Part shown: piece after piece, positions 1-64,000 of the stretch | Numbering within the stretch: position 1 is the stretch's first letter | Layout: every line of letters begins with the position of its first letter | NCBI GenBank assembly: GCA_035513155.1 | Contig: DATKCO010000021.1 | Span: 3,559 to 67,558, forward strand | Reading direction: 5' to 3' | From: Gemmatimonadota bacterium | GTDB taxonomy: Bacteria > Gemmatimonadota > Gemmatimonadetes > JACCXV01 > JAHWKZ01 | DNA: 64,000 nt | Translations under genes and position numbers: made by a program | The notes under the pieces: generated by a model | The model's database searches: none | What the model was told of the DNA's origin: nothing | Seen by the model: the letters and a program-made list of their open reading frames with translations, nothing else

Positions 1-2361
1 CGCCTGCGCCATCCGCATTCCGAGCTCCATCCCCGCGGGACGGCCCCCGATCGCCTCCACCATCGTCCCCAGCGCCCGCTCGAGCCCCCCCGTCACGACC
101 CGCTGGCGCGCGAGCCGCGCCGCCCGCTCGCCGGGGTCGTCGAGCCGCCCCTCGCGCTCGGCCAGCTCGCGCTGCCGCCCGGCCAGGAAGAGGGACTCCG
201 CCCCCGCCCGGTCGAGCGCCGCCCCGTGGGAACGCGTCTGCCCGCCCCCGGACTCCTCGCCGCGCGTCTGCCCGGCCGCCTCGCTCATCTCGGCGGCCGC
301 GTCCCGCTGCGCCGCGGCCGCCTCCGCGGGGTCGCCGGCCTCGATCTCGCCCGCCACCCGCTCCAGCGCGTCCTCGATTCCCGCCCGGGCGGACTCGGAC
401 AACCGCTCGGCCATCTCCCGGGCGGCGTCGGACAGCGCGGCCTGCCGCTCCGCCACCCTGCTCTCCAGCTCCTCGGACCGGGTTCCCGCCGTCTCGTCGG
501 CCAGCGCCGACTGGGCGTCGGCCAGGCTCTCGAGCGAGTCGGCGGCCAGCACCCGCTCGAGCGACCGCTCGATCCGCGCCAGCCGCTCCGCGATCGCCTC
601 GAGGACCGCGGCCCGTGCCTCCGCCGAGTCGGCAGGGTCGGAGGGCCGGCCCCGAGGCGGGTCCAGCTCGGCCGTCGCGACGCCCTCGAGCTGTCGCCGG
701 TATCCCTCCAGCTGCGCCGCGAGGTCGGGATCGAGACCGGGATCGGCCAGCGTCCGGTCGAGGGCCCGGGCCAGCGAGTCGGCGGCCGAGGCGAGGCGGC
801 GGTCCAGCTCCGCCGCCGCCTCCGACGCCTCTGGCCGGCCGGGCGCCTCACGCTCTTCGGAGGCCCGCCGGGCGGCCTCGAGCGCGGAGCGCATCTCCTC
901 CCCCGCCGCCGCCCGCTCCTCCGCCGCGGCCGCCCTCAGCGCGGCCTCGCTCGCGAGCACGACGGAGCGCCAGGGAGTCGCGACGGCCGCGCCGCTCGTG
1001 GGCCGCGCGACGACCCGGTAGCGAACCGTCTCGCCCGGCATCCGGCCGGCCGCCAGCGGCACCGGCGCGCTCACGATCGTGTCCCGGGCGCCCCCCACCG
1101 CCGCCAGGCGTCCCCCGCGCCCGTCCCCGGTCTCCCAGGACAGGGACGCGAGGCCTTCCGGAGCCCCCGCCCTCGCCTCGAGCCAGATCGCTTCCGCCGC
1201 CAGGCGGGCCGGATCGTCGACCGGGCGCAGGATCTCGACGAATGCGGCTCCCGGCACGGCCACCGCGAACGTCGGACCCTCGAGGACCTGCCCACCGCTC
1301 CCCCGGGCCAGGAGCCGGGCCGGTCCCGGCGCGAGATCGCTCACCGGGCCGCGGAACGAGCCCCCCGCGACCGCCAGCGGGACCTCGCGGCCGGCCGCGT
1401 CGATCACGCTCGCCGCCGCCAGCGGGCCGCTCGCCTCCCCCCGGATCTCGAGCCCCTCCCCCGCAGTCGTCGTGCGCCCGGCGAGGGGCTGCCAGGCCTC
1501 GCCGCCCGCACGGGCCTCGGCCCGCACCAGCGCCAGGGGCGGACGCACGGCGAGCGCGTACTCCGGGCTCGCCGCCGTCCCGTAGCGGAGACGGTAGCGC
1601 CGCTCGACGACCAGGTCCGGCCACCTCCATGTCCCCTCCCGCGCGGTGCCCAGCGTGTCGGCTTGCCACCCCCGGGAGCCCTCCCGCCACTCGAGCACGA
1701 GCGGGCCTTCCGCGACCGGGCCGGTGTAGGCGACCGCTCCGTCCACGTCCGCACCGTATTCGATCTCGATCTCGCCGGGGACCACCCGCCACAAGCCCGC
1801 GTCCTCCCGCCAGAGGGTGGTCGGATCGAGCACCGCGCGGACGACGCGGCGCGCGGCGGCCGGCTCGGCGAGACCGGCGAGGAGGGCGAGCGTGGCCAGG
1901 ACGAGCGCGCTCCTCCGGGCCAGCCCCAGCCGGTGGAGCGCGAGGTCGGAGAGGGCGCGGTCGAGCCGGTCGGCGCCGCGCCGCGCGAGCCACGCCCGCC
2001 CGCCGCTGACCCGCGCGCCCGGCAGGCCCCCATCCGCCCGCTCGAGAGACGCGACGACGCGGCCGCGGGCCTGGGGAAAGAGCCGCTCCAGCCGTGCGGC
2101 CACCGCGCGCGCTCCCGGAGCGGGTGCGGGCCAGCGCCGCCAGGCCCACGCGAGGCCTCCCCCCGCCAGCAGGGCCGCGGTCGCGTACCCCGCGGCGCGG
2201 GCGAGACCGGCGCCCGGCATGAGCGATTCCCACACGAGGACCCCAAACGCGAACGCCGCGCAGATCGCCGCCACCGTCCAGAGCATCCCGAGACGGCGGC
2301 GTCGCCTCTCCGCGGCGCCCAGCGTCCGAAGCTCCCGCTCCGGATCCAAACGGGTCGTCAT
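1..2361 (-). CDS. Large membrane-anchored hypothetical protein, at least 787 aa in the window. Its 3' end lies beyond the window start, and it is not in the ORF track because it has no stop codon within the window. The N-terminus has one to two TM helices (MLWTVAAICAAFAFGVLVW and AGYATAALLAGGGLAW). A beta-rich central region follows, then a long Ala/Glu/Arg/Leu-rich helical, coiled-coil-like C-terminal half. It may be DUF4175-like; that is an inference.
   Basis: I translated the minus frame that shares codon boundaries with plus ORF 226..2373. That plus frame contains no TTA/CTA/TCA codons from position 1 to 2373, so the minus frame is open over the whole span. The ATG is at 2359..2361 and shares one nucleotide with the upstream OMP stop (TGATG). 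The N-terminus reads MTTRLDPERELRTLGAAERRRRRLGMLWTVAAICAAFAFGVLVWESLMPGAG. The plus-frame product is Leu/Arg/Pro-rich with third codon positions mostly C, the in-phase antisense signature of a high-GC gene. Confidence 0.75.
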   Translation of the reverse strand, partial: MTTRLDPERELRTLGAAERRRRRLGMLWTVAAICAAFAFGVLVWESLMPGAGLARAAGYATAALLAGGGLAWAWRRWPAPAPGARAVAARLERLFPQARGRVVASLERADGGLPGARVSGGRAWLARRGADRLDRALSDLALHRLGLARRSALVLATLALLAGLAEPAAARRVVRAVLDPTTLWREDAGLWRVVPGEIEIEYGADVDGAVAYTGPVAEGPLVLEWREGSRGWQADTLGTAREGTWRWPDLVVERRYRLRYGTAASPEYALAVRPPLALVRAEARAGGEAWQPLAGRTTTAGEGLEIRGEASGPLAAASVIDAAGREVPLAVAGGSFRGPVSDLAPGPARLLARGSGGQVLEGPTFAVAVPGAAFVEILRPVDDPARLAAEAIWLEARAGAPEGLASLSWETGDGRGGRLAAVGGARDTIVSAPVPLAAGRMPGETVRYRVVARPTSGAAVATPWRSVVLASEAALRAAAAEERAAAGEEMRSALEAARRASEEREAPGRPEASEAAAELDRRLASAADSLARALDRTLADPGLDPDLAAQLEGYRRQLEGVATAELDPPRGRPSDPADSAEARAAVLEAIAERLARIERSLERVLAADSLESLADAQSALADETAGTRSEELESRVAERQAALSDAAREMAERLSESARAGIEDALERVAGEIEAGDPAEAAAAQRDAAAEMSEAAGQTRGEESGGGQTRSHGAALDRAGAESLFLAGRQRELAEREGRLDDPGERAARLARQRVVTGGLERALGTMVEAIGGRPAGMELGMRMAQA

Positions 2362-3515
2362 CAGGGTCGGTAGTTCATTCCTACCGCATAGATGTTCTTG
2401 GTGTAGAAATCGTTCAGAGTGATCGACTCGTTGCGATAGCGGCCGTAGCGGAGCTCGAGCGAGTAGTCGGGAGTCACGTCCTTGACGAGGCGGAGCAGCA
2501 GCACGTTGTTCTCGGTCTCCCCCGTATCGAGCGAGCCGGCCTGCGTGCTCGGGACGGGCTCGTTGAAGTCCCGCAGCTCGACCTGACCGTAGAGCTGGAC
2601 GAGCATCCCCCACGGGAGGCGCCGCAGCAGCTGCATCCCCAGGTTGTGGCTCACGTAGCTGAAGCCGAACGAGTTCGACTGGTTGAGACGGAAGCTGTAC
2701 TCCCCCTGCACCGAGACCGGGCCGAGCCAGGTCACGACCGTTCCCAACTCGTGCAGGTGGTCCTCCTGCCGGTCGCGCGTGATGCCGCGGATGATCGCGG
2801 TCGGGTCGTCGCCCGCCTCCAGCTTTCCGCGACCCGGATAGCGGATCCGATCGTAGGAGTAATCCCACGTCGCGGTCAGGTCGGTCCCGAACTCCTTGGT
2901 GATCGACGCGTACGCCCCGACCAGATGATTGCCGAAGTGGGCGTTGAGGTTCTCGAAGTCGGTGTCCGAGTAGCGCGCCCCGACCTCGATCCGCGCGACC
3001 TCGTCCTCACCCACCGGCTGCAGGTTCATCAGCCCGCTCACCGACCCGTTCATGCGGGTGAAGCCGTCCTCGTTGATGAAGAAGAAGCCGTCCATCCAGG
3101 CCCGGTTCTTCAACCCCACCGCCGCGCCCATCGCGAACCGGTCCGACAGTCGGCGCTGATAGCCCAGGGTGCCCTCGTTGACGAACTGGCTCGTGACGTC
3201 CGGCTCGTTGAAGCCGAAGTGGCGCTTGAGACCCCCCTGGTACGAGAGCGACACCCGCTGCTCCCCGGACGCGCCCCAGCGCAGGTCCCCGCGGTACGCC
3301 AAGCGTGCCACCTGGGCACGGACCGGATCGCTGATCCGGTCGGCCACGTTGTCGTCGATCTCGTACGTCAGGCGCACGTCGTGGTGATACGCCCAGGGCG
3401 ATCGCTCGAGAGTCTGACCGCGCAGGCCCGACGCGAGACAGGCGGTCAGGATGGCCAGCAGGATCAGCCCGCCGTGAGCCGGCCGTACCGACCGGACATA
3501 GCCTGGGGTTTCCAT
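2361..3515 (-). CDS. Outer-membrane beta-barrel protein, family not recognised, with signal peptide METPGYVRSVRPAHGGLILLAILTACLASG.
   Basis: The ORF track lists 2361..3536. The internal Met (METPG...) is preferred because a GGGAGG ribosome-binding site lies about 9 nt upstream. The sequence has the alternating amphipathic beta-strand pattern and is rich in Y/F/W/G/N/D/S/T. It ends NIYAVGMNYRP. Confidence 0.6.
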   Translation of the reverse strand: METPGYVRSVRPAHGGLILLAILTACLASGLRGQTLERSPWAYHHDVRLTYEIDDNVADRISDPVRAQVARLAYRGDLRWGASGEQRVSLSYQGGLKRHFGFNEPDVTSQFVNEGTLGYQRRLSDRFAMGAAVGLKNRAWMDGFFFINEDGFTRMNGSVSGLMNLQPVGEDEVARIEVGARYSDTDFENLNAHFGNHLVGAYASITKEFGTDLTATWDYSYDRIRYPGRGKLEAGDDPTAIIRGITRDRQEDHLHELGTVVTWLGPVSVQGEYSFRLNQSNSFGFSYVSHNLGMQLLRRLPWGMLVQLYGQVELRDFNEPVPSTQAGSLDTGETENNVLLLRLVKDVTPDYSLELRYGRYRNESITLNDFYTKNIYAVGMNYRP

Positions 3516-3540
3516 CGGATCGTTCCTCCCGCGCATGACG

Positions 3541-4440
3541 TTAATGATAAAACTCCCTCAGCCGCCCCGCGAACACCTCGGCCTTCCTCGAGTACTCGAG
3601 GCGCCGGTCTCGCAGATCGATCAGGCGTCGCTGGAGATCGCGGACCCTCTCGTCCGGGTCGTTGAACACCGCGACCCCCCGGCCCCCGGGGGTGTTGCTC
3701 TCCAGGATGGCGTCGAACACGCTCTCGGCCTGGATGCTCTGCTGGTCTCCCCACAGCGCGATGTCGTCCTTCAGGCGCTTGAACTCCTCCTGGTCCCGCT
3801 GTTTGCGGTTCAGCGCCTCGATCTGCTCCCGGATCACCGCGATCCGCGCGTCGATCTTGTCGACCGCGTCGCGGGCGATCGCCTCCTTGACCCGCAGCTG
3901 GCTGGGGCCGTCGGTCGGATCCAGCACCAGGTCGGGCAGGAACAGGTCGTCCTGCGCCTCTTCGATCTGGGGCACGAGCGCCTCCCGCGCCGCGACGTAC
4001 TGCCGCAGGGTCTCGGTCAGCCGGTTGAGCTCCCCCGTGTTCCCGGTTGTCTTCGGCAGCCGCTCGATCCGCTGGTTCGTCTCCGCGATCGCCTGGTTGT
4101 AGGCGTTGAACAGCTGGGTCTTCAGGTCCCGCATCTGCTCGTACAGGGTGCGCAGATCGCGCGCCACCCGGATCAGCTGGTCGCCCGTCTCGCGGATCCG
4201 GTTCGAGACGCTCTCGAACTGGGCGCTGCCGGCCGCCGTGCGGCGCTTGGCCTGGGAAAGGGAGTCGCCGCGGGCCTCGAGCGCCCGCTGGCGCGCCTCC
4301 AGGCGCGCGATCTCCGGCTCGCGCTGCGCGACGAGGCGGCGCAGCTCGACGATCCCGGGGCCCTGCGCGGCCGACTCGCCCGCGCCCGCCAGCAGCGCCA
4401 GCGCCACGCCCAGGAACAGGAGGCCGTGACGCCTAGCCAC
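3541..4440 (-). CDS. Secreted all-helical coiled-coil protein, 299 aa, with signal peptide MARRHGLLFLGVALALLAGAGESAAQ. Function unknown; it may be a periplasmic adaptor or stress-type protein.
   Basis: The ORF track protein shows heptad-like Leu/Arg/Glu/Gln periodicity throughout. Its stop lies 4 nt from the OMP ATG, and its start overlaps the stop of the response regulator by 8 nt. Confidence 0.6.
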   Translation of the reverse strand: MARRHGLLFLGVALALLAGAGESAAQGPGIVELRRLVAQREPEIARLEARQRALEARGDSLSQAKRRTAAGSAQFESVSNRIRETGDQLIRVARDLRTLYEQMRDLKTQLFNAYNQAIAETNQRIERLPKTTGNTGELNRLTETLRQYVAAREALVPQIEEAQDDLFLPDLVLDPTDGPSQLRVKEAIARDAVDKIDARIAVIREQIEALNRKQRDQEEFKRLKDDIALWGDQQSIQAESVFDAILESNTPGGRGVAVFNDPDERVRDLQRRLIDLRDRRLEYSRKAEVFAGRLREFYH

Positions 4441-5848
4441 CGCTCAGGCCGTACTTCTCGAGCTTGTAGTAGAGCGCGCTCGTCTTGATGCCCAGGAGCT
4501 CGGCGGTCTTCGTCTTGACGCCGCCGGCCTTCTCGAGCGCGTCCTCGATCATCGCGCGCTCGATGTGCTCGAGCGCGTTGTCGAGCGTGATCGCCCCCGC
4601 CGGCGGCACGCTCAGCGTGGCTACCGAGTTCGCCCGAGGGGTGCGTCGCTCGTCTATGGGGAACAGATGGGCCTCCAGCCGATCGGACTCGCACAGCACG
4701 ATGGCCCGCTCGATCATGTTCTCGAGCTCGCGGATGTTCCCGGGCCAGTCGTAGCGCATGAGCAGCTCCATCGCCTCGTCGGACACGCCAGCGACGGGCT
4801 TGGCCATCTCCGCGCCGATGGCGCCGATGAAGTGAGTGACCAGCGGCAGGATGTCTTCCTTGCGATCGCGCAGGGGAGGCACTTCGATGGGGATGATGTG
4901 CAACCGGTAGAACAGGTCCTCGCGGAACGCTCCCCGCTCGACCAGCGGCGTGAGATCCCGGTTCGTCGCGCTGATGATCCGCACGTCGACCGTGATCGTG
5001 CGCTCGCCACCGACCCTTTCGATCTCCTTCTCCTGGAGGACCCGCAGCAGCTTGACCTGGGTGGAGAGCGGGATGTCGGAGATCTCGTCCAGGAACAGCG
5101 TGCCCCTGTGCGCCAGCTCGAAGCGGCCCTTCCGCTCCCGGATCGCCCCCGTGAAGGCCCCCTTCTCGTGGCCGAACAGCTCGGACTCCAGCAGGCCCTC
5201 GGCCAGCGCCGAGCAGTTGACCTTGATGAACGGGGCGTCGCGCCGCGCACTCTCGCGATGGATGGCGCGCGCGATGAGCTCCTTCCCGGTCCCGCTCTCC
5301 CCGTAGACATAGACCGCCGAGGTGGCCTCGGCGACCTTGCGGATCGAATCGTAGATGTCGCGCATCGCGCCCGACCGGCCGACGATCTCGCCGAAGTGGT
5401 GCTCGACCTCCTCCCGGAGGTACTCCGCCTCCGCCTTGAACGCGTCGCGCTCCCGCTTGAGGTCGCGGGTGGCGAGCGCCTTGTCGACCTTGACCTTGAA
5501 CTCGCTCGGATCGAACGGCTTCGTGATGAAGTCCACCGCCCCCAGCTTCATGGCGTCGACCGCGATGTCGATCGTGCCGTAGGCGGTGATCAGCATCACC
5601 TCCGGATCTCCGGGAACCGGCTCGTCGCGGATCGCCTCCAGCAGCTGGAGGCCGTTCATGCCCTCCATCTTGAAGTCGGTGATGACCAGGTCCAGGGGCT
5701 CCTCGCGGCACTTCCGCAGGGCCGCGTCTCCGTCCTGGACGGCCTCCACCTCGTGTCCCGCGCGCTTCAGGACCTGCTCGATCCCCTCCCGCACCGTGGG
5801 GTTGTCCTCGACGACCAGGATGCGCGCCTTCCGTGTCGGCTCGCTCAT
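4433..5848 (-). CDS. Sigma54-dependent response regulator of the NtrC family, with REC, AAA+ sigma54-interaction and Fis-type HTH domains.
   Basis: It carries the receiver motifs (ILVVEDN...DLVITDFKMEG), Walker A GESGTGKE, the GAFTGA motif (EKGAFTGA), the arginine finger region, and the C-terminal HTH TKTAELLGIKTSALYYKLEKYGL. Confidence 0.93.
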   Translation of the reverse strand: MSEPTRKARILVVEDNPTVREGIEQVLKRAGHEVEAVQDGDAALRKCREEPLDLVITDFKMEGMNGLQLLEAIRDEPVPGDPEVMLITAYGTIDIAVDAMKLGAVDFITKPFDPSEFKVKVDKALATRDLKRERDAFKAEAEYLREEVEHHFGEIVGRSGAMRDIYDSIRKVAEATSAVYVYGESGTGKELIARAIHRESARRDAPFIKVNCSALAEGLLESELFGHEKGAFTGAIRERKGRFELAHRGTLFLDEISDIPLSTQVKLLRVLQEKEIERVGGERTITVDVRIISATNRDLTPLVERGAFREDLFYRLHIIPIEVPPLRDRKEDILPLVTHFIGAIGAEMAKPVAGVSDEAMELLMRYDWPGNIRELENMIERAIVLCESDRLEAHLFPIDERRTPRANSVATLSVPPAGAITLDNALEHIERAMIEDALEKAGGVKTKTAELLGIKTSALYYKLEKYGLSGG

Positions 5849-7350
5849 CCGCTGCTCCCCGCCACCGCCGTCTCCGACGGCCGGTAGGCGCTCGCCCCGG
5901 CGCTCACGGTCGGCAGCACGATGAAGAACACCGTCTTCTCACCCGGGACGCTCTCCACCCAGATCTCTCCGTCGTTCTCCTCGATGATCGAGCGCACGAT
6001 CGACAACCCGAGCCCCGCCCCGCTCCCCTTGGTGGTAAAGAACGGATCGAAGATCTGCTTCAGGTGGTCGGGGTGGATCCCCGCGCCGAAGTCCTTCACC
6101 ACGATCCGCGCCTTGCCCTGCGCCTCCTGCGCGAGGATCTCGACCCGCCCACCGGGCGACGAGGCCTGGACGGCGTTCTTCACCAGGTTGAGCAGCGCCC
6201 GCTTCACCTGCTCGACATCCGCGTACACCGCCAGCTCGCGGTCGGCCATCTCGACTTCGACCTCGACCCCGCGCTCGGTCGTGTCGCCGGAGAGCAGGAA
6301 CAGCACGTCGTCCACCACCTCGCGCAGCATGAACGGCTCGACGATCGCCTGCCGCGGCCGCGCGTAGATCAGGAACTCGTTGATGATCGTCTTCAGATGC
6401 TGGACCTCGCGGATGATCTTCTCGAGGTGGGAGCGCCGGCCGTCGGCTTCTTCCAGCTCGTCCCGCAGCAGCCCGGCGAAGATCTCGATGCCCCCGAGGG
6501 GGTTTCGGATCTCGTGCGCCACGCCGGCCAGCATCGTCCGCAGGTGCCGGTCCCGCCGCACGATACCCCGGCGCATGTTCTCGAGCGCGTTGCCCAGATA
6601 GCCGATCTCGTCCCGCGACTCGACCGCCACCGGCTCTCCGAGGTCGCCGCGCTCCATCCGCTCGGCCGACGAAACCAGCTTCCCCAGGGGATCCGAGAGC
6701 GTGCGGGCGAACACGACCCCGACCAGCACGGTCAGCGCCACCGCGATCAGCGTCAGCACGATCGTCGTCCGCCGGAAGTCGTGGAACACCTCGAGGAAGC
6801 CCAGCGAGAGATCGACGCCGAGCAGCGCGACGATCGCCTCCTGCGTCTGCGCCTCGTCGACGTAGCCGACCAGCGGCACCATCGCCGACTGGTAGACGTT
6901 CCCTTGCTCGTCGCTGAAGGGGTCGGTGATGACCGCCTCGCCGCGGAACGCTCGCTCGATCTCGCGCGCGTAGTTCTCGAGCCCCGGCGACACCGCTCCG
7001 ACGTCCATGCCGACCGTGTCGGTCGTGGCCAGGATCCGGTACCCCCGGTCGAACACGTACGCCTCGCGCACGCCCAGCCGGCGCTGCATCGCCTGGAGGT
7101 GGCCCTCCGCCAGCATCTGGGTCCGCGGCCCCACCTGGTTGACCAGCGCGGTCGCGGTCAGCGGATCGATGACCAGCGCGCCCGCCTCCGCGACCGCCAG
7201 CAGCCGGTTCTCGGTCTCTTCGCGGACGTGGGCGGTCGCCACCCGGTACCACACCATCGCGCTGGCGACCACGAGCACGGTCACCAGCAGGATGAACGTG
7301 ACGATGAGCTTCGTGCGGATCCGGTTTCGACGCTCTGTCATGGGAGCCAT
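5845..7350 (-). CDS. Sensor histidine kinase. Two TM helices flank a periplasmic sensor domain of about 150 aa, followed by HAMP, HisKA and HATPase_c domains.
   Basis: It has the H-box AHEIRNPLGGI, the N-box LLNLVKNAVQAS and G-boxes DFGAGI and GSGAGLGLSIV. TM segments are LIVTFILLVTVLVVASAMVWY and TTIVLTLIAVALTVLVGVVFA. Its stop overlaps the start of the response regulator. Confidence 0.9.
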   Translation of the reverse strand: MAPMTERRNRIRTKLIVTFILLVTVLVVASAMVWYRVATAHVREETENRLLAVAEAGALVIDPLTATALVNQVGPRTQMLAEGHLQAMQRRLGVREAYVFDRGYRILATTDTVGMDVGAVSPGLENYAREIERAFRGEAVITDPFSDEQGNVYQSAMVPLVGYVDEAQTQEAIVALLGVDLSLGFLEVFHDFRRTTIVLTLIAVALTVLVGVVFARTLSDPLGKLVSSAERMERGDLGEPVAVESRDEIGYLGNALENMRRGIVRRDRHLRTMLAGVAHEIRNPLGGIEIFAGLLRDELEEADGRRSHLEKIIREVQHLKTIINEFLIYARPRQAIVEPFMLREVVDDVLFLLSGDTTERGVEVEVEMADRELAVYADVEQVKRALLNLVKNAVQASSPGGRVEILAQEAQGKARIVVKDFGAGIHPDHLKQIFDPFFTTKGSGAGLGLSIVRSIIEENDGEIWVESVPGEKTVFFIVLPTVSAGASAYRPSETAVAGSSG

Positions 7351-7420
7351 CTGCCTGTCCTAAGCTACGTTAGCCCGGATACCCCGTCAAAACACTCGAA
7401 GGTCGGGCGAATTCCGGGCC

Positions 7421-8125
7421 TCAGTGGGTCAGCGCGTAGACGAAGACATTCGCCCCCATCTCCAGCGCCGCCCGGCGAACGACCGGCGGATCGCCGTGCA
7501 CGGCGGCGTCCTCCCAGCCGTCCCCGAGATCGGTGTTGAAGGAGTAGAAGACGACCAGCCGTCCGTCGTGATACACCCCGTAGCCCCGCGGGGAGCCGCC
7601 GGCGTGCTCGTGCACCTTCGGCAGCCCGGTCGGCAGCGGGAAGGCGGCACGGTAGATCGGATGGTCCGCTGGCAGCTCGACGAGCGGCTCCTCGGGGAAC
7701 ACCCGGGCGATCTCGCGTCGCAGCGTGGAGTCGATGCCGAAGTTGTCGTCGGCGTGGAGGAACCCGCCGCCCACGAGATATCCCCGCAGCGACCGCACCT
7801 CGGCTTCGGTGAGGCGGATGTCGCCGTGGCCGGTGAGATACAGGAGCGGGTAGCGCCCCAGGGACGGGTCGGTGGCGGACACGACCGCTTCACGGTCGGC
7901 GGTCGACAGCTCGAGCTCCTCGCGGACGAAAGCCAGCAGGTTGGGAAGCGAGGTGGGGTTCGCGTACCAGTCGCCCGGCGCGTACCGGAGGCGGGCGATC
8001 GTGAGCGGGGAATCCGGCGGCGTCGACGCCCGGCCTCCCAGACCCTGCCCCTCGGCCGGCATGGCGAGGAGGACGACCGCCAGCGCGGCCCCGCCCAGCC
8101 GACCGCCGTTCCCGAGTCTCCTCAT
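7421..8125 (-). CDS. Secreted protein of the DUF4159 family.
   Basis: The start is taken at internal Met 66 (MRRLGNGGRLGGAALAVVLLAMPAEG), which has a signal peptide and forms an ATGA overlap with the rsmI stop at 8122. The upstream part of the ORF is an Arg/Pro-rich artefact. Motifs YAPGDWYANPTSLPNL and LYLTGHGDIRLTEAE are characteristic. Confidence 0.7.
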   Translation of the reverse strand: MRRLGNGGRLGGAALAVVLLAMPAEGQGLGGRASTPPDSPLTIARLRYAPGDWYANPTSLPNLLAFVREELELSTADREAVVSATDPSLGRYPLLYLTGHGDIRLTEAEVRSLRGYLVGGGFLHADDNFGIDSTLRREIARVFPEEPLVELPADHPIYRAAFPLPTGLPKVHEHAGGSPRGYGVYHDGRLVVFYSFNTDLGDGWEDAAVHGDPPVVRRAALEMGANVFVYALTH

Positions 8126-8985
8126 TCCCCGGTCTCCTGCTGGACGGCCCGGTAGATCGCGTTCCGCTCCCCGGGATAGACGCAGGCCAGCACGTCGGTC
8201 AGGCCGCGGGCGGAGAGCTCCTGGCCGGTGCGGTCGCGGCGCAGCTCGCGCAGGGCGTCGCGCCACGGAAGCGCCCGGCCGGCCCGCGTCTCGCCCGTCC
8301 CGGCGAGGACGATCACGCACTCCCCCCGCAAACGACCCTCGCGGCCCGCGAGTTCAGCGGCGACCGATCGCGCGGTCCCGGTGACGAATTCCTCGTGGAC
8401 CTTGGTGAGCTCCCGCGCGAGGGACACCGCCCGCTCCGGCGCCAGCCCGGCGATCGCCGCCAGCGTCGCCGGCACGCGCGTCGGGGCCTCGTACACGACC
8501 ACGGTCTCCGACCGTTCCAGCGCCTCCGACCACCATGTCTCCCGCCCGCGTCGCGGGGCGAAGCCGAGGAAGGCGAACCGGTCCGTCGGCAGGCCGGACG
8601 CCGCGAGCGCGAGAAGCAGGGCGCTCGGTCCCGGCACCGGAACCACCTCGATCCCGGCCTCCCGGGCCGCCACCACGAGCCGGTACCCCGGGTCCTGGAT
8701 CGCGGGCATGCCGGCCTCGGACACGAGCGCGACGTCCGCGCCCGCCGTGAGGCGCGCGATCAGCCGGGGCGCGACCGCCCCGGCGTTGTGATCGTGGTAG
8801 GCGACCAGCTCCGGCGGCTCCATTTCCATCCACCCATAGAGCGCCAGGCAGGTGCGGGTGTCCTCGCACGCCACGATCCCGATCCGTCCGAGGACCTCCC
8901 GCGCGCGCGGCGTGAGATCGGCCCGGTTCCCGATCGGGGTGCCCACGAGCCACAGCGACCCGCGCGCCGCTCGACCGGAGTTCAT
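8122..8985 (-). CDS. rsmI: 16S rRNA (cytidine1402-2'-O)-methyltransferase
   Basis: Motifs: LWLVGTPIGN, DLTPRAREVL, IVACEDTR, LVSEAGMP.IQDPGYRLV. This is the tetrapyrrole-methylase fold typical of RsmI. Confidence 0.9.
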   Translation of the reverse strand: MNSGRAARGSLWLVGTPIGNRADLTPRAREVLGRIGIVACEDTRTCLALYGWMEMEPPELVAYHDHNAGAVAPRLIARLTAGADVALVSEAGMPAIQDPGYRLVVAAREAGIEVVPVPGPSALLLALAASGLPTDRFAFLGFAPRRGRETWWSEALERSETVVVYEAPTRVPATLAAIAGLAPERAVSLARELTKVHEEFVTGTARSVAAELAGREGRLRGECVIVLAGTGETRAGRALPWRDALRELRRDRTGQELSARGLTDVLACVYPGERNAIYRAVQQETGE

Positions 8986-10259
8986 TCGGGCTCGCGGCGG
9001 ACGTCGGCTCCCAGCGCGCGCAGGCGCCCGTCAATGCTCTCGTAGCCGCGGTCGATCTGGTGGACGTTCTGGATCACCGACTCGCCGCGCGCCGCGAGCG
9101 CGGCGATCAGGAGCGCCATCCCGGCCCGGATGTCGGGGCTCGAGATCGGCGCGCCCGCGAGCGCAGCCGGGCCGGTCACCACGACCCGATGCGGGTCGCA
9201 GAGGATGAGCCGCGCCCCCATCCGCTGCAGCTGATCGACGAAGAACAGGCGGCTCTCGAACATCTTCTCGTGGATCAGGATCATGCCGCTCGCCTGGGTC
9301 GCCACGACGACCATGATCGACGTCAGGTCCGCCGGGAACCCCGGCCAGGGCGCGTCGTCGAGCTTGGGCACGGCGCCGCCCGCGTCATCCACCACCGCCA
9401 GCCGCTGGTCGCCGGGGACGTGCACGTCGTCGCCGTCGGTCTCGATCCGCACGCCGAGCCGCTCGAACCCCAGCCGGATCATCGGCAGGTGCTCGACACC
9501 CGCTTGCCGGATCGTCAGATCGCCGCCCGTGACCGCGGCCAGCCCGACGAACGACCCGACCTCGATGTGGTCGGGGCCGATCCGGTGGATCGAGGGGCCG
9601 AGGGCCTCGACGCCGTCGATCTCGAGCAGGTTCGTGCCGATCCCGCGGATCGACGCGCCCATCCCCACCAGCATGCGGCAGAGCCCCTGGACGTGGGGCT
9701 CGGAGGCGGCGTTGGCGACGCGCGTGGTCCCGCGGGCACGCACCGCCGCCATCACCGCGTTCTCGGTCCCCATGACGCTCGCTTCGTCGAGGAAGATGTC
9801 GGTCCCCCGCAGGCCGTCCGGCGCGCGGATCACGTACTCCCGCTCCTCGACCGTGATCTCGGCGCCGAGGGCACGGAACGCGAGCAGGTGGGTGTCGACG
9901 CGGCGGCGCCCGATCCGGTCGCCTCCCGGAAGAGGCAGTCGGACCCTTCCCCGGCGCGCCAGCAGCGGCCCCGCGAGGAGGAACGACCCGCGGATCCTGC
10001 GCGCGGTGTCCAGGTCGGGGGCGGCGGCGCCGGCCGTGCCCACCGTCACCGCGTGGTCCTCCTGCTCGACCGTGCACCCGAGGTCCGCGAGCATCTCCAC
10101 CATCGTCCGCGTGTCCGCGATATCCGGGACGTTCTCGATCCGCACGGGCTCTTCCGTGAGCAGGGTGGCGGCGAGACACGGAAGCGCCTCGTTCTTGTTC
10201 CCGGCCGGCACCATCTCGCCCTGGATCGGCCGGCCCCCGACGACGACGAGCTGCTCCAT
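8982..10259 (-). CDS. murA: UDP-N-acetylglucosamine 1-carboxyvinyltransferase
   Basis: The true start is the internal MEQLVVVGGRPIQGEMVPAGNKNEALP; the ATG at 10257..10259 was confirmed in the sequence. The catalytic Cys region is present and there is full-length similarity. The start forms a TGATG junction with the prmC stop. Confidence 0.92.
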   Translation of the reverse strand: MEQLVVVGGRPIQGEMVPAGNKNEALPCLAATLLTEEPVRIENVPDIADTRTMVEMLADLGCTVEQEDHAVTVGTAGAAAPDLDTARRIRGSFLLAGPLLARRGRVRLPLPGGDRIGRRRVDTHLLAFRALGAEITVEEREYVIRAPDGLRGTDIFLDEASVMGTENAVMAAVRARGTTRVANAASEPHVQGLCRMLVGMGASIRGIGTNLLEIDGVEALGPSIHRIGPDHIEVGSFVGLAAVTGGDLTIRQAGVEHLPMIRLGFERLGVRIETDGDDVHVPGDQRLAVVDDAGGAVPKLDDAPWPGFPADLTSIMVVVATQASGMILIHEKMFESRLFFVDQLQRMGARLILCDPHRVVVTGPAALAGAPISSPDIRAGMALLIAALAARGESVIQNVHQIDRGYESIDGRLRALGADVRREPE

Positions 10260-11215
10260 CACCCCTCCTCCCCGGTGGCCAGGGCCAGAACCCCGCGTGG
10301 CAGGCCCGTGAAGTCGTGAAAGACCGTGAGGAACTCGAGCCCGGCTGTCCGCTCGATCAGGCTCGCCGCCTCCCGCTCCTGCGCGCTCCCGATCTCGAGG
10401 GCGAGCAGCCCGCCCGCCCGCAGGTGGGCCGGAGCCTCCACGACCAGCCGCGCGATCGCCTCGGTGCCCGCCGGCCCCGCGAACAGCGCTCCCGCCGGCT
10501 CCCACTCCACGACCTCCGCCGGCAGCGAGCCGCGCTCGGCCTCGGCCACGTACGGCGGGTTGCTGACGATCGCGTCGAAGCGCGCGCCCGGGCGGAAGCC
10601 CGCCAGCCCGTCCCCCGCGAGCCACGCGATCCGGTTCGCTCCCACGCGACCGGCGTTGCCCCGGGCGACCTCGAGCGCGGGACGGCTCGCGTCGCTCGCC
10701 ACGACGATCCGTACGCCCTCGAGCTCGAGCGCGAGCGCGCAGGCGATCGCGCCCGAGCCGGTTCCCAGATCGAGGATCCGCCACCCCGCCTCCGGGGCCC
10801 GGCCGCGCGCCGCTTCCGCTCGCGCCCAGTCCAGCACCTCGGCCACCAGGCGCTCGGTCTCCGGACGGGGAACGAGGACGCGGCGGTCGACCGCGAGCTC
10901 GAGCCCGCGGAATCCCGTCACGCCGGTGATGTACTGGACGGGCTCGCCGGCGAGCCGGCGCTTGACCCGGGAGCGATAGGAGTCGACCTCGTCGGAGCTG
11001 AGCGGCCGGTCGAAGCGGAGATAGAGATCGAGCCGCCGGCAGTCGAGCACGTCGGCGAGGAGGTGCTCCGCCGAGAGGCGCGGCTCGTTCACCCCGCGCT
11101 CCTCGAGGAATCCCGCCGTGGTGCGCAGGATCGACAGCACGGTCCAGTCGTCGCGCACCCCGCGGCGGACCTCAGCCCGTGCGGACCGCGAGGATCGCGT
11201 CCTCGTCGTCTTCAT
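10259..11215 (-). CDS. prmC: Release factor glutamine N5-methyltransferase of the HemK family. This is the canonical copy, with the NPPY motif.
   Basis: Motifs: PVQYITGVTGFRGLEL, VLVPRPETE, ILDLGTGSGAIA, IVSNPPYV. The exact start is uncertain; the track Met was used. Confidence 0.8.
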   Translation of the reverse strand: MKTTRTRSSRSARAEVRRGVRDDWTVLSILRTTAGFLEERGVNEPRLSAEHLLADVLDCRRLDLYLRFDRPLSSDEVDSYRSRVKRRLAGEPVQYITGVTGFRGLELAVDRRVLVPRPETERLVAEVLDWARAEAARGRAPEAGWRILDLGTGSGAIACALALELEGVRIVVASDASRPALEVARGNAGRVGANRIAWLAGDGLAGFRPGARFDAIVSNPPYVAEAERGSLPAEVVEWEPAGALFAGPAGTEAIARLVVEAPAHLRAGGLLALEIGSAQEREAASLIERTAGLEFLTVFHDFTGLPRGVLALATGEEG

Positions 11216-12104
11216 CGTCGGCCAGCACCCATTCGATCGTCAGCGGGTGGTCGGGGTCGCCGTTGACGTGCTCCTCGAGCATCTCGACCTGGTCGGAGTC
11301 GATCTGGCAGGCGAACAGGCCTCCGGGGCGGAGCCGTCGCCCCGCCGCGTCCGCCAGCCCGCGCAGCAGGTCGTCCCCGCTCGGCTCCCCGAAGAAGGTG
11401 TCCATCGGCTCCCACCGCAGGCTCTCCTCGCTGAGATAGATCTCGTCGCCCGGATTGAGGTACGGCGGGACCGCCACGATCATGTCGAATCGGGGCTCCG
11501 CGCGCGACCACTCGAGCCAGTCCCCGGCCAGCGGGACGACCCGCTTCTCCACCTTGTGCCGGCGCGCGTTGCGCCGCACCAGCTCCAGCGCCTGGAGCGA
11601 GACGTCGACCGCCCACACGCGCCGCGGCGCCAGCGGCCCGAGCGCCAGCGACACCGCGATCGCCCCGCAGCCGGCACCCAGCTCGGCGATCCGCCATCCC
11701 CCCTTCGGCCGCGGCCGCGACTCCGCCCACTCCTCGATCTCGTCGCACAACCGCTCGCTCTGGCTGCGCGGCACGAACACCCCGCTCTCCACCTCCATCA
11801 GCACGTCGCGGAAGTCGGACACGCCGACGATGTACTGATAGGGCTCGTGGGCCTCGCGCCGGGCCAGGAACTCGCGGAAGCGCACCTCGGCGGCCGCGTC
11901 GACGGGCTCCGTCCGGCGCTCGGTCAGCGCGTCGGGATCGTCCAGCGCACCCACGACCGCGCTCATGAGCCACAGGGCGCTGGTGTCGGGGAACTCGACC
12001 TCCCGCTCCTCCAACCTCCGCTCGGCCTCGTCGAGAAGCGAGCCGATCGTGATCCCGCCGGCCGTGGGGGCGGACCCGCGGCGGCTCGCGGCCCGAGGGC
12101 TCAT
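11172..12104 (-). CDS. Divergent HemK-family methyltransferase paralogue, with VPPY in place of NPPY. It is translationally coupled to prfA.
   Basis: The start is taken at [10 protein letters not shown], forming an ATGA overlap with the prfA stop at 12101..12104. Motifs: [49 protein letters not shown]. The rest of track ORF 11172..13196 is artefact. Confidence 0.75.
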
Positions 12105-13168
12105 CCGGCGATCCGCTCCGCCTGCTCTGCCATCGCCAGGGCATCGACCAGCTCGTCGAGATCCCCGCCCAGGACGTCGTCCAGCTGGTGGAGAGTGAGG
12201 TTCACGCGGTGATCGGTCACGCGGCTCTGGGGGAAGTTGTAGGTCCGGATCTTCGCGCTCCGGTCGCCGGACCCGACCTGGGCCCGGCGGGTCTCCGCCC
12301 GGGCCGCGTCCTGCTCGGCGATCTTGCGATCGAGCAGCCGGCTGCGGAGGACCTTCAGCGCCTTGGCCTTGTTCTTGAGCTGGCTCTTCTCGTCCTGGCA
12401 CTGGACGACGAGGCCCGTCGGCAGGTGGGTGACGCGCACGGCGGAGTCGGTCGTGTTGACGCTCTGCCCGCCCGGACCCGAGGAGCGGAAGACGTCGATC
12501 TTGAGGTCGCTGTCGTCGATCTCGACGTCGACCTCCTCGGCCTCGGGGAGGACCGCCACCGTGGCCGCCGAGGTATGGATCCGACCCTGCGACTCGGTCT
12601 CGGGTACCCGCTGCACCCGGTGGACCCCGCTCTCGTGCCGGAGCGTGCCGTACGCCTCCGCCCCGTGCACGATCGCGATCACCTCCCGGACCCCACCCGT
12701 GTCGGAGGGGGACAGATCGATCAGCTCCACGCTCCAGCCCCGCCGCTCGGCGTAGCGGGAGTACATGCGGAGCAGATCGCCGGCGAACAGCGCCGCTTCC
12801 TCGCCCCCCGTGCCGGCGCGGATCTCCAGGACCGCGTCCTTGTCGTCCAGGGGGTCGCGCGGGACCAGCATCCGCTTGAGCTCCGCTTCGAGCCGCTCGA
12901 CCTCCGCCTCGAGCTCCGCGATCTCCGCCCGCGCCAGCTCCTTGAGATCCGGATCGTCGGACTCCCTCATCATCTCGCGGTCCTCCGCCAGCCGGCGCCG
13001 AGCCGTTTCCCACGCCTGCGCGGTGGCGAGGATCGGCGCCCCCCGGGAGTGCTCCTTCCCCAGGTCGCGCAACCGTTCCGGATCGCGGCTCACCTCCGAG
13101 TCGGCCAGCAGCGCCTCGACGTCGGCCATGCGCGCGCGCAGGTCTTCGATGCGGGATTCCAGGTCCAT
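12101..13168 (-). CDS. prfA: Peptide chain release factor 1
   Basis: The start [10 protein letters not shown] was confirmed (cat at 13166..13168). The GGQ motif is present ([24 protein letters not shown]), as is the PxT-type recognition region. The upstream part of the track ORF is artefact. Confidence 0.95.
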
Positions 13169-13202
13169 CGTTCCGTTCGGCTCCGAGGGTGTCCACAAAC
13201 GC

Positions 13203-13239
13203 GAAGAGCAGGGGCGGCCCAGGGCTCCCTGCTCTCTTC
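13203..13239 (-). terminator. Imperfect GC-rich hairpin downstream of rpmE (gaagagcaggg / ccctgctc..ttc) followed by a weak U-tract. It is a possible attenuating terminator ahead of prfA.
   Basis: The inverted repeat was read directly. The U-tract is poor (GCGUUUGUGG on the mRNA). Confidence 0.3.
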
Positions 13240-13272
13240 GGTGTCTCGCGGCGCTGTTCGCCGCCGGTGTCC

Positions 13273-13551
13273 CTACGCCTCGACCGCGCTCTCCTCGCTC
13301 TCCTCTTCCGTGTCCGCCCCGGCCTCGTCGACGGCCTCGTCGGCGGTCCCCCCGGACAGCCCGTACTTCGCGCGGAACTTCTCCACCCGGCCGGCGGTGT
13401 CGATCAGCTTCTGACGCCCGGTGAAGAATGGATGGCAGCTCGAGCAGATCTCGACGTGGATCTCTTCGACGGTCGAGCGCGTCTCGATCGCGTTTCCACA
13501 CGCGCACACGATCCGCGCGGCTTTGTATTCGGGATGGATCCCGGGCTTCAT
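13273..13551 (-). CDS. rpmE: 50S ribosomal protein L31
   Basis: 92 aa: [48 protein letters not shown]. The ATG was confirmed at 13549..13551. A C-terminal acidic tail is present. Confidence 0.93.
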
Positions 13552-13598
13552 CGTCACGCTCCCCTGTATGCAGTCATGATTCTTCAAGACCGATGAAT

Positions 13599-15158
13599 TT
13601 ACCGGCGGCGGCCCGGGCCGACAAGGGAGCCCGCGACCAGCGCCAGCAGCGAGGCGACCGGCACCCACGGGCCCCAGCGCGTGTAGGGGGTCTCGATCCC
13701 GGGCATCGGCAGATCGGCGACCACGATCGCCGGGGCGTACAGCGCGGTGCGCCGCCGATAGCGGCCCAGCGGGTCGACCCAGCCCGAAATTCCGGTGTTG
13801 GCGGCCCGCAGAAACGAGACGCGGTTCTCCACCGACCGCAGCGCGAGGTGGCTGGCATGCTGGTAAGGGGCGGCCGTCCGCCCGAACCAGGCGTCGTTCG
13901 TGATGTTCAGCAGGAAGTCCGCACCGTTCCGGACGAGGGCCCGGGACGAGGCCGGGAACACCGACTCGTAGCAGATCAGCACGCCGAATCGCCAGCCGTC
14001 CACCGACCACGTGGTCCAGCCGGTGCCGGGCTCGAACTGCCCCGTCCAGGAGCTCAGTCGCTCGAAGAATCCGCTCAGCAGCCCGGGGAGGAAGGGCACC
14101 CGCTCGGCCACCGGCACCAGCCGGCGCTTCGCGTACCGTCCGGGCAGGATCGAGTCCCCCGCCACGAGGTAGGCGGCATTGTAGACGCGATAGTCTCCGG
14201 GGTCGGCGCCGCTCCTCCCGGCGAGCGTGTCGGCGTCATTGGTTCCGGTGAAGATCGGGGCCTCGATCCGCTTCGAGAGATCGGTCACCAGGCTGAAGGC
14301 GGCCGGGTCGTAGCGCAGGTATCCCGGGATCGCCGACTCCGGCCAGACGACGAGCTCGGGATCGTGCCGGGCCGCGCGCAGGGTGAGATCACCCAGCCGG
14401 CGGTACGTCTCGTCCACGAACGCCGGATCCCACTTCATCTCCTGCGGGACGTTGGGCTGGACCGCGGCCACGCGCAGCGTGGGCCAGGCGTCCACCCGGG
14501 CCTCGAGGTCCCGCAGCCGGAGCGCGCCGTACGCGGGGACGAGAGCCGCCAGCAGGACCGCCGCCACGGCCACCGTCGCGAGCCGGGTGCCGGCGGCCGG
14601 CCGCGCGAGCCGGTACAGGAGGGCCGAGAGGGCGGTCAGCACGAGGCCGAGGAGCCAGACCCCGCCCAGCTCGGCCCCCTGGATGAGCAGCGGATACGAC
14701 GCCAGGGCATCGCCCGCGACGGCCCAGGTGAAGCCCAGGTCCCCGAACGAGCGGAGCCACTCCACCGCCGTCCATGCCAGCGGGAACGAGACGACGAGCG
14801 GCACCCCGCGCCGCCGCGCGATCGCCACCCCGAGCGCGGTGAGACCCCCGTTGAAGGCCAGGACCAGGACCGACGCCACGTAGGCCGGCACGGCCATGAC
14901 GCTGAACCCCGTCAGCCCCGCGATCCAGTAGAGGAGCGCGCCGAAGAAGGCGAGCCCGAAGAGATACCCGCCGCCGAACGCCTCCCGGAGCCCGAGCGCG
15001 CCGGGACGGTCGAGAAAGGCGAAGAGCGGCCACAGGCCGACCAGCGCCAGCGGGAGCAGGTCGAGCGGCGGGAAGGCGAGCGCGAAGGCGACCCCGGCGG
15101 CCGGCGGCCACCACCACCACGCCGCCACGGGCCCGCGGCCCCGCGGGTGGGCCGTCAC
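13599..15158 (-). CDS. lnt: Apolipoprotein N-acyltransferase
   Basis: It has a multi-TM N-terminal domain plus a C-terminal CN-hydrolase domain ([19 protein letters not shown]). Confidence 0.9.
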
Positions 15159-16204
15159 GCGCCTCCGGCCGGCTCGGGGCCCTCGTCGAGCCGAACCTCG
15201 CGCCCCTCGTCGGCGGAGCGTCGCACGGCGTCCAGGATGCGCGCCAGCGTCCGCTGCTCGGCCAGTGGGGGCGCCTTCTCGCTGCCGGCCACGACCCCGG
15301 CGAAGAACGCCAGCTCCCGCTCGTACGACTCCATGTAGATGTTACCGATCCGCCGCTGGGCCTGCGGAGTGACGTTGACCAGGTTGCCATGCATGTGCTG
15401 GAAGACGCGCAACGGGTTGAGCAGGCCCGAGCCCGCCGTCCCGTACAGCTCCAGGAAGTGATCGTAGTCCTCGTGGTCCACGAGGAAGTGCCATGACACG
15501 TCGAGGGCGATCGAGATCCCCCCCGCGCAGGTGAGCGAGATCACCGCCGTGTCCTCCACGTCGATGTCGGGCAGGTGATAGTGGAACGTGGCGCTCACGC
15601 GCTCGGGCTGGGGATATCCGCTCAGCCACAGCACGAGGTCGAGCAGCTGGATCCCGAGATCCATGATCACGCCTCCGCCCGACTTCGCCCGGTCGTGCTG
15701 CCACGCTCCCGGCTTGACCCGCTCCCGCCGCTTGAGCCAGCCGGCCCGCGCGTGGAACACGTCGCCCAGCGCTCCGTCCTGGATGAAGCGCCGCAGCAGG
15801 ATCGAGTCGTCGCGATAGCGGTTGTTCATGCCCACGACGAGATGCCGGCCGCTCTTCTCCCGCGCGGCCAGGATGTCGTCCACCTCGGCGGCCGTCAGCC
15901 CGAGCGGCTTCTCGCACAGCACGTGCTTGCCGGCCTCCAGGCAGCGGATCACCGCGTCGCGATGCTGATGGCTCGGGAGGCAGACGTCCACGGCCTCGAT
16001 CTCCTCGATCGCCAGGAACTCGTCCAGGGAGGTGGTCGCGTGCGGGACCCCGGTCCGCTCGCGCAGCGCGCGGAGCTTGGCCGGCTCGTTGTCGCAGATC
16101 GCGATCAGCTCTGCCTTGCGGAAGCGGCGGTAGACGGGCAGGTGCGCGGTCTGAGCGACCGCGCCGGCTCCCAACAGGCCGACGCGCACCGGCCGGTCGG
16201 GCAT
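15155..16204 (-). CDS. Gfo/Idh/MocA family NAD(P)-dependent oxidoreductase
   Basis: The N-terminal Rossmann region is RVGLLGAGAVAQTAHLPVY, and EKPLGLTAAEVDDIL is present. Its stop is adjacent to the ispG region. Confidence 0.85.
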   Translation of the reverse strand: MPDRPVRVGLLGAGAVAQTAHLPVYRRFRKAELIAICDNEPAKLRALRERTGVPHATTSLDEFLAIEEIEAVDVCLPSHQHRDAVIRCLEAGKHVLCEKPLGLTAAEVDDILAAREKSGRHLVVGMNNRYRDDSILLRRFIQDGALGDVFHARAGWLKRRERVKPGAWQHDRAKSGGGVIMDLGIQLLDLVLWLSGYPQPERVSATFHYHLPDIDVEDTAVISLTCAGGISIALDVSWHFLVDHEDYDHFLELYGTAGSGLLNPLRVFQHMHGNLVNVTPQAQRRIGNIYMESYERELAFFAGVVAGSEKAPPLAEQRTLARILDAVRRSADEGREVRLDEGPEPAGGA

Positions 16205-17260
16205 CTAGAGCTCGCTTTCGATCCGGGCGATCAGGGAGTCGACCAGCTCCTCTTCGGGGATCGTGTGCTCCTTCTCCCCCTTGAGGTACAGCAGGCCCTT
16301 CCGGACTCCGCCGGCGATCCCGATGTCGGCCTCGCGGGACTCGCCGGGGCCGTTCACGGCGCATCCCATGACCGCGATCGTGATGTTCTTGTCGAGGTGG
16401 GAGGTCCGCCTCTCGACCTCCGCCGCGAGCTTGTGCACGTCGACCTCCGCGCGGCCGCAAGAGGGACAGGCGATCACGTTGACCCCGCTGGGACGCAGCT
16501 CCAGCACCTGCAGCAGCTTCTTGGCGATGCGGGTCTCGATGACCGGGTCGTCGGCGAGGGAGATGCGGATCGTGTCCCCGATGCCGGCGGCCAGCAGGGT
16601 GCCGATCCCGGCGCACGACTTGACCGTCCCGGCCTCGACCGGCCCGGCCTCCGTCACGCCGAGGTGGAGCGGGTAGTCGCGCTCGTCCGAGAACCGGCTG
16701 TAGGCCTCGATCATGCGGGGGACGTGACTCGACTTGAGCGACACCACGATGTCCCGGAAATCCATCCGCTCGAGGATCTCGCAGTGGCGGATCGCCGACT
16801 CGACCATCCCTCGCGCCGTCGGCTCGCCGTCCCGCTCCAGGATGTCCTGCTCCAGCGAGCCGCTGTTGACCCCGATGCGGATCGGGACCCCCCGCTCGCG
16901 CGCCTTCTCCACCACCGCCCGCACCCGCTTCTCGCCGCCGATGTTGCCGGGGTTGATGCGCAGCTTGTCCACGCCCGCGTCCAGCGCCAGCAGGGCGATC
17001 CGGTAGTTGAAGTGGATGTCGGCGACCAGCGGGATCGAGATCCCGGCCTTGATCTCGGGCAGCGCCTCGGCGCTGGCCTCGTCCGGGACCGTCACCCGCA
17101 CGATGTCGCAGCCGGCCACCTCCATGTTCCGGATCTGTTTCAGCGTGGCATAGACGTCGGTCGTCTTGGTGGTCGTCATCGACTGGACGGATACGGGGGC
17201 GTCTCCGCCGATCGTGACCTTCCCCACCTGGACCGGGCGGGTTTCGCGGCGCTCGAACAT
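16205..17260 (-). CDS. ispG: 4-hydroxy-3-methylbut-2-en-1-yl diphosphate synthase, flavodoxin type
   Basis: The start is taken at MFERRETRPVQVG, with a GGAG ribosome-binding site 8 nt upstream. Motifs: IRVTVPD, VADIHF, INPGNIG, CPSCGR, AVMGCAVNGPGE. Confidence 0.93.
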   Translation of the reverse strand: MFERRETRPVQVGKVTIGGDAPVSVQSMTTTKTTDVYATLKQIRNMEVAGCDIVRVTVPDEASAEALPEIKAGISIPLVADIHFNYRIALLALDAGVDKLRINPGNIGGEKRVRAVVEKARERGVPIRIGVNSGSLEQDILERDGEPTARGMVESAIRHCEILERMDFRDIVVSLKSSHVPRMIEAYSRFSDERDYPLHLGVTEAGPVEAGTVKSCAGIGTLLAAGIGDTIRISLADDPVIETRIAKKLLQVLELRPSGVNVIACPSCGRAEVDVHKLAAEVERRTSHLDKNITIAVMGCAVNGPGESREADIGIAGGVRKGLLYLKGEKEHTIPEEELVDSLIARIESEL

Positions 17261-17351
17261 GGGACTCCGTGAGCCTTTCGCTACTGGGACCATCGACGGA
17301 AAGCCGGACGACGCTTGAAGGTACGCGACCGCGCGCGCCCATCAAGTCGAG

Positions 17352-18287
17352 CTACAGGACCTCCACCACGAACGCGGCGGCTGGCCAACCGCGGCCGGTC
17401 TCCGCCCGCCGGGCGGAGACCGCCTCCCGGACCGTGGCCTCGGACGCGACGTACAGGATGCCGTACCAGCGAGCCGGCTCGGTCCCGCGCCCCATCGGGA
17501 GCCGGAGATCGAAGGACCGGTCGTCCGGGTTCCAGCGGATCGCCCACGGAGGGACGACCAGCGCCCGCTCGCTCCCGTCCGCGTACGAGCCCGCTGGCGG
17601 CCGGTCCCCGCGGGCGGCCCAGGCGCGGACGAACGGCTCACGCGTGACCACGAGCATCAGCGGCCGGGCCCCCGGCGTCTGGACCTGACCGGAGACCGAG
17701 GCCACCCCTCCCGGCAGCACCCGACCCGGGTGGGAGAGCGTGGCCGACGCGGAGACCAGCTCCTGGACCACGTACACGGCGGCCCGGCTTGGATCGATCG
17801 CGATCCCCACGCCGATCGCGGTGCGGTGGAGATCCAGGATCGCGGCGCGGTGGCCCGGAGAGTCCATCAGCCAGGCCTGGGCCGTACGGATGTCGAATCG
17901 GTCCCACGGATCGTCCAGCTCGAATCCGGGCCCGGCCCGCTCCTGCCAGCGGAACACGTTCTCGAGGACGTGGCCGGTCCCGCCCGCCGCGGCGAGCCGC
18001 TCGTACGGCGCCAGGCCCGCGGTGTTGTAGTGGCTGAGGTATCCCTCGGCGGCCATCTCCCGGGCGTGCCCTTGCGCCACCACGGTGGCTAGCGAGTCGA
18101 GCGCGACCGGGCCGAGGCCATAGCGGGCGCGATCCGTGTTGACCGCCGCCACCATCTCGATGCGTGCGCGGGCGAAGCGGTCCGGGATCGGGACCGTGGC
18201 GTCGCGGGGTGGCTGGGGCGGCGAGGGATACGGGGAGCCGAGGCAGGCCAGGGCCGCGATCGCGGCCAGCGGGACGATCCGCCGCAC
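17352..18287 (-). CDS. Secreted CAP/SCP (PR-1-like, YkwD-type) domain protein
   Basis: The start is taken at GTG (VRRIVPLAAIAALACLGSP), a signal peptide lying 5 nt after the SpoIID-domain gene stop. Motifs: NTDRARYGL, LSHYNTAG, ENVF.. The 5' part of track ORF 17352..19646 is artefact. Confidence 0.65.
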   Translation of the reverse strand: MRRIVPLAAIAALACLGSPYPSPPQPPRDATVPIPDRFARARIEMVAAVNTDRARYGLGPVALDSLATVVAQGHAREMAAEGYLSHYNTAGLAPYERLAAAGGTGHVLENVFRWQERAGPGFELDDPWDRFDIRTAQAWLMDSPGHRAAILDLHRTAIGVGIAIDPSRAAVYVVQELVSASATLSHPGRVLPGGVASVSGQVQTPGARPLMLVVTREPFVRAWAARGDRPPAGSYADGSERALVVPPWAIRWNPDDRSFDLRLPMGRGTEPARWYGILYVASEATVREAVSARRAETGRGWPAAAFVVEVL

Positions 18288-18292
18288 GACCG

Positions 18293-19546
18293 TCAGTACA
18301 GGCCCCGCACCACCGTGCCGGGGTAGTACGCGGTCAGGATCCGCCGGTAGTCCCACCCCGCGCGGGCGCGCCCCATCGCGCCGACCTGGCACATGCCGAC
18401 CCCGTGCCCCCAGCCACCCCCGACGAGCGTGAGCCCGGTCAGTCGGGTGCCCACCCGCTCCGGACGGAACAGGAACTGGGTGCTGTAGAGGATGCGCCCG
18501 GTCGAGTCGGCCAACAGCCACCGGATCGCGTCCTCGGCCACCACGAAGCGCCCCGTCGTGGTGGTCACGCGGACGGAGAGCGCCCGCCCCTCGGGGGTCA
18601 CCGCCTCGAGCGAGACGTCCAGCAGCGAGCCCGGGCCGTCGGCGGGCAGCGGAAGCAGGGACGGGAGGTTCCGGCGCACGGTCGCGTCGAGCTCCTCCGC
18701 GCTCCAGTCCGCCGTCCAGCGGAAGTATCGCGATCCCTGGCACCAGTAGCCCGCTCCGTCCGGCAGCTCGTCGCTCACCGCGGTCAGGTACGGGGCTGCC
18801 GGCCGATCGAAGGTCTCCTCGACCCGGGCCGTGTGGCCGCCGCACGTCGAATGATAAAACGCGTCGATGAGGTACCCGTTGTAGAGGAGGACCTCGCCGC
18901 GCGTGATTTGCACCGCCCGGACGGCGAGCGAATCGCCGTCGGCGGGCAGCCCCTGGTAGGCCTGGTCGAGCACGCTGCCGTACACGTCGAACCCCAACGC
19001 CGACCGGCTCCCCATCCGCTTGAGCGCGTAGGTTCGCGCCGCGACCGCCTGGGCGAGCTGGGCCTGCCACAGCTCGGGACCGGGACGACCCAGCTCCTTC
19101 GGGACGACCCCCTCCAGGTAGGTCTCCAGGGGAACCACGTTGACGCCCGTCAGCGTCCCCTCGGGACGGAGCGAGACCTCGACCGCGCCCGGGTATTCGA
19201 CGCCGTCGAGGTTCATCGGGGCGCGACCGAGCGAGCTCGCCTGGAGGGGCCCCAGATGCGGCTGGCTCAGCCAGCCGTCGGGCCGGCGAAGGCGGATCGC
19301 GGTCTCGAACGGGAGCACGACGACCCGCCACCCCGGCTCGCCGTCCACGACCGCGATCGGACGGCTGGCCCCCGCCTCGCGGATCCACCAGCGGTCCGCG
19401 CTCCCGAGAGCGAGCGAGGTGTCGCCCAGCGCGACCCCGACGCGAATGGTGGGCTCGGCCGCGTACGCGGGGGCCGCGGGAGGCTCCACCGGCGGCGGGC
19501 GCGAGACCGGCGGGGCGGGCGCGGGACGACAGGCGGCGATGGCCAT
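18293..19546 (-). CDS. SpoIID/LytB-domain protein, a cell-wall lytic enzyme enhancer family. The start is unresolved: the ATG at 19544..19546 leaves no signal peptide, while GTG near 19618..19627 would add a lipoprotein-type signal (FFLFLAGMAIAAC).
   Basis: The SpoIID domain signature is present (VNVVPLETYLEGVVPKE, AVAARTYALKR, GFDVYGSVLDQAYQG, FYHSTCGGHT). Confidence 0.8.
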   Translation of the reverse strand: MAIAACRPAPAPPVSRPPPVEPPAAPAYAAEPTIRVGVALGDTSLALGSADRWWIREAGASRPIAVVDGEPGWRVVVLPFETAIRLRRPDGWLSQPHLGPLQASSLGRAPMNLDGVEYPGAVEVSLRPEGTLTGVNVVPLETYLEGVVPKELGRPGPELWQAQLAQAVAARTYALKRMGSRSALGFDVYGSVLDQAYQGLPADGDSLAVRAVQITRGEVLLYNGYLIDAFYHSTCGGHTARVEETFDRPAAPYLTAVSDELPDGAGYWCQGSRYFRWTADWSAEELDATVRRNLPSLLPLPADGPGSLLDVSLEAVTPEGRALSVRVTTTTGRFVVAEDAIRWLLADSTGRILYSTQFLFRPERVGTRLTGLTLVGGGWGHGVGMCQVGAMGRARAGWDYRRILTAYYPGTVVRGLY

Positions 19547-19559
19547 CCCGGCGAGGAAC

Positions 19560-19586
19560 AAAAAAAAGCGCCCCGCGAGGGGCGCG
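19560..19586 (-). terminator. Rho-independent terminator on the mRNA strand: GCGCCCC-ucgc-GGGGCGC followed by U8.
   Basis: Read directly. The plus strand shows aaaaaaaa then gcgccccgcgaggggcgc. It lies about 40 nt downstream of the stop of gene 19624..20103, inside the putative signal-peptide coding region of the SpoIID-domain gene. Confidence 0.8.
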
Positions 19587-19623
19587 GCGGACCCGGATGC
19601 GGGTCGCGCGGCGTTGACGGCCG

Positions 19624-20103
19624 TCACTCCAGCGCCCGCTGCACACGGACGCCCAGCTTGCCGTCCGAGACGTCGTCCACGTCGACCTCCATGTCGAACC
19701 CCTTGCGGCGGATCTGGGTCGAGGCCTGGACGCGCGCGTAGAGCGCGAGCCCGCGCTCGATCCACTGGTACATGGTGGCGTCGCCCCAGCGGGCGTCGAG
19801 ACGGGAGCGCAGGTCCTCCAGGACGTCGCCCTCCCGGTCGTTGGTCAGCCCCTGAACTCCGAAATCGCCGTCGAAATCCCGCTGGAATTCGTCATATCGG
19901 GAGAGGATCGATACCTGGACGGACGGGCGCAGCAGGCTGCCGGCGGTCGCGGCGCGAGCCTCGGCCCGGGTAGGCCCGGGTTCCGCCTCGGGTCTCCAGT
20001 CCAGCAGACTGACCGGATCTTCCTGGGAGAGCCCCGGCGCCGCAAGGGCGATGACCAGCGCGCCACCGAGGCACGCCGCACGGAGGGCCATCAAGCGCAT
20101 CAT
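19624..20103 (-). CDS. Secreted hypothetical protein, 159 aa
   Basis: It has a signal peptide MMRLMALRAACLGGALVIALAAPGLSQ, a terminator downstream, and GC3-rich codons. Confidence 0.55.
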   Translation of the reverse strand: MMRLMALRAACLGGALVIALAAPGLSQEDPVSLLDWRPEAEPGPTRAEARAATAGSLLRPSVQVSILSRYDEFQRDFDGDFGVQGLTNDREGDVLEDLRSRLDARWGDATMYQWIERGLALYARVQASTQIRRKGFDMEVDVDDVSDGKLGVRVQRALE

Positions 20104-20170
20104 TCTTCAGGATATCATACGCCCCCGGCGGATACAAGTTCCGCGCCAGTGGCCGGCCGCCGGGGAGACT

Positions 20171-21007
20171 CTACGGCGTCGGGTCGGAGGAAACCGCCCG
20201 GTAGAGATCGCCCGGCGCCAGGTCCGGGCCCTTCAGCTCGAACGTCACCGCCTCGGCGAGCGGTCCGTGGGAGCGGACGACCATCGCCTTGCCGAGGACC
20301 CGGTCCGGCAGCCGGATCCCGTCCCGGATGCGGCCCGGACGGAAGAGCTCCACCACCTGGCCCGCCGCGAGGGCTCCGGCGACCTCGGGCCGCAGGAAGA
20401 GCGTGTCGAAGGTCGGATGGATCGCCTTCTCCTCCTGGAACGCCACGACCCTCCCGCCGCCGGGGCCGGCCATCGCGGTCGCGCCGAACCCTCCCCCATT
20501 GAGACCGTCCACGACCCGCACGCGGTCTCCGACGAGGATCTCGTGGAAGGCGTCCGTGACCCGGACGCGGGCGACCTCGCCCTTGACGTCCTCCACCCGG
20601 GCGACGCCGGTGGGAACCAGCAGGTCCCCCAGCCACTCGCCGGTCTCGGGATCCTCGATCGGCCGGTCGAGCCGGAAGAGCTGGACCCGGTCTCCCGGCG
20701 CCAGCGCGCGTCCCTCCACCACACCCGGCACGTAGAGCAGATCGAACACGGTGAGGCTGTGCTCCGCGACGATCTCCCCATCAGCGGTGCCGAGCACGGT
20801 CGCGGCGTCGCGCCAGCTCGCGGGGTCGACGATCTCCGCCACCGAGAGGAGGAATTCCGGCTCCAGGAGAGCGGGCAGCGGAACTTCCGCCTGACCGCGC
20901 AGCGACTCGATTCCCGGCCCGGCCAGCGTGACCGCGAGGGCCAACGCCGCCCCGAGAGCCGGTCCCGGCATCATCCCTTTCCGTCCCTGCATGTCCGCCT
21001 CCTTCAT
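20171..21007 (-). CDS. Secreted hypothetical protein, 278 aa, beta-rich
   Basis: It has a signal peptide (MMPGPALGAALALAVTLAG). No recognisable family. Confidence 0.55.
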   Translation of the reverse strand: MKEADMQGRKGMMPGPALGAALALAVTLAGPGIESLRGQAEVPLPALLEPEFLLSVAEIVDPASWRDAATVLGTADGEIVAEHSLTVFDLLYVPGVVEGRALAPGDRVQLFRLDRPIEDPETGEWLGDLLVPTGVARVEDVKGEVARVRVTDAFHEILVGDRVRVVDGLNGGGFGATAMAGPGGGRVVAFQEEKAIHPTFDTLFLRPEVAGALAAGQVVELFRPGRIRDGIRLPDRVLGKAMVVRSHGPLAEAVTFELKGPDLAPGDLYRAVSSDPTP

Positions 21008-21014
21008 GATCCCC

Positions 21015-21464
21015 TCAGAAGGGGAGATCGTCGTCGTGGTCCGAATCCCGGAATTCGTAGTCCCCTTCGCCTCCGCCCGCGTCCTGGGACGACCGGTTCG
21101 CCGTGCCCGCGTAGCCGCCCGACCCCGACGGCGAGTCCAGCATGATCATCTGGTCGGCGATGACCTCCGTCATGTACCGCTTCTGGCCGCTGGAGGCGTC
21201 ATCCCACGATCGGGTCTCGATACGGCCCTCGATGTACACCTTGCTCCCCTTCTTCAGGTATTGCTGGCAGATCTCCGCCAGCCGCCGCCAGGCGACGATG
21301 TTGTGCCACTCGGTCCGCTCCTCGGTCTGACCGCCGTCCTTGCTCCACGAGCGACTGGTCGCCATGCGAAAGTTCACCACCGGGACCCCACTCGCGGTGT
21401 GCCTCAGCTCGGGATCGATCCCCAGGTTTCCGATCAGCATCACCTTGTTCAGGCTTCTGGCCAC
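21015..21464 (-). CDS. ssb: Single-stranded DNA-binding protein
   Basis: OB-fold N-terminus [38 protein letters not shown], a Gly-rich linker, and the acidic tip DDDLPF. Confidence 0.95.
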
Positions 21465-21533
21465 ATTGCCTCCTGATTCATCGTTCCGGGTCCTGCCTCC
21501 GCGTCGACTATTCGTCGCCCCGGAAGCGCCGGC

Positions 21534-22754
21534 CTAGCGTCTGACCGGCGTTCGCTCGATCCATATCTTCCGCCACAGCGCCACCGCGGCGAAGCACACT
21601 ACAAGAAACGAGCCGCCCTTCGAGACGAACGGCAGGGGCAATCCGGTGATCGGCATCATGCCCACCGTCATCGCGGTATTGATCGCCACGTGGCTGGCGA
21701 TCAGGGCGACCAGTCCGAACGCCACCGTGCTGGCGAACGCGTCGGGATTCCGTTCGGCGATCTTGACCCCCTCCATGAGGAGCAGCCCGAAGAGGGTGAA
21801 CGCCACCAGCACGCCGATGAAGCCGAGCTCCTCGCCGAGAACCGAGAAGATGAAGTCGGTGTGCCGCTCGGGCAGGAAGGCGAGCCGCTTCTGGGTCCCC
21901 TCGAGGAACCCCTTGCCGAACCAGCCGCCGGAGCCGATCGCGACCTTCGACTGGATCACGTTCCAGCCCGCGCCGCGAGGATCGCTCTCCGGCTGCAGGA
22001 ACACGAGCAGTCGCTGTTTCTGATAGCCGGCGAGCTGGTTCCAGAGCGGCAGCGCGACGATTCCCATCAGCAGATTGGTCGCGCCGACGTAGACCCACGT
22101 GGAGCCAGGGGATCGCAGGACGAAGAGGAGCCCTCCGAGCGTGAGGACGTAGAGCGACCACAGCGGCAGCGAGAACGTGAGCAGAATGCTGACGATCGGC
22201 GACAGGAGGAGGAAGACGATCACCGGCGGGGTCCCCGCCCAGAAGCAGAGGGCCGCCAGGAGCAGCACGTACACGAGCGCGGTGCCGAGATCGGGCTGGG
22301 CCAGGGTGAGCAGGGCCGGCACGGCCACCAGCGTGGCCGGCACGACGAGATCGGCCAGGCCCCGCGGCGGGGTCTTGCGGCGCGCGGCCCACTGCGCCAC
22401 AACCAGGATGGTGGCGATCTTGGCGAACTCGGAGGGCTGGAAGCCCACCGAACCCAGGCGGATCCACGACCGCGCCCCGGCGATCGCGGGGAACGCCAGC
22501 ACGAGGACCAGCAACACCAGGGCGATCACGTAGGAGGGGCGGGCGATCTTCTCGATCAGGCGGAGCGGGACGAGGCCGATCAGGCCGTAGACGACCAGCG
22601 CGACGAACAGCCAGATGAGCTGGAACTGCCAGTACTGCGCGTTGTCCCCGGTGGCCGTCTGCCCGGCGCTGTACAGGAGCGCGATGCCACCCAGCGCCAG
22701 CGTGCCGGCCAGCGCCAGGAGGTACCAGTTCTGTTCGGTGGAGACGCGCCGCAA
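21534..22754 (-). CDS. rodA: Rod shape-determining protein RodA of the SEDS family
   Basis: The start is inferred at TTG, 2 nt after the mrdA stop. Ten TM helices are present, with the RodA/FtsW motifs (SEFAKI, GSGGWFGKG, PERHTDFIFS). Confidence 0.88.
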   Translation of the reverse strand: MRRVSTEQNWYLLALAGTLALGGIALLYSAGQTATGDNAQYWQFQLIWLFVALVVYGLIGLVPLRLIEKIARPSYVIALVLLVLVLAFPAIAGARSWIRLGSVGFQPSEFAKIATILVVAQWAARRKTPPRGLADLVVPATLVAVPALLTLAQPDLGTALVYVLLLAALCFWAGTPPVIVFLLLSPIVSILLTFSLPLWSLYVLTLGGLLFVLRSPGSTWVYVGATNLLMGIVALPLWNQLAGYQKQRLLVFLQPESDPRGAGWNVIQSKVAIGSGGWFGKGFLEGTQKRLAFLPERHTDFIFSVLGEELGFIGVLVAFTLFGLLLMEGVKIAERNPDAFASTVAFGLVALIASHVAINTAMTVGMMPITGLPLPFVSKGGSFLVVCFAAVALWRKIWIERTPVRR

Positions 22755-22756
22755 CT

Positions 22757-24610
22757 TCAGTCCGTGGAGGGCGTGGACTCGCTGAGTGCGATGGGCGGCG
22801 GGGGCGGCGACTCGCGCGGCGTGATGCCGTTGCGGCCGTCGAGATACGTCTGGATCAGGTCGATCGCGATCGGGCTCTGCGCGGAGCCACTGCGGCCCTC
22901 CTCGACCACGATCGCCACGACGATCTGCGGATCTTCCATCGGCCCGACGGCGACGAACCAGCCGTGCGGCTCGCCGGCGTCGTGCTCGGTGGTGCCGGAC
23001 TTCCCGCCGATCGTGTACCGCATCGGCACGTAGTGGGCCCGCTGGAAGGCGGTCCCGCGCCAGTCGTTGACGACCCCGGTGAGCGAGGCCAGGAGGATCG
23101 CGAACTGGTCGCGCGCGAGCGGCATCGTGGCCTCGAGCACAGGCGGCTCGTCGGTCTGCCGGAGCCGCGGCCGCAGGAGCTCGCCGCCGTTGACGACCGC
23201 GGCCACGAACTGAGCCATCTTGAGCGGGGTCACCGCGATCTCGCCCTGGCCGATCGAGAGGTTGAGCACGACGCCGGATCCCCACCGTCCCTCGCCGTAC
23301 CGCTCGTCGTACCACCCGGTCGAGGTGGGGTACAACCCCGCCACCTCGTTCGGCAGGTCGATCCCCGTCTTCTGGTCGAACTGCCACGCGCGTCCGAAGC
23401 GCGTGATCTCCTCCAGACCGAGCCTCAGGCCGAGCTGATAGAAGTACGTATCGCACGAGGTGATGATCGCGTCCTGCAGGGCGGCCCACCCGTGGACCGC
23501 GTGGCAGCCGAACCACCGGCTGCCGAACTGGTAGCCGCCGCGGCAGGGCACGTCTTCGTACTCCTCGGGGTCGACGACGCCCAGCATCATCGCCATCGCC
23601 GCCGTGGCCAGCTTGAAGACCGAGCCGGGGGCGTACCGCGCCTGGACCGAACGGTTGAGCAGCGGCATGGCCGGGTCGTCCACGAGCCCGCGCCAATCGG
23701 CGCTCGACAGGCGCCCGCTGAACACGTTCGGATCGTAGGAGGGGCTGGAGAACAGCAGGAGCACGTCGCCGGTCCGGGGGTCGAGCGCGACCACCGCGCC
23801 GCGCCGGTCCGCGGGGAAGAGGTCCGCCGCGCGCCGCTGGAGGTCGAGATCGATCGTCAGGTGCAGGTCGCGGCCGCGCTCCGGTGCCTGGAAGGGCCGA
23901 TCCGACCACGGGCCGATGCGGCGGCCGAGCGCGTCGACCTCGACGAACTCCGCTCCCTTGCTGCCGCGGAGCTCCCCTTCGTACATGCTCTCCAGCCCGG
24001 TCTTGCCGAGGATGTCGCCGGCCGCGTATCCCCCGCCCCCGCGCTCCTCCAGCTCCTGCGCGCTGATCTGCGCCACGTAGCCGGTGAGATGGGCGGTGGC
24101 GCGGCCGTGCGGATAGACCCGCCGGGGCTTGGGCTGCAGCAGGAGCCCGGGGATCTCGCTGCGCGTCTCCTCGAGCAGCGAGAGCGTGCGATAGTCCAGG
24201 TCGTCGTCGAGCAGGATCGGCTGTCCGGGGGCGAGCGCGTACTGGCGCTCCAGCTCCGCGATCGTGGCCTCGTCGAGACCGAGGATCGGCCGGAGGCGAG
24301 CCATGTCGCGAGGCAGGTCGCCATCGGAGGAGGGGAGCAGGCTGGCCGAGTACGCGGGCAGATTCTCGGCGATGATCTCGCCGTCCCGATCGTACATGAA
24401 GCCTCGGGGAGCGGCGAGCGGGATGCTGCGGACCTGGTTGCTCGTCGAACGCGCGACGTGCGCGGCGTGGTGGACGACCTGCAGGCGGAAGAACCCCGCG
24501 ACCAGGACGGCAAGCCCGGCCACGATCGTCACACGCGCCAGCTGGGCGCGACGGTTTCGACTGGGGGGATCGAACGGGGACAGTGCGCGTCGATCGAAAG
24601 AAGGCGTCAT
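22757..24610 (-). CDS. mrdA: Penicillin-binding protein 2, the elongasome transpeptidase
   Basis: It has an N-terminal TM, the SxxK motif (GSVFKL), SxN and KSGT (GGKSGTTE). Confidence 0.93.
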   Translation of the reverse strand: MTPSFDRRALSPFDPPSRNRRAQLARVTIVAGLAVLVAGFFRLQVVHHAAHVARSTSNQVRSIPLAAPRGFMYDRDGEIIAENLPAYSASLLPSSDGDLPRDMARLRPILGLDEATIAELERQYALAPGQPILLDDDLDYRTLSLLEETRSEIPGLLLQPKPRRVYPHGRATAHLTGYVAQISAQELEERGGGGYAAGDILGKTGLESMYEGELRGSKGAEFVEVDALGRRIGPWSDRPFQAPERGRDLHLTIDLDLQRRAADLFPADRRGAVVALDPRTGDVLLLFSSPSYDPNVFSGRLSSADWRGLVDDPAMPLLNRSVQARYAPGSVFKLATAAMAMMLGVVDPEEYEDVPCRGGYQFGSRWFGCHAVHGWAALQDAIITSCDTYFYQLGLRLGLEEITRFGRAWQFDQKTGIDLPNEVAGLYPTSTGWYDERYGEGRWGSGVVLNLSIGQGEIAVTPLKMAQFVAAVVNGGELLRPRLRQTDEPPVLEATMPLARDQFAILLASLTGVVNDWRGTAFQRAHYVPMRYTIGGKSGTTEHDAGEPHGWFVAVGPMEDPQIVVAIVVEEGRSGSAQSPIAIDLIQTYLDGRNGITPRESPPPPPIALSESTPSTD

Positions 24611-24695
24611 TCGCCTGGACGACCCTCGAGAGCTTGGCGAGTCACTGTAAGGGGGATGACCAAGGTATCCATCGGCGTCGCGGTCTGCAAGCCGG

Positions 24696-25160
24696 TCAAC
24701 GCCGCCCCATGCCCCGGGTCAGCAGGGCGCCCGCCAGGGTCGTATAGAGGGCGCTTCCGGGCGACTCCCAGAAGAAGCGCATCTCGAAGGCCTTCCAGGC
24801 GCCTCCCGCCACCACTCCGAGCACCAGCACATCGAGGATCATCTTGCTGACGGCCAGGAGCAGGAGGTCCACGGCCGGAGAGTCGAGGTACAGGCTCTCC
24901 CTCAGCTTCCCCACGATGTATCCAATGACGGTCAGACCCAGCGCGTGCACGCCGAAATGGGTCAGCAGGAGGGTGTCCCGGAAGAGGCCGGCGACGAAGC
25001 CGAGCGACGCCCCACCCAGGGCCCCGAGGCGGATCGCGCCGTAGACCACGAGCACGAGCACGAAGTCGGGGGCCGAGCCGCCGATCTCCAGCGCACCCTC
25101 GAGGAAAAGCGCCCCGGCTCCGCACACGATCGCGAACAGGAGAAAGTGGCCGCGCGACAT
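24696..25160 (-). CDS. mreD: Rod shape-determining protein MreD
   Basis: A 154-aa polytopic membrane protein starting MSRGHFLLFAIVCGAG (ATG confirmed at 25158..25160), immediately downstream of mreC. Confidence 0.8.
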   Translation of the reverse strand: MSRGHFLLFAIVCGAGALFLEGALEIGGSAPDFVLVLVVYGAIRLGALGGASLGFVAGLFRDTLLLTHFGVHALGLTVIGYIVGKLRESLYLDSPAVDLLLLAVSKMILDVLVLGVVAGGAWKAFEMRFFWESPGSALYTTLAGALLTRGMGRR

Positions 25161-25204
25161 GTGGGCCGCCGAAGGGACTCCACGTCCGGCGATCGACGCC
25201 CGGG

Positions 25205-26140
25205 TCACGCGCCGGCCGCCGAGTCCCCGGGGGATGTGGTGTCGGCCCCGCCCGTGGCGTCCCGAGCGCCCTGCCCGAACGACTCGCCGGCCATCGGCGG
25301 ATACGCGAAGCCGGGCCAGAACAGCCGGGGAACGTCGCCCACCGACTCGCCCGGTCCCACGCCCCGCCGCAGGACGAAGGCGGCGCTCACCGAGCCAAGG
25401 TCCACGATCGGCCGCACGACATCGATCTTCTGCAGGCCCAGGCGCTGGTCCTCCCGGCTCCGCTCCACCATGCCGACCGGGATACCGCGCGGGAAGGTCC
25501 CGCCGTATCCCGAGGTGACGATGCGGTCCCCCGCCTGAGAGCGCGACCTCAGCGGCAGATAGAGCTCGACCTCCCCGTTGGGCGCGGCGCGGACGACCCC
25601 GTACTCGAGGTGATCCCCGCCGACCAGCATCGCGCTGGCGCTGAACTCGGGATGCGAGAACAGCATGACCTCGCTCGCCGACCGGCCCACGTCCACGGTC
25701 TTGCCCACCAGCCCGTCGATCGTCACGACCGGCTGGTCGACTCTGACCCCGTCCTCCCATCCCGTGTCGATGACGTAGGTCGTGGGCAGGGTGCCGAAGT
25801 CGCGATCGATGACCCGCGTGGGCAGGAGGTCGACGGGCTGGTCCTCGCGGAACTCCAGCATGCGGGAAAGATCACGGATCTGGGTCCTCAGGCCACGGGT
25901 CGCGCCGAGCTCCAGGCGCGCCGCCTGGAGGTCCCGCCGCAGCCGCGCGTTCTCCTCGCGCAATCCCATGTAGCCTCCCATCACGTCCCGGGCGCCGGCC
26001 AGCGGCAGGAGCACGACGTGATTGGCCCCGCGGGCGATCGAGTCCTGGCGGCCCTCCGGCAGCGCGAGCAGCACGAGCGAGGTGACGACCAGCACGATCG
26101 TCACTCCCTCGGCCCTCCACGGGGATCGAAACAGCGGCAT
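25205..26140 (-). CDS. mreC: Rod shape-determining protein MreC
   Basis: N-terminal TM, a coiled coil (ENARLRRDLQAARLEL) and the two beta-domains (VIDTGWEDGV, GLVGKTVDV, IVTSGYGGTFPRGIPVG). Confidence 0.9.
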   Translation of the reverse strand: MPLFRSPWRAEGVTIVLVVTSLVLLALPEGRQDSIARGANHVVLLPLAGARDVMGGYMGLREENARLRRDLQAARLELGATRGLRTQIRDLSRMLEFREDQPVDLLPTRVIDRDFGTLPTTYVIDTGWEDGVRVDQPVVTIDGLVGKTVDVGRSASEVMLFSHPEFSASAMLVGGDHLEYGVVRAAPNGEVELYLPLRSRSQAGDRIVTSGYGGTFPRGIPVGMVERSREDQRLGLQKIDVVRPIVDLGSVSAAFVLRRGVGPGESVGDVPRLFWPGFAYPPMAGESFGQGARDATGGADTTSPGDSAAGA

Positions 26141-26170
26141 CTCTCCCCCTCTCGCTACTCAGCGGCCTTG

Positions 26171-27220
26171 TCAGTGACGGGACAACGTCAGCACGCCGCG
26201 GTACTTGTCCGGGTCGTCCAGGATCCTCCCCGTCCCCCGCACCACGCACGTCAGCGGCTCCTCGTCCACGTTGATGGGAAGGCTGGTGTTCTCCCGCAGC
26301 AGGGAGTCGAGCCCCTTCAGCAGCGCCCCGCCACCGGTCATCACGATCCCGCGGTCCACGATGTCGCTGGCGAGCTCCGGCGGGGTGCGCTCCAGCGCCT
26401 GCCGGACGGCGTCAACCACCGCGGCGATCGGCTCCTGGATCGCCTCCCGCACCTCGGCGGAGCCGACCGTCACGGTCTTGGGGATCCCGGAGACGATGTC
26501 CCGACCCTTGACCTCCATGACCTGCTCGCCCCGGTCCGAGGGATAGGCGGACCCGATCGTCATCTTCACCAGTTCCGCGGTCGGCTCGCCGATCAGGATG
26601 TTGTAGGTCTTGCGCAGGAATTGGAGGATCGCCTCGTCGAACTCGTCACCGCCCACCCGGATCGAGGTATCGCTCACGATGCCGGAAAGGGCGATGACAG
26701 CGATCTCCGTGGTGCCGCCGCCGATGTCGATCACCATGTTCCCGGTCGGCGTCTCGACCGGCAGGCCGACCCCGATCGCGGCGGCCATCGGCTCGGCGAC
26801 CAGGTACACTTCCTTCGCGCCGGCCGACTCCGCGCTGTCCCGCACGGCGCGCTTCTCGACCTCCGTGATCCCGCTGGGGACCGAGATCAGGACCTTCGGG
26901 CGCACCGGCATGAACCGATTCTTCAGTACTCGCTCGAGGAAGTCCCGCAGCATCTTCTCGGTGACCTCGAAGTCCGCGATCACCCCGTCCTTGAGCGGCC
27001 GCACCGCCACGATCCCACCCGGGGTCCGGCCCAGCATCTTCTTGGCCTCGAGCCCGACGGCGAGGATCTCGCGCGTGCCCGCGTCGAGCGCCACGACCGA
27101 GGGCTCGTTCAGGACGATGCCGCGGCCCTTCACGTAGATGAGCGTGTTGGCGGTCCCGAGATCGACGGCGATCTCGCTCGAGAGGAAGGGGCCGGCGCTG
27201 GATCGGAGGAAGCTCAGCAC
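26171..27220 (-). CDS. mreB: Rod shape-determining protein MreB, actin-like
   Basis: Motifs: IAVDLGTANTLIYVKGRGIVLNEPSVVA, DIGGGTTEIAV. The start is taken at GTG (VLSFLRSS...) just downstream of the dut stop; the track Met at 27247 is the alternative. Confidence 0.93.
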   Translation of the reverse strand: MLSFLRSSAGPFLSSEIAVDLGTANTLIYVKGRGIVLNEPSVVALDAGTREILAVGLEAKKMLGRTPGGIVAVRPLKDGVIADFEVTEKMLRDFLERVLKNRFMPVRPKVLISVPSGITEVEKRAVRDSAESAGAKEVYLVAEPMAAAIGVGLPVETPTGNMVIDIGGGTTEIAVIALSGIVSDTSIRVGGDEFDEAILQFLRKTYNILIGEPTAELVKMTIGSAYPSDRGEQVMEVKGRDIVSGIPKTVTVGSAEVREAIQEPIAAVVDAVRQALERTPPELASDIVDRGIVMTGGGALLKGLDSLLRENTSLPINVDEEPLTCVVRGTGRILDDPDKYRGVLTLSRH

Positions 27221-27221
27221 C

Positions 27222-27677
27222 CTACCTCCCCGTCGATCCGAACCCACCCGCCCCGCGGGCGGTGGCCGGCAGCGTGTCGACCTCGACGAGCCGCAGCCGC
27301 GACACCGGCGCCACGACGAGCTGGGCGATGCGGTCGCCGGGCTCGATCCCGACCGGCTCCACCCCGAGGTTGATCAGCAGCACCTTCACCTCTCCGCGGT
27401 AGTCCGCGTCGATCGTTCCCGGCGCGTTCAGGACGGTCACGCCACTGCGCGCGGCCAGGCCGGAGCGGGGCCGAATCTGGCCCTCGCAGCTCGACGGAAG
27501 CGCGATCGCGAAGCCCGTGCCCACGAGCTTGCGCTCCCCCGGCTCGATCCGATGCGCGTTCGCCGCGCAAAGGTCGAGGCCGGCGGACCCGCGGGTCGCG
27601 TAGGCAGGCAGATCGAGGTCGTGCTCCCCCACCCGCAGGAACCGGAGGTCGGCCAGATCGGCGTCGGGTGAGACCAT
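27222..27677 (-). CDS. dut: dUTP diphosphatase
   Basis: 151 aa starting [16 protein letters not shown] (ATG confirmed at 27675..27677). Motifs GSAGLDL, RSGLA and DADYRGEV are present. Confidence 0.92.
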
Positions 27678-27679
27678 GC

Positions 27680-28792
27680 CTAGAGAACCCCCGCCACGTC
27701 CTCGAGTGGCAGGTCGAACGCCTCCGCCACACCGGGATACGTGACCTTTCCGCGGACGATGTTGAGACCCTTCGCCAGGCCCGGCCTCTGCCGACACGCG
27801 GCCTGCCAGCCCTTCGACGCGATGTTCCGCGCGTAGGGGAGCGTCGCGCTGGTGAGCGCGATGGTCGACGTTCGCGGCACCGCGCCGGGCATGTTCGCGA
27901 CGCAGTAATGGACGACACCATCGACCACGAAGACGGGGTCTTCGTGGGTGGTGGGCCGGCAGGTCTCGATGCACCCGCCCTGGTCGACCGCCACGTCCAC
28001 GATCACCGCTCCTTCCTTCATCCGCTTCAGGTCCTCGCGCGTGACCAGGTTGGGGGCCTTCGCGCCAGGCAGTAGGACAGCCCCGATCAGGAGGTCGGCG
28101 CGAGCGATCATCTCTCGCACCGTGTGCGGATCGCTGAACAGGCAGTCCACGTTCGCCGGCATGACGTCGTCCAGGTAGCGCAGCCGGGGCAACGACACGT
28201 CGAGGATCGTCACCCGCGCGCCGAGTCCGGCGGCCATCTTGGCGGCGTTGATCCCCACCACGCCGCCCCCCAGGATTACGACCTCGCCGGGCGGGGTTCC
28301 GGGGACCCCACCCAACAGGATCCCCCGACCGCCCATCAGCTTCTCGAGATACTTGGCTCCCTCCTGGACGGCCATCCGGCCCGCCACCTCGCTCATCGGC
28401 ACCAGCAGGGGCAGCGTGCCGTCGGCCTCCTCCACGGTCTCGTAGGCGATCGCGATCGCCTTCGAGTCGATCATCCCCTGGGTGAGCTCCCGGCTGGCCG
28501 CGAAGTGAAAGTACGTGAAGACGATCTGATCCTCGCGGATGCGAGCCACCTCGGCGGGCAGCGGCTCCTTGACCTTGAGGATCATGTCACACTCGGCGAA
28601 GATCGGCTCGGGGCCGTCCACCAGTCCGGCGCCTGCGTCCGCGTAGGCCGGGTCCGGATATCCGGACCCGTCGCCAGCCGCGCCTTCGATCCACACCTCA
28701 TGCCCGTCCCCGACCAGGATCTCGACGCCGGCGGGCCGCAGCGCGACCCGGTTCTCGTTGGTCTTGATCTCCCGCGGCACACCGATTCTCAT
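27680..28792 (-). CDS. ald: Alanine dehydrogenase
   Basis: The start [23 protein letters not shown] is the canonical Ald N-terminus; the Ala/Gly-rich track prefix is an artefact from a GTG. The NAD-binding [10 protein letters not shown] is present. Confidence 0.92.
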
Positions 28793-28820
28793 GCTGTCCT
28801 CCGTCGAGGAAGAGGATCGA

Positions 28821-31019
28821 TCAGCGGTTGCTCCGGCCGCCGCGGTCGCGCCCGCCGCCGCCACGCCGCTGGCCGCCGGCCCCCGACCTCTCGGTCTCGC
28901 GAGGCTCCGGGGCCACGTACCCCTCGGGCTTCTCCAGCAACGCCTTGCGGCTGAGCTTCACGCGACCCTGGTTGTCGATTCCGATGAGCTTCACCCGCAT
29001 GATGTCGCCTTCCTGGGCCACGTCCTCGACCTTCTCCACGCGGCGATACTCGAGCTCGGAGATGTGCACGAGACCGTCCCGCCCGGGCAGGATCTCGACG
29101 AACGCGCCGAAGGCCGTGATGCTCTTGACCGGGCCCTCGTAGACCCTCCCGATCTCCGGCTCCTCGATGATCGCCTCGATCCGCCGCAGCGCCTCCTCGC
29201 CGGCCGCTCCGTCGATCGACGCGATCGTGACCACGCCCTCGTCGTTGATGTCGATCTTGGCGCCGGTATCCTCCTGCAGGCCGCGGATCACCTTGCCGCC
29301 GCTGCCGATGATGTCCCGGATCTTCTTCTTGGGGACGGTGATCGACAGGATGCGCGGCGCCCAGCGGCTGAGGGACTTGCGCGGCTCGGCGAGGGCCTCG
29401 TCCATCACGTCCAGGATGTGCAGGCGGCCCGCCCGCGCCTCGTTGATGGCCTTCTCTAGCACCTCGAACGGGACGCCCTGGATCTTGATGTCCATCTGGA
29501 ATCCCGTGATCCCGTCACGGGTGCCCGCCACCTTGAAGTCCATGTCTCCGAGGAAGTCTTCGACGCCCAGGATGTCCGACAGCACGACGATATCGTCCCC
29601 CTCCTTTACCAGGCCCATCGCGATGCCCGCGCACGCCTTGCGGAGCGGGACCGACGCGTCCATCAGCGCCAGCGAGCCCGAGCAGACCGAGGCCATGGAC
29701 GAGGAGCCGTTGGACTCCAGGATGTCCGAGACGACCCGGATGGTGTACGGGAACTCCTCGTGCGGCGGGAGCAGACCCTGCAGCGAGCGCTCGGCCAGGG
29801 CCCCGTGCCCGATCTCCCGGCGCCCGGTGAAGAAGCGCCCCACCTCCCCCACCGAGTAGGGGGGAAAGTTGTAATGGAGCATGAACGTCTTGTCCCACTT
29901 CGGATCCAGGTCGTCGATCATCTGCTGGTCCTGCTTGGTGCCCAGCGTGACCGTGCCCAGCGACTGGGTGCTGCCGCGCGTGAACAGCGCGGACCCGTGG
30001 GTGCGTGGCAGGACGCCGATTTCGATCGTGATCGGGCGGATCTCCTGTGGACCACGACCGTCCGCGCGCTCGCCGTCCTCCACGATCCGCTTGCGCATGA
30101 CCGACTTCTCGGTCTCCTTGAGCGTGCTCTTGACGATGCCGGCCTTCGCGCCGAACCCGTCCTCCAGCTCGCGCTCGAAGTCCGCGGCGATCTCGTCCCG
30201 GATCGAATCCATCGCGCGATTCCGCTCCTGCTTGTCCGCGATCCGCATCGCTTCCCGGACTCGCGGCTCCGCCGCTTCCCGCACGCGCCGCTCGAGAGCT
30301 TCGTCCTTCTCCGGGGCCTGCCACTCCATCACCGGCTTGCCGACCTCGCGCTTGAGCTCCTCGATCACGCCGCAGATCTCGGCGACCGCCTTCTGGCCGG
30401 CCTCCATCGCGCCCAGGAGCATCGATTCGGACACCTCGTCGCCCGCGCCCTCGACCATCACCGTGGAAGAGCCGGAACCGGCGATCACGAGGTCCAGCGG
30501 GCTCTCGTCGAGCTGATCGAACGAAGGGTTGATGACGTACTCGCCGTCCACCATTCCGACCCGGACGCCCGCCACCGGCCCGTCGAACGGTAGGCCGCTG
30601 ATCGCCAGGGCCGCGCTGCATCCCACGATCCCCAGCACGTCGGGGTCGTAGGTGGCGTCGTAGGAGAGGACGTTGCAGACGAGCTGGGTCTCGTGCATGA
30701 AGCCGTCGGGGAACATGGGGCGGCAGGGGCGGTCGATCAGGCGGGCGGAGAGGGTCTCCTTCTCCCCCGGTCGTCCTTCCCGCTTGAAGAATCCCCCGGG
30801 GATCTTCCCCGCCGAGTACATCTGCTCCCGGTACTCGACGAACAGCGGGAACCATCCCTTCGAGTAATCCGCCTTGGGGCTCGCGGTCGCGGTGCACAGC
30901 ACGATCGTCTCGCCGTACTTCACGGTGACGGAGCCGTTGGCCAGCCGCGCCATCTTGCCGGTCTCGATGACGAGCTCTTCGCCACCGACCTGGATCGATT
31001 TTCTCGTGATCGTGGACAT
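28821..31019 (-). CDS. pnp: Polyribonucleotide nucleotidyltransferase (PNPase)
   Basis: The start MSTITRKSIQVGGEEL was confirmed (cat at 31017..31019) with a GGGAGAGAAGG ribosome-binding site. Two RNase PH domains, KH and S1 are present, plus a Gly/Arg-rich C-terminal tail. Confidence 0.95.
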   Translation of the reverse strand: MSTITRKSIQVGGEELVIETGKMARLANGSVTVKYGETIVLCTATASPKADYSKGWFPLFVEYREQMYSAGKIPGGFFKREGRPGEKETLSARLIDRPCRPMFPDGFMHETQLVCNVLSYDATYDPDVLGIVGCSAALAISGLPFDGPVAGVRVGMVDGEYVINPSFDQLDESPLDLVIAGSGSSTVMVEGAGDEVSESMLLGAMEAGQKAVAEICGVIEELKREVGKPVMEWQAPEKDEALERRVREAAEPRVREAMRIADKQERNRAMDSIRDEIAADFERELEDGFGAKAGIVKSTLKETEKSVMRKRIVEDGERADGRGPQEIRPITIEIGVLPRTHGSALFTRGSTQSLGTVTLGTKQDQQMIDDLDPKWDKTFMLHYNFPPYSVGEVGRFFTGRREIGHGALAERSLQGLLPPHEEFPYTIRVVSDILESNGSSSMASVCSGSLALMDASVPLRKACAGIAMGLVKEGDDIVVLSDILGVEDFLGDMDFKVAGTRDGITGFQMDIKIQGVPFEVLEKAINEARAGRLHILDVMDEALAEPRKSLSRWAPRILSITVPKKKIRDIIGSGGKVIRGLQEDTGAKIDINDEGVVTIASIDGAAGEEALRRIEAIIEEPEIGRVYEGPVKSITAFGAFVEILPGRDGLVHISELEYRRVEKVEDVAQEGDIMRVKLIGIDNQGRVKLSRKALLEKPEGYVAPEPRETERSGAGGQRRGGGGRDRGGRSNR

Positions 31020-31276
31020 TCGCCTTCTCTCCCTGAGGTGGGGCCGGCCGGAAGCCGGCACCGTTGCGTAGAATGGAGCGGAACCCTCGGGAGAGGTGGA
31101 AGGGCGGGCGACCGGTATTCGTGCGTAAGATATTCGAGGCACGCAGCGCGTGCCGCGGACATCTCACGCCGAAGGAGCCACCCGGATCCACCGGGTTCCC
31201 GGAAGGGTCCGTCCGGGGTGAAACCCGCGCCGCGATCCGACGGGAACTCACCGCGCGCCGAGCGCGCGGAGTCCGC
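31020..31276 (-). promoter_or_regulatory. Structured rpsO-pnp intercistronic leader, 257 nt, with several GC hairpins including ccgcgcgc-cgag-gcgcgcgg just after the rpsO stop and ggcacgc-agc-gcgtgcc. It is the likely site of rpsO termination and the RNase III / PNPase autoregulatory leader.
   Basis: The inverted repeats were read directly. The analogy to the E. coli rpsO-pnp leader is established knowledge; function here is inferred. Confidence 0.45.
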
Positions 31277-31546
31277 TTACCTGCGGAGGCCCAGCTCCTC
31301 GAGGATGCGACGGTATTCGTCGACGTCCTTGCGCTTCAGATAGTCCAGCAGACGGCGGCGGCGTCCCACCATCTTCAGCAAGCCGCGCCGACTGTGATGG
31401 TCCTTCGCGTGGGTGCGGAAGTGCTCGGTGAGGTCGTTGATGCGCCGCGTGAGCAGGGCGATCTGGACCCGCGCCGAGCCGGTGTCGCCCTCGCTCGTCT
31501 GGAACTGCTCGATGACCTGCGTCTTTTCCGTCGTGCCGAGACTCAT
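31277..31546 (-). CDS. rpsO: 30S ribosomal protein S15
   Basis: 89 aa from [16 protein letters not shown], ending with the [25 protein letters not shown]-terminus. Confidence 0.93.
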
Positions 31547-31626
31547 TGGCGCCTTGTCGTCAGTGGTCCATGAAGGCATGGGCATGAATCCGGATACAGT
31601 CGGATAAACTAGCTTCCACAGGCCGG

Positions 31627-32565
31627 TTAGACCACCCCACCCTCGACCGGCCGGGGGCGGGCCAGGGCCGCGCGCGCCGCCTCGCGATCCCGCTCGAGCT
31701 GGGCGACCAGCTGGTCCCGGCCGTCAAACCGGACCACCGGCCGGAGCCGCGCCACGAACTCGACCTGGGGCCGGGCTCCGTAGAGCGACTCCCCGTCCCA
31801 GTCGAGCAGGTGAGCCTCCAGACCGCGCCGCTCCTCGCCGAAGGTCGGCCGCCCCCCCAGATTCGCCATCCCGTCGTACAGGGCGCCCTCGAGCTCGACC
31901 CGCACCGCGTAGACCCCGTCGGGCGGCAGGCACTTCCGGGCGTCGAGCCGGAGGTTGGCGGTCGGAAAGCCGAGCTCCCGGCCGCGCCCCGCTCCCCGCT
32001 CGGCGCGGCCGAGTGCGGCGTAGGGCCGACCCAGTGCCGCCGCGGCCCGCTCGAGCTCGCCACCCTCGACGGCGCGCCGAACGCCGCTGCTCGAGACCGG
32101 ATCCGGGCCCATCTGCACCGGCCCCACGACGTCGACCGCGAACCCGAGATCCTTCCCCAGCCGCCGCAGCACGTCGACGTCTCCCGCGCGGTCCTTGCCG
32201 AACCCGTGGTCGTAGCCGATGACGAGCTCACCCACCCGCAGGCGCCCGACCAGGATCTCCCGGACGAACGCCTCGGGGGACATCTGGCGCACCGCCTCGG
32301 TGAACCGCACCACGTGGACGTAGTCGAGCCCGAAGAGCGGCCAGAGCAGCCGTTTCTCGTCGGCGGTCGTCAGCAGGGTGGGCGCGCGATCCGGCGCCAC
32401 GACCTCGAGCGGATGCGGATCGAACGTGACCAGGACCGCCGCCCGGTCTGCGGCGCGAGCCCGCCGCACGATCTCGGCGAGCACCGCCTGGTGCCCGCGG
32501 TGGATGCCGTCGAAGGTCCCCACCGTGATCGTCGTCCGGCGCGAGCCGAGGAGCTGGACCGTCAC
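31627..32565 (-). CDS. ribF: Bifunctional riboflavin kinase / FAD synthetase
   Basis: The GTG start ([21 protein letters not shown]) forms a GTGA overlap with the truB stop at 32562. The HxGH-like nucleotidyltransferase motif and the C-terminal riboflavin kinase region ([12 protein letters not shown]) are present. Confidence 0.9.
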
Positions 32566-33470
32566 GCGGCGTCCTCCGCGTCCTCGCCGGCCGGGAACAG
32601 CACGCGCCGCGGCTGGAGCCGGACGCCGCCGTCGGGGTCCAGGCTCGCCTCGGCCATCCCCACGAAGCCCCGCGGCCCGTGGACGCGGACCCACCCGGCG
32701 CGCACCCCGGCGTCGGCCGAGAGCCGGACCTCCATGCCCTGCGCGAACGCGTGCCGTGCGGCGTCGTCGAGCTCCGCATCCGGGAGGTCCGCCACCGCAC
32801 GCCAGGCGGGGAGCAGCGCGGCGCGGGTCGCATCCGGATCGGCGATGTCGTCCCACCCCAGGGCGTCCTCGACCCGGAAGGGGCCCGACGCCAGGCGCCG
32901 CAGGGACGCGCAGTGGCCCCCCGTTTCGAGCCCCAGGCCGATGTCGCGGGCCAGCGATCGGATGTAGGTCCCCGGCCCGCACCGCACCGTGACCTCGAGC
33001 TCCGGCCACTCGTACCGCTCGATCTCGATCGCGTCGATCCGGACCGAGACGGCTTCGAGCGTCACCGCCTCGCCCCGGCGAGCCAGCGCGTAGGCCCGCT
33101 CCCCCGCCACGTGCTTGGCGGAGTACGCCGGCGGGACCTGCAGCACGTCGCCCAGCCATGCCGCGCACGCGCGCTCGACCGCGGCGCGGTCGGGTGGCGC
33201 CACTCCCGCGACGGCCTCGATGGCTCCCGCCGAGTCGTCCGTGTCGCTGCGCTCGCCCAGCCGCACGGTCGCGCGATAGGTCTTCCCATGGCCGGTGGTG
33301 AACGGCGCCAGGCGGGTCGAAGGCCCGACCCCGAGGACGAGGAGCCCGCTGGCGAACGGATCGAGGGTCCCGAAATGCCCCACCCGCCGCGTCCCCAGCG
33401 CGCGCCGCGCCCGGTCCACCGCATCGTGGCTCGTCGGGCCGACCGGCTTGTCGATCGCCAGGACGCTCAT
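32562..33470 (-). CDS. truB: tRNA pseudouridine(55) synthase
   Basis: Motifs: LAIDKPVGPTSHD, GHFGTLDPFASGLLVLGVG (the catalytic Asp region). Confidence 0.93.
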   Translation of the reverse strand: MSVLAIDKPVGPTSHDAVDRARRALGTRRVGHFGTLDPFASGLLVLGVGPSTRLAPFTTGHGKTYRATVRLGERSDTDDSAGAIEAVAGVAPPDRAAVERACAAWLGDVLQVPPAYSAKHVAGERAYALARRGEAVTLEAVSVRIDAIEIERYEWPELEVTVRCGPGTYIRSLARDIGLGLETGGHCASLRRLASGPFRVEDALGWDDIADPDATRAALLPAWRAVADLPDAELDDAARHAFAQGMEVRLSADAGVRAGWVRVHGPRGFVGMAEASLDPDGGVRLQPRRVLFPAGEDAEDAA

Positions 33471-33832
33471 TCCTCCGCGTCCTCGTCGGGCAGGTCCAGG
33501 TCGTCCAGGATCTCCTCGATGCGCGCGGCGCGCTCGAGCGTGCGGTCGAGCTCGAAGTGGAGCTCGGGCAGGTACTTGAGCGTGATTTCCTCACCGACTC
33601 GCGCGCGCACGAAGCCGCGCGCCTTGCCGAGGGCCGCCAGCGCGGCCTGCTTCTCCGCTTCCTCTCCCAGGATGCTCACGTAGACGCGCGCGTGCCTCAG
33701 GTCGGGGCTCGTGCGCACGTCCATCACCGTGGCGAACCCGACCCGGGGATCCTTCAGATCGCGCATCACGCGCGCGATCTCCTGCTTCAGAAGCTCATCG
33801 ACACGAATGGTTCGGCGGGAGCGGCGGGACAT
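33467..33832 (-). CDS. rbfA: Ribosome-binding factor A
   Basis: Motifs: RVDELLKQEIARVM and ATVMDVRTSPDLRHARVYVSILG, with an acidic C-terminus. Confidence 0.92.
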   Translation of the reverse strand: MSRRSRRTIRVDELLKQEIARVMRDLKDPRVGFATVMDVRTSPDLRHARVYVSILGEEAEKQAALAALGKARGFVRARVGEEITLKYLPELHFELDRTLERAARIEEILDDLDLPDEDAEE

Positions 33833-33841
33833 CTCAGGCGA

Positions 33842-34126
33842 TCAGAGGATGTCGGTCTCGTCGGAGATCACGCGCAGCTCGGGCTCCCGGTCGAGCATCC
33901 CGCGGACTCCCTCGAGCGTCCGTTCGACCGATCGCCGTTCGCCCGCCACCGCGGCGACCGCCAGTTCGCAGCGCTGCCACTTGTCCTGATAGCCGGTCTC
34001 CGAGACCGCCACGTTGAACGCGCGCGCGATGCGGTCCTTCACGCTCCGCAGGACGAACCGCTTCTCCTTGAGCGACTGCACGTTCTGGATGTGGATGTCG
34101 AAGATGGAGTACCCCACGAACGCCAT
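33842..34126 (-). CDS. DUF503 (YlxP-like) protein; the conserved infB-rbfA linker gene
   Basis: 94 aa starting MAFVGYSIFDIHIQNVQSLKEKR, in the conserved position between infB and rbfA. Confidence 0.75.
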   Translation of the reverse strand: MAFVGYSIFDIHIQNVQSLKEKRFVLRSVKDRIARAFNVAVSETGYQDKWQRCELAVAAVAGERRSVERTLEGVRGMLDREPELRVISDETDIL

Positions 34127-34326
34127 CAGGACCTCGGCGGCTGAAGACGCCTCGGCGCGCCGTCGGGGACGAAAATTCCCGGCTCCTCAAGAGACCGCGG
34201 CGGCCGAGGGGCGTCAAAACGGTTCAGATGCAAGGCGCGCAACGAGGGGATTCCGAGGCGCACTGCAAGGTGCGCCGCAGGAAAGCACGAGGAGCGCAAC
34301 GCAGCAGATGGACCGTTTTCACGCGC

Positions 34327-36597
34327 CTAGGCGAGAGTCCGCTGGATCTCCTCGATCTTGTACGCCTCGATCACATCCCCCACCTTCACGTCGTTGAACC
34401 CCTCGACGTTGATCCCGCACTCGTATCCCTCGCGGACCTCGCGCACGTCGTCCTTGAAGCGCTTCAGCGACCCGATGACGCCCTCGTACACCTCGACCCC
34501 GTCGCGCACCACCCGCACCCGCGCGGAGCGCGGGATCGTGCCGTCGGAGACGAAACAGCCCGCGACCGTCCCGATCTTCGGGATCTTGAAGGTCTCCCGG
34601 ACCTCGGCCGCGCCGAGGACGACCTCCCGCTCTTCGGGCGCCAGCAGACCCTCCATCGCGTTCCGGACGTCGTCCACGACCTCGTAGATCACCCGGTAGA
34701 CGCGGATGTCCACGCCTTCGCGCTCGGCCGCGGCCCGGGCACGGGCGTCCGGCCGGACGTGGAAGCCGATGATGATCGCCGTCGAGGCGGCCGCCAGCAG
34801 GACGTCGTTCTCGGTGATCGCGCCCACACCGCGATGGATGACGTCGACCTTGACCTCTTCGGTCGAGAGCTTGGTGAGCTCGTCGGCCAGGGCCTCGACG
34901 GAACCTCCCACGTCGCCCTTCAGGATCACGTTCAGGCGCTCGACCTCGCCGGCCTGGACGTGCGCATAGAGCTCCTCCAGCGTGGTCGGCTCCTTGGTCC
35001 GGCGGAAGCCCTGCTCGCGCTGCAGCCGCTGGCGGCGCTGCGCGATGTCGCGGACCTCCCGCTCGTCGGTCAGCACGGCGAAGCTGTCGCCCGCCTCCGG
35101 CACGCCACCGAAGCCCAGCGCGCGCACCGGCTGCGACGGCCCCGCCTCCTGGACGTTGTTGCCGCGCTCGTCGAGGAGCGCCCGCACGCGGCCGTCGTGA
35201 AGCCCGCAGATGAAGGCGTCGCCGATCTTGACCGTGCCGGCCGTGACCAGGACGGTCGCCACCGGGCCCATGCCCTTGTCGAGCTCGGACTCGATGACCA
35301 CGCCACGCGCGGCGCGATCCGGGTTCGCCCTGAGATCGAGCATGTCCGCCTGCAGCATCACTTTCTCGAGCAGGTCCTGGACGCCGGTTCCGTCCTTCGC
35401 GCTGACCTCCGTGCTGAGGACATCGCCACCGAACTCCTCGATCACGACCTTGTGCTGCATCAGCTCCTGCTTGACGCGATCGGGCCGGGCGTCGGGCAGG
35501 TCGATCTTGTTCACCGCGACGACGATCGGAACACCCGCCGCCCGCGCGTGGTCGATCGCCTCCACCGTCTGGGGCATCACGCCGTCGTCGGCCGCCACCA
35601 CCAGGATCACGATGTCGGTGGCCTGAGCCCCGCGCGCGCGCATGGCCGTGAACGCCTGATGGCCGGGCGTGTCGAGGAACGTCACCGACCGCTCGTCGTC
35701 GAGCTCCACCTCGTACGCGCCGATATGCTGGGTGATCCCTCCCGACTCGCCGGCGATCACGTTGGTCTGGCGGATGAAGTCGAGCAACGACGTCTTCCCG
35801 TGGTCGACGTGGCCCATCACGGTCACCACCGGCGGGCGGGGAACGAGGTTCTCCTCGGCGACCTCTTCCTCCTCGGGCTCCTCCAGCACGAACGCGTCCT
35901 GCCGCTGCGCGGCGAAGCCGAACTCCTCGCAGATCAGGCTGATCGTGTCGAAGTCGAGGCGCTGGTTGACCGTGACCATCAGGCCCAGGTCCATGCAGGT
36001 CTGGATGATCTTGGTCGCGGGAACGTCGATGAGATCGGCCAGCTCACCCACCGAGACGAACTCCGTCACCCGGATCAGGTTCTCCGGCTCGGCGATCTCG
36101 ATCGGCTCTTCGGAATCCTCCCTCCGCACGCGCTTGCGGCGACGGGGAGTCTTCCCCTCCATCTTGGCCAGCGTCTTGCGGATGTTGGCCTCGACCGCGG
36201 CCTGGTCGACCTTGCGCCGCCGCCGGCGCCGGCGCTTGCGACTGGCCGGACGTCCGTCCGAGTCGCCTTCGGCTTCGGCCTCAGTCCCGGGGGCGGCACC
36301 GGTCTTCTCCGGAGCTGCCGCCGCGACGGTCTCCGCCTCGCTCGCGGCCTTCGCCTTCGCCTTCTCCGCGCGCCGCGCCCGCTTGCCGTCTTCGAGCTTC
36401 TTCTTCCTCTCCTCTTCGGCGTGCTTTACGGCTTCCTTCTCCTCGTCGAACTTGCCCCGCACGCGCTCGACGGTCTCCTCGTCGATCGACGACATGTGGT
36501 TCTTCACCGCGATGTCCATCTCCCGCAGGAGATTGACCATCGCCTCGCTCGACACGTCGAACTGCCGTGCCACCTCGTATACGCGGATCTTCGCCAC
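34327..36597 (-). CDS. infB: Translation initiation factor IF-2
   Basis: The GTG start at 36595..36597 ([13 protein letters not shown]) overlaps the ylxQ stop. A charged low-complexity N-terminal region is followed by the G domain ([21 protein letters not shown]) and a C-terminal beta-barrel. Confidence 0.93.
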
Positions 36598-36890
36598 TAT
36601 TTCTGCTCCCCTCCTTGCCGTTCTCTCTCGATCTCCGTCGCGGTCGCCACGATCTGCGACACCCCGGCGGCGATGTTCGGGTCCGTCACCGACAGCACCG
36701 CCACGGCGGGCTTTCCGGCGAGATCCCCCAGCTCGTCCTTCGTCCAACCTCGATAGATCGCCACTCCCGAGGAGCGCCAGCGATCGTGGAGCGCCCGACT
36801 ACGCCGCTCCGCGAGATCATCGGCGATCCACACCGCCCGGGCGCGGCCTTCTCGCACCGCCTCGCGGGTCAACGCGATCCCGATTACCAT
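36597..36890 (-). CDS. ylxQ: Ribosomal protein L7Ae-family protein (YlxQ-like) between nusA and infB
   Basis: 97 aa with MVIGIALTREAVREGRARAVWIADD and GWTKDELGDLAGKPAVAVLSVTD, which resembles the L7Ae fold. No YlxR/DUF448 gene was detected in the interval. Confidence 0.65.
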   Translation of the reverse strand: MVIGIALTREAVREGRARAVWIADDLAERRSRALHDRWRSSGVAIYRGWTKDELGDLAGKPAVAVLSVTDPNIAAGVSQIVATATEIERERQGGEQK

Positions 36891-36957
36891 CCGTCCGGCC
36901 TTTCGCGCCAGCCGGAGGAGTCCCGCAACTCGCGGCTTCAGCGGGTCGGAGACCCGC

Positions 36958-38931
36958 TCAGCTCTCGGCTCGCCGGCCTTCGTCGTCCGCTCCGTCGTCG
37001 TCGCCCTCGTCCGCCGGCACCTCCTGCGCGATCACCGGCTTCTCTTCGGCCTCGGCCTGGATCTCCGGATCGTCCCCGGCCTCCTCGTCGTCATCGTCCT
37101 CGTCGATCTCGACTTCCTCGGCTACCGGCTCGGCCATCGTGGCGTCGATCTCGGCCGCCGCTTCGATCTCTCCGCTCTCTTCGGCCCCCCCGGCTCCAGC
37201 CTCCTCGGATATGACGTACTCGCCGGTCTCCTCGTCCCACTCCTCGTCGACCTCGACGGTGAGCTCGTCGATCATCCGCATCAGCACGTCGACCGTCTCG
37301 GCGTCGATGTCGGCCACGGATGCCAGGTCCTCGCGCTCGAGGTTGATGATATCCTCGAAGGTGCCGTACCCGGCGGCCGTCAGCGCCGCCACCGCTTCGG
37401 GGGTCACGCCCGGAACCTCGCTCAGCGGGAAATCCTCGCCTCCCGCCCCTGCCTCCGCCACCGCCCGGGCGGCCTCGGTCGGCTCGGGCTTGCGGCCGAA
37501 GAGGATCTCCTCCTCCTTCGCCAGATACTCCTGCTTGCTCACCAGGTCGATCTTGTATCCAGTCAGCTTCGAGGCGAGCCGGACGTTCTGGCCCGAGCGC
37601 CCGATGGCCAGCGACAGCTGGTCCTCGGCGCAGACCACGGTGGCCCGCTTCTCGGCGGGCCGCTCGGCCGTCTCCTCGGTCTCCGACTCGGGCTCGGCCC
37701 CGGACCCGGGCTCGGTCTCGGGCTCGTCGACGGGCTCGGACACACCGGCCTCCGCGACCGGTGTCTCCGCCGCCGCCGCGGCTGCGGCCCGGGACTCCTC
37801 GGCCGCCTCTTCCTTCCGCGCCTCGCGCCGCGCACGCGCGGCCTTCGACGCCTCGAGCGCGGCGGCGGTCTCTTCGGGGCTCGCAGGCTGGAACGGAGCC
37901 GGCGCGGCGGTCGGGCCCCGGAACCTCGGCTTCGTCTGGGCCTGGAACGGCGAGCCGCGCAGCTCGGAGAACAGGCCGCCGTCGTCCATCCCCTCGCGCT
38001 CGTGCAGGATGATCTTGTACACGTCTGCCGGGGAAAGCGACTGCGCGATGAACTGACGCGGGTCGTCCGTCCACGGGACGATGTCGATGCGCTCGCCGCC
38101 CAGCTCGCTGACCACCGCCTGGACGCGGCTTCCCTTCAGGCCCACGCACGCTCCCACCGGGTCCACGTGCTGGTCGCGCGACCAAACGGCGATCTTGGAA
38201 CGGCTGCCGGGCTCGCGCGCGATGGCACGGATCTCGACGATGCCCTGGAAGACCTCCGGCACCTCGAGCGCGAACAGGGCCTTCACGAAATCGGGATGCG
38301 TCCGGCTCAGGATGAGCTGGGGGCCCTTCGTCGACTCCTTGATGTCGAGGAGCAAGGCCCGCACGGTCTCGCCCTGGCGCAGGTACTCGCGCCGGACCTG
38401 CTCACGGGCCGGCATGATCGCCTCGGTCCGCCGATCGAGGAACACGAGCGCGTTGCCTCGATCCACCTGCTGGACGGTGCCCGAGACGAGCTCGCCCACG
38501 CGGTCCTCGTACTCCTCGCGGATGCGGTTCCGCTCCTCTTCCCGGACCTTCTGGATGATCATCTGCTTGGCCGCCTGGATCGCGTTGCGGCCGAACTTGC
38601 GGAAATCGAGCGGGATCTCGGCGATCTGACCGGGCTGCGGCTCGCCGTCACCCCAAGGCTCGTTGACGTACGGCAGCGCCTTGGCCTCTTCCACCGTCAT
38701 CTGCCGGGACGGGTCCTCCAGCTGTTCCTCGTCCTCGACGACTTCCTTCAGCAGATAGATGCTGATTTCGCCGCTCGCCGGATCGACGAGGATGTCGGCG
38801 TTCGCTTCCGCGCCGTGATTGCGGCGCACCGCGGCCAGCATGCCGGCCTTGACCAGCTCGATGACCTCGCTCTTGTCGATCGCCTTCTCTCGTGTGAGCT
38901 GACCGAAGGCGTCAATGATTTCCATCGCCAT
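36958..38931 (-). CDS. nusA: Transcription termination/antitermination factor NusA. It is unusually long at 657 aa: a low-complexity insertion of about 115 aa (roughly aa 314-430) sits in the KH region, and a single AR/HhH module is followed by a highly acidic C-terminal tail.
   Basis: It has the NusA N-terminal domain, the S1 domain ([17 protein letters not shown]), KH1 ([17 protein letters not shown]), an Ala/Glu/Pro-rich insertion, KH2 ([26 protein letters not shown]), one acidic-repeat domain, and the terminal sequence [14 protein letters not shown]. Confidence 0.9.
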   Translation of the reverse strand: [657 protein letters not shown]

Positions 38932-38963
38932 AACCGTCGCGACTCCTGTGTCCTATCGTTTCT

Positions 38964-39428
38964 CTACCATTTCACGTGGAGCCTGGCGCGCGCGATCTCG
39001 TCTTCGGCGAACGACCAGCGCTCCTCTCCCTCCCGGACCGAGATCCGGAAGCCCCCCTCTCCATCCTCCACCCGTTCGAGCGTTCCCAGGTACTTCTTCC
39101 GCCCCTCGCGCTTCGCATAGAGTCGGACCTCGATCTCGTGCCCGACAAAGCGCTCGTAATGGGCCCGCCGCGTCAGCGGCCGGTCGATCCCGGGGCTGGA
39201 CACCTCCAGGACGTACCGCTCGGGAACCGCACCCGTGCGCTCGAGCTCGGACTCCAGCAGTCGGGAGATCCGGGCGCACTCGTCGAGGGTGATCCCCTCT
39301 ACCGTGTCCACGTAGGCACGCACGACCGGCCGGCCGTGCGATCCGGCGACCTCCAGGTCGACCAGCTCGGCGCCCGCCTGCTCGACGATCGGCTCGAGAA
39401 CGTCGATCAGACGGCTGGGGTCGGGCAT
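38964..39428 (-). CDS. rimP: Ribosome maturation factor RimP
   Basis: Start MPDPSRLIDVLEPIVEQAG (ATG confirmed, with a GGGAG ribosome-binding site). Also EVSSPGIDRPLTR. The track prefix is artefact. Confidence 0.88.
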   Translation of the reverse strand: MPDPSRLIDVLEPIVEQAGAELVDLEVAGSHGRPVVRAYVDTVEGITLDECARISRLLESELERTGAVPERYVLEVSSPGIDRPLTRRAHYERFVGHEIEVRLYAKREGRKKYLGTLERVEDGEGGFRISVREGEERWSFAEDEIARARLHVKW

Positions 39429-39495
39429 CGAACCGCTCCCGCTGCGCTGCTCCGGAGACGGTGGCCATCCGGGGGGACTCTCTCGACTGCCGCGG

Positions 39496-39525
39496 AAGAA
39501 AAAAAGTGGGGCCTGCGCCCCACTT
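39496..39525 (-). terminator. Rho-independent terminator on the mRNA strand: GUGGGGC-gcag-GCCCCAC followed by U8. It lies downstream of pgeF and upstream of the rimP operon.
   Basis: Read directly; the plus strand is gaagaaaaaaa-gtggggc-ctgc-gccccac. Confidence 0.8.
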
Positions 39526-39573
39526 CGAATCGAATATATCCGAAAACCCCGCGGCCGCAAACCCCTTCCGACC

Positions 39574-40401
39574 CTATTCGGCCTCCCCTCCGTACCCGGC
39601 GACCGCCAGCATCCGCCCGCCCCCTCCGCGCTCCCGCCGATAGGAGTGGAGGCGATCGTCGCACGAGGTGCAGAAAGGGGCAGAGGCGACCGCCGCGGCC
39701 GGGATGCCGGCGGCCTCGGCCTGGGCCGTCAGGGCCGCCCGCAGATCGACGCTCCAGCGCTCCCCGTCCCGCTGCCGCCAGGCGTCCGGCGTGTGGCCGG
39801 CCGCGGTGGCCGCGATCGCCTCCACCACTTCGCGGCCCACCGGATAGCAGCAGGGCCCGATGGCGGGCCCCCACCAGGCGCGGATCCCGCGCCCCTCGAC
39901 GCCCAGGTCGCGCTCCAGCACCTCGAGGGCGCGCGGGACGATCCCGGCCGCGACGCCACGCCAGCCGGCATGGAGGAGCGCGACCGCCCCGTGGTCCGGC
40001 GCCACCAGGAAGGCCGGAACGCAGTCGGCGATCCCCACCGAGAGCAGCACCCCTCGTCGGGAGGTCAGGAATCCGTCGTAGCTCGCGACCCGGACGGTGG
40101 CGGGCGCCACGCGGCCGCCGGGCTCGGGGACCCGGGTCGCGTCCGCGCTGAAGAGCCGCGCCCCGTGGACCTGCGAGCCGCCCACGACCAGACGGAAGCC
40201 GCGTTCCCCCGCCCACGCCCGCAGCGCGCGGTGAGCGGCCGACACCTCGTGCGCCGGCGTGGCGGTGTGCCGGCCGAAGTCGAGCGGCCGTACCGTCACC
40301 GCGGCGGTCAGCCCTGGCGCGACGTCGGCCTCCAGCCGCGGCAGGTCACCATCCACGAACCGCTCCCGGACCTTCGAAGCCGTGGCCGCGCCGGCGCTCA
40401 C
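39574..40401 (-). CDS. pgeF: Peptidoglycan editing factor PgeF (YfiH / DUF152 polyphenol-oxidase-like)
   Basis: The GTG start forms a GTGA overlap with the MscS stop. Motifs HGA.L and LSVGIADCVPAFLV, and the conserved H/C/H triad region (LHAGWRG, CTSCD). Confidence 0.8.
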   Translation of the reverse strand: MSAGAATASKVRERFVDGDLPRLEADVAPGLTAAVTVRPLDFGRHTATPAHEVSAAHRALRAWAGERGFRLVVGGSQVHGARLFSADATRVPEPGGRVAPATVRVASYDGFLTSRRGVLLSVGIADCVPAFLVAPDHGAVALLHAGWRGVAAGIVPRALEVLERDLGVEGRGIRAWWGPAIGPCCYPVGREVVEAIAATAAGHTPDAWRQRDGERWSVDLRAALTAQAEAAGIPAAAVASAPFCTSCDDRLHSYRRERGGGGRMLAVAGYGGEAE

Positions 40402-41384
40402 CTCTCTTCCCCTGCCCCCGGCTCCCCCGAAGTCGTCGGAGGAACCGCGGGCTCCGGCATCCGCTCCACGAACAACGACAGGTGCGGGTACGGGATGCTG
40501 ATCCCGGCGTCGTCCAGCGCCAGCTTGATCTTCTCCCGGTACTCGAACTCGAGCGGCACCTCCTGGTGCGGGTTCTTCAGCCAGAAGCGGAGGGCCATGA
40601 CGACGGTCGAGTCCGCCAGCTCGGTCACCACCACCTCCGGAGGCGGCCGCTCCCGCACCCGGTCGTCGTCCTTCATGAGGCCGAGGACCACCTCGCGCGC
40701 CTGTCGCAGATCTTCCTTGTAGGCGATCCCGAACTCGACCACCAGTCGCAGCGAGGCCTGCATGGTGTGATTGATGATCTTGTTGTTCACGATGTTCTGG
40801 TTGGGGATGATGACGACCTGGTTGTCGTTCGTATGGATGCGGGTCGACCGCAGCGTGATCTTCTTCACCTGCCCGAACTCGCTGTCCACCTCCACCCGGT
40901 CCCCGACGCGGAACGGCCGGTCCCACAGGATCGTGACCCCGGCGATGAAGTTCGCCAGCGTGTCCTTGGCCGCGAATCCCAGCGCCAGCCCGGCCACGCC
41001 GAGCCCGGCCAGCAGGCTCGTCACGTTGAACCCGAGCTGGTCGAGGGCGATGATCGCGCCGAACCCGAGGATCGTGTACTTGGCCCCCGCCTCGATCAGG
41101 TGCCGGGCGTCCTCCTCTAGGCGCGAGCGCTCGAACACCGGCCTCAAGGCCGCCATGACCGCGAGGTACACGCCGAAGAACACGGCCAGCACCGCCGCCG
41201 CGATCACCAGCTGCAGCGCGAACAGCGCCAGGTCCGCGCGGAACTCCCCGGCGAGCTGCCAGACGTCCTCGAGGGACCGGACCTCGGTCGCCCGCTCGAC
41301 CGCCTCCCCGAGCTGGCCCAGGGCGGCCGTCGTGTCGGCGGGCGCGGGCTGGCTCCCGTCGCCCGACAGGCCCGGGATCTGCAT
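40398..41384 (-). CDS. Mechanosensitive ion channel of the MscS family
   Basis: The start MQIPGLSG forms an ATGA overlap with the glycosyltransferase stop. It has three TM helices and the MscS beta domain (FRVGDRVEV..GQVKKITLRSTRIHT). Confidence 0.85.
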   Translation of the reverse strand: MQIPGLSGDGSQPAPADTTAALGQLGEAVERATEVRSLEDVWQLAGEFRADLALFALQLVIAAAVLAVFFGVYLAVMAALRPVFERSRLEEDARHLIEAGAKYTILGFGAIIALDQLGFNVTSLLAGLGVAGLALGFAAKDTLANFIAGVTILWDRPFRVGDRVEVDSEFGQVKKITLRSTRIHTNDNQVVIIPNQNIVNNKIINHTMQASLRLVVEFGIAYKEDLRQAREVVLGLMKDDDRVRERPPPEVVVTELADSTVVMALRFWLKNPHQEVPLEFEYREKIKLALDDAGISIPYPHLSLFVERMPEPAVPPTTSGEPGAGEER

Positions 41385-42118
41385 CAGTCCGCCACCCGGT
41401 AGCGCACGATGTGCCACAGCGCCGCCACCCCGTCGCGCCAGGTGATCTTCTTTCCCTCGGAGTAGTCACGACCGTGATACGCGATCGGCGTCTCGTAGAC
41501 GCGGAACCTGCGGCGCGCGACCTTGGCCGTGAACTCGGGCTCGAAGCCGAAGCGGTCCGAGCGCAGGGTCCCGATCGACTCCAGCACCTCGCGGCGGAAG
41601 ACCTTGTAGCAGGTCTCCATGTCGGTCAGGTTGAGGTTCGTCAGCATGTTCGACAGCAGGGTCAGCGCCCGGTTCCCGACGTAGTGCCAGAACAGGAGCA
41701 CGCGCTGCGGCCCGCCCAGGAAGCGGGACCCGTACACGACGTCGGCGACTCCGTCCAGGATCGGCCTGAGGAGGTCGTCGTAGTCTCGCGGGTCGTACTC
41801 GAGATCCGCGTCCTGGACGAGCAGGATCTCGCCCCGCGCCTCGGCGAAGCCGCGGCGGAGCGCGGCCCCCTTACCCCGGTTCTCCGGCTGGAACAGGACC
41901 CGCAGGTCCACCGGCTCCCCCTGTGAATCGACGACGGCCTCCGACCCGCGGTCGAGAGACTCGAGGTACTCGCGCGATCCGTCCGTCGAAGCGTCGTCCA
42001 CGATCACGATCTCCTTGTCGTGGGCCGTGGCGGCGACCCGCCTCAAAACCTCGCGGATCGTTTCGGCCTCGTTGTAGACCGGGATCACCACCGACAGGAG
42101 TGGCCGATCGGCGCTCAT
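41384..42118 (-). CDS. Family 2 glycosyltransferase of the polyprenyl-phosphate sugar transferase type
   Basis: Motifs: LSVVIPVYNE, IVIVDDASTDGS, LVQDADLEYDP. Confidence 0.88.
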   Translation of the reverse strand: MSADRPLLSVVIPVYNEAETIREVLRRVAATAHDKEIVIVDDASTDGSREYLESLDRGSEAVVDSQGEPVDLRVLFQPENRGKGAALRRGFAEARGEILLVQDADLEYDPRDYDDLLRPILDGVADVVYGSRFLGGPQRVLLFWHYVGNRALTLLSNMLTNLNLTDMETCYKVFRREVLESIGTLRSDRFGFEPEFTAKVARRRFRVYETPIAYHGRDYSEGKKITWRDGVAALWHIVRYRVAD

Positions 42119-42137
42119 CCGGGGATCCGGGCCGGGC

Positions 42138-43400
42138 TCAATCGAGCTCGCTCATCCCCGGCTGGGCCACCCTCGGCTCCCCCGCGTCGGATCGGGCGGT
42201 CCGCACTCGCTCGAAGATCGGCTTGAGGAGCGGTGGCGTGATGAGGGTGGTCCCCATGACCATGATCAGGATCGCCGAGAAGACGTCGCGGGTCAGTATC
42301 CCGCCCAGGAGCCCGAGCTGGGCGAAGATGAGCCCCACCTCACCGCGCGGCACCATCCCGGCGCCGATCGCGAGATGGTTGAACTTGCGCCAGAAGATCG
42401 CGTACCCCGAGGCGACCTTGCCGATGACCGCGATGACGAACAGACCGGTCCCGATGATCAGGATCTCGTGATTCGCCGGGACCCGGGGATCGAGGATCGT
42501 GATGTCCACGGCCGCCCCGATCGAGACGAAGAAGATGGGCGTGAAGACGTCTGCCACCGGCTTGATCTGCTCGACGATCGTGTCGAACTGGTTGGTCCGG
42601 GAGAGGATCAGGCCGGCCGCGAAGGCCCCAACGATCGGGGCCAGCCCGACCAGGTCGGCGAGATAGGCGAGCAGCAGGGCGAAGACCAGGGCGAACGTCA
42701 CCAGGACGCCGCGGACCCGCATCCGGTTCACGAACTCGAACAGCCAGCGCGCGGTGGTCAGCCCGATCGCCATCGCGGCCGCCAGGAAGCCGACCGCCAG
42801 CCCGAGCAGCTGGGCCACGCCGAGGATCGACACCTGGCCGGTGTCCGCCAGCCCCTCGACAACGGCGAGGATCAGGAGCCCCAGGATGTCGTCGATCACC
42901 GCGGCACCGATGATGATCCGCGCTTCGGACGTGTTGATCTTCCCGATGTCCGTCAGCACGCGCGCCGTGATCCCGACCGAGGTGGCGGTGAGCGTGGCGC
43001 CGACGAAGATCGCGACCAGGCTGGCGCCCCCCTCGTAGAGGTGCCAGAAGAGGTACCCGAAGGTGAACGGGAGCACGACGCCGACCAGCGCCACCGTGAG
43101 CGCCGACGATCCCACGCGGAACATCTCGCGCAGGTCCGTCTCCAGCCCGATTTCGAACAGGAGGATCGCCACGCCGACCTCGGCCATGACGTGGATGATG
43201 GAGCCATAGGGGTCGGCCGTATCCACCGGCACGATCCCCAGCACCGAGGCCCCGACCACCACCCCCGCCACCAGCTCGCCCAGCACTGCGGGCTGTCCCA
43301 TCCGCTCGAACAGCTCGCCCGCCAGCTTGGCGGCCAGCAGGATCGCGATGATGATGTAGAAGAAGTGGCCTACTTCGACGAGATGCGCGGATCCTTCCAT
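42138..43400 (-). CDS. Cation:proton antiporter of the CPA1/CPA2 family
   Basis: About 12 TM helices, with the hallmark ILLFEIGLE and GAAVIDDI segments. Confidence 0.85.
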   Translation of the reverse strand: MEGSAHLVEVGHFFYIIIAILLAAKLAGELFERMGQPAVLGELVAGVVVGASVLGIVPVDTADPYGSIIHVMAEVGVAILLFEIGLETDLREMFRVGSSALTVALVGVVLPFTFGYLFWHLYEGGASLVAIFVGATLTATSVGITARVLTDIGKINTSEARIIIGAAVIDDILGLLILAVVEGLADTGQVSILGVAQLLGLAVGFLAAAMAIGLTTARWLFEFVNRMRVRGVLVTFALVFALLLAYLADLVGLAPIVGAFAAGLILSRTNQFDTIVEQIKPVADVFTPIFFVSIGAAVDITILDPRVPANHEILIIGTGLFVIAVIGKVASGYAIFWRKFNHLAIGAGMVPRGEVGLIFAQLGLLGGILTRDVFSAILIMVMGTTLITPPLLKPIFERVRTARSDAGEPRVAQPGMSELD

Positions 43401-43427
43401 GGCCTTCCCGGTTCGAGTGTCGGGCCG

Positions 43428-43940
43428 TCAATCCAGGAACAGGTACGGTCTCCAGCGCTTGTCGGGGATCGCCGAGTAGAAGGTGATCTGGGTATACCGA
43501 TGAGGCCGCCGCGGAGGTCTCAGCAGCGGCATGCCCGCCTGGTCGGGAGTCCGGCTTCCCTTCCGGTTGTTGCAGCGGATGCAGGCGCACACGAGGTTGG
43601 TCCAGCTGTCTCCGCCACTCAGCGAGCGAGGTACGACGTGGTCGGTGGTCATGGGCCCCCGGCGCGTGGCGCAGTACTGACAGCGGTAGCCGTCCCGCTT
43701 GAGGACGTTCCTGCGCGTGAGGGCCACGGGCTGCCGCGGAGCGCGGATGTAGACGCTGAGCCGGACCACGGAGGGCAGCGGAACCGCGCACGAGACCGAC
43801 CGCACCACCCCGTCGTAGCGCTCTACGATCTCGGCCTTCCCCAGGACCACGAGCACCACCGCCCTCTGCGCGTGACACACGGTCAGCGGCTCGTAGTTCT
43901 GGTTGAGGACCAGGACCTTCTTCTCCAGCAACGGGCTCAC
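43428..43940 (-). CDS. HNH endonuclease
   Basis: The GTG start (VSPLLEKKVLVLNQNYEP) overlaps the upstream gene stop. The HNH motif CQYCA...DHVVPRS..G..W.NLVCAC..CNNRKG is present. Confidence 0.8.
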   Translation of the reverse strand: MSPLLEKKVLVLNQNYEPLTVCHAQRAVVLVVLGKAEIVERYDGVVRSVSCAVPLPSVVRLSVYIRAPRQPVALTRRNVLKRDGYRCQYCATRRGPMTTDHVVPRSLSGGDSWTNLVCACIRCNNRKGSRTPDQAGMPLLRPPRRPHRYTQITFYSAIPDKRWRPYLFLD

Positions 43941-44296
43941 GGTTCGCGCTTCTCCTGCCTGGCTTGGATCTCGTAGTGGTAGTGGAGGGTGTCCACCCAG
44001 TCGCCGAACCTCCACGCCTCCAGCCTGACGAGCTCCTCCCACGAAGCGGTGATGGTGACGAGGCCCTGACGATCGCGGTAGACCTGGAGCCGGGGCGATG
44101 TCAGAGGGACGTGAAGCTCGTCGGCGCTCTCGAGCAGCGCCTGCCGGATCTCCGACACGCTCGCGGACTGGGACAGCCGGGCCGTCTGGGACATGGAGTC
44201 CTCGAATCGCCAGGCCCGAATCTGCGGGGCGGCGTATCGGCTGGCAATGTAGATACCCCCTCCGAGCACCGCCAACCAGAGCAGCGTGCGGATCAC
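43937..44296 (-). CDS. Small membrane-anchored hypothetical protein
   Basis: The start is inferred at GTG (VIRTLLWLAVLGGGIYIASRY) to avoid a 68-nt overlap with the LptE-like gene. It has a single TM helix and GC3-rich codons. The family is uncertain. Confidence 0.5.
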   Translation of the reverse strand: MIRTLLWLAVLGGGIYIASRYAAPQIRAWRFEDSMSQTARLSQSASVSEIRQALLESADELHVPLTSPRLQVYRDRQGLVTITASWEELVRLEAWRFGDWVDTLHYHYEIQARQEKREP

Positions 44297-44315
44297 CGGA
44301 GGCCCCCCGGGGAGA

Positions 44316-44849
44316 TCAGAACTCCTCCACCACGTGCCGCAGGATCTCCTCGGAGATCTTGTCCAGCGCGCGCGTGATGCCATCCTCGCGGGTCTCGCCC
44401 TGCTCCTCGCTGAACTCCCCCCACTGGCGCAGCGACGCGTTCTCCCACAGCGTCTCCTCCCGCACCTGATCCTCGAGCCTCACGTCCACGGTCACGAGCA
44501 CGCGCCGGCTGAAGACGTCGGGGTTCGCGGCCTGCCCGGGGTCGTAGGAGAGCGCTTCCTCCTCGTACAGCTTGACCGCGCCCAGGACCAGCAGGTCGGC
44601 GTCCGCTTCGTTCCCCACCAGGCGCAGGCGGGACTCGTTGAGGAACTCCCCGATCACGCGCTCGGTGATCTGCTGGGTGAGCTGGAACTCCCGGGTCTCG
44701 TTCTCGAAGGTGGGGACGTACACGGTGTTGAGGTGCGCCGGGACCGGGGAACGGAACGAGTATCCGCACGCGAGGGTTCCGGCGAGCGCCAGCGCGGCCA
44801 GGACCCGCGCCCCCGTGGGTGCTCTACGGCAGCGGAAGAAGCGCCGCAT
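44316..44849 (-). CDS. LptE-like outer-membrane lipoprotein, tentative
   Basis: Signal peptide with a lipobox (LALAGTLAC). YVPTFENETREFQLTQQI resembles the LptE family, but the assignment is weak. Confidence 0.5.
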   Translation of the reverse strand: MRRFFRCRRAPTGARVLAALALAGTLACGYSFRSPVPAHLNTVYVPTFENETREFQLTQQITERVIGEFLNESRLRLVGNEADADLLVLGAVKLYEEEALSYDPGQAANPDVFSRRVLVTVDVRLEDQVREETLWENASLRQWGEFSEEQGETREDGITRALDKISEEILRHVVEEF

Positions 44850-45591
44850 CCGTGACCTCCTCGTGCTCCCGGGTGACGTTCAGGACGAGCCAGCGGTCCC
44901 GGGAGAAGTCGCGGACCACCACGCGTCGCGGGCTCAGCCTCCCGCCCACCGGCTCGAAATCCTCGAACTGGGCGCGCATCGTGAGCCTTCCCTCGCGGGC
45001 CTGCCGATACTCGACGAGACGGCCGTCCCGAAGGGTGAGCGCGTGCAGCGCCCCGTCTTCCCAAAGATAGAGCGTGCGGCGCTCGTCGTCGGTCCCCGCA
45101 GCCACCCGGTCGGCGCGCTCGACCCACCGCCTCACATCGTAGGCGCCGAGCAGGGCGCCCAGGACCTCGGGGGTGACGAGTGCCTTCTCGCCGGTCAGCT
45201 CCGCGAAGCGGGGGTCGCCGAGACGACCGCGCAACCGCTCGCCCTCCTGGGGCAACTCGACCGACAGCGTGTCTCCGAAGAGCGCGAATCGGAGGACCGG
45301 CGTGGACTGGGGACCGAACACGTCGCCCCGGGCCGCCAGCGGGTCCGCGCGGTAGGAGAGGGCCCCTTCCCCGCGGAAGCGGCGCCCTCCCTCGACGAGC
45401 GAGACATCGAAGATGCGCTTCGTCCGCTCGATGGAGTCGTACAGGCGGGCCAGCTCCGTCACGAGCGGAGCGGGATCGCCACCGGCATCGGCCGCCCGGC
45501 GCGCCTCGGTCGTCAGCGACGCGACACAGGCCCAGGCCGCCGAGGCGGCCAGGGCCGCGATCGTGGTCCGCGCCGCGCGGGTGCCGGTCAC
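44824..45591 (-). CDS. LolA-like / DUF4292 outer-membrane lipoprotein-sorting family protein
   Basis: The start is inferred at GTG, with a lipoprotein signal (IAALAASAAWAC) and a beta-rich body. The Arg/Gly-rich N-terminal extension of the track ORF is artefact. Confidence 0.55.
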   Translation of the reverse strand: MTGTRAARTTIAALAASAAWACVASLTTEARRAADAGGDPAPLVTELARLYDSIERTKRIFDVSLVEGGRRFRGEGALSYRADPLAARGDVFGPQSTPVLRFALFGDTLSVELPQEGERLRGRLGDPRFAELTGEKALVTPEVLGALLGAYDVRRWVERADRVAAGTDDERRTLYLWEDGALHALTLRDGRLVEYRQAREGRLTMRAQFEDFEPVGGRLSPRRVVVRDFSRDRWLVLNVTREHEEVTDAALLPLP

Positions 45592-46487
45592 GGCTCGAGC
45601 CGCGCCCGGACCTGTTCGATCTTCCGCTCCAGGGCCGGCGGGGCGTCCCCGGCGAGCGCCGCCGCGCGCGTGTACCACACGAGCGCCTCCTTGTCGCGGC
45701 CGCCGCCCCGCAGCGCGTCGCCGAGGAGCTCGTGGAGGGGAGCGGACTGGGGCGCCAGCTGAAGACCGCCGCGGACCACCTCCTCGGCGTCCGCCCATCG
45801 CCGCTGTCCGGCGAGCGCCTCGCCGAGTCCCGCCCACGCCGGCACCGCGTACAGGTCGATCCGGAGCGCGACGCGGAACTGGACCTCCGCCTCTTCGAAG
45901 CGGCCGACGCCGAGGAGCGCCCGCCCCGCCTCGACCCGCAGGTCCGCGTCCTGGGGCCGCAACGAGGCCGCCGCGACGAGGTGGTCGGTCGCCGCGCGGT
46001 CGTCCCCGCGAGCGCGGTACATCGACACGACCAGCGCGCGCAGGCCGAGGTCGGCGGGTCTATGGCCGATCGCGCGCTCGTACTGGACCAGCGCCTCCGC
46101 GGTCCGGCCGGCTCGCGCCGCCGCGCTCCCGCGGATCCGATAGAAGCGGGCCGCCGAATCGGGTCGCCTGTCCGCCTCCGCGTCCACCCGGGCCTGGACC
46201 GGCGCGAGCAGGGCCTCGACGAGAGCCGGCTCCCGCAGGGTCATCAGCGCTTCCGCCCACTCGAGGCGCGGCAGCACCGCCCCGGGGTCCAGCCGCACGA
46301 CCCGCTCCAGGATCGTCGCCGCGAACCGCTCGTCGCCCTGCCGGCGGGCCTCGATCGCCAGGTGGAAGAGGGCCGCGCCGGTGACCTCGCCGCCGTCTGC
46401 CGCGGGCTGGGCGCGCGCCGGGGACGCGACCGGAGCGGACGCCAGGAAGAGGGCGAGCGCGGCGAGGATCGGCCAAGGACGGTACAC
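45588..46487 (-). CDS. Secreted tetratricopeptide-repeat protein
   Basis: The start is inferred at GTG, with a signal peptide VYRPWPILAALALFLASAPVASPARAQ and several TPR units (AEALVQYERAIGHRP, ALLGVGRFEEAEVQFRVALRID). Confidence 0.7.
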   Translation of the reverse strand: MYRPWPILAALALFLASAPVASPARAQPAADGGEVTGAALFHLAIEARRQGDERFAATILERVVRLDPGAVLPRLEWAEALMTLREPALVEALLAPVQARVDAEADRRPDSAARFYRIRGSAAARAGRTAEALVQYERAIGHRPADLGLRALVVSMYRARGDDRAATDHLVAAASLRPQDADLRVEAGRALLGVGRFEEAEVQFRVALRIDLYAVPAWAGLGEALAGQRRWADAEEVVRGGLQLAPQSAPLHELLGDALRGGGRDKEALVWYTRAAALAGDAPPALERKIEQVRARLEP

Positions 46488-46562
46488 GAGGCCAAGATAG
46501 GGCGGGCTGGACGGTGGGCCAACCGTGGCGGGGCCCGCCCCCTGCCGGCATCTTCTGCCGTC

Positions 46563-46967
46563 ATGACGCTCCCGCGCCCCGCGACGATCCTGCTCCTGGC
46601 CATCCTCGCCGCGCTCCTCGCCTGCAGCGAGGAGCTCGCGCCGCCGAGGCCCGACCGTCCGGCCATCGAGCCCGCGGTCTTCACCCGCGCGCTCTCCGAC
46701 CTCGTCGTGGCCCGCATCGAGCTGCTCCCCGACACGGCCGCGTACGAGCGTCGTGCGGCGGAGATCCTCGGGCGGCACCAGGTCTCCTCCGAGGACCTGC
46801 GAGCCTTCGTGCGGGCGCACGGGCAGGACGACAACCTGATGACCGGGATCTACGCCCGCGTCTCGGCCCGTCTCGATTCGCTGTATCCGGTCACCCGTCC
46901 CGGGGCGACGAACGTGGAGGTGGGGCTCGACTCTCTGATGGGAGCCACCGGCGGGACCGGGCCCTGA
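46563..46967 (+). CDS. Lipoprotein of 134 aa (DUF4296-like), the only plus-strand gene in the window
   Basis: The ATG at 46563 was confirmed. It has a lipobox signal MTLPRPATILLLAILAALLAC, is convergent with guaA, and is divergent from the TPR gene. Confidence 0.65.
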   Translation: MTLPRPATILLLAILAALLACSEELAPPRPDRPAIEPAVFTRALSDLVVARIELLPDTAAYERRAAEILGRHQVSSEDLRAFVRAHGQDDNLMTGIYARVSARLDSLYPVTRPGATNVEVGLDSLMGATGGTGP

Positions 46968-46983
46968 GGGCCGTCCGCCCGCC

Positions 46984-48588
46984 TCATTCCCACTCGATCG
47001 TGGCCGGTGGCTTGCTCGAGACGTCGTAGGTCACGCGGTTCACCCCGCGAACCTGGTTGATGATCCGGTTCGACACGCGACCGAGGAACTCGTAGGGGAA
47101 GGGGAACCAGTCGGCGGTCATCCCGTCGCGCGACGTCACCGCCCGCAGGGCGACGACGTTCTCGTAGGTCCGCGCGTCGCCCATGACCCCCACCGCGCGG
47201 ACGGGCAGCAGGACCGCGAACGCCTGCCAGATCTGGTCGTAGAGGTCCGCCGCCCGGATCTCCTGCAGATAGATCGCGTCCACCTCGCGGAGCAGCTCCA
47301 GCCGCTCGCGCGTCACCTCGCCCAGGACGCGGATCGCGAGCCCGGGTCCGGGAAACGGATGGCGGTCGAGGATCTCCTCGGGCAGCCCGAGCTCCCGCCC
47401 GACCTGCCGCACCTCGTCCTTGAACAGCTCCCGCAGCGGCTCGACGACCTCGAGCCGCATCTCCTCCGGCAGCCCGCCGACGTTGTGATGGGTCTTGATC
47501 GTCGCCGAGGGCCCGCGCACCGAGAGCGACTCGATGACGTCCGGATACAGGGTCCCCTGGACCAGGAAATCGACCGCGCCCAACCGGCCCGCGGCCGCCT
47601 CGAACACCTCGATGAACCGGTGGCCGATCCGCCGCCGCTTCTCTTCCGGGTCGACGACGCCCGCGAGGTCGGCGAGGAAGCTCGGACCGGCGTCGACGAC
47701 CTCGAGCGGGAAGTGCAGGTGCTCGCGGAAGGTGTGCTCCACCTGGACCCGCTCGCCTTTCCGCAGCACCCCGGTGTCGACGAAGATGCACGTCAGCCGA
47801 TCGCCGATCGCGCGATGGACGAGCGCCGCCGCGACCGCCGAGTCCACGCCACCCGAGAGTCCACACACGGCGTGACCGTCTCCGACGCGCTCCCGCACGG
47901 TCCGGACCGCGCGCTCGATGAACGACGCCATGGTCCAGGTGGGCGCGCAGCCGCATACGTCGAACACGAAGTTCGCGAGCATCTCCTCGCCGCGCTCGGT
48001 GTGAGCCACCTCCGGATGGAACTGGACGCCGAACCGGCGGGTCTCGGCGTTGCCGAAGGCGGCGATCGTGCCGTCGGTCGACACCGCGTACCGTTCATAG
48101 CCGTGGGGGATCGAGAGGATCGAGTCCCCGTGGCTCATCCAGACCGAGATCTCCTCGCCCGGGGGGAACCCCGCGAGCGGCCCGTGCGGGGCCTCGATCA
48201 CGAGCCCGGCGCGACCGTACTCCCGGGAATGCCCCTGAAGCACCTCCGCCCCCTCGCGCTCCGCCAGGAGCTGCATGCCGTAGCAGATGCCGAGGATCGG
48301 CTCGTCGACCTCGTACAGCGCGTCGGGCGGATGGGGGGCGCCCTCCTCGTGGACGCTCATCGGGCCCCCGCTCAGCACGATCCCCGCGGGGCGCCATTCC
48401 CGGATCAGCTCCGGATCCAGGTCGAACGGATGGATCTCGCAATACACCCGCATCTCGCGGATGCGGCGGGCGATGAGCTGCGTGAACTGGCTGCCGAAGT
48501 CGAGCACCAGGATCCAGCGGCCCGGCTCCCGTTGCGCGGCCACCGGCTCGGCGCGTGACGTCGCGGGCGCGGAAGCGTCAGAATTCAT
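46984..48588 (-). CDS. guaA: GMP synthase (glutamine-hydrolysing)
   Basis: GATase domain (GICYGMQLL, catalytic Cys) plus the ATP-PPase motif SGGVDSAV and the C-terminal dimerisation domain ending PATIEWE. Confidence 0.95.
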
Positions 48589-49090
48589 GGAACGTCACAT
48601 CGTGTGCTTCGGTGTCGTAGATGGCGAGCGAGCCGATGCCGCCGAGCCAGCCGCAAACCTCGCCGGGATTCACGATCAGGGTCTCCCCGATCCGCCGCTC
48701 GTCCCGCTCGTGGGTGTGGCCGAAGACGATCAGGTCGTAGGTCCCTCCCGCGGCGACGTCCATCACCCCTCGCGGCTCGTGCATGACGAGAGCCCGACGG
48801 CCGGCCAGGTCGGTCTCCCACCACTGGCTCTCGAGCCGCGCCCCGATCTCCGCGAACGCGTGCTGGATCTGGAATAGGTCGCCGTCGTTGTTGCCGGTGA
48901 TCCCGTGGATGGGCGCCTCGAAGCGCTCCAGCTCGCGCACCGCGAACGGGGAGCAGTAATCTCCAGCGTGGATCACCAGCTCGACCCCGGACCGGTTGAG
49001 GATCGACGCCGACTCCCGGATGCGGAGCACGTGGTCGTGCGTGTCGCTGACGAGGCCGACCCTCAATCGTCCCTCCGGTTCCGCAGCCAT
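48578..49090 (-). CDS. YfcE/MJ0936-family metallophosphoesterase
   Basis: Motifs: [22 protein letters not shown]. The start is Met at 49090, overlapping the hisS 3' end by 28 nt, or GTG at 49060. Confidence 0.8.
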
Positions 49091-50367
49091 GACGCGAGGC
49101 GGTCCGACTCGAGCTTCGTCTCCGCCCCGCTCCTTAGGTCCTTCACGGTCACGACACCGCCCTCGCGCTCCGCCGAGCCGATGACGACGGCGGCACGGGC
49201 GCCCGCCTGGTCCGCCCGCTTGAGGCCCTTGCCGACCGCCTGGTCCTTGAGAGAGAGGTCCGTGCGGAGCCCCGCCCCACGGAGCACCGTGGCCGTGCGG
49301 ATCGCCGCCGGCCGGTCGCCGGCGGTGACCGGGATCACGAAGGCGTCGAGGTCGGCCGCGGGCCGGGGGAGCCGGTCGCGCTCCGTGAGCAGCTCCAGCA
49401 GCACCGCCTCCCCCAGGCCGAAGCCGACCGCGGGCAGATCCTCGCCGCCGGCCGCCCGCAGCAGGTCGTCGAAGCGCCCCCCGCCGCACAGCGCGCGCAG
49501 CTCCCCCGACCGGTCGAACATCTCGAACACCACTCCGGTGTAGTAGGCCAGGCCGCGGACGATGGCGGCGTCGAACTGGCAGAACGGGCGGATCCCGTAC
49601 GCCTCGAGATACGATTCCAGCCGCTCAAGCCGCTCGAGCTCCCCGTCGAGCTCGACCCCGACGGATTCCAGCTCGGTCCGGAGCCCAGCCAGGTCCCGCC
49701 GTCCCACCGCCCGGGCCAGGGTCTCGGCCGCGCCGGCCTCGATCCCCGCCTTCCGGAGCTCGGCGATCGCGGTCTCCTGCCCCGCGCGGAGCAGCTTGTC
49801 GAGTCCGGCATAGGCCGCCGGCCGACCGCCGGCCGGGATACCCAGCGCTTCCATCACCGCCTCCAGCAGTCGGCGGTCCGACCACCGCACGACGAAGTCG
49901 CTCTCCTCCAGCCCGCAGGCCCTCAGGACCTCCACGCCCGCGGCCATGATCTCAGCGTCCGCCTCCACCCCTGCGACCCCTACGATGTCCAGGTTGAGCT
50001 GCCAGAACTCCCGGAATCGCCCCCTCTGGGGGCGCTCGTAGCGGAACAGGCGCGGGATCGAGAACCACTTGATCGGCTTGGGGAGCGCCGGCCCCCGAGC
50101 GGCGACCATGCGCGCCAGCGAAGGGGTCATCTCGGGCCGCAGCGCGACCTGGCGGCCTCCCTTGTCCTCGAAGGCGTAGAGCTGGCCGACGATCTCGTCA
50201 CCCGACTTCCTCGTGTAGAGGTCGAGCGCCTCGAGCGCGGGGGCGTCGTACTCCTCGAACCCGAACCGGAGCGCGGTCTCGCGCCAGCGCTCCTCGATCC
50301 AGCGCCGCACCCGCATCTCCTCCGGGTAGTGGTCGCGCATCCCCTTGAGCACGTCGACGCGGCTCAT
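49063..50367 (-). CDS. hisS: Histidine--tRNA ligase
   Basis: The start MSRVDVLKGMRDHYPEE forms an ATGA overlap with the folC stop. Class II motifs are present (FRYERPQRGRFREFWQ, GGGRFD) with a C-terminal anticodon-binding domain. Confidence 0.93.
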   Translation of the reverse strand: MSRVDVLKGMRDHYPEEMRVRRWIEERWRETALRFGFEEYDAPALEALDLYTRKSGDEIVGQLYAFEDKGGRQVALRPEMTPSLARMVAARGPALPKPIKWFSIPRLFRYERPQRGRFREFWQLNLDIVGVAGVEADAEIMAAGVEVLRACGLEESDFVVRWSDRRLLEAVMEALGIPAGGRPAAYAGLDKLLRAGQETAIAELRKAGIEAGAAETLARAVGRRDLAGLRTELESVGVELDGELERLERLESYLEAYGIRPFCQFDAAIVRGLAYYTGVVFEMFDRSGELRALCGGGRFDDLLRAAGGEDLPAVGFGLGEAVLLELLTERDRLPRPAADLDAFVIPVTAGDRPAAIRTATVLRGAGLRTDLSLKDQAVGKGLKRADQAGARAAVVIGSAEREGGVVTVKDLRSGAETKLESDRLASWLRNRRDD

Positions 50368-51710
50368 GCCCGCGCCCCGGCCGCCACCGCCGCCGGGACC
50401 TCGCGCGGGGCCGGCTCGTAGGGCAGGTCGGGAGCCGCGACGCCGAGCGCCACCAGGGCCTCGCCCACCGTGTGGAACGAGCCGGTGACGAGGATCGCGT
50501 CCGCCACGCCGGCGGAGACGTCCGCACGGGCCGCCGCGAGCCCCTCCGCGACGCTCGCCGCCCACGCCACCCCCGGACGGGCGGCCAGCGCCCCGGCTGC
50601 GGCGGCCGCCGTCAGCCGCCGGGTCGGGCTCGGGGTCGCGAGCGCGCACAGCCGGCCGCGCGGCGCCAGCCCGAGCAGCGCGTCCAGCATCTCCAGCCAT
50701 CGCTTGTCGGCCAGGATGCCGGCCACGAACGTCCAGCGGCGGAGACCGGCCGTGGTGCCGACGAGCCGGTCCAGCGCGGCGGGGTTGTGGGCGACATCGA
50801 GCAGGATCGGCGCGCCCCCCGCCATTCGCCACTCCATCCGGCCCGGTGGGGTCACGAGCGCGAGGGCGGTCCGGGCGGCTTCCGCGTCCAGCGGGCCGCG
50901 CGCGCGCTCCCAGGCCCTCAGGGCCAGCGCCGCGTCGGCGGCGAACGCCTCCCCGGCGAGCGGCAGGGACAGGCCTTCCAACCGGCCGAGGTCGGATTCG
51001 TAGTCGAACGTCGTCGAGCCGGCTGCCACGTCGCGGACCCGCCAGCGCGCCTCTTCCTCCAGCCATGCGACCGGCGCCCCCCGCTCGGCCGCGGTGGCGG
51101 CGATCGCCGCGCGCACCTCGGGCTCACGCGCCTCGCCCACCAGCAGCGGCACGCCCGGCCTGGCGATGGCGGCCTTCTCGCGGGCGATCGCGGCGAGGTC
51201 GGTTCCCAGGTGCCGCTCGTGGTCGCGCGCGATGTTGGTGACGAGCGAGATCTCGGGAGCGACCACGTTGGTCGCGTCGAGACGCCCCCCCAGCCCGACT
51301 TCGACGACCGCCACGTCGACCTCGGAGCGGGTGAACCACTCGAAGGCGATCAGCGTGCCGGCCTCGAAGAACGTCATCTCGCGCGCCTCCGCGAACGGAC
51401 CTACGCGCTCCCAGGCGGAAACGAACGCCTGCGCGGGGATCGCCCGCCCGTCGACGCGGATCCGCTCGCGGAAGTCCACCAGGTGGGGAGAGGTGTAGAG
51501 GCCCACTCGCAGGCCGTGGACCCGCGCGATGGCGTCGATACACGCCGCGGTGGTGCCCTTGCCGTTCGTCCCGGCCACGTGGAACGCCGGCCAGGCGCGC
51601 TCCGGGTGCCCCGCCGCCGCGCAGTAGTCGGCGACATTCTCCAGGCCCAGCCGCATGCCGAACGCCTCCAGCCGGTACAGCGCCGAGAGCGCCGCGCGGT
51701 AGTCGCTCAC
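50364..51710 (-). CDS. folC: Bifunctional folylpolyglutamate synthase / dihydrofolate synthase
   Basis: P-loop VAGTNGKGTT, plus the Mur-ligase central and C-terminal domains. The accD-folC arrangement is conserved. Confidence 0.9.
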   Translation of the reverse strand: MSDYRAALSALYRLEAFGMRLGLENVADYCAAAGHPERAWPAFHVAGTNGKGTTAACIDAIARVHGLRVGLYTSPHLVDFRERIRVDGRAIPAQAFVSAWERVGPFAEAREMTFFEAGTLIAFEWFTRSEVDVAVVEVGLGGRLDATNVVAPEISLVTNIARDHERHLGTDLAAIAREKAAIARPGVPLLVGEAREPEVRAAIAATAAERGAPVAWLEEEARWRVRDVAAGSTTFDYESDLGRLEGLSLPLAGEAFAADAALALRAWERARGPLDAEAARTALALVTPPGRMEWRMAGGAPILLDVAHNPAALDRLVGTTAGLRRWTFVAGILADKRWLEMLDALLGLAPRGRLCALATPSPTRRLTAAAAAGALAARPGVAWAASVAEGLAAARADVSAGVADAILVTGSFHTVGEALVALGVAAPDLPYEPAPREVPAAVAAGARA

Positions 51711-52570
51711 GGCTCCTCGGCGAGCGCCTCCCGCCCCAGCATCCAGCGCAGGGTCCGGGACACCTCGCGCTTCAGCCGTGCGCGGGGCACGACCGCGTCG
51801 ACGAAGCCGTGCTCGAGCACGAACTCCGCTGTCTGGAACTCATCGGGCAGATCCTGACCGATCGTCTGCTTGATGACACGAGGCCCGGCGAACCCGATCT
51901 GCGCCCGGGGCTCGGCGTAGATGACGTCCCCCAGCATCGCGTAGGATGCGGTCACCCCGCCGGTCGTGGGATCGGTGTCCACGGCGATGAACGGAAGCCC
52001 CTGGCGGTCGAGCGCGGCCAGCAGCGTGCTCGTCTTCGCCATCTGCATGAGCGAGAGCACGCCTTCCTGCATACGGGCGCCGCCGCTGGCGGAGATCACG
52101 ACGAGCGGGATCTCGCGCTGCAGGGACCGCTCGATCGCCCGCGCGACCTTCTCGCCGACCACCGAGCCCATGCTGCCCCCCATGAAGTTGAAGTCCATCA
52201 CCGCGAACGAGACCGCGACCCCGTCGATCGTGCCGATCCCGCACACGACCGCGTCGTTCCGTCCCGTCCGCTCCCGATACTGCTCCAGGCGCTGCGTGTA
52301 GGGACGGGTGTCGACGAAACCGAGGGCATCGACGCTCTCGAGCTCCGCGTCGTGCTCCTCGAACGAGCCCTCGTCCAGCAGGATCTCGAGATAGTCGTCG
52401 GCCGCGACCCGGAAATGGTGCCCGCATTTCGAGCAGACCCATGCGCGCTGGGCGAGGTCCTTGCGATACAGGATGTCTCCGCACGACGGGCATTTCTGCC
52501 ACAGATCGCCGGGGATCTCCTTCTTCTCGGTGGTCTCGATCTTCTTGCGGTCGCGCTTGAACCAGCTCAT
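51707..52570 (-). CDS. accD: Acetyl-CoA carboxylase carboxyltransferase subunit beta
   Basis: Zn-ribbon CPSCGDILY...CSKCGHH and the carboxyltransferase domain (MDFNFMGGSMGSVVGEK). Confidence 0.95.
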   Translation of the reverse strand: MSWFKRDRKKIETTEKKEIPGDLWQKCPSCGDILYRKDLAQRAWVCSKCGHHFRVAADDYLEILLDEGSFEEHDAELESVDALGFVDTRPYTQRLEQYRERTGRNDAVVCGIGTIDGVAVSFAVMDFNFMGGSMGSVVGEKVARAIERSLQREIPLVVISASGGARMQEGVLSLMQMAKTSTLLAALDRQGLPFIAVDTDPTTGGVTASYAMLGDVIYAEPRAQIGFAGPRVIKQTIGQDLPDEFQTAEFVLEHGFVDAVVPRARLKREVSRTLRWMLGREALAEEP

Positions 52571-52624
52571 GAGGGGCTAAGCCTACCCGGCCGCCCGTAG
52601 ACGGTCAACCGCGCCGGGCGGGGC

Positions 52625-53110
52625 TCACGCGGGGAGCGGCAGGTCCACGCCGAAGGCGAGCGCGTCCTCGCGCGGGCTCCGATAATACCCCGCGCGACAG
52701 CCGACGAGGTCGAAGCCGAGCCGCTCGTAGAACCGGCGCGCCCCCGCGTTCGAGACCCGCACCTCGAGGTAGAGCCGGCCCGCGCCCCGAACTCCCGCCT
52801 CGCGGGCGAACGCGCGCACCAGGCCCTCGCCCAGACCGCGGCCGCGCCACTCCTCGGCGACCGCCAGGTTCGCGAGCTCGGCCTCGTCGACGGCCACCCA
52901 GCCGACCGCGTAGCCGAGCACAACTCCCCGGGGCTCGGCGGCCACCCAGCCGAGGCCGGCCGGTTGCCCGAGCAGCCCGGCGAACTGGTCTCTGGGCCAC
53001 GGGGTCGGGAAGGTCCGGCGCTCGATCGTCAGGATCCCGTCCAGGTCGGCCTCGCGGCACGGTCGGAGCTCCAGGTCCGGATCGCCGCCGGTGGCCTCCC
53101 CGGCGCTCAT
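52625..53110 (-). CDS. rimI: Ribosomal-protein-alanine N-acetyltransferase (GNAT)
   Basis: GNAT motifs A and B (VAEEWRGRGLGEGLV, RFYERLGF), next to tsaB as in many genomes. Confidence 0.8.
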   Translation of the reverse strand: MSAGEATGGDPDLELRPCREADLDGILTIERRTFPTPWPRDQFAGLLGQPAGLGWVAAEPRGVVLGYAVGWVAVDEAELANLAVAEEWRGRGLGEGLVRAFAREAGVRGAGRLYLEVRVSNAGARRFYERLGFDLVGCRAGYYRSPREDALAFGVDLPLPA

Positions 53111-53718
53111 CGGGGGTCCACCCCCGGGCGCGCGTAGACGAGCCGGAGATCGCCCGGAGCCGCCAGCGCGTAGCGGGGGTCGCCGGCCGCGAGCCGCGCG
53201 ACGGCTTCGGCCAGCGCCCCGGCCCCGCTGGACCTCGTGAGGTCACCCTCGGGCCCCACCAGCGGGGCGCCGCCGGCGATTTCCGTCACCTCCTCCGGCG
53301 CGGCGTCCCCTGGTCCCCGCAGGAGCTCCCAGCGACCGGGGGCCGCCCGCTCGTAGAGGGCGGCATAGCGCCGGCCGCGGCGGGCATCGAGAGTGGCGCA
53401 GACCCGCCGCTCGCGCGGCGGAGCGTACGCCTCGGCGACGGCGGCCAGGGTCGGGACCCCGTACAGCCGTCCCGTGAGTCGGGTCAGCCCGAGGGCCATC
53501 GCGGCCCCGACCCTGAGCCCCGTGAACGACCCGGGCCCGGCGGGGACGGCGATCGCTTCCAGATCCGCCAGCCGGAGCCCCGCCTCGTCGAGGAGCGCCT
53601 CGAGGGCCGGCGCGACCTGGCGGAACGAGGACCGCCATTCGATCGGCCGCCGCAGGACGCGCTCCTCGACCAGCAGGGCCACCGCGCCGGCCGGGGTGGC
53701 GGTGTCGATGGCCAGCAC
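53107..53718 (-). CDS. tsaB: tRNA threonylcarbamoyladenosine biosynthesis protein TsaB
   Basis: VLAIDTATPAGAVALLVEE and GPGSFTGLRVG. The start is uncertain: GTG at 53718 giving VLAIDTA, or GTG at 53763 forming a GTGA overlap with the tsaE stop. Confidence 0.8.
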   Translation of the reverse strand: MLAIDTATPAGAVALLVEERVLRRPIEWRSSFRQVAPALEALLDEAGLRLADLEAIAVPAGPGSFTGLRVGAAMALGLTRLTGRLYGVPTLAAVAEAYAPPRERRVCATLDARRGRRYAALYERAAPGRWELLRGPGDAAPEEVTEIAGGAPLVGPEGDLTRSSGAGALAEAVARLAAGDPRYALAAPGDLRLVYARPGVDPR

Positions 53719-53759
53719 GGTCCTCGGCGCTCCGACCTTCCCGGCGGACCCTCCCCGGC

Positions 53760-54269
53760 TCACGCGGTCTCCGCCCCCAGCTCGTTCAGGGCCTCGCGCG
53801 CGGCCCGCCAGCCGGGGCCCGTCAGCTCGCCTTCGAGTCGGCGTCCGGAATCGAGGCCCGGCTCGACCGCGATCCTCACCCTGGCGTACGGGGCCCGGAC
53901 CCGCGTGGCCAGCAGCGACGGCCATTCCACGCACGTCACTCCGCCGCCTTCCAGCACCTCGTCGAGGTCCAACGTCTCGAGCTCGACGGGATTCTCGAGG
54001 CGGTACAGGTCGACGTGGGTGAAGCGGCGTTCCCCGTCGTAGTGGAGGATGAGATTGTAGGTCGGGCTCGTCACGGGCCCGGCGACCCCGCAGCCCGCGC
54101 CGACGCCCTGGGCGAGCGCGGTCTTGCCCGACCCCAGCGGGCCCTCGAGGAGGATCACGGCGCCTTCGGGCGCGGTCCGGCCCAGCGCGGCGCCGATCGC
54201 CGCGGTCTCCGCGGGGTCGCGCGACCGGGCGCTCCAGCGGACGCGCTCCGGCGCAGCCGGCCGGGTCAC
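53760..54269 (-). CDS. tsaE: tRNA threonylcarbamoyladenosine biosynthesis ATPase TsaE
   Basis: The GTG start forms a GTGA overlap with the uvrB stop. Walker [11 protein letters not shown] is present, as is the SPTYNL motif ([10 protein letters not shown]). Confidence 0.88.
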
Positions 54270-56317
54270 CCCTCGTCCAGCCCGATCCGCTGCCTGAGCG
54301 TGGCCGCGCCGCGGCGTCCCGGGCGCTCGCCGCGCAGCTCGAACAGCTGATCGCGGAGGATCGCCGCGGTCTGAAAATCGAGGCGCTCGGCGGCGGACTT
54401 CATCTCCGCCTCCAGCGAGCGCTCCAGCTCCTCGCGCTCGATCTCCCCGGCCAGCCCCTTGACCCGCTCCCGTACCACGCGCGCCCGTTGCTGGCCGCCC
54501 GCGCCGCGAGAGTCCGCCACCGCGGTGCTCTGCATGATCTGATCGCGCGTCTTGTACACCGTCCGGGGAACGATCCCGTGCTCCTCGTTGTGCGCGGCCT
54601 GGATCGCGCGGCGCCGATCGGTCTCGTCCATCATCCGCCGCATGGAGTCGGTCACCCGGTCCGCGTAGAGGATCACGCGCCCGTTGGCGTTCCGCGCGGC
54701 CCGTCCCGCGGTCTGGATCAGCGCCGTGCCGGACCGCAGGAAGCCCTCCTTGTCCGCGTCGAGAACCGCCACGAGCGAGACCTCGGGAAGGTCCAGCCCC
54801 TCGCGCAGCAGGTTGATCCCCACCAGCACGTCGAACTCGTCGGTGCGCAGACCCCGCAGGATCGACATGCGCTCGATCGAGTCGATGTCGGAGTGCATGT
54901 ACCGCACCCGGACCCCCACCTCGTTCAAATAGTCCGACAGGTCCTCCGCCATCCGCTTCGTCAGCGTCGTGACCAGCACCTTCTCGCCGACGCGCTCCCG
55001 CTGGCGGATCTCCTCGAGCAGGTCGTCCACCTGCCCCCGCACCGGGCGCACCATCACCTCGGGGTCGAGCAGCCCGGTGGGCCGGATGATCTGCTCCACC
55101 ACGACGCCTCCCGAGCGCTCCAGCTCGAAGTCCGCGGGGGTCGCGGAGACGAAGATCGTGGGTCCGGCGAACCTCTCGAACTCGTCGAACTTCAGCGGCC
55201 GGTTGTCGAGCGCCGACGGGAGTCGGTACCCGTGCTCGACCAGCGTCTCCTTTCGGGAGCGGTCGCCGGCGTACATTCCCCCGATCTGGGGAACGGTCAC
55301 GTGCGACTCGTCGAGGACGAGCAGGAAATCCTCGGGGAAATAGTCGAGCAGGCACGCCGGCCGCTCCCCGGGGGACCGACCCGCGAGGTGGCGCGAGTAG
55401 TTCTCGATCCCCGCGCAGTAGCCCATCTCCTGCATCATCTCGATGTCGAACCGCGTGCGCGTCTCGAGCTTGTGGGCCTCCAGCATCCGGCCCTCGGCGC
55501 GGAGGATCGCGAGCCGCTCCTCGAGCTCGGCCTTGATCGCCTTGACCGCGCCCTCGATCGTCGGCCGCGTGGTCACGAAGTGCTTCGCCGGATAGATCGC
55601 GGCCCGGTCCAGCGTCTGGATCGTTGTCCCTCGCATCGGGTCGAACTTGGCGATGCGCTCGATCTCGTCGCCCCACAGCTCGATGCGGACCGCCTGCTCC
55701 TCGTAGGCCGGAAACACCTCGACGACGTCCCCTCGCACCCGGAACGTTCCCGGCTCGAAGCCGATATCGTCCCGGCGGTACTGGATGCGGACGAGCTCCT
55801 CCAGGATCTGCTCGCGGGACATCCGCTGACCCGCCTCGGCGACGACCATCAGCTCGCGGTACTCCCGCGGGCTCCCCAGCCCGTAGATCGCCGACACGGA
55901 AGCGACCACGATCACGTCCTCGCGCTCGATCAGCGACGAGGTGGTCCGCAGCCGCAACCGGTCGATGTCGTCGTTGATCGAGGCGTCCTTCTCGATGTAT
56001 GTGTCGGTGGCGGGGATGTAGGCCTCCGGCTGGTAGTAGTCGTAGTACGAGATGAAGTACTCGACGGCGTTGTGGGGGAAGAGCTGCTTGAGCTCCCCGT
56101 ACAGCTGGGCGGCCAGGGTCTTGTTGTGGGACATCACCAGGGTGGGACGGCCGTAGTTCCGGATCACGTGGCCGATCGTGAACGTCTTGCCGGTACCGGT
56201 GGCCCCGAGCAGGGTCTGGAAGCGGCGACCCGCCTCGAGCCCCTCGATCAGCTCGCGGATCGCGCGCGGCTGATCTCCCGCCGGGGACATGTCGGTGACG
56301 AGCTGGAACTCGGGCAT
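54266..56317 (-). CDS. uvrB: Excinuclease ABC subunit B
   Basis: The start [17 protein letters not shown] was confirmed (cat at 56315..56317). Walker A GATGTGKT, helicase motifs, the beta-hairpin and the C-terminal UvrC-binding domain are present. Confidence 0.95.
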
Positions 56318-56373
56318 GGAAGTGAAGATACGCGGCGGGGAGGGCGGCTTCACGCCGGTCCCGCAGTCCGGCC

Positions 56374-57039
56374 TCAGGGGTCGTAGACTTCGGCGCCCGG
56401 TGGCGGCGAGAAGCGGAACCGGGAGTCCGGGATCGCCGCGCCCCGCCTGAGCGCGGTGAACGTGTACGACTTCTCGATCCCGTCCGCCGTCCGCGTCGTC
56501 ACCCGGCGCACCAGGCCGGTCTGGCGACCGACCCAGATGTCGACCCGCGTGAACGGGGCGTCGGGAGAGCGCGGCTCGAGGCCCAGATGGTCGCTGGCCT
56601 CGCCGGAGATCGCCTCCGTCCCTTCGAGGCGCACGTCGTAGAGGGACCGCAGGTCGCGCAGGTAAGTGAGCGGGTTCCCGCCCCCGGAGCCCTCCGCCGG
56701 CTGCCGGATCACCTGGTCCGGCTGGCTCGAGGGCAGGTAGATCCAGACCCACTCGCCGTCGTCGACGATGACGTCCCCCTGCGGGTAGCGGTACTCGATC
56801 CGGTAGCGCCCCGGGGCGCGATAGTACAGCGTCCCGTGACCGATCTCGGTCTTCTCGAGGACGGGGTTCACCACGCGCTGGACGAAGTCGGCCTGCAGGC
56901 TGGACAGCCCCGCCAGCTCACGGTCGGCGCGGAGGGCGATCGCCTCCGGGTCCTGGCCGGCCGACGGTCCCTGGTGGGCGGCGGCGGGCGCGGCCGATTG
57001 GGCCAGCGCCGCGACGAGGAGGATGGCGGTGCTTCTCAT
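56374..57039 (-). CDS. lolA: Outer-membrane lipoprotein carrier protein LolA
   Basis: Signal peptide plus the LolA beta-barrel signature ([33 protein letters not shown]). Confidence 0.8.
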
Positions 57040-57108
57040 ACGGGAGGAAGAACCCCGGCGGCGGCACGAATGTTCCTCACGGCGCTCGCAGCGCAGCCTG
57101 CGCGGGAG

Positions 57109-59289
57109 CTACCCGCCGACTACGCGCCCGGTCTCGATCCCCATCTCGTGCGACCCGAAATACTCCCGCCGCTGGACGTCGAGGATTCCCTCGATCGACT
57201 TCATCGCCCCGACCACGCGGTTCAGGTGGCCGAGGTCCTTGACCTCGACCACGAAGGTGCCCTCGATCCCGGTCTCGTTCACGGTGAGATCGGCACTCTT
57301 GATGTCGGTCGACGTGCGCGAGACCGCGCCCGCCACGTCGGCGAACAGGCCCCGTCGGTCGGTCCCGGTCACGACCAGCCGCACGATGAACGTCTCGGCC
57401 CCCGAGGTGTCCCAGCGGACTTCGATCTTCCGCTCCGGCTCGTCGGTCAGGTTGAGGATGTTCGGGCAATCGGAGCGGTGGATCGACACCCCCCGTCCGC
57501 GGGTGATGTACCCCATGATCTCGTCCCCCGGGATCGGCTGGCAGCACTGGCTGAAGCGGACCATCATGTTGTCGACGCCCTGGATCTTGACGCCCTGCGG
57601 CCCACCCTTGATCCTCTCGACCAGTCGCTCGAAGGCCGTCGCGGGCTTCCGCTCGACCGCCTTCTCCTCCGGAAAGAGCACGTTCCAGACCTGCGTCAGG
57701 GTCAGATCTCCACGTCCGAGCGCCGCGTACAGCGCCTCGCCGTCCTGGAGGTGGAACTCGGCCGCCGTCTCGTCCAGCCGGTCGTCGTCCGGCCGCTTCA
57801 CGCGGTTCCGCCGATACTCCTTCTCGAGCAGCTCCTTCCCCAGCGCGAGCGAGCTGGCGTGCTCCTCCTCACGGATCGTCCGACGCACGATCTGCCGTGC
57901 CTTCGAGGTCTTGACGAAATGGAGCCAGTCCCGCGATGGCCGCTGATTCGCCTGGGTCATGATCTCGACGGTGTCTCCCGAGCGCAGCTCCTTGTGAAGC
58001 GGCACGATCCGGCCGTTCACCCGCGCGCCCGAGCAGTGCAGCCCGACTTCGCTGTGTACCTGGAAGGCGAAGTCGATGGCGGTCGATCCCGAGGGCAGCT
58101 GGACGAGGTCTCCCTTGGGAGTGAACACGAAGATCTCGTCCTTGTAGAGGTCGATCTTCAGGTATTCGAGGAACTCCTGCGGGTCGGTCATGTCCTGCTG
58201 CCACTCGAGGATCTGCCGGAACCACGCGAGCTGCTCCTCGATCTCCGTGCCCGTGCTCCCCTCCTTGTACTTCCAGTGGGCGGCGATCCCGACCTCGGCG
58301 GTGCGGTGCATCTCCCAGGTCCGGATCTGGATCTCGTACAGGGTTCCGGACGGCCCGTAGACGGTCGTGTGCAGGGACTGGTACATGTTCGACTTCGGGG
58401 TCGCGATGTAGTCCTTGAAGCGCTCATGAACGGGGGTCCACAGGGTGTGGATGATCCCCAGTGCGTGATAGCAGTCCCGAACGGTCTCGGTGAGCACACG
58501 GATCGCCAGCAGGTCGTAGATCTCGTCGTAGGGCTTGTTCCGTGCCTGCATCTTCTTGTGGATCGACCACAGATGCTTGGGCCGCCCCGCGATCTCCGCC
58601 GGCACACCCGCATCCTCCAGTGCCGTCTCGAGCGGGCGGCCGATCGCCGCGATCATACGCTCCCGCTCCTTGCGCTTGGCCTGGACCTTCTTCGCGAGCT
58701 CGCGATAGGCCTCCGCCTCCAGGAACTTGAAGGACAGGTCCTCGAGCTCCCAACGGATCGTGGCCATGCCGAAGCGGTGTGCGAGCGGAGCGTAGATGTC
58801 GCGCGTCTCGCTGGCGATCCGCCGTCGCTTCTCGTCCGGCAGGAATTCGAGCGTGCGCATGTTGTGGAGCCGGTCCGCGAGCTTGATCATGATGATCCGG
58901 ATGTCGCGGGCCATGGAAAGGAGCAGCTTGCGATAGTTCTCGACCTGCCGCTCCTCGCGCGACTGGAACCGCAGATGGCCGAGCTTCGTCAGCCCTTCCA
59001 CCAGGCTCGTCACCTCCCGACCGAATTCCACCTCCAGCCGCTCGAGGGTGACGTGCGTATCCTCGACGACGTCATGGAGCAGCGCCACCACGATCGTCGT
59101 CGTGTCGATCAGATGCAGGTCGAGGAGGATCCGGGCGATCTCCGCCGAGTGGGCCATGAAAGGCTCTCCCGACAGCCGCTTCTGGCCCGCGTGTGCCTCG
59201 TCCCCGAACGCGAACGCGCGCTCGATCATCGCCAGGTCGAGGCGATCCGCGTGGGGCTCGAGTGAGCGCAGGAAACGCTTCCGGTCCAT
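57109..59289 (-). CDS. relA: Bifunctional (p)ppGpp synthetase/hydrolase of the RelA/SpoT homologue family
   Basis: The start is taken at MDRKRFLRSLEPH. It has the HD hydrolase domain (HDVVEDT), the synthetase domain (YDLLAIRV, YQSLHTTV), and TGS, zinc-finger-like and ACT regions. Confidence 0.93.
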   Translation of the reverse strand: MDRKRFLRSLEPHADRLDLAMIERAFAFGDEAHAGQKRLSGEPFMAHSAEIARILLDLHLIDTTTIVVALLHDVVEDTHVTLERLEVEFGREVTSLVEGLTKLGHLRFQSREERQVENYRKLLLSMARDIRIIMIKLADRLHNMRTLEFLPDEKRRRIASETRDIYAPLAHRFGMATIRWELEDLSFKFLEAEAYRELAKKVQAKRKERERMIAAIGRPLETALEDAGVPAEIAGRPKHLWSIHKKMQARNKPYDEIYDLLAIRVLTETVRDCYHALGIIHTLWTPVHERFKDYIATPKSNMYQSLHTTVYGPSGTLYEIQIRTWEMHRTAEVGIAAHWKYKEGSTGTEIEEQLAWFRQILEWQQDMTDPQEFLEYLKIDLYKDEIFVFTPKGDLVQLPSGSTAIDFAFQVHSEVGLHCSGARVNGRIVPLHKELRSGDTVEIMTQANQRPSRDWLHFVKTSKARQIVRRTIREEEHASSLALGKELLEKEYRRNRVKRPDDDRLDETAAEFHLQDGEALYAALGRGDLTLTQVWNVLFPEEKAVERKPATAFERLVERIKGGPQGVKIQGVDNMMVRFSQCCQPIPGDEIMGYITRGRGVSIHRSDCPNILNLTDEPERKIEVRWDTSGAETFIVRLVVTGTDRRGLFADVAGAVSRTSTDIKSADLTVNETGIEGTFVVEVKDLGHLNRVVGAMKSIEGILDVQRREYFGSHEMGIETGRVVGG

Positions 59290-59382
59290 GACCCTAGAAT
59301 ACCTCCCCGGTGCCCGGAACGAAAAGCGCCGGCGCTCCACGGGGGAGCGCCGGCGTCCCTTCTCCGGCCGGGTGGACCGTCC

Positions 59383-59736
59383 CTACTTCACCGAGAACTC
59401 GACGAGCTTCTGGCTGACGTTCCACTTCGCTTCGAAGCTCTTCGCCTTCCCCGGCTTCACGCCGTAGGACTCCAGGAACTGGGAGCCGGAGACGTAGCGC
59501 CTCTGTCCTCCCTGCGGGGACTCGCGCAGCTTGTAGGACGCTTTGGTGGCCTTGGAGCGCGGCTTGAGACCCACCTTGCGACTCCGAGGATCGAACAGGA
59601 GCTCCACATGATTCGCCTTGTTGAACCAGGTCTCGTATGCAGCCGGACTGATCGAGAAGTCCCCACTCTTGAGAATTCGAATGGTAGATTTCCCGGCCGA
59701 CGGACCACGCTGAGGAACATAGGTTTCGAACGCCAT
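59383..59736 (-). CDS. Lysine-rich basic hypothetical protein of 117 aa in a lower-GC islet. It may be a nucleic-acid-binding or nucleoid-associated protein; that is speculative.
   Basis: The start is MAFETYVPQ, with a GGGAG ribosome-binding site about 8 nt upstream. The sequence is STIRILKSGDFSISPAAYETWFNKANHVELLFDPRSRKVGLKPRSKATKASYKLRE.... Local GC is clearly lower than the window average and the codon usage is atypical. Confidence 0.55.
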   Translation of the reverse strand: MAFETYVPQRGPSAGKSTIRILKSGDFSISPAAYETWFNKANHVELLFDPRSRKVGLKPRSKATKASYKLRESPQGGQRRYVSGSQFLESYGVKPGKAKSFEAKWNVSQKLVEFSVK

Positions 59737-59797
59737 CTCACACTCCCTTCTCACCAGATCCGGATTCTCCAATTCAGACACAGTCTGTACCCGGGTA

Positions 59798-59826
59798 GAT
59801 ATACGCTTGCCTTAGACAAGTTTCAA
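59798..59826 (-). promoter_or_regulatory. Near-consensus sigma70-type promoter, TTGAAA-17 nt-TATATC, reading toward the basic-protein gene.
   Basis: Read directly on the minus strand: TTGAAA at 59821..59826, a 17-nt spacer, then TATATC at 59798..59803. An AGGGAG ribosome-binding site follows about 55 nt downstream. Confidence 0.5.
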
Positions 59827-59846
59827 CAGGTCTTACAGAAGACCTG
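59827..59846 (-). terminator. Perfect 8-bp hairpin CAGGUCUU-cugu-AAGACCUG that overlaps the radC stop codon and is followed by UUGAAACUUGUCU. It is a possible radC terminator or attenuator.
   Basis: The inverted repeat was read directly (plus strand caggtcttacagaagacctg). The radC stop TAA sits at 59833..59835 within it. Confidence 0.4.
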
Positions 59847-60540
59847 CATCCTTAAAGGAGAAATACGAATCTGATCCGATAATCACATGATCGTGAAGCG
59901 GAATGTCGAGGATCCGGCCGGCCTCTCCGATGGCCCGCGTCACCTCGCGATCCTCGCGGCTCGGGGCTGGGTCCCCGGAGGGGTGATTGTGGACGATCAC
60001 CAGCCCCGCCGCCGCGCACGCCAGCGCCGGCTTGAACACCTCGCGGGGATGGACGATCGACGCGTTGAGGGAGCCCACGGAGACGACGACCTCCCGGACC
60101 AGCTCGTTGCGGGTGTTCAGGCACAGCGCCATGAACCGCTCGCGCTCGCGATCACGCAGCTCCAGCGAGAGATGTCTCCAGACCGCGCGCGGGGACGAGA
60201 GCATCGGCTGCCGCTCGCGCCGCTCCCGCTGCAACCGGCGGCCCAGCTCCAGGGCGGCGGCGACCCGGGCGGCGGTGGCGGCCCCCACACCATCGAGCCT
60301 GGCGAGATCGTCGACCCCCCTGCCCGCCAGCTGCCGCAGACCGGGGTAGGCCGCGGCCAGTCGACGAGCGATCTCGTCGGCGGGCCGGACGCGGTTGCCG
60401 CTCCCGATCAGGATCGTCAGCAACTCGACGGTCGAGAGCGCGCCCGCCCCCAGGCGACCGAGCCTCTCCCGAGGTCGATCCTCCACGGGCCATTCCTTGA
60501 TGGACAGGACAGATCCGCGCACGCGGACCGGAGAGTGCAA
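59833..60540 (-). CDS. radC: RadC-family JAB-domain protein (UPF0758)
   Basis: IKEWPVEDRPRERL, the HhH-like segment, and the JAMM motif HNHPSGDPAPSREDREVT. Confidence 0.9.
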   Translation of the reverse strand: MHSPVRVRGSVLSIKEWPVEDRPRERLGRLGAGALSTVELLTILIGSGNRVRPADEIARRLAAAYPGLRQLAGRGVDDLARLDGVGAATAARVAAALELGRRLQRERRERQPMLSSPRAVWRHLSLELRDRERERFMALCLNTRNELVREVVVSVGSLNASIVHPREVFKPALACAAAGLVIVHNHPSGDPAPSREDREVTRAIGEAGRILDIPLHDHVIIGSDSYFSFKDAGLL

Positions 60541-60575
60541 GGCGGATGCCGCAGGCGATCCCGCCGGGGAGGGAC

Positions 60576-61718
60576 CTACTTGCTCATGCTGTCGAGCAGC
60601 TCCTGATTCGAGCGCGTGTGCTTGACCTTGTCGATCAGGAACTCCGCCGCATCCGTTGTCCGCATGTCGGACAGGAACCGGCGGAGCAACTGCAGGCGCT
60701 GGAGATGCTCCTCGGCGTACAGGAGCTCTTCCTTCCGCGTCCCGCTGGCCGTCACGTCGATGGCCGGCCAGATCCGCTGGTCCGCGAGCTCCCGCGCGAG
60801 GACGATCTCGGCGTTACCCGTGCCCTTGAACTCCTCGAATATCACCTCGTCCGCGCGGCTTCCGGTATCGATGAGCGCGGTAGCGATGATCGTTAGGCTT
60901 CCCCCACGATCCCCCACGACCTTGCGGGCCGACCCGAAGAACCGCTTCGGGGCCTCCAGGGCTCCGGCCTCGATGCCCCCCGACAGGGTCCGGCCGCTGG
61001 AACGCTCGATCGAGTTGTAGGCTCGCGCCAGCCGTGTGATGGAGTCCAGCACGAGCACGACGTCCTTCCCGGACTCGACCAGCCGCCGGGCGCGCTCGAG
61101 CGCCATCTCGGCGACCTGGACGTGCCGGTCGGGAGGGAAATCGAAGGACGAGGCCACCGTCTCTCCGCGCCCGATCTTCTCGATCATGCGCTGCATCTCG
61201 GTGACCTCCTCGGGCCGCTCGTCGACCAGCAGCACGATCAGCTCGGCGTCGGGGTAGTTCACCGCCACGCCGGTCATCACCGACTGCAGCAGCATGGTCT
61301 TCCCGGCCTTCGACGGCGCCACGATCAGCGCCCGCTGGCCCTTGCCCAGCGGCACGACGAGGTCGAGGATGCGGTTGGTCACTCCCGCCCCGTTGACCGC
61401 CTCCGCGGCCTTATCGTCGAGGATCTCGAGAGTCAGGCGCTCGTCGGGGTGGGTGGCGCGCAGCTGGTCGAACTTCGGGCGGGAGCGCGCCTCCTCCGGC
61501 GGGACCCCGTTCACGCTGGTCACGCTCTTGAGCGGCGGCAGCTTCCCGCGACCCGGTGGCGATCCGATCTCGCCATCGATCGCGTCTCCCTTCCGCAGCC
61601 CGTACTGATCGATGAGCCGCGCCGGCACGTATACGTCGTCGTCCCCGGGCAAATAGGCGTTCTCTTTGCGTCGCAGGATTCCGGCGCCGCCAGACAGGCG
61701 GTCGAGCACTCCGATCAT
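60576..61718 (-). CDS. rho: Transcription termination factor Rho, 380 aa. It starts at the OB-fold (cold-shock domain) and lacks the usual N-terminal three-helix bundle of about 45 aa.
   Basis: The start MIGVLDRLSGGAGILRRKENAYLPGDDDVYV has a GGAGGA ribosome-binding site, and only 67 nt separate it from the secA stop. P-loop APSKAGKT, plus the Q and R loops. The upstream part of the track ORF is Arg-rich artefact. Confidence 0.9.
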   Translation of the reverse strand: MIGVLDRLSGGAGILRRKENAYLPGDDDVYVPARLIDQYGLRKGDAIDGEIGSPPGRGKLPPLKSVTSVNGVPPEEARSRPKFDQLRATHPDERLTLEILDDKAAEAVNGAGVTNRILDLVVPLGKGQRALIVAPSKAGKTMLLQSVMTGVAVNYPDAELIVLLVDERPEEVTEMQRMIEKIGRGETVASSFDFPPDRHVQVAEMALERARRLVESGKDVVLVLDSITRLARAYNSIERSSGRTLSGGIEAGALEAPKRFFGSARKVVGDRGGSLTIIATALIDTGSRADEVIFEEFKGTGNAEIVLARELADQRIWPAIDVTASGTRKEELLYAEEHLQRLQLLRRFLSDMRTTDAAEFLIDKVKHTRSNQELLDSMSK

Positions 61719-61785
61719 CTTCGATGTCCTCCGATCGAGAAGTCCATTCTCTCGTTGGGTCCGTGGCGCCTCGGCCGGACGGCCG

Positions 61786-64000
61786 TCACGCGCCGTGACA
61801 TTTCTTGTACTTCTTGCCGCTCCCACACGGGCAGGGGTCGTTGCGACCGATCTTCTCGCCCTCCCGGACGAACGTGTCGGGGCTCTCGCTCGCGGCCTGA
61901 CTCGATGCGGGTTCCGTCCCACCGCCGCTCACCGGACCCGGCAGACCCGCGGTCCCGGTAGCGGTCCCGCCGGCCGTGGCTCCGGCCATGGCCGGCGCCG
62001 CGCTGTGCATCGCGATCTGCTGCCGCTGCATTCGCTCGCGCCGGCGCCTGTCCTCGGCGGACATCGCGCGCGGATCGACGATCTGGACCCGGAACAGCAT
62101 CTGGGTAGCGCTCGAGCGCAGGTCGTCCATCATCTCGACGAACATCTCGTAAGCTTCCTTCTTGTACTCGATGAGGGGATCGCGCTGTCCCCAGGCCCGG
62201 TACTGGATCCCGCTCTTCAGCTGGTCGAGCTCGTAGAGATGATCCCGCCATTTCTCGTCGATGACGCGCAGCAGGACCTGGCGCACGACGAGCTCGGCCC
62301 GTTCGGGCTCCCACTCCTCGACGCGCCGGTCGAACGCCTCCTCCAGCTCCGACACGACCCGCCCCGCGACCCCCTCCCCCGTCCCCGGCAGGTCCTCTTC
62401 CTCGGGATCGGGACCGGACTCCTCCTGCGACAGCCGGTCGAGCCAGTCGAACGGCAGCAGGTAGGTCCGCATGAGCTCTTCCTTGAGGCCTGCCAGATCC
62501 CAGCTGTCGGCGTAGGCCTCCGGATCCATGAACAGCGAGATCTTCTCCTCGGCCGCGTCACGGATGATCTCCTTCGCCTCGGCGAAGACCTCGTCCTTAT
62601 CCCCCTCGAGCGCGCGCAGGCGCATCGCGTAGATCACCTCGCGCTGCTTGTTCATCACGTCGTCGTACTCGAGCAGACGCTTGCGGATCTCGAAGTTGTT
62701 GAGCTCGACCTTCTTCTGGGCCCGCTCGATCGACCGGGTGACGAGCGAGTGGGTGATCACCTCCCCCTCCTCGGCGCCCATCCGGTCCATGACGCTGGCG
62801 ATCCGGTCGGAGCTGAACAGACGCATGAGATCGTCCTCGAGCGACAGGAAGAAGCGCGACGATCCCGGGTCCCCCTGCCGGCCGGAGCGCCCCCGGAGCT
62901 GCCGGTCGATGCGCCTCGACTCGTGCCGCTCGGTGCCCACGATGTGGAGCCCCCACGGCATGTCCTCTTCGATCACTGCCTCGACCTCGCCCTGGGTCAC
63001 GCCCTCGGGGAGCTCGTCCTCGTGCACCTCCGGCCACGCGCGCGGCACCACCCCCGGACCGAGCTTGATGTCGGTTCCGCGTCCGGCCATGTTGGTCGCG
63101 ATCGTCGCCGCGCCCGGCTGACCGGCCCGGGCTACGATCTCCGCTTCGCGCTGGTGATGCTTCGCGTTCAGCACGTTGTGCGGGAGGTTGCGGCGCTTGA
63201 GCAGGCGGGAGAGGGTCTCCGACACCTCGACCGATACCGTCCCGACCAGCACCGGCCGGCCGCGCTGGTGCTCGCGCTCGATCTCGTCGATGATCGCGTT
63301 GTACTTCTCCCGGCGGGTCTTGTAGACCATGTCCTCGTAGTCCTGCCGCCGGACCGGCCGGTTGGTGGGGATCACGACCACGTCCATCTTGTAGATCTGC
63401 CAGAACTCCCCCTCTTCGGTCTCGGCCGTCCCGGTCATCCCCGCGAGCTTGTCGTACATGCGGTAGTAGTTCTGGATCGTGATCGTAGCCAGCGTCTGGG
63501 TCTCGCCCTCGATCTGGACGTTCTCCTTGGCCTCGATCGCCTGATGCATGCCCTCGGAGTACCGGCGCCCCGGCATCAGCCGACCCGTGAACTGGTCGAC
63601 GATGAGGACCTTGCCGTCCTGCACCACGTATTCGACATCCTTCTCGTAGAGCGCGTATGCCTTGATCAACTGACTGATGTTGTGAATCGTCTCGCTCTTC
63701 TCCGCGTACTCCCGCTCGAGCTCGAGACGGCGGGCGCTCATCTCCTCCTCGGAGAGCGAGGGATCCGTGTCGATCTCGTGCATCAGCTGGGAGAGATCGG
63801 GAACCACGAACAGGTCGGGCTGATTGGGGGCGATCTTCACCCGGCCGTCGTCGGTGAGATGGGCGTCGTGCCCCTTCTCGTCCATCGCGAACAGCAGTGC
63901 CTCGTCGAGCTCGTGCGCCCGCTTCTCGCGCATGTAGTCGGCTTCCACCTTCTGGACCAGCTTCTTGATCCCGGGCTCGTTGAGGATCTTCATCAGCCGG
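61786..64000 (-). CDS. secA: Preprotein translocase ATPase SecA. This is the C-terminal roughly 735 aa; the 5' end lies beyond the window.
   Basis: The helicase-like NBD2/HSD/HWD regions and the C-terminal zinc-binding motif [14 protein letters not shown] are present. The ORF is open to the window edge. Confidence 0.93.

Follow-up and report, generated by a model that had tools for sequence, protein, structure and literature searches.

Do a sensor kinase, a sigma54-type response regulator and three envelope proteins encoded side by side in a Gemmatimonadota bacterium form one unit, and how might that unit be controlled? We addressed this question for a stretch of 64 kb (64,000 nucleotides), hereafter the window. 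On balance, we favor the view that a widespread, uncharacterized four-gene envelope module is represented here in its Gemmatimonadota form, with the mechanism and lineage-specific rewiring proposed below.

Architecture of the gene cluster

A preliminary description of this DNA had listed five minus-strand genes spaced by 4 nt or less, three of them encoding envelope proteins of no nameable family. All five open reading frames were found in the window, and positions 1-9000 contain no terminator-like sites. The proposed spacing holds at two junctions, namely a 4-nt overlap (ATGA) between the genes for the kinase (HK) and the regulator (RR) and a 1-nt overlap (TGATGA) between those for the outer-membrane barrel (OMP) and a giant membrane protein. 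The genes for RR and a secreted helical protein (CC) overlap by 8 nt, and the CC/OMP junction depends on the start codon. The gap there is 4 nt only with the ATG at 3536, which we take as the start because homologues are 392-396 aa long; the start at 3515 given previously leaves 25 nt. Searches with Pfam, NCBIfam and PDB sequence profiles left CC, OMP and the giant without a match, as had been claimed, and the predicted compartments (signal-peptide helical protein, outer-membrane barrel, transmembrane-anchored giant) likewise agree with that description.

The assignment of a two-component pair with a bacterial enhancer-binding protein (bEBP) stands, with the Pfam domains and GAFTGA present. 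HK (5845..7350, minus strand, 501 aa) contains HAMP (7e-12), HisKA (3e-15) and HATPase_c (2e-25) domains, and hydropathy predicts transmembrane helices at residues 15-33 and 197-215 around a periplasmic sensor domain of ~160 aa, the organization of a classical transmembrane sensor histidine kinase. Residues 31-200, which hold the sensor domain, share homology with their counterparts in kinases from distant versions of the module (blastp 1e-14 for L033, 4e-11 for L039 and 2e-5 for L043), whereas the similarity to an unrelated kinase on L033 is not significant (blastp E 8.2). RR (4433..5848, minus strand) joins Response_reg (1e-30), Sigma54_activat (1e-71), AAA_lid_14 and HTH_8 (3e-15) domains, with the GAFTGA loop at residue 230, in the receiver, sigma54 AAA+ and Fis-type HTH layout of an NtrC-type regulator. 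Its recognition helix, LGIKTSALYYKLEKYG, is identical in 4 of 7 distant module regulators and carries 1-3 substitutions in the remaining ones; overall identity to these regulators is 50-57%, versus 44% for an unrelated bEBP. Every score of RR against NCBIfam equivalogs fell under the cut-off, the top one being AtoC at 474 versus 714 bits.

CC (3541..4440, minus strand, 299 aa) begins with a hydrophobic, signal-like segment, as judged by hydropathy, and is all-helical in an AF2 model (pLDDT 80.5). The longest helices of this model span ~55 residues, or roughly 8 nm as estimated from standard helix geometry, and the modeled helices of the monomer are shorter than the length of the periplasm. A conserved motif, LFLPDLVxDPTDGPSQLRVKEAIARDAVDKID, occupies the center of the protein. 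No Pfam family, the ZraP, CpxP and Spy types included, rises above noise for CC, and hhalign pairs it with a distant CC-like protein at 97.4%.

OMP (2361..3536, minus strand) is a 391-aa precursor modeled by AF2 with 16 strands (pLDDT 82) and no periplasmic or other extra domain; structure comparison gave generic fold matches. All 150 representatives listed match its family profile at E<=1e-16. Weak matches among 70 members involve TIGR03016 (18/70, best 3e-7), BBP2_2 (12/70, best 5e-8), the Slam barrel SlipAM (8/70, best 1e-4) and EpsL (2/70), while the window OMP itself matches none of these in Pfam or NCBIfam searches. Such profile similarity suggests a distant relationship of the barrel family to TIGR03016, EpsL and BBP2_2.

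A conserved core of four genes and a later addition

The order HK-RR-CC-barrel is kept in about 28 Gemmatimonadota MAG loci. Synteny within the phylum is weak evidence alone, since the entire neighborhood of 15-20 kb (prfA-prmC-murA-rsmI...meaB) is syntenic throughout the loci examined, as would be the case if the genes were functionally unlinked and their adjacency an inherited order in a slowly rearranging region. The argument for functional linkage rests instead on eight distant, lower-GC contexts, a small sample in which all flanks differ. The CC-like gene adjoins the barrel gene in 8 of 8, and homologues of all four proteins occur in six, with HK and RR directly upstream of the CC-barrel pair; at L040, where the contig ends, RR alone is complete. 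In two others (L034, L035), neither a kinase nor a regulator gene adjoins the pair. The recurrence of one four-gene order in six contexts whose flanks are unrelated and whose GC content is 38-64%, with shared cis-elements tying the module genes together, makes an absence of any functional link scarcely credible. The synteny on which the preliminary description depended is found both in Gemmatimonadota and in six unrelated contexts.

CC and barrel genes nearly always overlap or are separated by just a few nucleotides. Judged by homology and gene order, the four-gene module spans several bacterial phyla and is co-inherited across very different genomes. Recurrent neighbors of the distant modules include DUF3160 proteins, T9SS-tail proteins and a serpin.

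The giant (1..2361, minus strand) is cut by the window edge after its N-terminal 787 aa. Its 21 full-length homologues measure 991-1034 aa, and roughly 210-240 codons of this ~1,000-aa protein therefore fall outside the window. Hydropathy places transmembrane segments near residues 25-43 and 152-170, the gene region has ~80% GC, and composition suggests that residues ~175-480 are beta-rich and the Ala/Glu/Arg-rich region helical. This architecture, with N-terminal transmembrane helices and a long low-complexity C-terminal part, is the only feature in which the giant resembles DUF4175/TIGR02302 membrane proteins. Neither the giant nor 20 full-length relatives show an AsmA, DUF490 or DUF4175 match at Pfam E<=1 or NCBIfam E<=0.1, and the giant has no PDB sequence-profile match.

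The five-gene unit originally proposed shrinks to a conserved unit of four. The giant gene and two further genes beyond the window are absent from five Gemmatimonadota loci (L003/L004, L023, L027, L028 and L029) that keep the core four, and the giant gene was found in none of the eight distant versions. In the Gemmatimonadota loci without the giant, meaB lies directly 3' of the barrel gene; some relatives have 80-200 nt between the barrel and giant genes. On this distribution, the giant is a later, lineage-specific add-on, dispensable for the core module. Directly upstream of the cluster, a DUF4159 gene (7421..8320, minus strand; PF13709 2e-61) accompanies the giant in every giant-bearing locus for which upstream sequence exists, and L003, L023, L028 and L029 lack DUF4159, the giant, a 568-aa TPR-like protein and a 404-aa protein alike. 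The DUF4159 gene is possibly associated with the giant gene set, the association being one of co-occurrence only.

These data bear on the idea that all five products build one trans-envelope machine under two-component control, in which the giant would reach the barrel in a TamA/TamB- or AsmA-like manner and CC would serve as a periplasmic strut. As in such pairs, the gene for a 16-strand barrel overlaps the next gene, which encodes an inner-membrane-anchored protein of ~1,000 aa. The barrel nevertheless has no POTRA domain, the giant gives no AsmA, TamB or DUF490 signal, and many carriers have no giant at all; we consider such a machine decidedly unlikely.

Promoter elements of the distant and Gemmatimonadota modules

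In the distant versions, near-consensus -24/-12 sigma54 motifs precede the gene for HK, that for the CC-like protein or the one that follows the barrel gene. Fifteen motifs score at least 9/10, versus 4.6+/-2.2 expected, and 11 of them lie just 5' of one of these genes on the module strand. The palindrome TCAGA-WW-TCTGA occurs there in 8 exact copies in 112 kb, versus 0.065 expected. Each exact copy is either at most about 200 nt from a module sigma54 motif or directly 3' of the barrel gene (L040), and there are four tandem pairs; the two copies of a pair often lie 19-21 bp apart. We predict that this palindrome is probably the binding site of the regulator. The combination of palindrome and promoter is not exclusive to the module, as 120 metagenome matches come without a barrel or CC homologue and serpin homologues elsewhere carry it as well. 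Because the sigma54 motifs and the palindrome sit at module genes, the CC-barrel pair appears to be a local sigma54-dependent output in the distant versions.

The window lacks both elements, in keeping with the earlier remark that no sigma54-regulated promoter lies within the cluster. Its whole 64 kb contains no putative regulator palindrome, and no site in it matches the -24/-12 consensus with 0 or 1 mismatch; at 2 mismatches there are 21 matches, versus 36 expected. Across the Gemmatimonadota loci, sigma54 motifs were not found at module positions, and TTGACA-N17-TAnnTT precedes the kinase gene instead. The putative sigma70-like element of the window (7362..7390, minus strand) comprises TTGACG (7390-7385), 17 nt and TAGCTT (7367-7362). 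TTGAC(A), with TAnnTT (or AAnnTT) spaced 16-18 nt downstream of it, occupies the equivalent position in 22 of the 24 upstream regions aligned from Gemmatimonadota; L007 and L026 have a variant hexamer. As the window element fails a strict consensus scan, we infer its promoter function from this conservation. The annotated ATG follows after just ~12 nt, which implies either a very short leader or use of the second ATG. An exact palindrome survives just 5' of the -35 hexamer in L023, with degraded copies in L008 and L026; together with the conserved TTGACA-N17-TAnnTT, these remnants fit promoter replacement.

The position of these elements also bears on whether CC and the barrel are output at all. 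Five of the distant loci have their clearest palindrome and/or promoter unit 3' of the barrel gene, ahead of variable small lipoprotein or secreted-protein genes, an arrangement that would suit CC and the barrel as accessory sensors relaying outer-membrane state to the kinase (as in RcsF/OMP, NlpE-CpxA and QseG-QseE). The actual outputs would then be sigma54-driven genes 3' of the barrel gene or at other sites. Over large distances, the sensor domain of the kinase co-evolves with the CC-barrel pair, and the window pair is read with the kinase from the sigma70-like element, as expected for constitutive signaling components. Yet a sigma54 motif stands directly 5' of the CC-like gene in L034, L035, L037 and L040, which argues that the pair itself is a regulated output, and the first two of these retain the pair with no kinase or regulator beside it. 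We regard a mainly sensory role as rather unlikely; because ZraP and CpxP are output and modulator both, such a role is compatible with the explanation favored here.

Genes directly 3' of the barrel in the distant loci mostly encode small lipoproteins with their own sigma54 promoter motif, and these invite a reading in which the barrel exports a surface polymer or surface (lipo)proteins, like EpsL, the PEP-CTERM-associated barrels of TIGR03016 or Slam. CC would then be a periplasmic adaptor or chaperone, and the two-component system would switch on cargo and exporter together, much as PrsK/PrsR does for PEP-CTERM proteins. The weak family matches of the barrel point this way, as do the DUF3160, T9SS-tail and serpin proteins nearby and the elements shared with serpin homologues elsewhere. 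The PEP-CTERM regulon follows the same regulator and sigma54 logic, with an NtrC-type regulator, a kinase and sigma54 sites before secreted-protein genes (PMC1569441). In contrast, the window barrel matches none of these families and has 16 strands with no extra domain, unlike Slam; RR scores under the PrsR cut-off, the post-barrel gene of the window does not encode a lipoprotein, and no locus examined has adjacent exosortase, PEP-CTERM, glycosyltransferase or Wza/Wzc-type genes. An exporter is an unlikely explanation. A bolder form would make CC and the barrel an undescribed two-protein outer-membrane export or sorting device for secreted proteins and surface lipoproteins under sigma54 control. 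Gemmatimonadota, Latescibacterota and other low-GC contigs with T9SS-tail genes would share this device, and a dedicated kinase and bEBP would govern it via a TCAGA-WW-TCTGA enhancer; in Gemmatimonadota, a sigma70 promoter would have taken over its expression, and the giant, an inner-membrane-anchored periplasmic protein, would have been coupled to it. This is a long shot; if true, the cargo would be small lipoproteins, DUF3160 proteins, serpin-like proteins and large CarboxypepD_reg-repeat lipoproteins.

Proposed mechanism

In the mechanism that we favor, the kinase would sense a periplasmic or envelope cue and phosphorylate the regulator, which would bind the palindrome and activate sigma54 transcription of the CC-barrel pair and of neighboring secreted-protein or lipoprotein genes. 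CC would join the barrel in a complex of fixed stoichiometry and, like ZraP and CpxP, might exert feedback on the kinase. The window lineage would have lost the local sigma54 promoter and palindrome, with the operon now read from the conserved sigma70-like element, so that expression of the module there is probably constitutive or under different control. With GAFTGA and the recognition helix both retained, the regulator would have to work on targets at other genomic sites. The giant would have been added later in the lineage; two further genes lie 3' of it, and DUF4159 possibly goes with it.

Comparison with known systems

The highest NCBIfam scores for both HK and RR are those of AtoS and AtoC. 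Membership in AtoSC was rejected on scores of 209.5 versus 646 and 474.2 versus 714 bits and on the neighbors, which are DUF4159, rsmI, murA, prmC and prfA, with no ato genes. Slam proteins combine an N-terminal periplasmic TPR domain with a 14-strand DUF560 barrel. The window barrel, modeled with 16 strands and no periplasmic domain, was not assigned to them, and a weak SlipAM match is confined to the 8 of 70 relatives noted above.

PrsK/PrsR shares with the module the logic of a kinase and an NtrC-type regulator, and the barrel family may be remotely related to TIGR03016 (the PEP-CTERM-associated outer-membrane protein), EpsL and BBP2_2. Membership was rejected, as RR scores 395.1 versus a cut-off of 502.6 for TIGR02915 and the window barrel has no NCBIfam match. 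HK further differs from PrsK in its architecture of two transmembrane helices and HAMP, and the PrsK model is not among its best 25 NCBIfam matches.

The likeness to ZraPSR and CpxP raised in the preliminary description survives as an analogy of logic and fails as sequence membership in each feature tested: scores are 171.9 versus 479 bits for ZraS, 390.3 versus 760 for ZraR (NCBIfam cut-offs) and 100 versus 486 for CpxA. As in ZraPSR/CpxAR, the gene for a secreted all-helical periplasmic protein adjoins those for a membrane sensor kinase and an NtrC-type sigma54 regulator, and, as in ZraPSR, the low-GC relatives have a sigma54 promoter motif and an upstream palindrome before the helical-protein gene. 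Unlike ZraPSR, the module has an obligate outer-membrane barrel partner, and its window version is without a sigma54 promoter. Our best reading is that the module, a member of neither system, is likely a pair of periplasmic partner and outer-membrane channel controlled by an envelope signal, following a ZraPSR- and PrsKR-like logic.

Gene content of the window cluster

Window positions 1-7350 are taken up by five consecutive minus-strand genes, an arrangement that the preliminary description had proposed and that open reading frames and translation bear out. The kinase gene (5845-7350) encodes an external domain of ~160 aa bracketed by two hydrophobic helices, with HAMP, HisKA and HATPase_c on the C-terminal side (domain matches and hydropathy), and the regulator gene (4433-5848) encodes a full NtrC-type protein with REC, Sigma54_activat (1e-71), GAFTGA and HTH_8, so that the earlier assignment of a kinase with a GAFTGA-bearing enhancer-binding protein (bEBP) stands. 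The third gene (3541-4440) encodes CC, a protein with a signal-like N-terminus that is predicted to be all-helical (pLDDT 80.5). The fourth (2361-3536) encodes a predicted 16-stranded barrel (pLDDT 82) without any other domain, and the fifth (1-2361) the N-terminal 787 aa of a giant protein that reaches 991-1034 aa in relatives. Kinase and regulator genes overlap by 4 nt, regulator and CC genes by 8 nt, and barrel and giant genes by 1 nt; 4 nt separate the CC gene from the barrel gene if the latter starts at the ATG of 3536. No terminator-like site was found in the cluster. The tight gene spacing described earlier is confirmed, with one start codon (barrel, 3536) and one overlap length (8 nt) corrected.

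CC, the barrel and the giant matched no Pfam, NCBIfam or PDB sequence family, in agreement with the prior statement that none could be named, and PDB profile searches were empty or returned noise. Fold matches for the barrel are all generic 16-strand barrels (CdiB, FhaC, BamA, porins, DcaP, PelB, BcsC and PgaA), and those for CC are generic helical hairpins only (membrane-fusion-protein hairpins, prefoldin and PspA). Some members of the barrel family weakly match BBP2_2, TIGR03016 (PEP-CTERM-associated outer-membrane protein), EpsL and the Slam barrel, as might be expected of an EpsL-, PEP-CTERM- or Slam-like export role; the window barrel itself matches none of these four, and we consider such a role unlikely. 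Hydropathy places transmembrane segments at the N-terminus of the giant, the remainder of which we read as a beta-rich region plus a long helical part rich in Ala/Glu/Arg. GC content is ~80% over the giant gene (window 1-2000) versus 67-69% in the rest of the cluster because a low-complexity protein rich in Ala/Arg/Glu/Gly is encoded. Assignment of the giant to DUF4175/TIGR02302 or AsmA/TamB was rejected for want of matches, and no relatives were detectable outside the lineage.

Elsewhere in the window, a tandem pair of genes for PrmC-like methyltransferases (~10259-11215 and ~11172-12100, minus strand) lies between prfA on the upstream side and murA and rsmI on the downstream side; both were identified by comparison with the gene calls of the homologous loci L001 and L002.

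The conserved unit comprises four genes

Searches of metagenomes and MAGs returned 87 barrel, 91 CC and 21 giant homologues, and all those bearing an organism name are Gemmatimonadota. The gene order in the fetched loci is DUF4159, kinase, regulator, CC, barrel, giant, a 568-aa TPR-like gene, a 404-aa gene and meaB. In L003/L004, L027, L028, L029 and, independently, L023, meaB directly follows the barrel gene, and the giant gene and its two followers are absent, as is DUF4159; the CC homologue of L003 is divergent yet full-length (hhalign 99.3%). Because the core stays in these loci while the giant set is missing, the conserved unit consists of four genes and the giant is an accessory in part of the lineage. 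The five-gene unit proposed earlier is therefore not borne out, and a trans-envelope machine built from all five proteins is quite improbable. Expected synteny in relatives was found for the four genes, whose order is kept across Gemmatimonadota loci and in six of eight distant contexts.

DUF4159, encoded ahead of the kinase gene, and the giant/TPR-like/404-aa set behind the barrel gene occur together or not at all (L003, L023, L028 and L029 versus other Gemmatimonadota loci), with at least two independent cases of joint absence. They may constitute one accessory system flanking the core. A separate observation concerns a 1,542-aa call in L001 (11291-15919), which appears to be the giant gene fused by frameshift to the next TPR-like gene; the middle of its translation looks out of frame.

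The module extends beyond Gemmatimonadota

A barrel profile search returned 632 cluster representatives, with E-values below 1e-10 for 315. These representatives (>600) are metagenome clusters at 50% identity; among those listed, matches are mostly about 350 aa, and one cluster bears the name Latescibacterota. We compared eight distant contexts, whose flanks are unrelated and whose GC content is 38-64%. In all eight, an unannotated secreted helical protein of 333-446 aa adjoins the barrel gene, usually with overlap, and a HAMP kinase and sigma54 regulator lie directly upstream in six. CC and these helical proteins are homologues (hhalign 97.4%, E 9e-12), with a central D-P-x3-L-x2-K...D...KI motif inside the alignment. 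Window and distant kinases have a periplasmic sensor domain in common (1e-14 to 2e-5); an unrelated kinase encoded on the contig of a distant module does not share it. The distant regulators are 50-57% identical to that of the window, versus 44% for an unrelated bEBP, and the recognition helix LGIKTSALYYKLEKYG is near-identical between them. Homology of CC, sensor domain, regulator and recognition helix amid unrelated flanks rules out passive synteny. The proposal that these genes are neighbors without any functional link is contradicted by these contexts and is exceedingly improbable. The feature is thus real, conserved and more widely spread than the preliminary description could know.

Genes following the barrel in distant loci encode mostly small lipoproteins, and the downstream proteins are homologous neither to one another nor to the giant. 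Two further kinds of protein are encoded repeatedly within a few genes of distant modules, on the downstream side: large DUF3160 proteins (with FlgD_ig or Por_Secre_tail) and VIT-VWA proteins (L035 15122-17122, L039 10249-13059, L040 5012-7471; L039 13433-15853, L041 6844-7710). In the distant locus L034, rpoN (12966-14546) follows a CC-like/barrel pair at a distance of ~4 kb, and rpoN is itself preceded by the sigma54-like motif AGGCACAACCTTTGCA (12853-12868); no two-component system adjoins this pair.

Predicted sigma54 control in distant loci

Scanning the distant loci for TGGCAC-N5-TTGC at 9-10 of 10 positions yielded 15 motifs (4.6±2.2 expected), 11 of which lie on the module strand at three kinds of site, immediately 5' of the kinase gene (L033, L039), the CC-like gene (L034, L035, L037, L040) or the post-barrel gene (L033, L035, L039, L041, L043). 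The palindrome TCAGA-WW-TCTGA occurs in eight exact copies near these motifs, usually about 83-200 nt upstream, versus 0.065 expected, and nowhere else in the distant loci. In four cases the palindrome stands as a pair 19-21 bp apart, a spacing typical of bEBP enhancers. From the placement of promoters and palindromes, the regulator is predicted to drive the CC/barrel pair and its neighbor gene locally through sigma54 in these low-GC versions, and the whole operon is predicted to be autoregulated in two cases.

A single metagenome scan for the palindrome, N70-100 and a -24/-12 element returned 120 loci (L044-L163), none with a barrel or CC homologue, and did not reveal regulator targets in the window's organism. 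The gene sets recovered comprise a Gly/Ser/Cys-rich lipoprotein family, large CarboxypepD_reg-repeat lipoproteins and serpins. The first, a family of putative lipoproteins on wetland contigs of 57-63% GC, is the largest cluster and accounts for 50 of the 107 downstream ORFs. It has the palindrome 96-100 nt upstream of -24/-12 and resembles an expanded sigma54 regulon belonging to a different group of organisms. The CarboxypepD_reg lipoproteins (1,000-1,600 aa) are preceded by the palindrome 86-98 nt from a consensus -24/-12, in a conserved ComEC/fructose-1,6-bisphosphatase/adenosine deaminase context; this arrangement is also found ahead of serpin-like lipoproteins with homology to the module-adjacent serpin of the distant locus L040. 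Both types (L083, L089, L101, L105, L136, L141 and L158 on 64-69% GC contigs; L090, L115, L137) are possible regulon members.

A sigma70-like element in the window's lineage

Neither the -24/-12 site nor the palindrome was found at the corresponding Gemmatimonadota places (the palindrome excepted in L023) or anywhere in the 64-kb window, and the barrel-giant intergenic stretch of 13 Gemmatimonadota loci holds no sigma54-like site. The module is thus a four-gene unit without a sigma54 promoter in this lineage. Instead, TTGAC(A), 16-18 nt and TAnnTT stand just ahead of the kinase start in 22 of 24 aligned upstream regions (window: TTGACG, 7390-7385; TAGCTT, 7367-7362; minus strand). The window element fails a strict sigma70 consensus scan, so its putative promoter role is drawn from conservation. 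Only ~12 nt separate its -10-like hexamer from the kinase ATG (7350), so the leader would be very short unless a downstream start is used; a second in-frame ATG lies at 7341. Two other promoter candidates were rejected: TGGCATCGGGCTTGCC, inside the DUF4159 gene (L001, L007, L009, L026), is coding sequence not conserved in the window, and AGGCCCGGAATTCGCC, which directly follows the DUF4159 stop codon, shows no conservation and agrees at only 7 of 10 positions.

In L023, a Gemmatimonadota locus without DUF4159 and the giant, an exact palindrome (CTCAGAAATCTGA, 3926-3937) lies 8 nt ahead of the -35 hexamer of the sigma70-like element, and degraded copies precede the kinase gene in L008 and L026, closer relatives of the window. 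These copies fit replacement of an ancestral sigma54 promoter by a sigma70-like one. Since the window regulator retains GAFTGA and the recognition helix, sigma54 targets should exist elsewhere in the genome, which agrees with the earlier suggestion of a regulated promoter outside the cluster.

Discussion

We propose that the kinase senses a periplasmic or envelope cue and that the phosphorylated regulator would bind the palindrome, switching on sigma54 transcription of the co-translated helical protein and barrel and of adjacent secreted or lipoprotein genes. In the window variant, the pair would be co-expressed with kinase and regulator from the sigma70-like element. CC may also modulate the kinase; a mainly sensory role for the pair, compatible with our proposal, is rather unlikely.

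The building blocks are familiar: a two-component system, sigma54, a periplasmic helical protein and an outer-membrane barrel. No relevant literature was found for the CC, barrel and giant families or the palindrome. Cross-phylum comparison predicts a regulator-binding palindrome, its sigma54 promoters and candidate regulon members, and the upstream sequences would fit a clear case of sigma54-to-sigma70-like replacement inside one lineage. Should the pair be an envelope-stress device or surface-protein exporter, a gap would be filled for poorly studied, mostly uncultured phyla; if neither, the module is another conserved unit of unknown function.

On every membership criterion tested, the module fell outside ZraPSR, CpxA, AtoSC, PrsR/TIGR03016, Slam and TamB/DUF4175. 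We regard it as a sigma54 two-component-controlled envelope module made of uncharacterised protein families, which resembles ZraPSR and CpxP, as well as the PrsK/PrsR regulon of PEP-CTERM proteins (PMC1569441), in logic.

Follow-up and report, generated by a model that had tools for sequence, protein, structure and literature searches.

A divergent DUF4175-like gene truncated at a window edge in Gemmatimonadota and its proposed place in a conserved envelope module

Introduction

The model TIGR02302 ('aProt_lowcomp'), which stands with DUF4175 for one protein superfamily, describes proteins in which two to three N-terminal transmembrane (TM) helices precede an extended low-complexity part that lies outside the membrane. 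Bat aerotolerance-type operons (MoxR-DUF58-BatA/BatB VWA) encode membrane and periplasmic proteins of unclear envelope-related function. To our knowledge, no member of the DUF4175, DUF4159 or class-I glutamine amidotransferase-like (GATase-like) families has a demonstrated biochemical function. In our literature search DUF4159 was not the subject of any functional study, and DUF4175, TIGR02302 and MoxR/DUF58/BatA were mentioned only in passing.

In Rhodobacter sphaeroides, the CenKR envelope regulon includes a TIGR02302 protein (PMC9275681). AdvA of Acinetobacter baumannii is critical for cell division and is annotated with a DUF4175 domain; its two predicted TM helices are both upstream of residues 203–238 (PMC7481262). 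The DUF4175 domain of AdvA lies upstream of residue ~203 (PMC7481262), so its match can span no more than a small fraction of the Pfam model, which has 825 positions. The literature on TIGR02302 and AdvA proteins thus hints at an envelope role for the family.

Here we compare with these systems a locus at the start of a 64,000-nucleotide stretch of Gemmatimonadota DNA (the window). Its large gene adds a divergent member to a known family of uncharacterised function and does not encode a new kind of protein.

Results

The open minus-strand frame is a conserved gene

A sequence-only reading of the window had proposed that a minus-strand frame of at least 787 codons runs off the window start and is missing from the list of open reading frames (ORFs) only for that reason. 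The features concerned are:

1..2361, minus strand: large gene, first 787 of 1024 codons (open frame, coding GC1/2/3, homologues, hhalign)
2359..2363, minus strand: TGATG junction, with the upstream TGA at 2363–2361 and the ATG of the large gene at 2361–2359, one base being shared
226..2373, plus strand: antisense shadow ORF, not a gene (GC1 0.93 above GC3 0.83; homology all on the opposite strand)

Translation of minus frame 0 gave 787 codons with zero stops in 1..2361, and the in-phase plus frame lacks TTA, CTA and TCA codons from 1 to 2370, so that the proposed frame was borne out. The GenBank protein P0001 has 1024 residues, begins at the same ATG as read in the window and is 100% identical to the window-encoded part; 237 codons and the stop therefore lie beyond window position 1. 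The ORF list omits frames that run off the ends of the source, which accounts for the absence of the gene, as had been supposed. The predicted one-nucleotide overlap of its ATG with the upstream stop is present as TGATG. P0001 is deposited as a "hypothetical protein" of a Gemmatimonadota MAG, so the gene is not unannotated.

Stop codons are scarce in high-GC DNA, and the frame might be open by chance in DNA of ~80% GC, or the plus-strand ORF at 226..2373 might be the true gene. Long spurious frames do occur here: the frame of the large gene remains open upstream of its ATG to 3006, across the neighbouring gene, and the ORF list shows several here that overlap one another and exceed 400 aa. However, a base-composition estimate puts the chance probability of a 787-codon open run at the local GC of 79% at ~2e-4. 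The values of GC1/2/3 are 0.83/0.62/0.93 in minus frame 0 (window 1..2361), the only frame in which GC3 exceeds GC1 and GC1 exceeds GC2, and 0.93/0.62/0.83 in the plus frame opposite. This is the pattern expected of high-GC coding on the minus strand, with its antisense signature on the plus strand. The plus-strand product (20% Arg, 14% Gly, 13% Pro, 10% Leu) agrees with its earlier description as a Leu/Arg/Pro/Gly-rich shadow. It is the minus-frame product that has 25 homologues (P0001 and 24 others; 44–100% identity, full length), a confident structure model and conserved synteny. The deciding evidence is this homology and not the chance figure. Because the protein is conserved across genomes in the minus frame, a chance frame or a plus-strand gene is refuted for practical purposes, and we give either next to no credence. 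The open minus frame is confirmed as a genuine conserved gene that is truncated by the window edge.

A foreign origin of the gene was considered, as its GC content is 0.80 compared with ~0.68 in its neighbours. GC3 equals that of the neighbours and the excess is in GC1 and GC2, i.e. in amino acid composition; a foreign origin was rejected.

The large protein is a remote relative of DUF4175 proteins

Searches of the large protein against Pfam, NCBIfam, PADLOC and PDB sequences returned nothing significant. For PF13779, no match was obtained with the window fragment (E ≤ 0.1) or with P0001 and five family members (E ≤ 1), and TIGR02302 was not matched by the large protein. Hits to Exo70_C (E 0.08), SiaA (E 0.04), GldL (PDB sequence match, E 0.41) and a beta-1,3-glucanase (E 0.0058, over the Ig region described below) were dismissed as noise.

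The near-full-length members of the family are 990–1034 aa long and free of frameshifts, and an 18-member alignment, with identities down to 44%, contains 166 invariant columns in all regions. A profile of the family matched 396 of 1.84 billion representatives; many of these are ~1050–1290 aa long and align end to end, relatives of ~1100 aa being found at E 1e-20 to 1e-8. PF13779 is matched by 25 of 43 such relatives (best E 3.2e-22), some above its gathering score of 27.3 bits. One of them, P0043, reaches 58.9 bits, and against the curated TIGR02302 cutoff of 394.3 bits only 23.8. The hhalign comparison of the target family with the ~1100-aa relatives gave a probability of 100% and E 2.5e-65 over 989 columns.

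As far as these comparisons show, the target family and the DUF4175/TIGR02302 proteins belong to the same length class and are built alike: N-terminal TM helices with a conserved A..E...P motif in the loop, then beta-rich and long, low-complexity helical regions, and a motif conserved in the C-terminal tail. The relatives also have the same neighbours (DUF4159 and a TPR protein). In contrast, the target clade lies below all Pfam and NCBIfam thresholds, with no match even at E ≤ 1, is nearly Lys-free with 22% Ala, and has four extra operon genes. Where the third beta domain of the relatives has conserved DDYG and A.DN motifs, the target has GAPxGL and ARP; therefore, a binding function of the relatives may be lost in the target.

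The large protein is thus a very divergent Gemmatimonadota branch, and positional orthologue, of the DUF4175/TIGR02302 superfamily, an assignment made by remote homology at the profile level and not by a direct model match. The earlier guess of a DUF4175- or TolA-like protein holds in its first part.

TM helices, Ig-like domains and a helical C-terminal half

Hydropathy and an AlphaFold model agree with the architecture read from the translation, in which TM helices at the N-terminus and a beta-rich central part are followed by a C-terminal half rich in Ala, Glu, Arg and Leu:

2134..2289, minus strand: predicted TM hairpin, TM1 (residues ~25–47) and TM2 (~53–76); hydropathy peaks, model helices H7-47 and H53-76
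1918..2133, minus strand: Arg-rich TM2–TM3 loop, residues 77–148, with the motif A..LERLFPQARG
1852..1917, minus strand: predicted TM3, residues ~149–170; hydropathy, model helix H130-165
958..1794, minus strand: three tandem Ig-like beta-sandwiches, residues ~190–273, 278–368 and 374–468; AlphaFold strands
1..948 (to residue 787), minus strand: all-helical, acidic, Ala/Glu/Arg/Leu-rich C-terminal region, residues 472–1015; AlphaFold model

The model has a mean pLDDT of 80.7, with 245 residues above 90; its pTM is only 0.43, so that it does not fix the relative arrangement of the domains. Three hydrophobic helices are followed by ~855 residues, an arrangement of the TIGR02302 type in which the orientation is a prediction. 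The Arg-rich N-terminus before TM1 is presumably cytoplasmic. By the positive-inside rule the same would hold for the loop 77–148, which carries the most conserved N-terminal motif of the family, A..LERLFPQARG. Its residues E92, R93, P96, Q97, R99 and G100 are invariant in the 18-member alignment, and it aligns with the motif A...E...P.....L...LEL of DUF4175-type relatives. The ~855 residues that follow TM3 would then be extracytoplasmic.

The strands of the Ig-like domains have pLDDT values of mostly 85–93, and many W, G, P and R residues of this region are invariant. The C-terminal region (~550 residues), conserved across the family, is modelled as ~17 helices of 17–50 residues with short loops between them (pLDDT up to 97); residues 471–1024 carry a net charge of −33. 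When Foldseek was used to compare the full model with PDB structures, it gave only generic tandem-Ig matches (E ~1e-5, query TM-scores ≤ 0.14), and the helical half had no match.

The N-terminal anchor and the long Ala/Glu/Arg-rich helical region also recall TolA, which has an inner-membrane anchor and, in the periplasm, a long helical region rich in Ala and charged residues. The protein might accordingly be imagined as a TolA/TonB-like energy transducer, in which a proton-motive-force motor is coupled to the outer membrane through a periplasm-spanning helix. The OMP-like gene upstream, the YbgF/CpoB-like repeats in the TPR partner of relatives and the GldL hit would fit such a machine. The GldL hit is not significant, however, and the loci examined yielded neither domains nor neighbouring genes of the TolA, TonB, TolQR or ExbBD kind. 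The protein has three predicted TM helices as against one in TolA, and three Ig-like domains precede short packed helices instead of one extended helix. As the TolA C-terminal domain and TolQ, TolR, TolB and Pal neighbours are also missing here, the TolA part of the earlier guess is not supported, and we consider an energy transducer very improbable.

Genes upstream in the window

Five further genes precede the large gene on the same strand:

2361..3536, minus strand: 391-aa secreted protein, possible outer-membrane beta-barrel (signal-like N-terminus; conserved position)
3541..4440, minus strand: 299-aa secreted coiled-coil protein (signal-like N-terminus; conserved position)
4433..5848, minus strand: sigma54-dependent response regulator (Response_reg, Sigma54_activat and HTH_8 domains)
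5845..7350, minus strand: HAMP histidine kinase (HAMP, HisKA and HATPase_c domains; conserved position)
7421..8320, minus strand: secreted DUF4159 protein, core module partner (tblastn with the DUF4159 proteins of loci L001 and L002)

Homology of the DUF4159 gene is confined to 7424–8047, so the GTG listed as its start, at 8320, probably lies upstream of the true one. PF13709 matches the L001 orthologue with E 1.1e-63. The genes of this operon overlap or nearly abut, which is consistent with co-transcription. Scans of 1..9000 for sigma70 promoters and terminators found nothing. The sigma54 consensus TGGCAC-N5-TTGC with up to two mismatches gave 21 matches where 36 were expected by chance, none of the 21 well placed; therefore, we claim no promoter.

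The 391-aa protein had been labelled an OMP. It has 87 homologues, and all those with an organism name are from Gemmatimonadota. No Pfam domain was found in the window protein itself or in its near-full-length homologues, and a PDB profile search gave nothing relevant. Among 18 homologues, two touch OMP_b-brl (best E 6.7e-4) and two SlipAM. The label is plausible, though weakly supported.

For the 299-aa protein, library matches were weak and all to proteins with long coiled-coil regions. A role of the locus in defence or in a phage was dropped, the PADLOC matches being only weak ones of coiled-coil type to this protein.

A four-gene module in other genomes

Genes downstream of the large gene were read in orthologous loci. 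The genes for DUF4159, the large protein, a TPR protein and a protein of ~410–450 aa are adjacent in L004, L005, L014 (Gaopeijia maritima) and L015. In all four the DUF4159 gene directly adjoins the large gene, and in L014 and L015 the four reading frames overlap. The full nine-gene order is kept in the Gemmatimonadota loci L001 and L007–L010; L006 and L013, truncated where their contigs end, follow this order as far as they reach. The sigma54 regulator shows 86–89% identity in L006–L009.

Partner proteins of L001, L004 and L005 have signal-like N-termini. The ~410-aa partner has a predicted class-I GATase-like fold (pTM 0.84), a match to PuuD (E 4.5e-6), an invariant Cys232 and at least 8000 homologues. 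In L002, the gene for P0043 adjoins those for a TPR/Peptidase_MA_2 protein, MoxR, DUF58, BatA-VWA and DUF4159. DUF4159 is thus common to this Bat-type locus and the target operon. The target protein differs from Bat proteins in having no VWA or BatD domain; tblastn with the MoxR, DUF58 and BatA proteins of L002 found nothing in the window or in L001, and no MoxR, DUF58 or BatA/VWA gene lies beside the module in L004, L005, L014 or L015.

Identity to positional orthologues is at most 26% for the large protein, compared with 52–59% for DUF4159 and 46–52% for the GATase-like partner. This disparity, the loss of the DDYG and A.DN motifs and an extreme composition (Ala 22%, Arg 13%, Gly 11%, 0–3 Lys per ~1000 residues) could also describe a mostly low-complexity protein that is still encoded by a gene, drifting rapidly and losing its function under relaxed constraint. 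Such a protein would hardly be expected to keep its length constant without frameshifts, to retain invariant columns spread through all regions and to yield so many residues of very high pLDDT; translational coupling and gene order are retained as well. We therefore regard loss of function as unlikely. Synteny makes the large protein the rapidly evolving large subunit of a conserved module of secreted or membrane proteins.

The genes for the histidine kinase, the sigma54 regulator, the coiled-coil protein and the OMP-like protein are an insertion into the operon in this clade. Kinase and regulator genes stand directly in the operon, overlapping their neighbours, a large PAS/HAMP kinase also precedes the DUF4159 gene in L004, and the most conserved N-terminal motif of the large protein lies in the putative cytoplasmic loop. 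The protein might thus serve mainly in signalling, as a co-sensor or modulator that acts from the periplasm on the neighbouring kinase and regulator, and not as a structural scaffold. However, the four-gene module occurs without a kinase in Gaopeijia, L015 and L005, and beside MoxR/DUF58/BatA in L002. The kinase linkage is therefore clade-specific and secondary. Further, Pfam and NCBIfam searches detected no sensor or transducer domain in the large protein. A signalling role is a minority reading, to which we assign a somewhat better chance than to loss of function.

Discussion

We favour the explanation that the locus carries a real gene of divergent DUF4175 type, the product of which acts as a membrane-anchored periplasmic scaffold of an envelope module; taken as a whole, it is moderately probable. 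In this proposal, the Arg-rich N-terminus, the TM hairpin, the conserved Arg-rich loop and TM3 would form an inner-membrane anchor. The ~855 residues exposed to the periplasm would comprise the three Ig-like domains and then ~550 residues of packed helices. The large protein would be the anchored scaffold of a conserved extracytoplasmic module and would associate physically with three secreted partners, namely the DUF4159 protein, the TPR protein and the class-I GATase-like protein with its invariant Cys. As the families concerned lack a demonstrated function, the term 'scaffold of an envelope complex' draws entirely on architecture and gene neighbourhood. In this clade the operon has gained genes for a histidine kinase and a sigma54-type regulator, and also for a secreted coiled-coil and an OMP-like protein, which points to two-component control of the complex here and to a connection with the outer membrane.

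A bolder proposal is that the ancestral DUF4159/DUF4175-like/TPR/GATase-like module was rebuilt in this uncultured clade, by the four-gene insertion and by accelerated co-evolution of scaffold and TPR protein, into a regulated trans-envelope apparatus. We offer this as a speculation with a rather small chance of being right. If true, the rebuilt module would be a previously undescribed envelope machine with a periplasmic, Cys-dependent amidotransferase-like hydrolase as its enzymatic core.

The large gene by itself will not surprise a specialist. Real genes are hidden when an ORF list drops frames crossing the edge; this one was correctly exposed by its in-phase antisense signature. The gene extends the DUF4175 superfamily into Gemmatimonadota lineages that present Pfam and NCBIfam models do not recognise, and contributes to the definition of a compact module of DUF4159, DUF4175-like, TPR and class-I GATase-like proteins that is widely distributed. 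If the function of this module were studied, thousands of genes now called 'hypothetical' or misnamed 'asparagine synthetase B' would gain an annotation.

A divergent DUF4175 gene at the window edge

The minus-strand frame at window positions 1..2361 is open, with 787 sense codons and no stop in translation, as the sequence-only reading had proposed. TTA, CTA and TCA are all absent from the in-phase plus frame from position 1 to 2370. The GC content by codon position was 0.83/0.62/0.93 in minus frame 0, the classical high-GC coding pattern, and the mirror image (0.93/0.62/0.83) in the plus frame; the plus ORF 226..2373, with a product rich in Arg, Gly, Pro and Leu, is the antisense shadow that it had been taken for. 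From the local base composition, the chance of a 787-codon open run is ~2e-4. The same frame stays open for ~215 more codons upstream of the ATG (2362-3006, minus strand), across an OMP-like gene read in a different frame, so composition alone is weak evidence. Long open frames by themselves say little in this GC-rich DNA, and homology is decisive.

Among 5.8 billion proteins searched, one of 1024 aa matches the window fragment at 100% identity; it is deposited on a 67.9-kb contig as 'MAG TPA: hypothetical protein VMR66_02180 [Gemmatimonadota bacterium]'. The search also gave 24 further homologues with 44–86% identity. Most of these are near full length (990–1034 aa); three are shorter and probably truncated. 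This establishes a real gene cut by the window edge, with 237 codons lying beyond it; it is absent from the ORF list only because ORFs running off the source are not listed. Its ATG (2361-2359) overlaps the TGA of the upstream gene (2363-2361), reading TGATG as had been noted. An alignment of 18 family members shows invariant residues in every region, and in the 185,579 species-representative genomes that were scanned, the close family is confined to eight Gemmatimonadota MAG loci.

Neither the fragment nor the full-length protein nor any of five relatives had a significant match in Pfam, NCBIfam or PADLOC. A profile of the family, compared with 1.84 billion cluster representatives, matched 396 proteins at E ≤ 1e-3, many of them 1050–1290 aa long and aligned end to end. 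PF13779 (DUF4175) is matched at E ≤ 1e-3 by 25 of 43 end-to-end relatives (best E 3.2e-22), and P0043, a distant relative, reaches 58.9 bits where the cutoff is 27.3. The hhalign comparison of the family with these relatives spans 989 columns (18-1023 versus 10-1103; probability 100%, E 2.5e-65). Taken together, the end-to-end alignment and the PF13779-matching relatives place the protein, by sequence, on a divergent branch within the DUF4175 superfamily. The initial guess of a DUF4175/TolA-like protein is thus borne out for DUF4175, with the TolA analogy as the exception. The relatives carry DDYG and A.DN in the third beta domain, whereas our protein has GAPxGL and ARP instead. The protein was already in GenBank as hypothetical; it adds a new and divergent member to a known family defined by a domain of unknown function.

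Predicted architecture and composition

Hydropathy analysis revealed three hydrophobic segments (residues ~25-47, 53-76 and 149-170). The AlphaFold2 model derived from the family alignment (mean pLDDT 80.7, pTM 0.43) shows the transmembrane helices, with TM2 and TM3 joined by an Arg-rich helical stretch that contains the invariant LERLFPQARG; three beta-sandwich domains (190-273, 278-368, 374-468) follow. From 472 to 1015 there are ~17 helices of 17–50 residues, interrupted by a Gly-rich linker (831-848). The positive-inside rule suggests a cytoplasmic location for the N-terminus and the 77-148 loop and a periplasmic one for the other ~855 residues, in keeping with the signal-like N-termini seen in those partner proteins that were examined. 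A membrane-anchored periplasmic scaffold is the best-supported role; a TolA-like energy transducer is a lesser rival.

The gene has a GC content of 0.80, compared with ~0.68 in its neighbours. A foreign origin was rejected, as GC3 (0.93) equals that of the neighbours (0.90–0.94, except 0.82 for an over-extended DUF4159 ORF) and it is GC1 and GC2 that carry the excess, through a content of 22% Ala, 13% Arg and 11% Gly. All 18 aligned members contain 19–25% Ala and, like the target, 0–3 Lys versus 113–164 Arg per ~1000 residues. Lys makes up 0.3–5.5% in the neighbouring genes and reaches 74 residues in distant DUF4175 relatives. GC-driven drift in a rapidly evolving protein probably explains its near-absence; selection against lysine is the alternative. 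That the protein is a decaying low-complexity sequence is likewise a lesser rival to the scaffold.

Conserved gene neighbourhood

In each of four lineages the large protein stands between DUF4159 and a TPR protein (585–660 aa), and a ~416–449-aa protein comes next: L004, L005, L015 (from a genome of 2.86 Mb) and L014, the cultured Gaopeijia maritima. The reading frames of this module overlap in L014 and L015. A different yet related order occurs at L002:10001-22556 (DUF4175, TPR/Peptidase_MA_2, MoxR, DUF58, BatA-VWA, DUF4159, a two-TM 691-aa gene), where the DUF4175 protein passes the Pfam cutoff. This cluster ties the DUF4175 and DUF4159 families to operons of the MoxR/Bat type, a link for which no paper was found in the literature searched. 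The window and L001, a locus of the target clade, contain no MoxR, DUF58 or BatA genes.

The target-clade order is TP_methylase, DUF4159, histidine kinase, sigma54 response regulator, 299-aa coiled-coil protein, 391-aa OMP-like protein, target, TPR protein and ~404-aa protein. It is kept in L001 and L007–L010; in L006 and L013 contig ends cut the locus, and the genes present follow that order. By length and Pfam content, a JGI contig has a matching arrangement. In the window, the following features were seen:

2361-7350 (-), HAMP histidine kinase, sigma54 response regulator, secreted coiled-coil and OMP-like genes, between DUF4159 and the DUF4175-like gene
3541-4440 (-), coiled-coil gene, its GTG at 4440 overlapping by 8 nt the stop of the response regulator (4433-5848, -)
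7421-8320 (-), listed 299-aa DUF4159 ORF, probably over-extended at its 5' end

These four intervening genes are confined to the target's clade, while DUF4159 adjoins the large gene in G. maritima, L015, L005 and L004; they were therefore inserted into an ancestral compact operon. A kinase co-sensor is a further lesser rival to the scaffold. The GTG start is plausible because residues 1-27 resemble a signal peptide; orthologue homology begins at about residue 28. DUF4159 homology covers 7424-8047 only, orthologues have 222–251 aa, and the ORF as listed would run ~200 nt into the upstream TP_methylase ORF (8122-8985).

Kinase and regulator genes overlap by 4 nt, regulator and coiled-coil genes by 8 nt, and OMP-like and target genes by 1 nt; 4 nt separate the coiled-coil and OMP-like genes. 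Scans found no convincing sigma54 promoter and, in window 1..9000, no terminator and no convincing sigma70 promoter. These features suggest co-transcription.

Identity of module proteins, L001 (target clade) versus other lineages
DUF4159: 52–59%
GATase-like partner: 46–52%
Large protein: at most 26%, in partial alignments, or no BLAST match
TPR partner: no BLAST match

The two scaffold-like proteins thus change far more quickly than the two enzyme-like ones.

Partner proteins and proposed role

The ~410-aa secreted partner was located as follows:

L001:14817-16031, orthologue of the gene expected ~2.5 kb beyond window position 1
L004:15281-16630, L005:15356-16618 and L014:10001-11251, the same partner in other lineages

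It has at least 8000 homologues, is named 'asparagine synthetase B' by NCBI and has no match in Pfam or NCBIfam. Its AlphaFold model (pLDDT 80.9, pTM 0.84) matches class-I glutamine-amidotransferase-like hydrolases (PuuD, E 4.5e-6; SpuA; ThuA-like; the CTP-synthase glutaminase domain), and an invariant Cys lies within GGFLFAMC. As AsnB has a class-II amidotransferase domain, the name is doubtful; judged by the model it is probably wrong and resembles a propagated misannotation. The TPR partners of the relatives contain YbgF/CpoB-like and BamD-like repeats. Every named match of the 391-aa upstream protein is from Gemmatimonadota; weak OMP_b-brl and weak SlipAM signals, each in two of 18 homologues, were found, and the OMP label given in the initial reading, though plausible, is provisional.

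The scaffold would bring together DUF4159, the TPR protein and the GATase-like enzyme, putatively Cys-dependent, in one envelope complex, which in the target clade would have a link to a two-component system and perhaps another to the outer membrane. A thin literature points to an envelope role of the DUF4175 family: a TIGR02302 gene of R. sphaeroides is CenR-activated, non-essential and in the envelope regulon (PMC9275681), and A. baumannii AdvA, critical for cell division, carries a DUF4175 annotation (PMC7481262). As a lead, the wider uncharacterised module is more interesting than the target gene alone.

Follow-up and report, generated by a model that had tools for sequence, protein, structure and literature searches.

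The gene that lies between radC and relA/spoT in this Gemmatimonadota genome, here called X, occupies the most GC-poor spot of the 64-kb stretch of DNA that was analysed (the window), and it raises two connected questions: whether it is a recent acquisition or a resident of the chromosome, and what its small product does. The reading that we favour, with a probability of about 0.5, is that X is a vertically inherited, lineage-specific and monocistronic gene, whose product would be a single-chain DNA-binding protein of AbrB/B3-like architecture. On the strength of its modelled fold, the product is probably a regulator or a chromatin protein that binds DNA, and X is probably no part of a foreign island.

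Coding sequence and proposed transcription unit of X

The coding sequence, supported by both the ORF list and the sequence itself, runs on the minus strand over positions 59383–59736, from an ATG to a TAG stop codon (59385–59383, included), and specifies a protein of 117 amino acids with a pI of 10.2. A GTG-extended version of 132 residues, reaching up to 59781, was rejected as an ORF-caller artefact because all orthologues begin with M-[AGP]-[FY]-E; homologues (n=74, 50–97% identity) are nearly all 116–118 residues long and start at the same residue. Conserved features include the N-terminal MAFETYVPQRG arm and the SPQGG-RRY loop, and no paralogue was found within the window. The initial annotation described a basic protein rich in Lys, Ser and Thr, a description that holds for its basicity and, measured against 25 long ORFs from the window that are high in GC3, for Lys (12.0% vs 3.2%) and Ser (12.8% vs 5.0%), but not for Thr (3.4% vs 4.8%).

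Upstream of X on the same strand is a promoter-like pair (59798–59826), composed of TTGAAA (59826–59821), a 17-nt spacer and TATATC (59803–59798). A strict consensus scanner did not call it, since TATATC lacks a T at position 6. Nonetheless, approximately 16 of 25 orthologous loci have a TTGAAx-17-(TGg)TATATx pair 78 to 101 nt ahead of the start codon, and this positional conservation lends support to the promoter as first proposed. Transcription would then start near 59791, giving a putative 5' leader of about 55 nt (59737–59791, minus strand). A Shine-Dalgarno sequence, AGGGAG (59743–59748, minus strand), is located 6 nt before the ATG, and its GGAG core is maintained across 21 aligned upstream regions, with two columns invariant and two nearly so, in agreement with the strong ribosome-binding site noted at the outset.

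The two hairpins to which attention was first drawn fare less well. Both are present in the sequence, CAGAC-TGT-GTCTG within the leader (59787–59775) and the perfect 7-bp inverted repeat AGGTCTT-CTGT-AAGACCT (59828–59845, minus strand), which spans the radC stop codon and is outside the X unit. Yet the window has 14 hairpins of 5 bp per kb, placing the leader hairpin at chance level, perfect 7-bp hairpins number 105 in 64 kb (1.6 per kb), and the upstream alignment showed neither to be conserved in orthologous loci. Folding of the leader together with the first 17 nt of the coding sequence (73 nt, 59792–59720) was no better than that of shuffled sequences (z = +1.05, with 178 of 200 shuffles folding at least as well). 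Because of their chance frequency, their lack of conservation and this unremarkable folding, neither hairpin is considered a meaningful feature. Visual inspection of the same alignment revealed no operator-like repeat shared by the orthologues, and a search of Rfam over 59000–60200 found no riboswitch or leader family; a CcsR1 match on the opposite strand over the terminator, scoring 18.8 bits against a threshold of 65.3 bits, is at chance level and was discarded.

Downstream of X a terminator scan identified an intrinsic terminator (59318–59355, minus strand), absent from the initial annotation, in which a 12-bp GC-rich stem (59355–59327) is followed by CTTTTCGTTC. Its predicted fold is strong (−48.5 kcal/mol, z = −4.1), and a GC-rich stem ahead of a run of T was also seen by eye downstream of X in the two other distinct locus groups viewed for terminators (L001–L003 and L004–L006). 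X would thus be transcribed as its own unit, made up of a sigma-70-like promoter, a poorly structured leader of about 55 nt, a strong Shine-Dalgarno sequence, 117 codons and an intrinsic terminator. As for the high expression considered at the outset, GTG or TTG serves as the start codon in nine of the 24 orthologues, and this speaks against a uniformly very high rate of translation.

Conservation of the locus

The upstream neighbour, radC (59833–60540, minus strand), encodes a protein with UPF0758_N and RadC JAB domains (Pfam E = 7.7e-44), and the downstream neighbour beyond the X terminator, relA/spoT (57109–59292, minus strand), encodes one with the Pfam domains HD_4, RelA_SpoT, TGS and ACT_4. 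Orthologous loci were found in 26 species, all of them Gemmatimonadota metagenome-assembled genomes, and in each of the 24 that are full-length, from different species of the phylum, the gene order is rho-radC-X-relA/spoT. The dN/dS of 0.07–0.31 indicates purifying selection, and X is a genuine gene that one Gemmatimonadota clade has inherited vertically. It is not exceptionally conserved, a possibility that was considered and rejected: identities across loci are 61–83% for X as compared with 76–91% for RelA and 80–97% for Rho, and RadC too is the better conserved protein. Such somewhat faster evolution, taken together with the frequent GTG and TTG starts, is not what would be expected of a very abundant core chromatin protein.

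Predicted fold and its resemblance to AbrB and B3 domains

Two AlphaFold models of the protein, with pLDDT of 87 and 91 and pTM of 0.76 and 0.80, agree on two β-β-α-β-β repeats. The first consists of strands 18–21 and 26/27–29, helix 31–38, and strands 43–49 and 54–60, and the second of strands 67–69 and 80–83, helix 85–90, and strands 99–106 and 111–115. A β-β-α-β-β unit of some 45–50 residues is a trait of the AbrB/MazE/SpoVT proteins, and it is present in both models. The prediction of this fold is confident, and the sequence comparisons point to a remote similarity to AbrB. The N-terminal and C-terminal halves of X align with each other in register (P = 0.005), and a targeted hhalign comparison with a PF04014 profile built from 73 Sso7c4-type proteins, in which only a moderate probability was reached, matched the N-terminal half over the whole 47-column domain (probability 77%, P = 2e-5) and the C-terminal half far more faintly (8.5%, P = 0.004). 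Searching Pfam with X gave no match to PF04014 at E ≤ 10, and this family is not found among the 25 most-matched of 38 families returned for 117 family members at E ≤ 1. In the PDB, the sequence search with profile A1 had no match and that with profile A2 gave sub-threshold matches only; the AbrB regulators 5itj and 2l66 rank third and fourth of seven sub-threshold HMMER matches, covering the whole domain at E ~0.9.

The likeness to AbrB/MazE/SpoVT proteins (PF04014; Sso7c4, PDB 5itj and 2l66) thus lies in a common β-β-α-β-β unit of about 48 residues, in register over the entire domain for X residues 16–63, in the succession of a hydrophobic strand, D, a turn and a hydrophobic strand ending in P/K, and in small size and basicity. 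X differs in carrying both units on a single chain where AbrB proteins form homodimers, in its very divergent C-terminal unit (P = 0.004), in falling below Pfam thresholds, and in possessing the MAFETYVPQRG arm and the SPQGG-RRY loop, neither of which has an AbrB counterpart.

A second structural resemblance emerges when the predicted chain is considered as a whole. Foldseek comparison of both models with the PDB gave TM scores above 0.35 only for plant B3 DNA-binding domains (among them TEM1, VRN1, RAV1, VAL1 and LEC2; TM 0.36–0.46, probability up to 0.75), with FUS3 also appearing at a TM of 0.26. The best of these matches are weak and below significance (E = 0.14–0.18, TM 0.42–0.46, 9–18% identity). 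The B3-like pseudobarrel is a seven-stranded barrel with helices capping both ends (PMC3973309). As represented by plant B3, EcoRII-N and BfiI-C domains (SCOP 101935), it is a single chain of about 110 residues with two helices, as X is predicted to be, but X has no match to the Pfam B3, EcoRII-N or BfiI families, and, unlike the domains within plant transcription factors or restriction enzymes, forms a bacterial protein by itself.

The same design principle of two AbrB-like units in one chain is found in MraZ, a bacterial regulator with two tandem SpoVT/AbrB-like units in a single DNA-binding chain. Here, too, there are differences, since MraZ is absent from the Pfam and NCBIfam matches of X as well as from the Foldseek results, and X is shorter (117 residues) and neighbours radC and relA/spoT, as opposed to heading the dcw cluster. 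With the nucleoid-associated proteins HU/IHF, H-NS, Fis and Lsr2 the protein has in common its small size and basicity, a promoter and terminator of its own and AT richness around the promoter; the parallel is one of function only, as X has no sequence or fold relationship to them.

Taken together, the models suggest a small and basic product for X, a pseudo-dimer in which one chain supplies two β-β-α-β-β units, the swapped-hairpin building block of AbrB/MazE/SpoVT proteins, whose tandem fusion would generate a B3-like pseudobarrel. By analogy, such a protein is most likely DNA-binding because the families sharing this architecture are, and it may either regulate transcription or belong to the nucleoid-associated proteins. 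The early suggestion of a nucleoid-associated or stress protein remains plausible, and the predicted AbrB/B3-like fold gives its DNA-binding version a more specific form.

An unnamed family with phage and mobile-element members

Scans of X and 117 relatives against Pfam, NCBIfam, PHROGs and PADLOC yielded nothing significant, and the protein continues to look like a member of an unknown family, as was first stated, no mundane known family having emerged from these curated libraries. Among the 117 members of the family alignment, eight match PHROGs 18159, 36252 and 1799, and one weakly matches the BfiI DNA-binding domain (Pfam BfiI_DBD) at a below-threshold E of 0.025; a single family member likewise has a weak match to a model for type II restriction enzymes (E = 5e-4). 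Profile A1 retrieved 908 clusters (at 50% identity) at E ≤ 1e-3, of which 143 at E ≤ 1e-10, and most of the wider family's members among those listed are 112–125 residues in length. The family signature h-h-[FY]-D-x5-[IV]-G-[ILV]-[KR]-P is found in 95 of 160 retrieved relatives. X, which reads ELLFDPRSRKVGLKP, matches both the full-length HMM and the signature of this 'MAFExF...YD-x5-IGIKP...WN' family, an unnamed family of proteins of ~112–125 residues defined in the present analysis. The literature searched on pseudobarrel or AbrB-like phage proteins and on Gemmatimonadota nucleoid proteins contained nothing on the X family.

A tblastn search of 50,697 cultured phage genomes with X and one distant relative gave no match, and P0220 alone as query found no viral relative; a hand-made degenerate pattern, YYD-x5-IGIKP, led to one IMG/VR contig, in which the family member lies directly 3' of a DnaB-like helicase gene and ~1.7 kb from a DNA methyltransferase gene. 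Of the other relatives, two are divergent from Dam methyltransferase genes amid small ORFs, a NUMOD4 protein and ThyA, one from Nitrospinota is surrounded by tiny ORFs, ~3–5 kb from genes for a PDDEXK nuclease and a Mu-type transposase on the longest contig, and one of 680 residues contains four copies along with weak HTH matches. The distant family members sampled lie mostly in DNA-metabolism or early-gene regions of phages or mobile elements. The best structural match anywhere points in the same direction, being gp105 of Lactococcus phage KSY1 (BFVD, E = 2e-5, probability 1.0, TM 0.68), encoded after RNase HI in a replication module. Proteins of Bacillus phage Mgbh1 and of Klebsiella phages stand beside it as top structural matches, and this whole group (PHROGs 18159, 36252 and 1799) is similar to X in size, but gp105 has only marginal sequence similarity to the family profile, and these uncharacterised proteins add no mechanism for X.

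Possible roles of X

Because the sampled distant members are mostly phage-borne or mobile, the Gemmatimonadota X gives the impression of a chromosomally fixed offshoot of a largely mobile family, a direction of evolution that we infer from these contexts. In a bolder version of this history, which we regard as tentative and rather unlikely, an ancestor of the clade captured a member of the largely phage-borne and mobile family of single-chain AbrB/B3-like proteins. Once fixed beside relA/spoT, it would have become a lineage-specific protein binding DNA globally, whether as a master regulator or as a new kind of nucleoid-associated protein, and could be tied to stress or stringent-response physiology.

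The neighbourhood of X could also be read in terms of RNA, with X as a basic RNA-binding or ribosome-associated protein working with RelA/SpoT or Rho, for instance as an accessory factor in translation or hibernation. Its pI of 10.2, invariant adjacency to relA/spoT, proximity to rho and seemingly strong expression signals would suit such a role, and some members of the AbrB fold act on RNA, among them RNA-cleaving toxins such as SymE. Against this stand the strong terminator separating X from relA, by which the two would not be co-transcribed, the lack of any similarity to the ribosomal or RNA-binding families in our searches, the DNA-metabolism and mobile contexts of the distant relatives examined, which are without relA, and the fact that the fold matches are to DNA-binding domains. 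We consider this explanation quite improbable.

We deem it improbable to a similar or slightly greater extent that X is the domesticated remnant of a mobile element with a function in genetic conflict, be it an orphan AbrB-fold antitoxin or toxin, a superinfection-exclusion factor or an anti-restriction factor. The phage and mobile-element contexts of the wider family are compatible with this notion, AbrB/MazE domains are typical antitoxin DNA-binding modules (as the naming of PF04014 reflects), and RadC-like genes are common on mobile elements. Yet the local radC is of the chromosomal UPF0758_N and JAB form, no partner gene is conserved beside X in any context, X itself appears to be monocistronic here, PADLOC gave no matches, and the clade-wide stable synteny and purifying selection are better suited to a housekeeping or regulatory role.

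Origin of the low-GC stretch

The visibly lower GC content between relA/spoT and radC that first singled out this locus is borne out. At its lowest, over the 300 nt at 59601, GC is 0.493, whereas the 64 kb average 0.704 (sd 0.045), and positions 59500–60000, which take in the final ~170 nt of radC, the gap between radC and X and the 5' two-thirds of X, form the sole region in which the 300-nt GC falls below 0.57, a dip well beyond chance. The GC of X itself is 0.593, compared to 0.636 expected from its amino-acid composition and a background of 0.686. Roughly half of the deficit is thus due to a composition rich in Lys, Ser, Phe and Tyr, and the remainder to low GC3 in the first ~60 codons. 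Along the gene, GC3 per 20 codons is 0.50, 0.75, 0.70, 0.85, 1.00 and 0.94, equalling the genome background in the 3' half (0.85–1.0). Orthologues echo this pattern, with a GC3 of 0.66 in the first 20 codons, to which consistently low values are limited, vs 0.78–0.88 in later 20-codon bins, and in all 24 loci the gene is lower in GC than its locus and the upstream 150 nt are at 0.41–0.55.

A recent horizontal islet of foreign low-GC DNA carrying its own promoter, the origin initially suggested, is highly implausible: X does occupy the lowest-GC spot of the window, has a CAI-like score (0.544) under every one of the 25 reference ORFs (0.64–0.85) and has distant relatives in phage-like or mobile contexts, but it sits at the same radC-relA junction in all 24 species loci, which span RelA identities of 76–91%, diverges along with its neighbours under purifying selection, shows background GC3 in its 3' half, and owes about half of a recurrent GC deficit to composition. 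No mobility genes adjoin X, the ORF list and Pfam tables of the surrounding genes showed no sign of an integrase, a tRNA or flanking repeats, and thus neither the patchy presence, nor the atypical composition throughout, nor the mobility genes or repeats at the borders of a horizontally acquired islet are found. Any acquisition of X would have to be older than the clade. For genomes of ~70% GC the lesson is that a sharp low-GC dip need not signify foreign DNA, since it can arise from the amino acids encoded, from AT-rich codons close to the start and from an AT-rich promoter.

Significance

Should the structural prediction hold, X would represent an unannotated family that unites two AbrB-like half-barrels in a B3-like single chain, a family of at least 908 clusters at 50% identity without a Pfam, NCBIfam or PDB entry. 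If so, it would connect, by way of bacteria and phages, the AbrB/MazE regulators, which are dimeric, with the monomeric B3 domains known from plants and restriction enzymes. For the Gemmatimonadota, to our knowledge a phylum with almost no molecular genetics, X would then be a candidate lineage-specific chromatin protein or regulator.

Locus layout and expression signals

The 117-aa basic protein studied here (X) is encoded on the minus strand between radC (59833–60540) and relA/spoT (57109–59292), both products of which, like the Rho neighbour, were confirmed by Pfam. Its ORF runs from an ATG at 59736 (59734–59736) through 117 codons to a TAG at 59385–59383, and begins 6 nt beyond the Shine-Dalgarno sequence AGGGAG (59748–59743, minus strand). 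The initial annotation had called this a strong ribosome-binding site; the (A/G)GGAG core is kept in all 21 aligned upstream regions (two columns invariant, two nearly so). Start-codon position is constant and only the codon varies: in loci from other genomes it is GTG (L010, L014, L016) or TTG (L011–L013, L015), at 4001 in L010–L013, L015 and L016 and at 1157 in L014, always 6–8 nt past the GGAG core, and 9 of 24 orthologues use GTG or TTG. A 132-aa form produced by the ORF lister (GTG at 59781) is an over-extension, since orthologues all start at M-[AGP]-[FY]-E, directly after the Shine-Dalgarno site.

Upstream on the same strand, radC ends in a TAA (59835–59833), followed by TTGAAA (59826–59821), a 17-nt spacer and TATATC (59803–59798). 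This proposed promoter falls outside the scanner's rule, which requires a T at position 6 of the -10 element, but about 16 of the 25 loci have a TTGAAx-17-(TGg)TATATx pair at -78 to -101 relative to the X start codon. Two hairpins previously read as signals, a perfect 7-bp inverted repeat over the radC stop (59845–59828, minus strand) and CAGAC-TGT-GTCTG (59787–59775) within the X leader of about 55 nt, are discounted as noise, because the window holds 105 perfect 7-bp hairpins with 3–8-nt loops (1.6 per kb) and 919 perfect 5-bp hairpins, and neither is kept across the upstream regions aligned from orthologous loci. A 73-nt segment made up of the leader and the first 17 nt of coding sequence is no more structured than its shuffles (z = +1.05). 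On the 3' side the scanner called a candidate intrinsic terminator (59355–59327, minus strand), whose GC-rich 12-bp stem and T-run fold at -48.5 kcal/mol (z = -4.1); in the two other distinct locus groups inspected by eye (L001–L003 and L004–L006), a GC-rich stem and then a T run likewise lie downstream. Given the promoter-like pair, Shine-Dalgarno site and terminator, X is most likely a monocistronic unit. On the strand opposite the terminator (59298–59361, plus strand), Rfam gives a sub-threshold match to the CcsR1 sRNA (18.8 bits, with a gathering score of 65.3; E = 0.09), for which the GC-rich palindrome is most likely the whole explanation.

Predicted fold and proposed relation to AbrB

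AlphaFold2 predicts the structure of X with confidence, from both the orthologue alignment (pLDDT 87, pTM 0.76) and a 117-sequence alignment of the unnamed wider family to which X belongs (pLDDT 91, pTM 0.80). A conserved, lower-confidence N-terminal arm precedes two beta-beta-alpha-beta-beta units, comprising in both models strands 18–21 and 26–29, helix 31–38 and strands 43–49 and 54–60 in the first, and strands 67–69 and 80–83, helix 85–90 and strands 99–106 and 111–115 in the second. A Foldseek search of the PDB returned nothing at E <= 1e-3, and for both models the only matches above a TM of 0.35 were plant B3 DNA-binding domains (TM 0.36–0.46, probability up to 0.75), namely TEM1 (7et6), VRN1 (4i1k), RAV1 (1wid), VAL1 and LEC2, with FUS3 (6j9b) also found at TM 0.26; non-B3 matches among the top 50 listed reached at most 0.30. 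B3-like domains are seven-stranded barrels with helices capping both ends, and hold the major groove by their N- and C-arms (PMC3973309). Nine predicted viral structures matched with probability 1.0 (E <= 1e-3); the top one is gp105 of Lactococcus phage KSY1 (TM 0.68), which follows RNase HI in the phage replication module and whose sequence resembles the family only marginally.

Aligned with each other by hhalign (P = 0.005), the N and C halves of the family match in register with the secondary structure predicted for X, which suggests an internal duplication. Coles et al. reportedly described in 2005 how AbrB-like monomers, each a beta-beta-alpha-beta-beta unit, form a swapped-hairpin barrel as dimers. 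For this fold SCOP records partial similarity to the B3 pseudobarrel; in MraZ two AbrB-like units are fused in tandem. The family profile gave seven sub-threshold matches in the PDB, with the AbrB-family regulators 5itj and 2l66 at ranks 3–4 (E ~0.9) and residues 16–63 spanning their whole 54-residue domain. Against a profile of 73 Sso7c4-type PF04014 proteins, the N half aligned over 47 columns with 77% hhalign probability (P = 2e-5), the C half over the last hairpin (P = 0.004) and the full family with P = 1.4e-4, values that are meaningful as a single targeted comparison, yet not conclusive. Membership of X in the AbrB-like superfold is moderately supported, and in the best-supported model X would stand alone as a single-chain AbrB/B3-like barrel and bind DNA. 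An alternative role, as a partner of its neighbours RelA or Rho linked to RNA or the ribosome, is less well supported than this DNA-binding barrel.

The wider family

X has no sequence match in Pfam, NCBIfam, PHROG or PDB, and comes from an undescribed family. Searched exhaustively as an HMM against 1.84 billion cluster representatives, the orthologue profile matched 908 clusters at E <= 1e-3, of which 143 reached E <= 1e-10. Most of the 150 clusters listed are 112–125 aa long, and they have in common an N-terminal MAFExF, the signature h-h-[FY]-D-x5-[IV]G[ILV][KR]P and, at the C-terminus, W-N/D. A few members are tandem, P0078, P0168 and P0176 (254–260 aa) with two copies each, and P0111 (680 aa, Logan/ENA contigs) carries four family domains between segments with weak HTH-type Pfam matches. 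None of 117 sampled members significantly matched a curated family; the BfiI DNA-binding domain (E = 0.025) and a model of a type II restriction enzyme (E = 5e-4) gave isolated weak matches, and eight members matched PHROGs of unknown function.

On two contigs the genes for the distant relatives P0234 and P0220 each adjoin, and diverge from, a Dam methyltransferase gene, in surroundings that include small ORFs, a NUMOD4 protein and ThyA. Each (L037, 3190–3534; L038, 2232–2576) is a lone plus-strand gene in a minus-strand run of small ORFs, head-to-head with the MethyltransfD12 (Dam-type) methylase, a layout like that of a phage repressor or regulator. A relative on an IMG/VR contig (family HMM, 2.5e-12) lies directly 3' of a DnaB-like helicase, about 1.7 kb from a DNA methyltransferase; a widespread Nitrospinota relative sits among tiny ORFs, with a PDDEXK nuclease and a Mu-type transposase gene some 3–5 kb away on its longest contig, and one further relative is found beside a glycosyltransferase cluster. 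No partner gene recurs across these contexts, and the notion that X is a conflict-system remnant is less well supported than a DNA-binding barrel. Chromosomal X may derive from a mobile family.

Inheritance and base composition

A word-indexed search found 74 proteins 50–97% identical to X, nearly all of 116–118 aa, the named ones being hypothetical proteins of Gemmatimonadota MAGs, and one further fragmentary match (37% query coverage). Scanning one genome per GTDB species for two conserved peptide patterns, which may miss more divergent orthologues, located at least 26 loci, all in Gemmatimonadota MAGs; the window itself holds no paralogue. The order secA-rho-radC-X-relA/spoT-lolA-uvrB-tsaE is found in every contig of sufficient length, and Rho-RadC-X-RelA in 24 of 24 loci. 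With dN/dS of 0.07–0.31 (dS saturated) and identities of 61–83% alongside those of RelA (76–91%), RadC (73–88%), Rho (80–97%) and LolA (47–82%), X is, by sequence comparison, a real protein-coding gene, subject to purifying selection and co-diverging with its neighbours, and its conservation is not unusual. Horizontal acquisition was one of the readings first suggested for this islet; a recent acquisition is excluded on the same comparative grounds.

Three apparent chimeric or truncated gene calls, P0076 (280 aa), P0072 (151 aa, PF01503) and P0073 (87 aa), join the C-terminal part of X to an unrelated N-terminus; P0073 is labelled as from a Gammaproteobacteria MAG, the one label outside Gemmatimonadota, and this label is probably an artefact of assembly or binning. 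The longest ORF of the window rho (60576–61922, minus strand) encodes 448 aa with an Arg/Ala-rich N-terminal extension of about 70 residues, and rho as called in related loci encodes 379–412 aa. Extended Rho N-termini exist in some bacteria, and the true start here is probably internal to this ORF.

The low-GC spot is real, with a minimum of 0.493 at 59601 against a mean of 0.704 (sd 0.045, 300-nt windows over 64 kb), and 59500–60000 is the sole stretch below 0.57. X has a GC of 0.59 (GC1 0.525, GC2 0.458, GC3 0.788), compared with 0.686 and a GC3 of 0.903 in 25 long high-GC3 reference ORFs of the window. Its amino acids under window codon usage predict 0.636, and therefore about half of the deficit is compositional; X is rich in Lys (12%) and Ser (13%) as initially annotated, but not in Thr, with 6% Phe and 4% Tyr. 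The rest is due to a 5'-to-3' rise in GC3 (0.50, 0.75, 0.70, 0.85, 1.00 and 0.94 per 20 codons), milder in 24 orthologues (average 0.66 for codons 1–20, 0.78–0.88 in later bins). The low-GC stretch reaches into radC, whose final ~20 codons (HVIIGSDSYFSFKDAGLL; 59833–59900) are AT-rich and well conserved in nucleotide sequence across loci. The simplest reading of the dip is an AT-rich promoter together with codons near the start by which the region of translation initiation stays open; the dip does not point to foreign DNA.

Proposed role

In this model X may be expressed from its own promoter and would act as a lineage-specific Gemmatimonadota transcription regulator or nucleoid-associated protein, with DNA binding proposed by analogy. 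Set against known systems, X would be a nucleic-acid-binding barrel of AbrB/B3 type in tandem, single-chain form.
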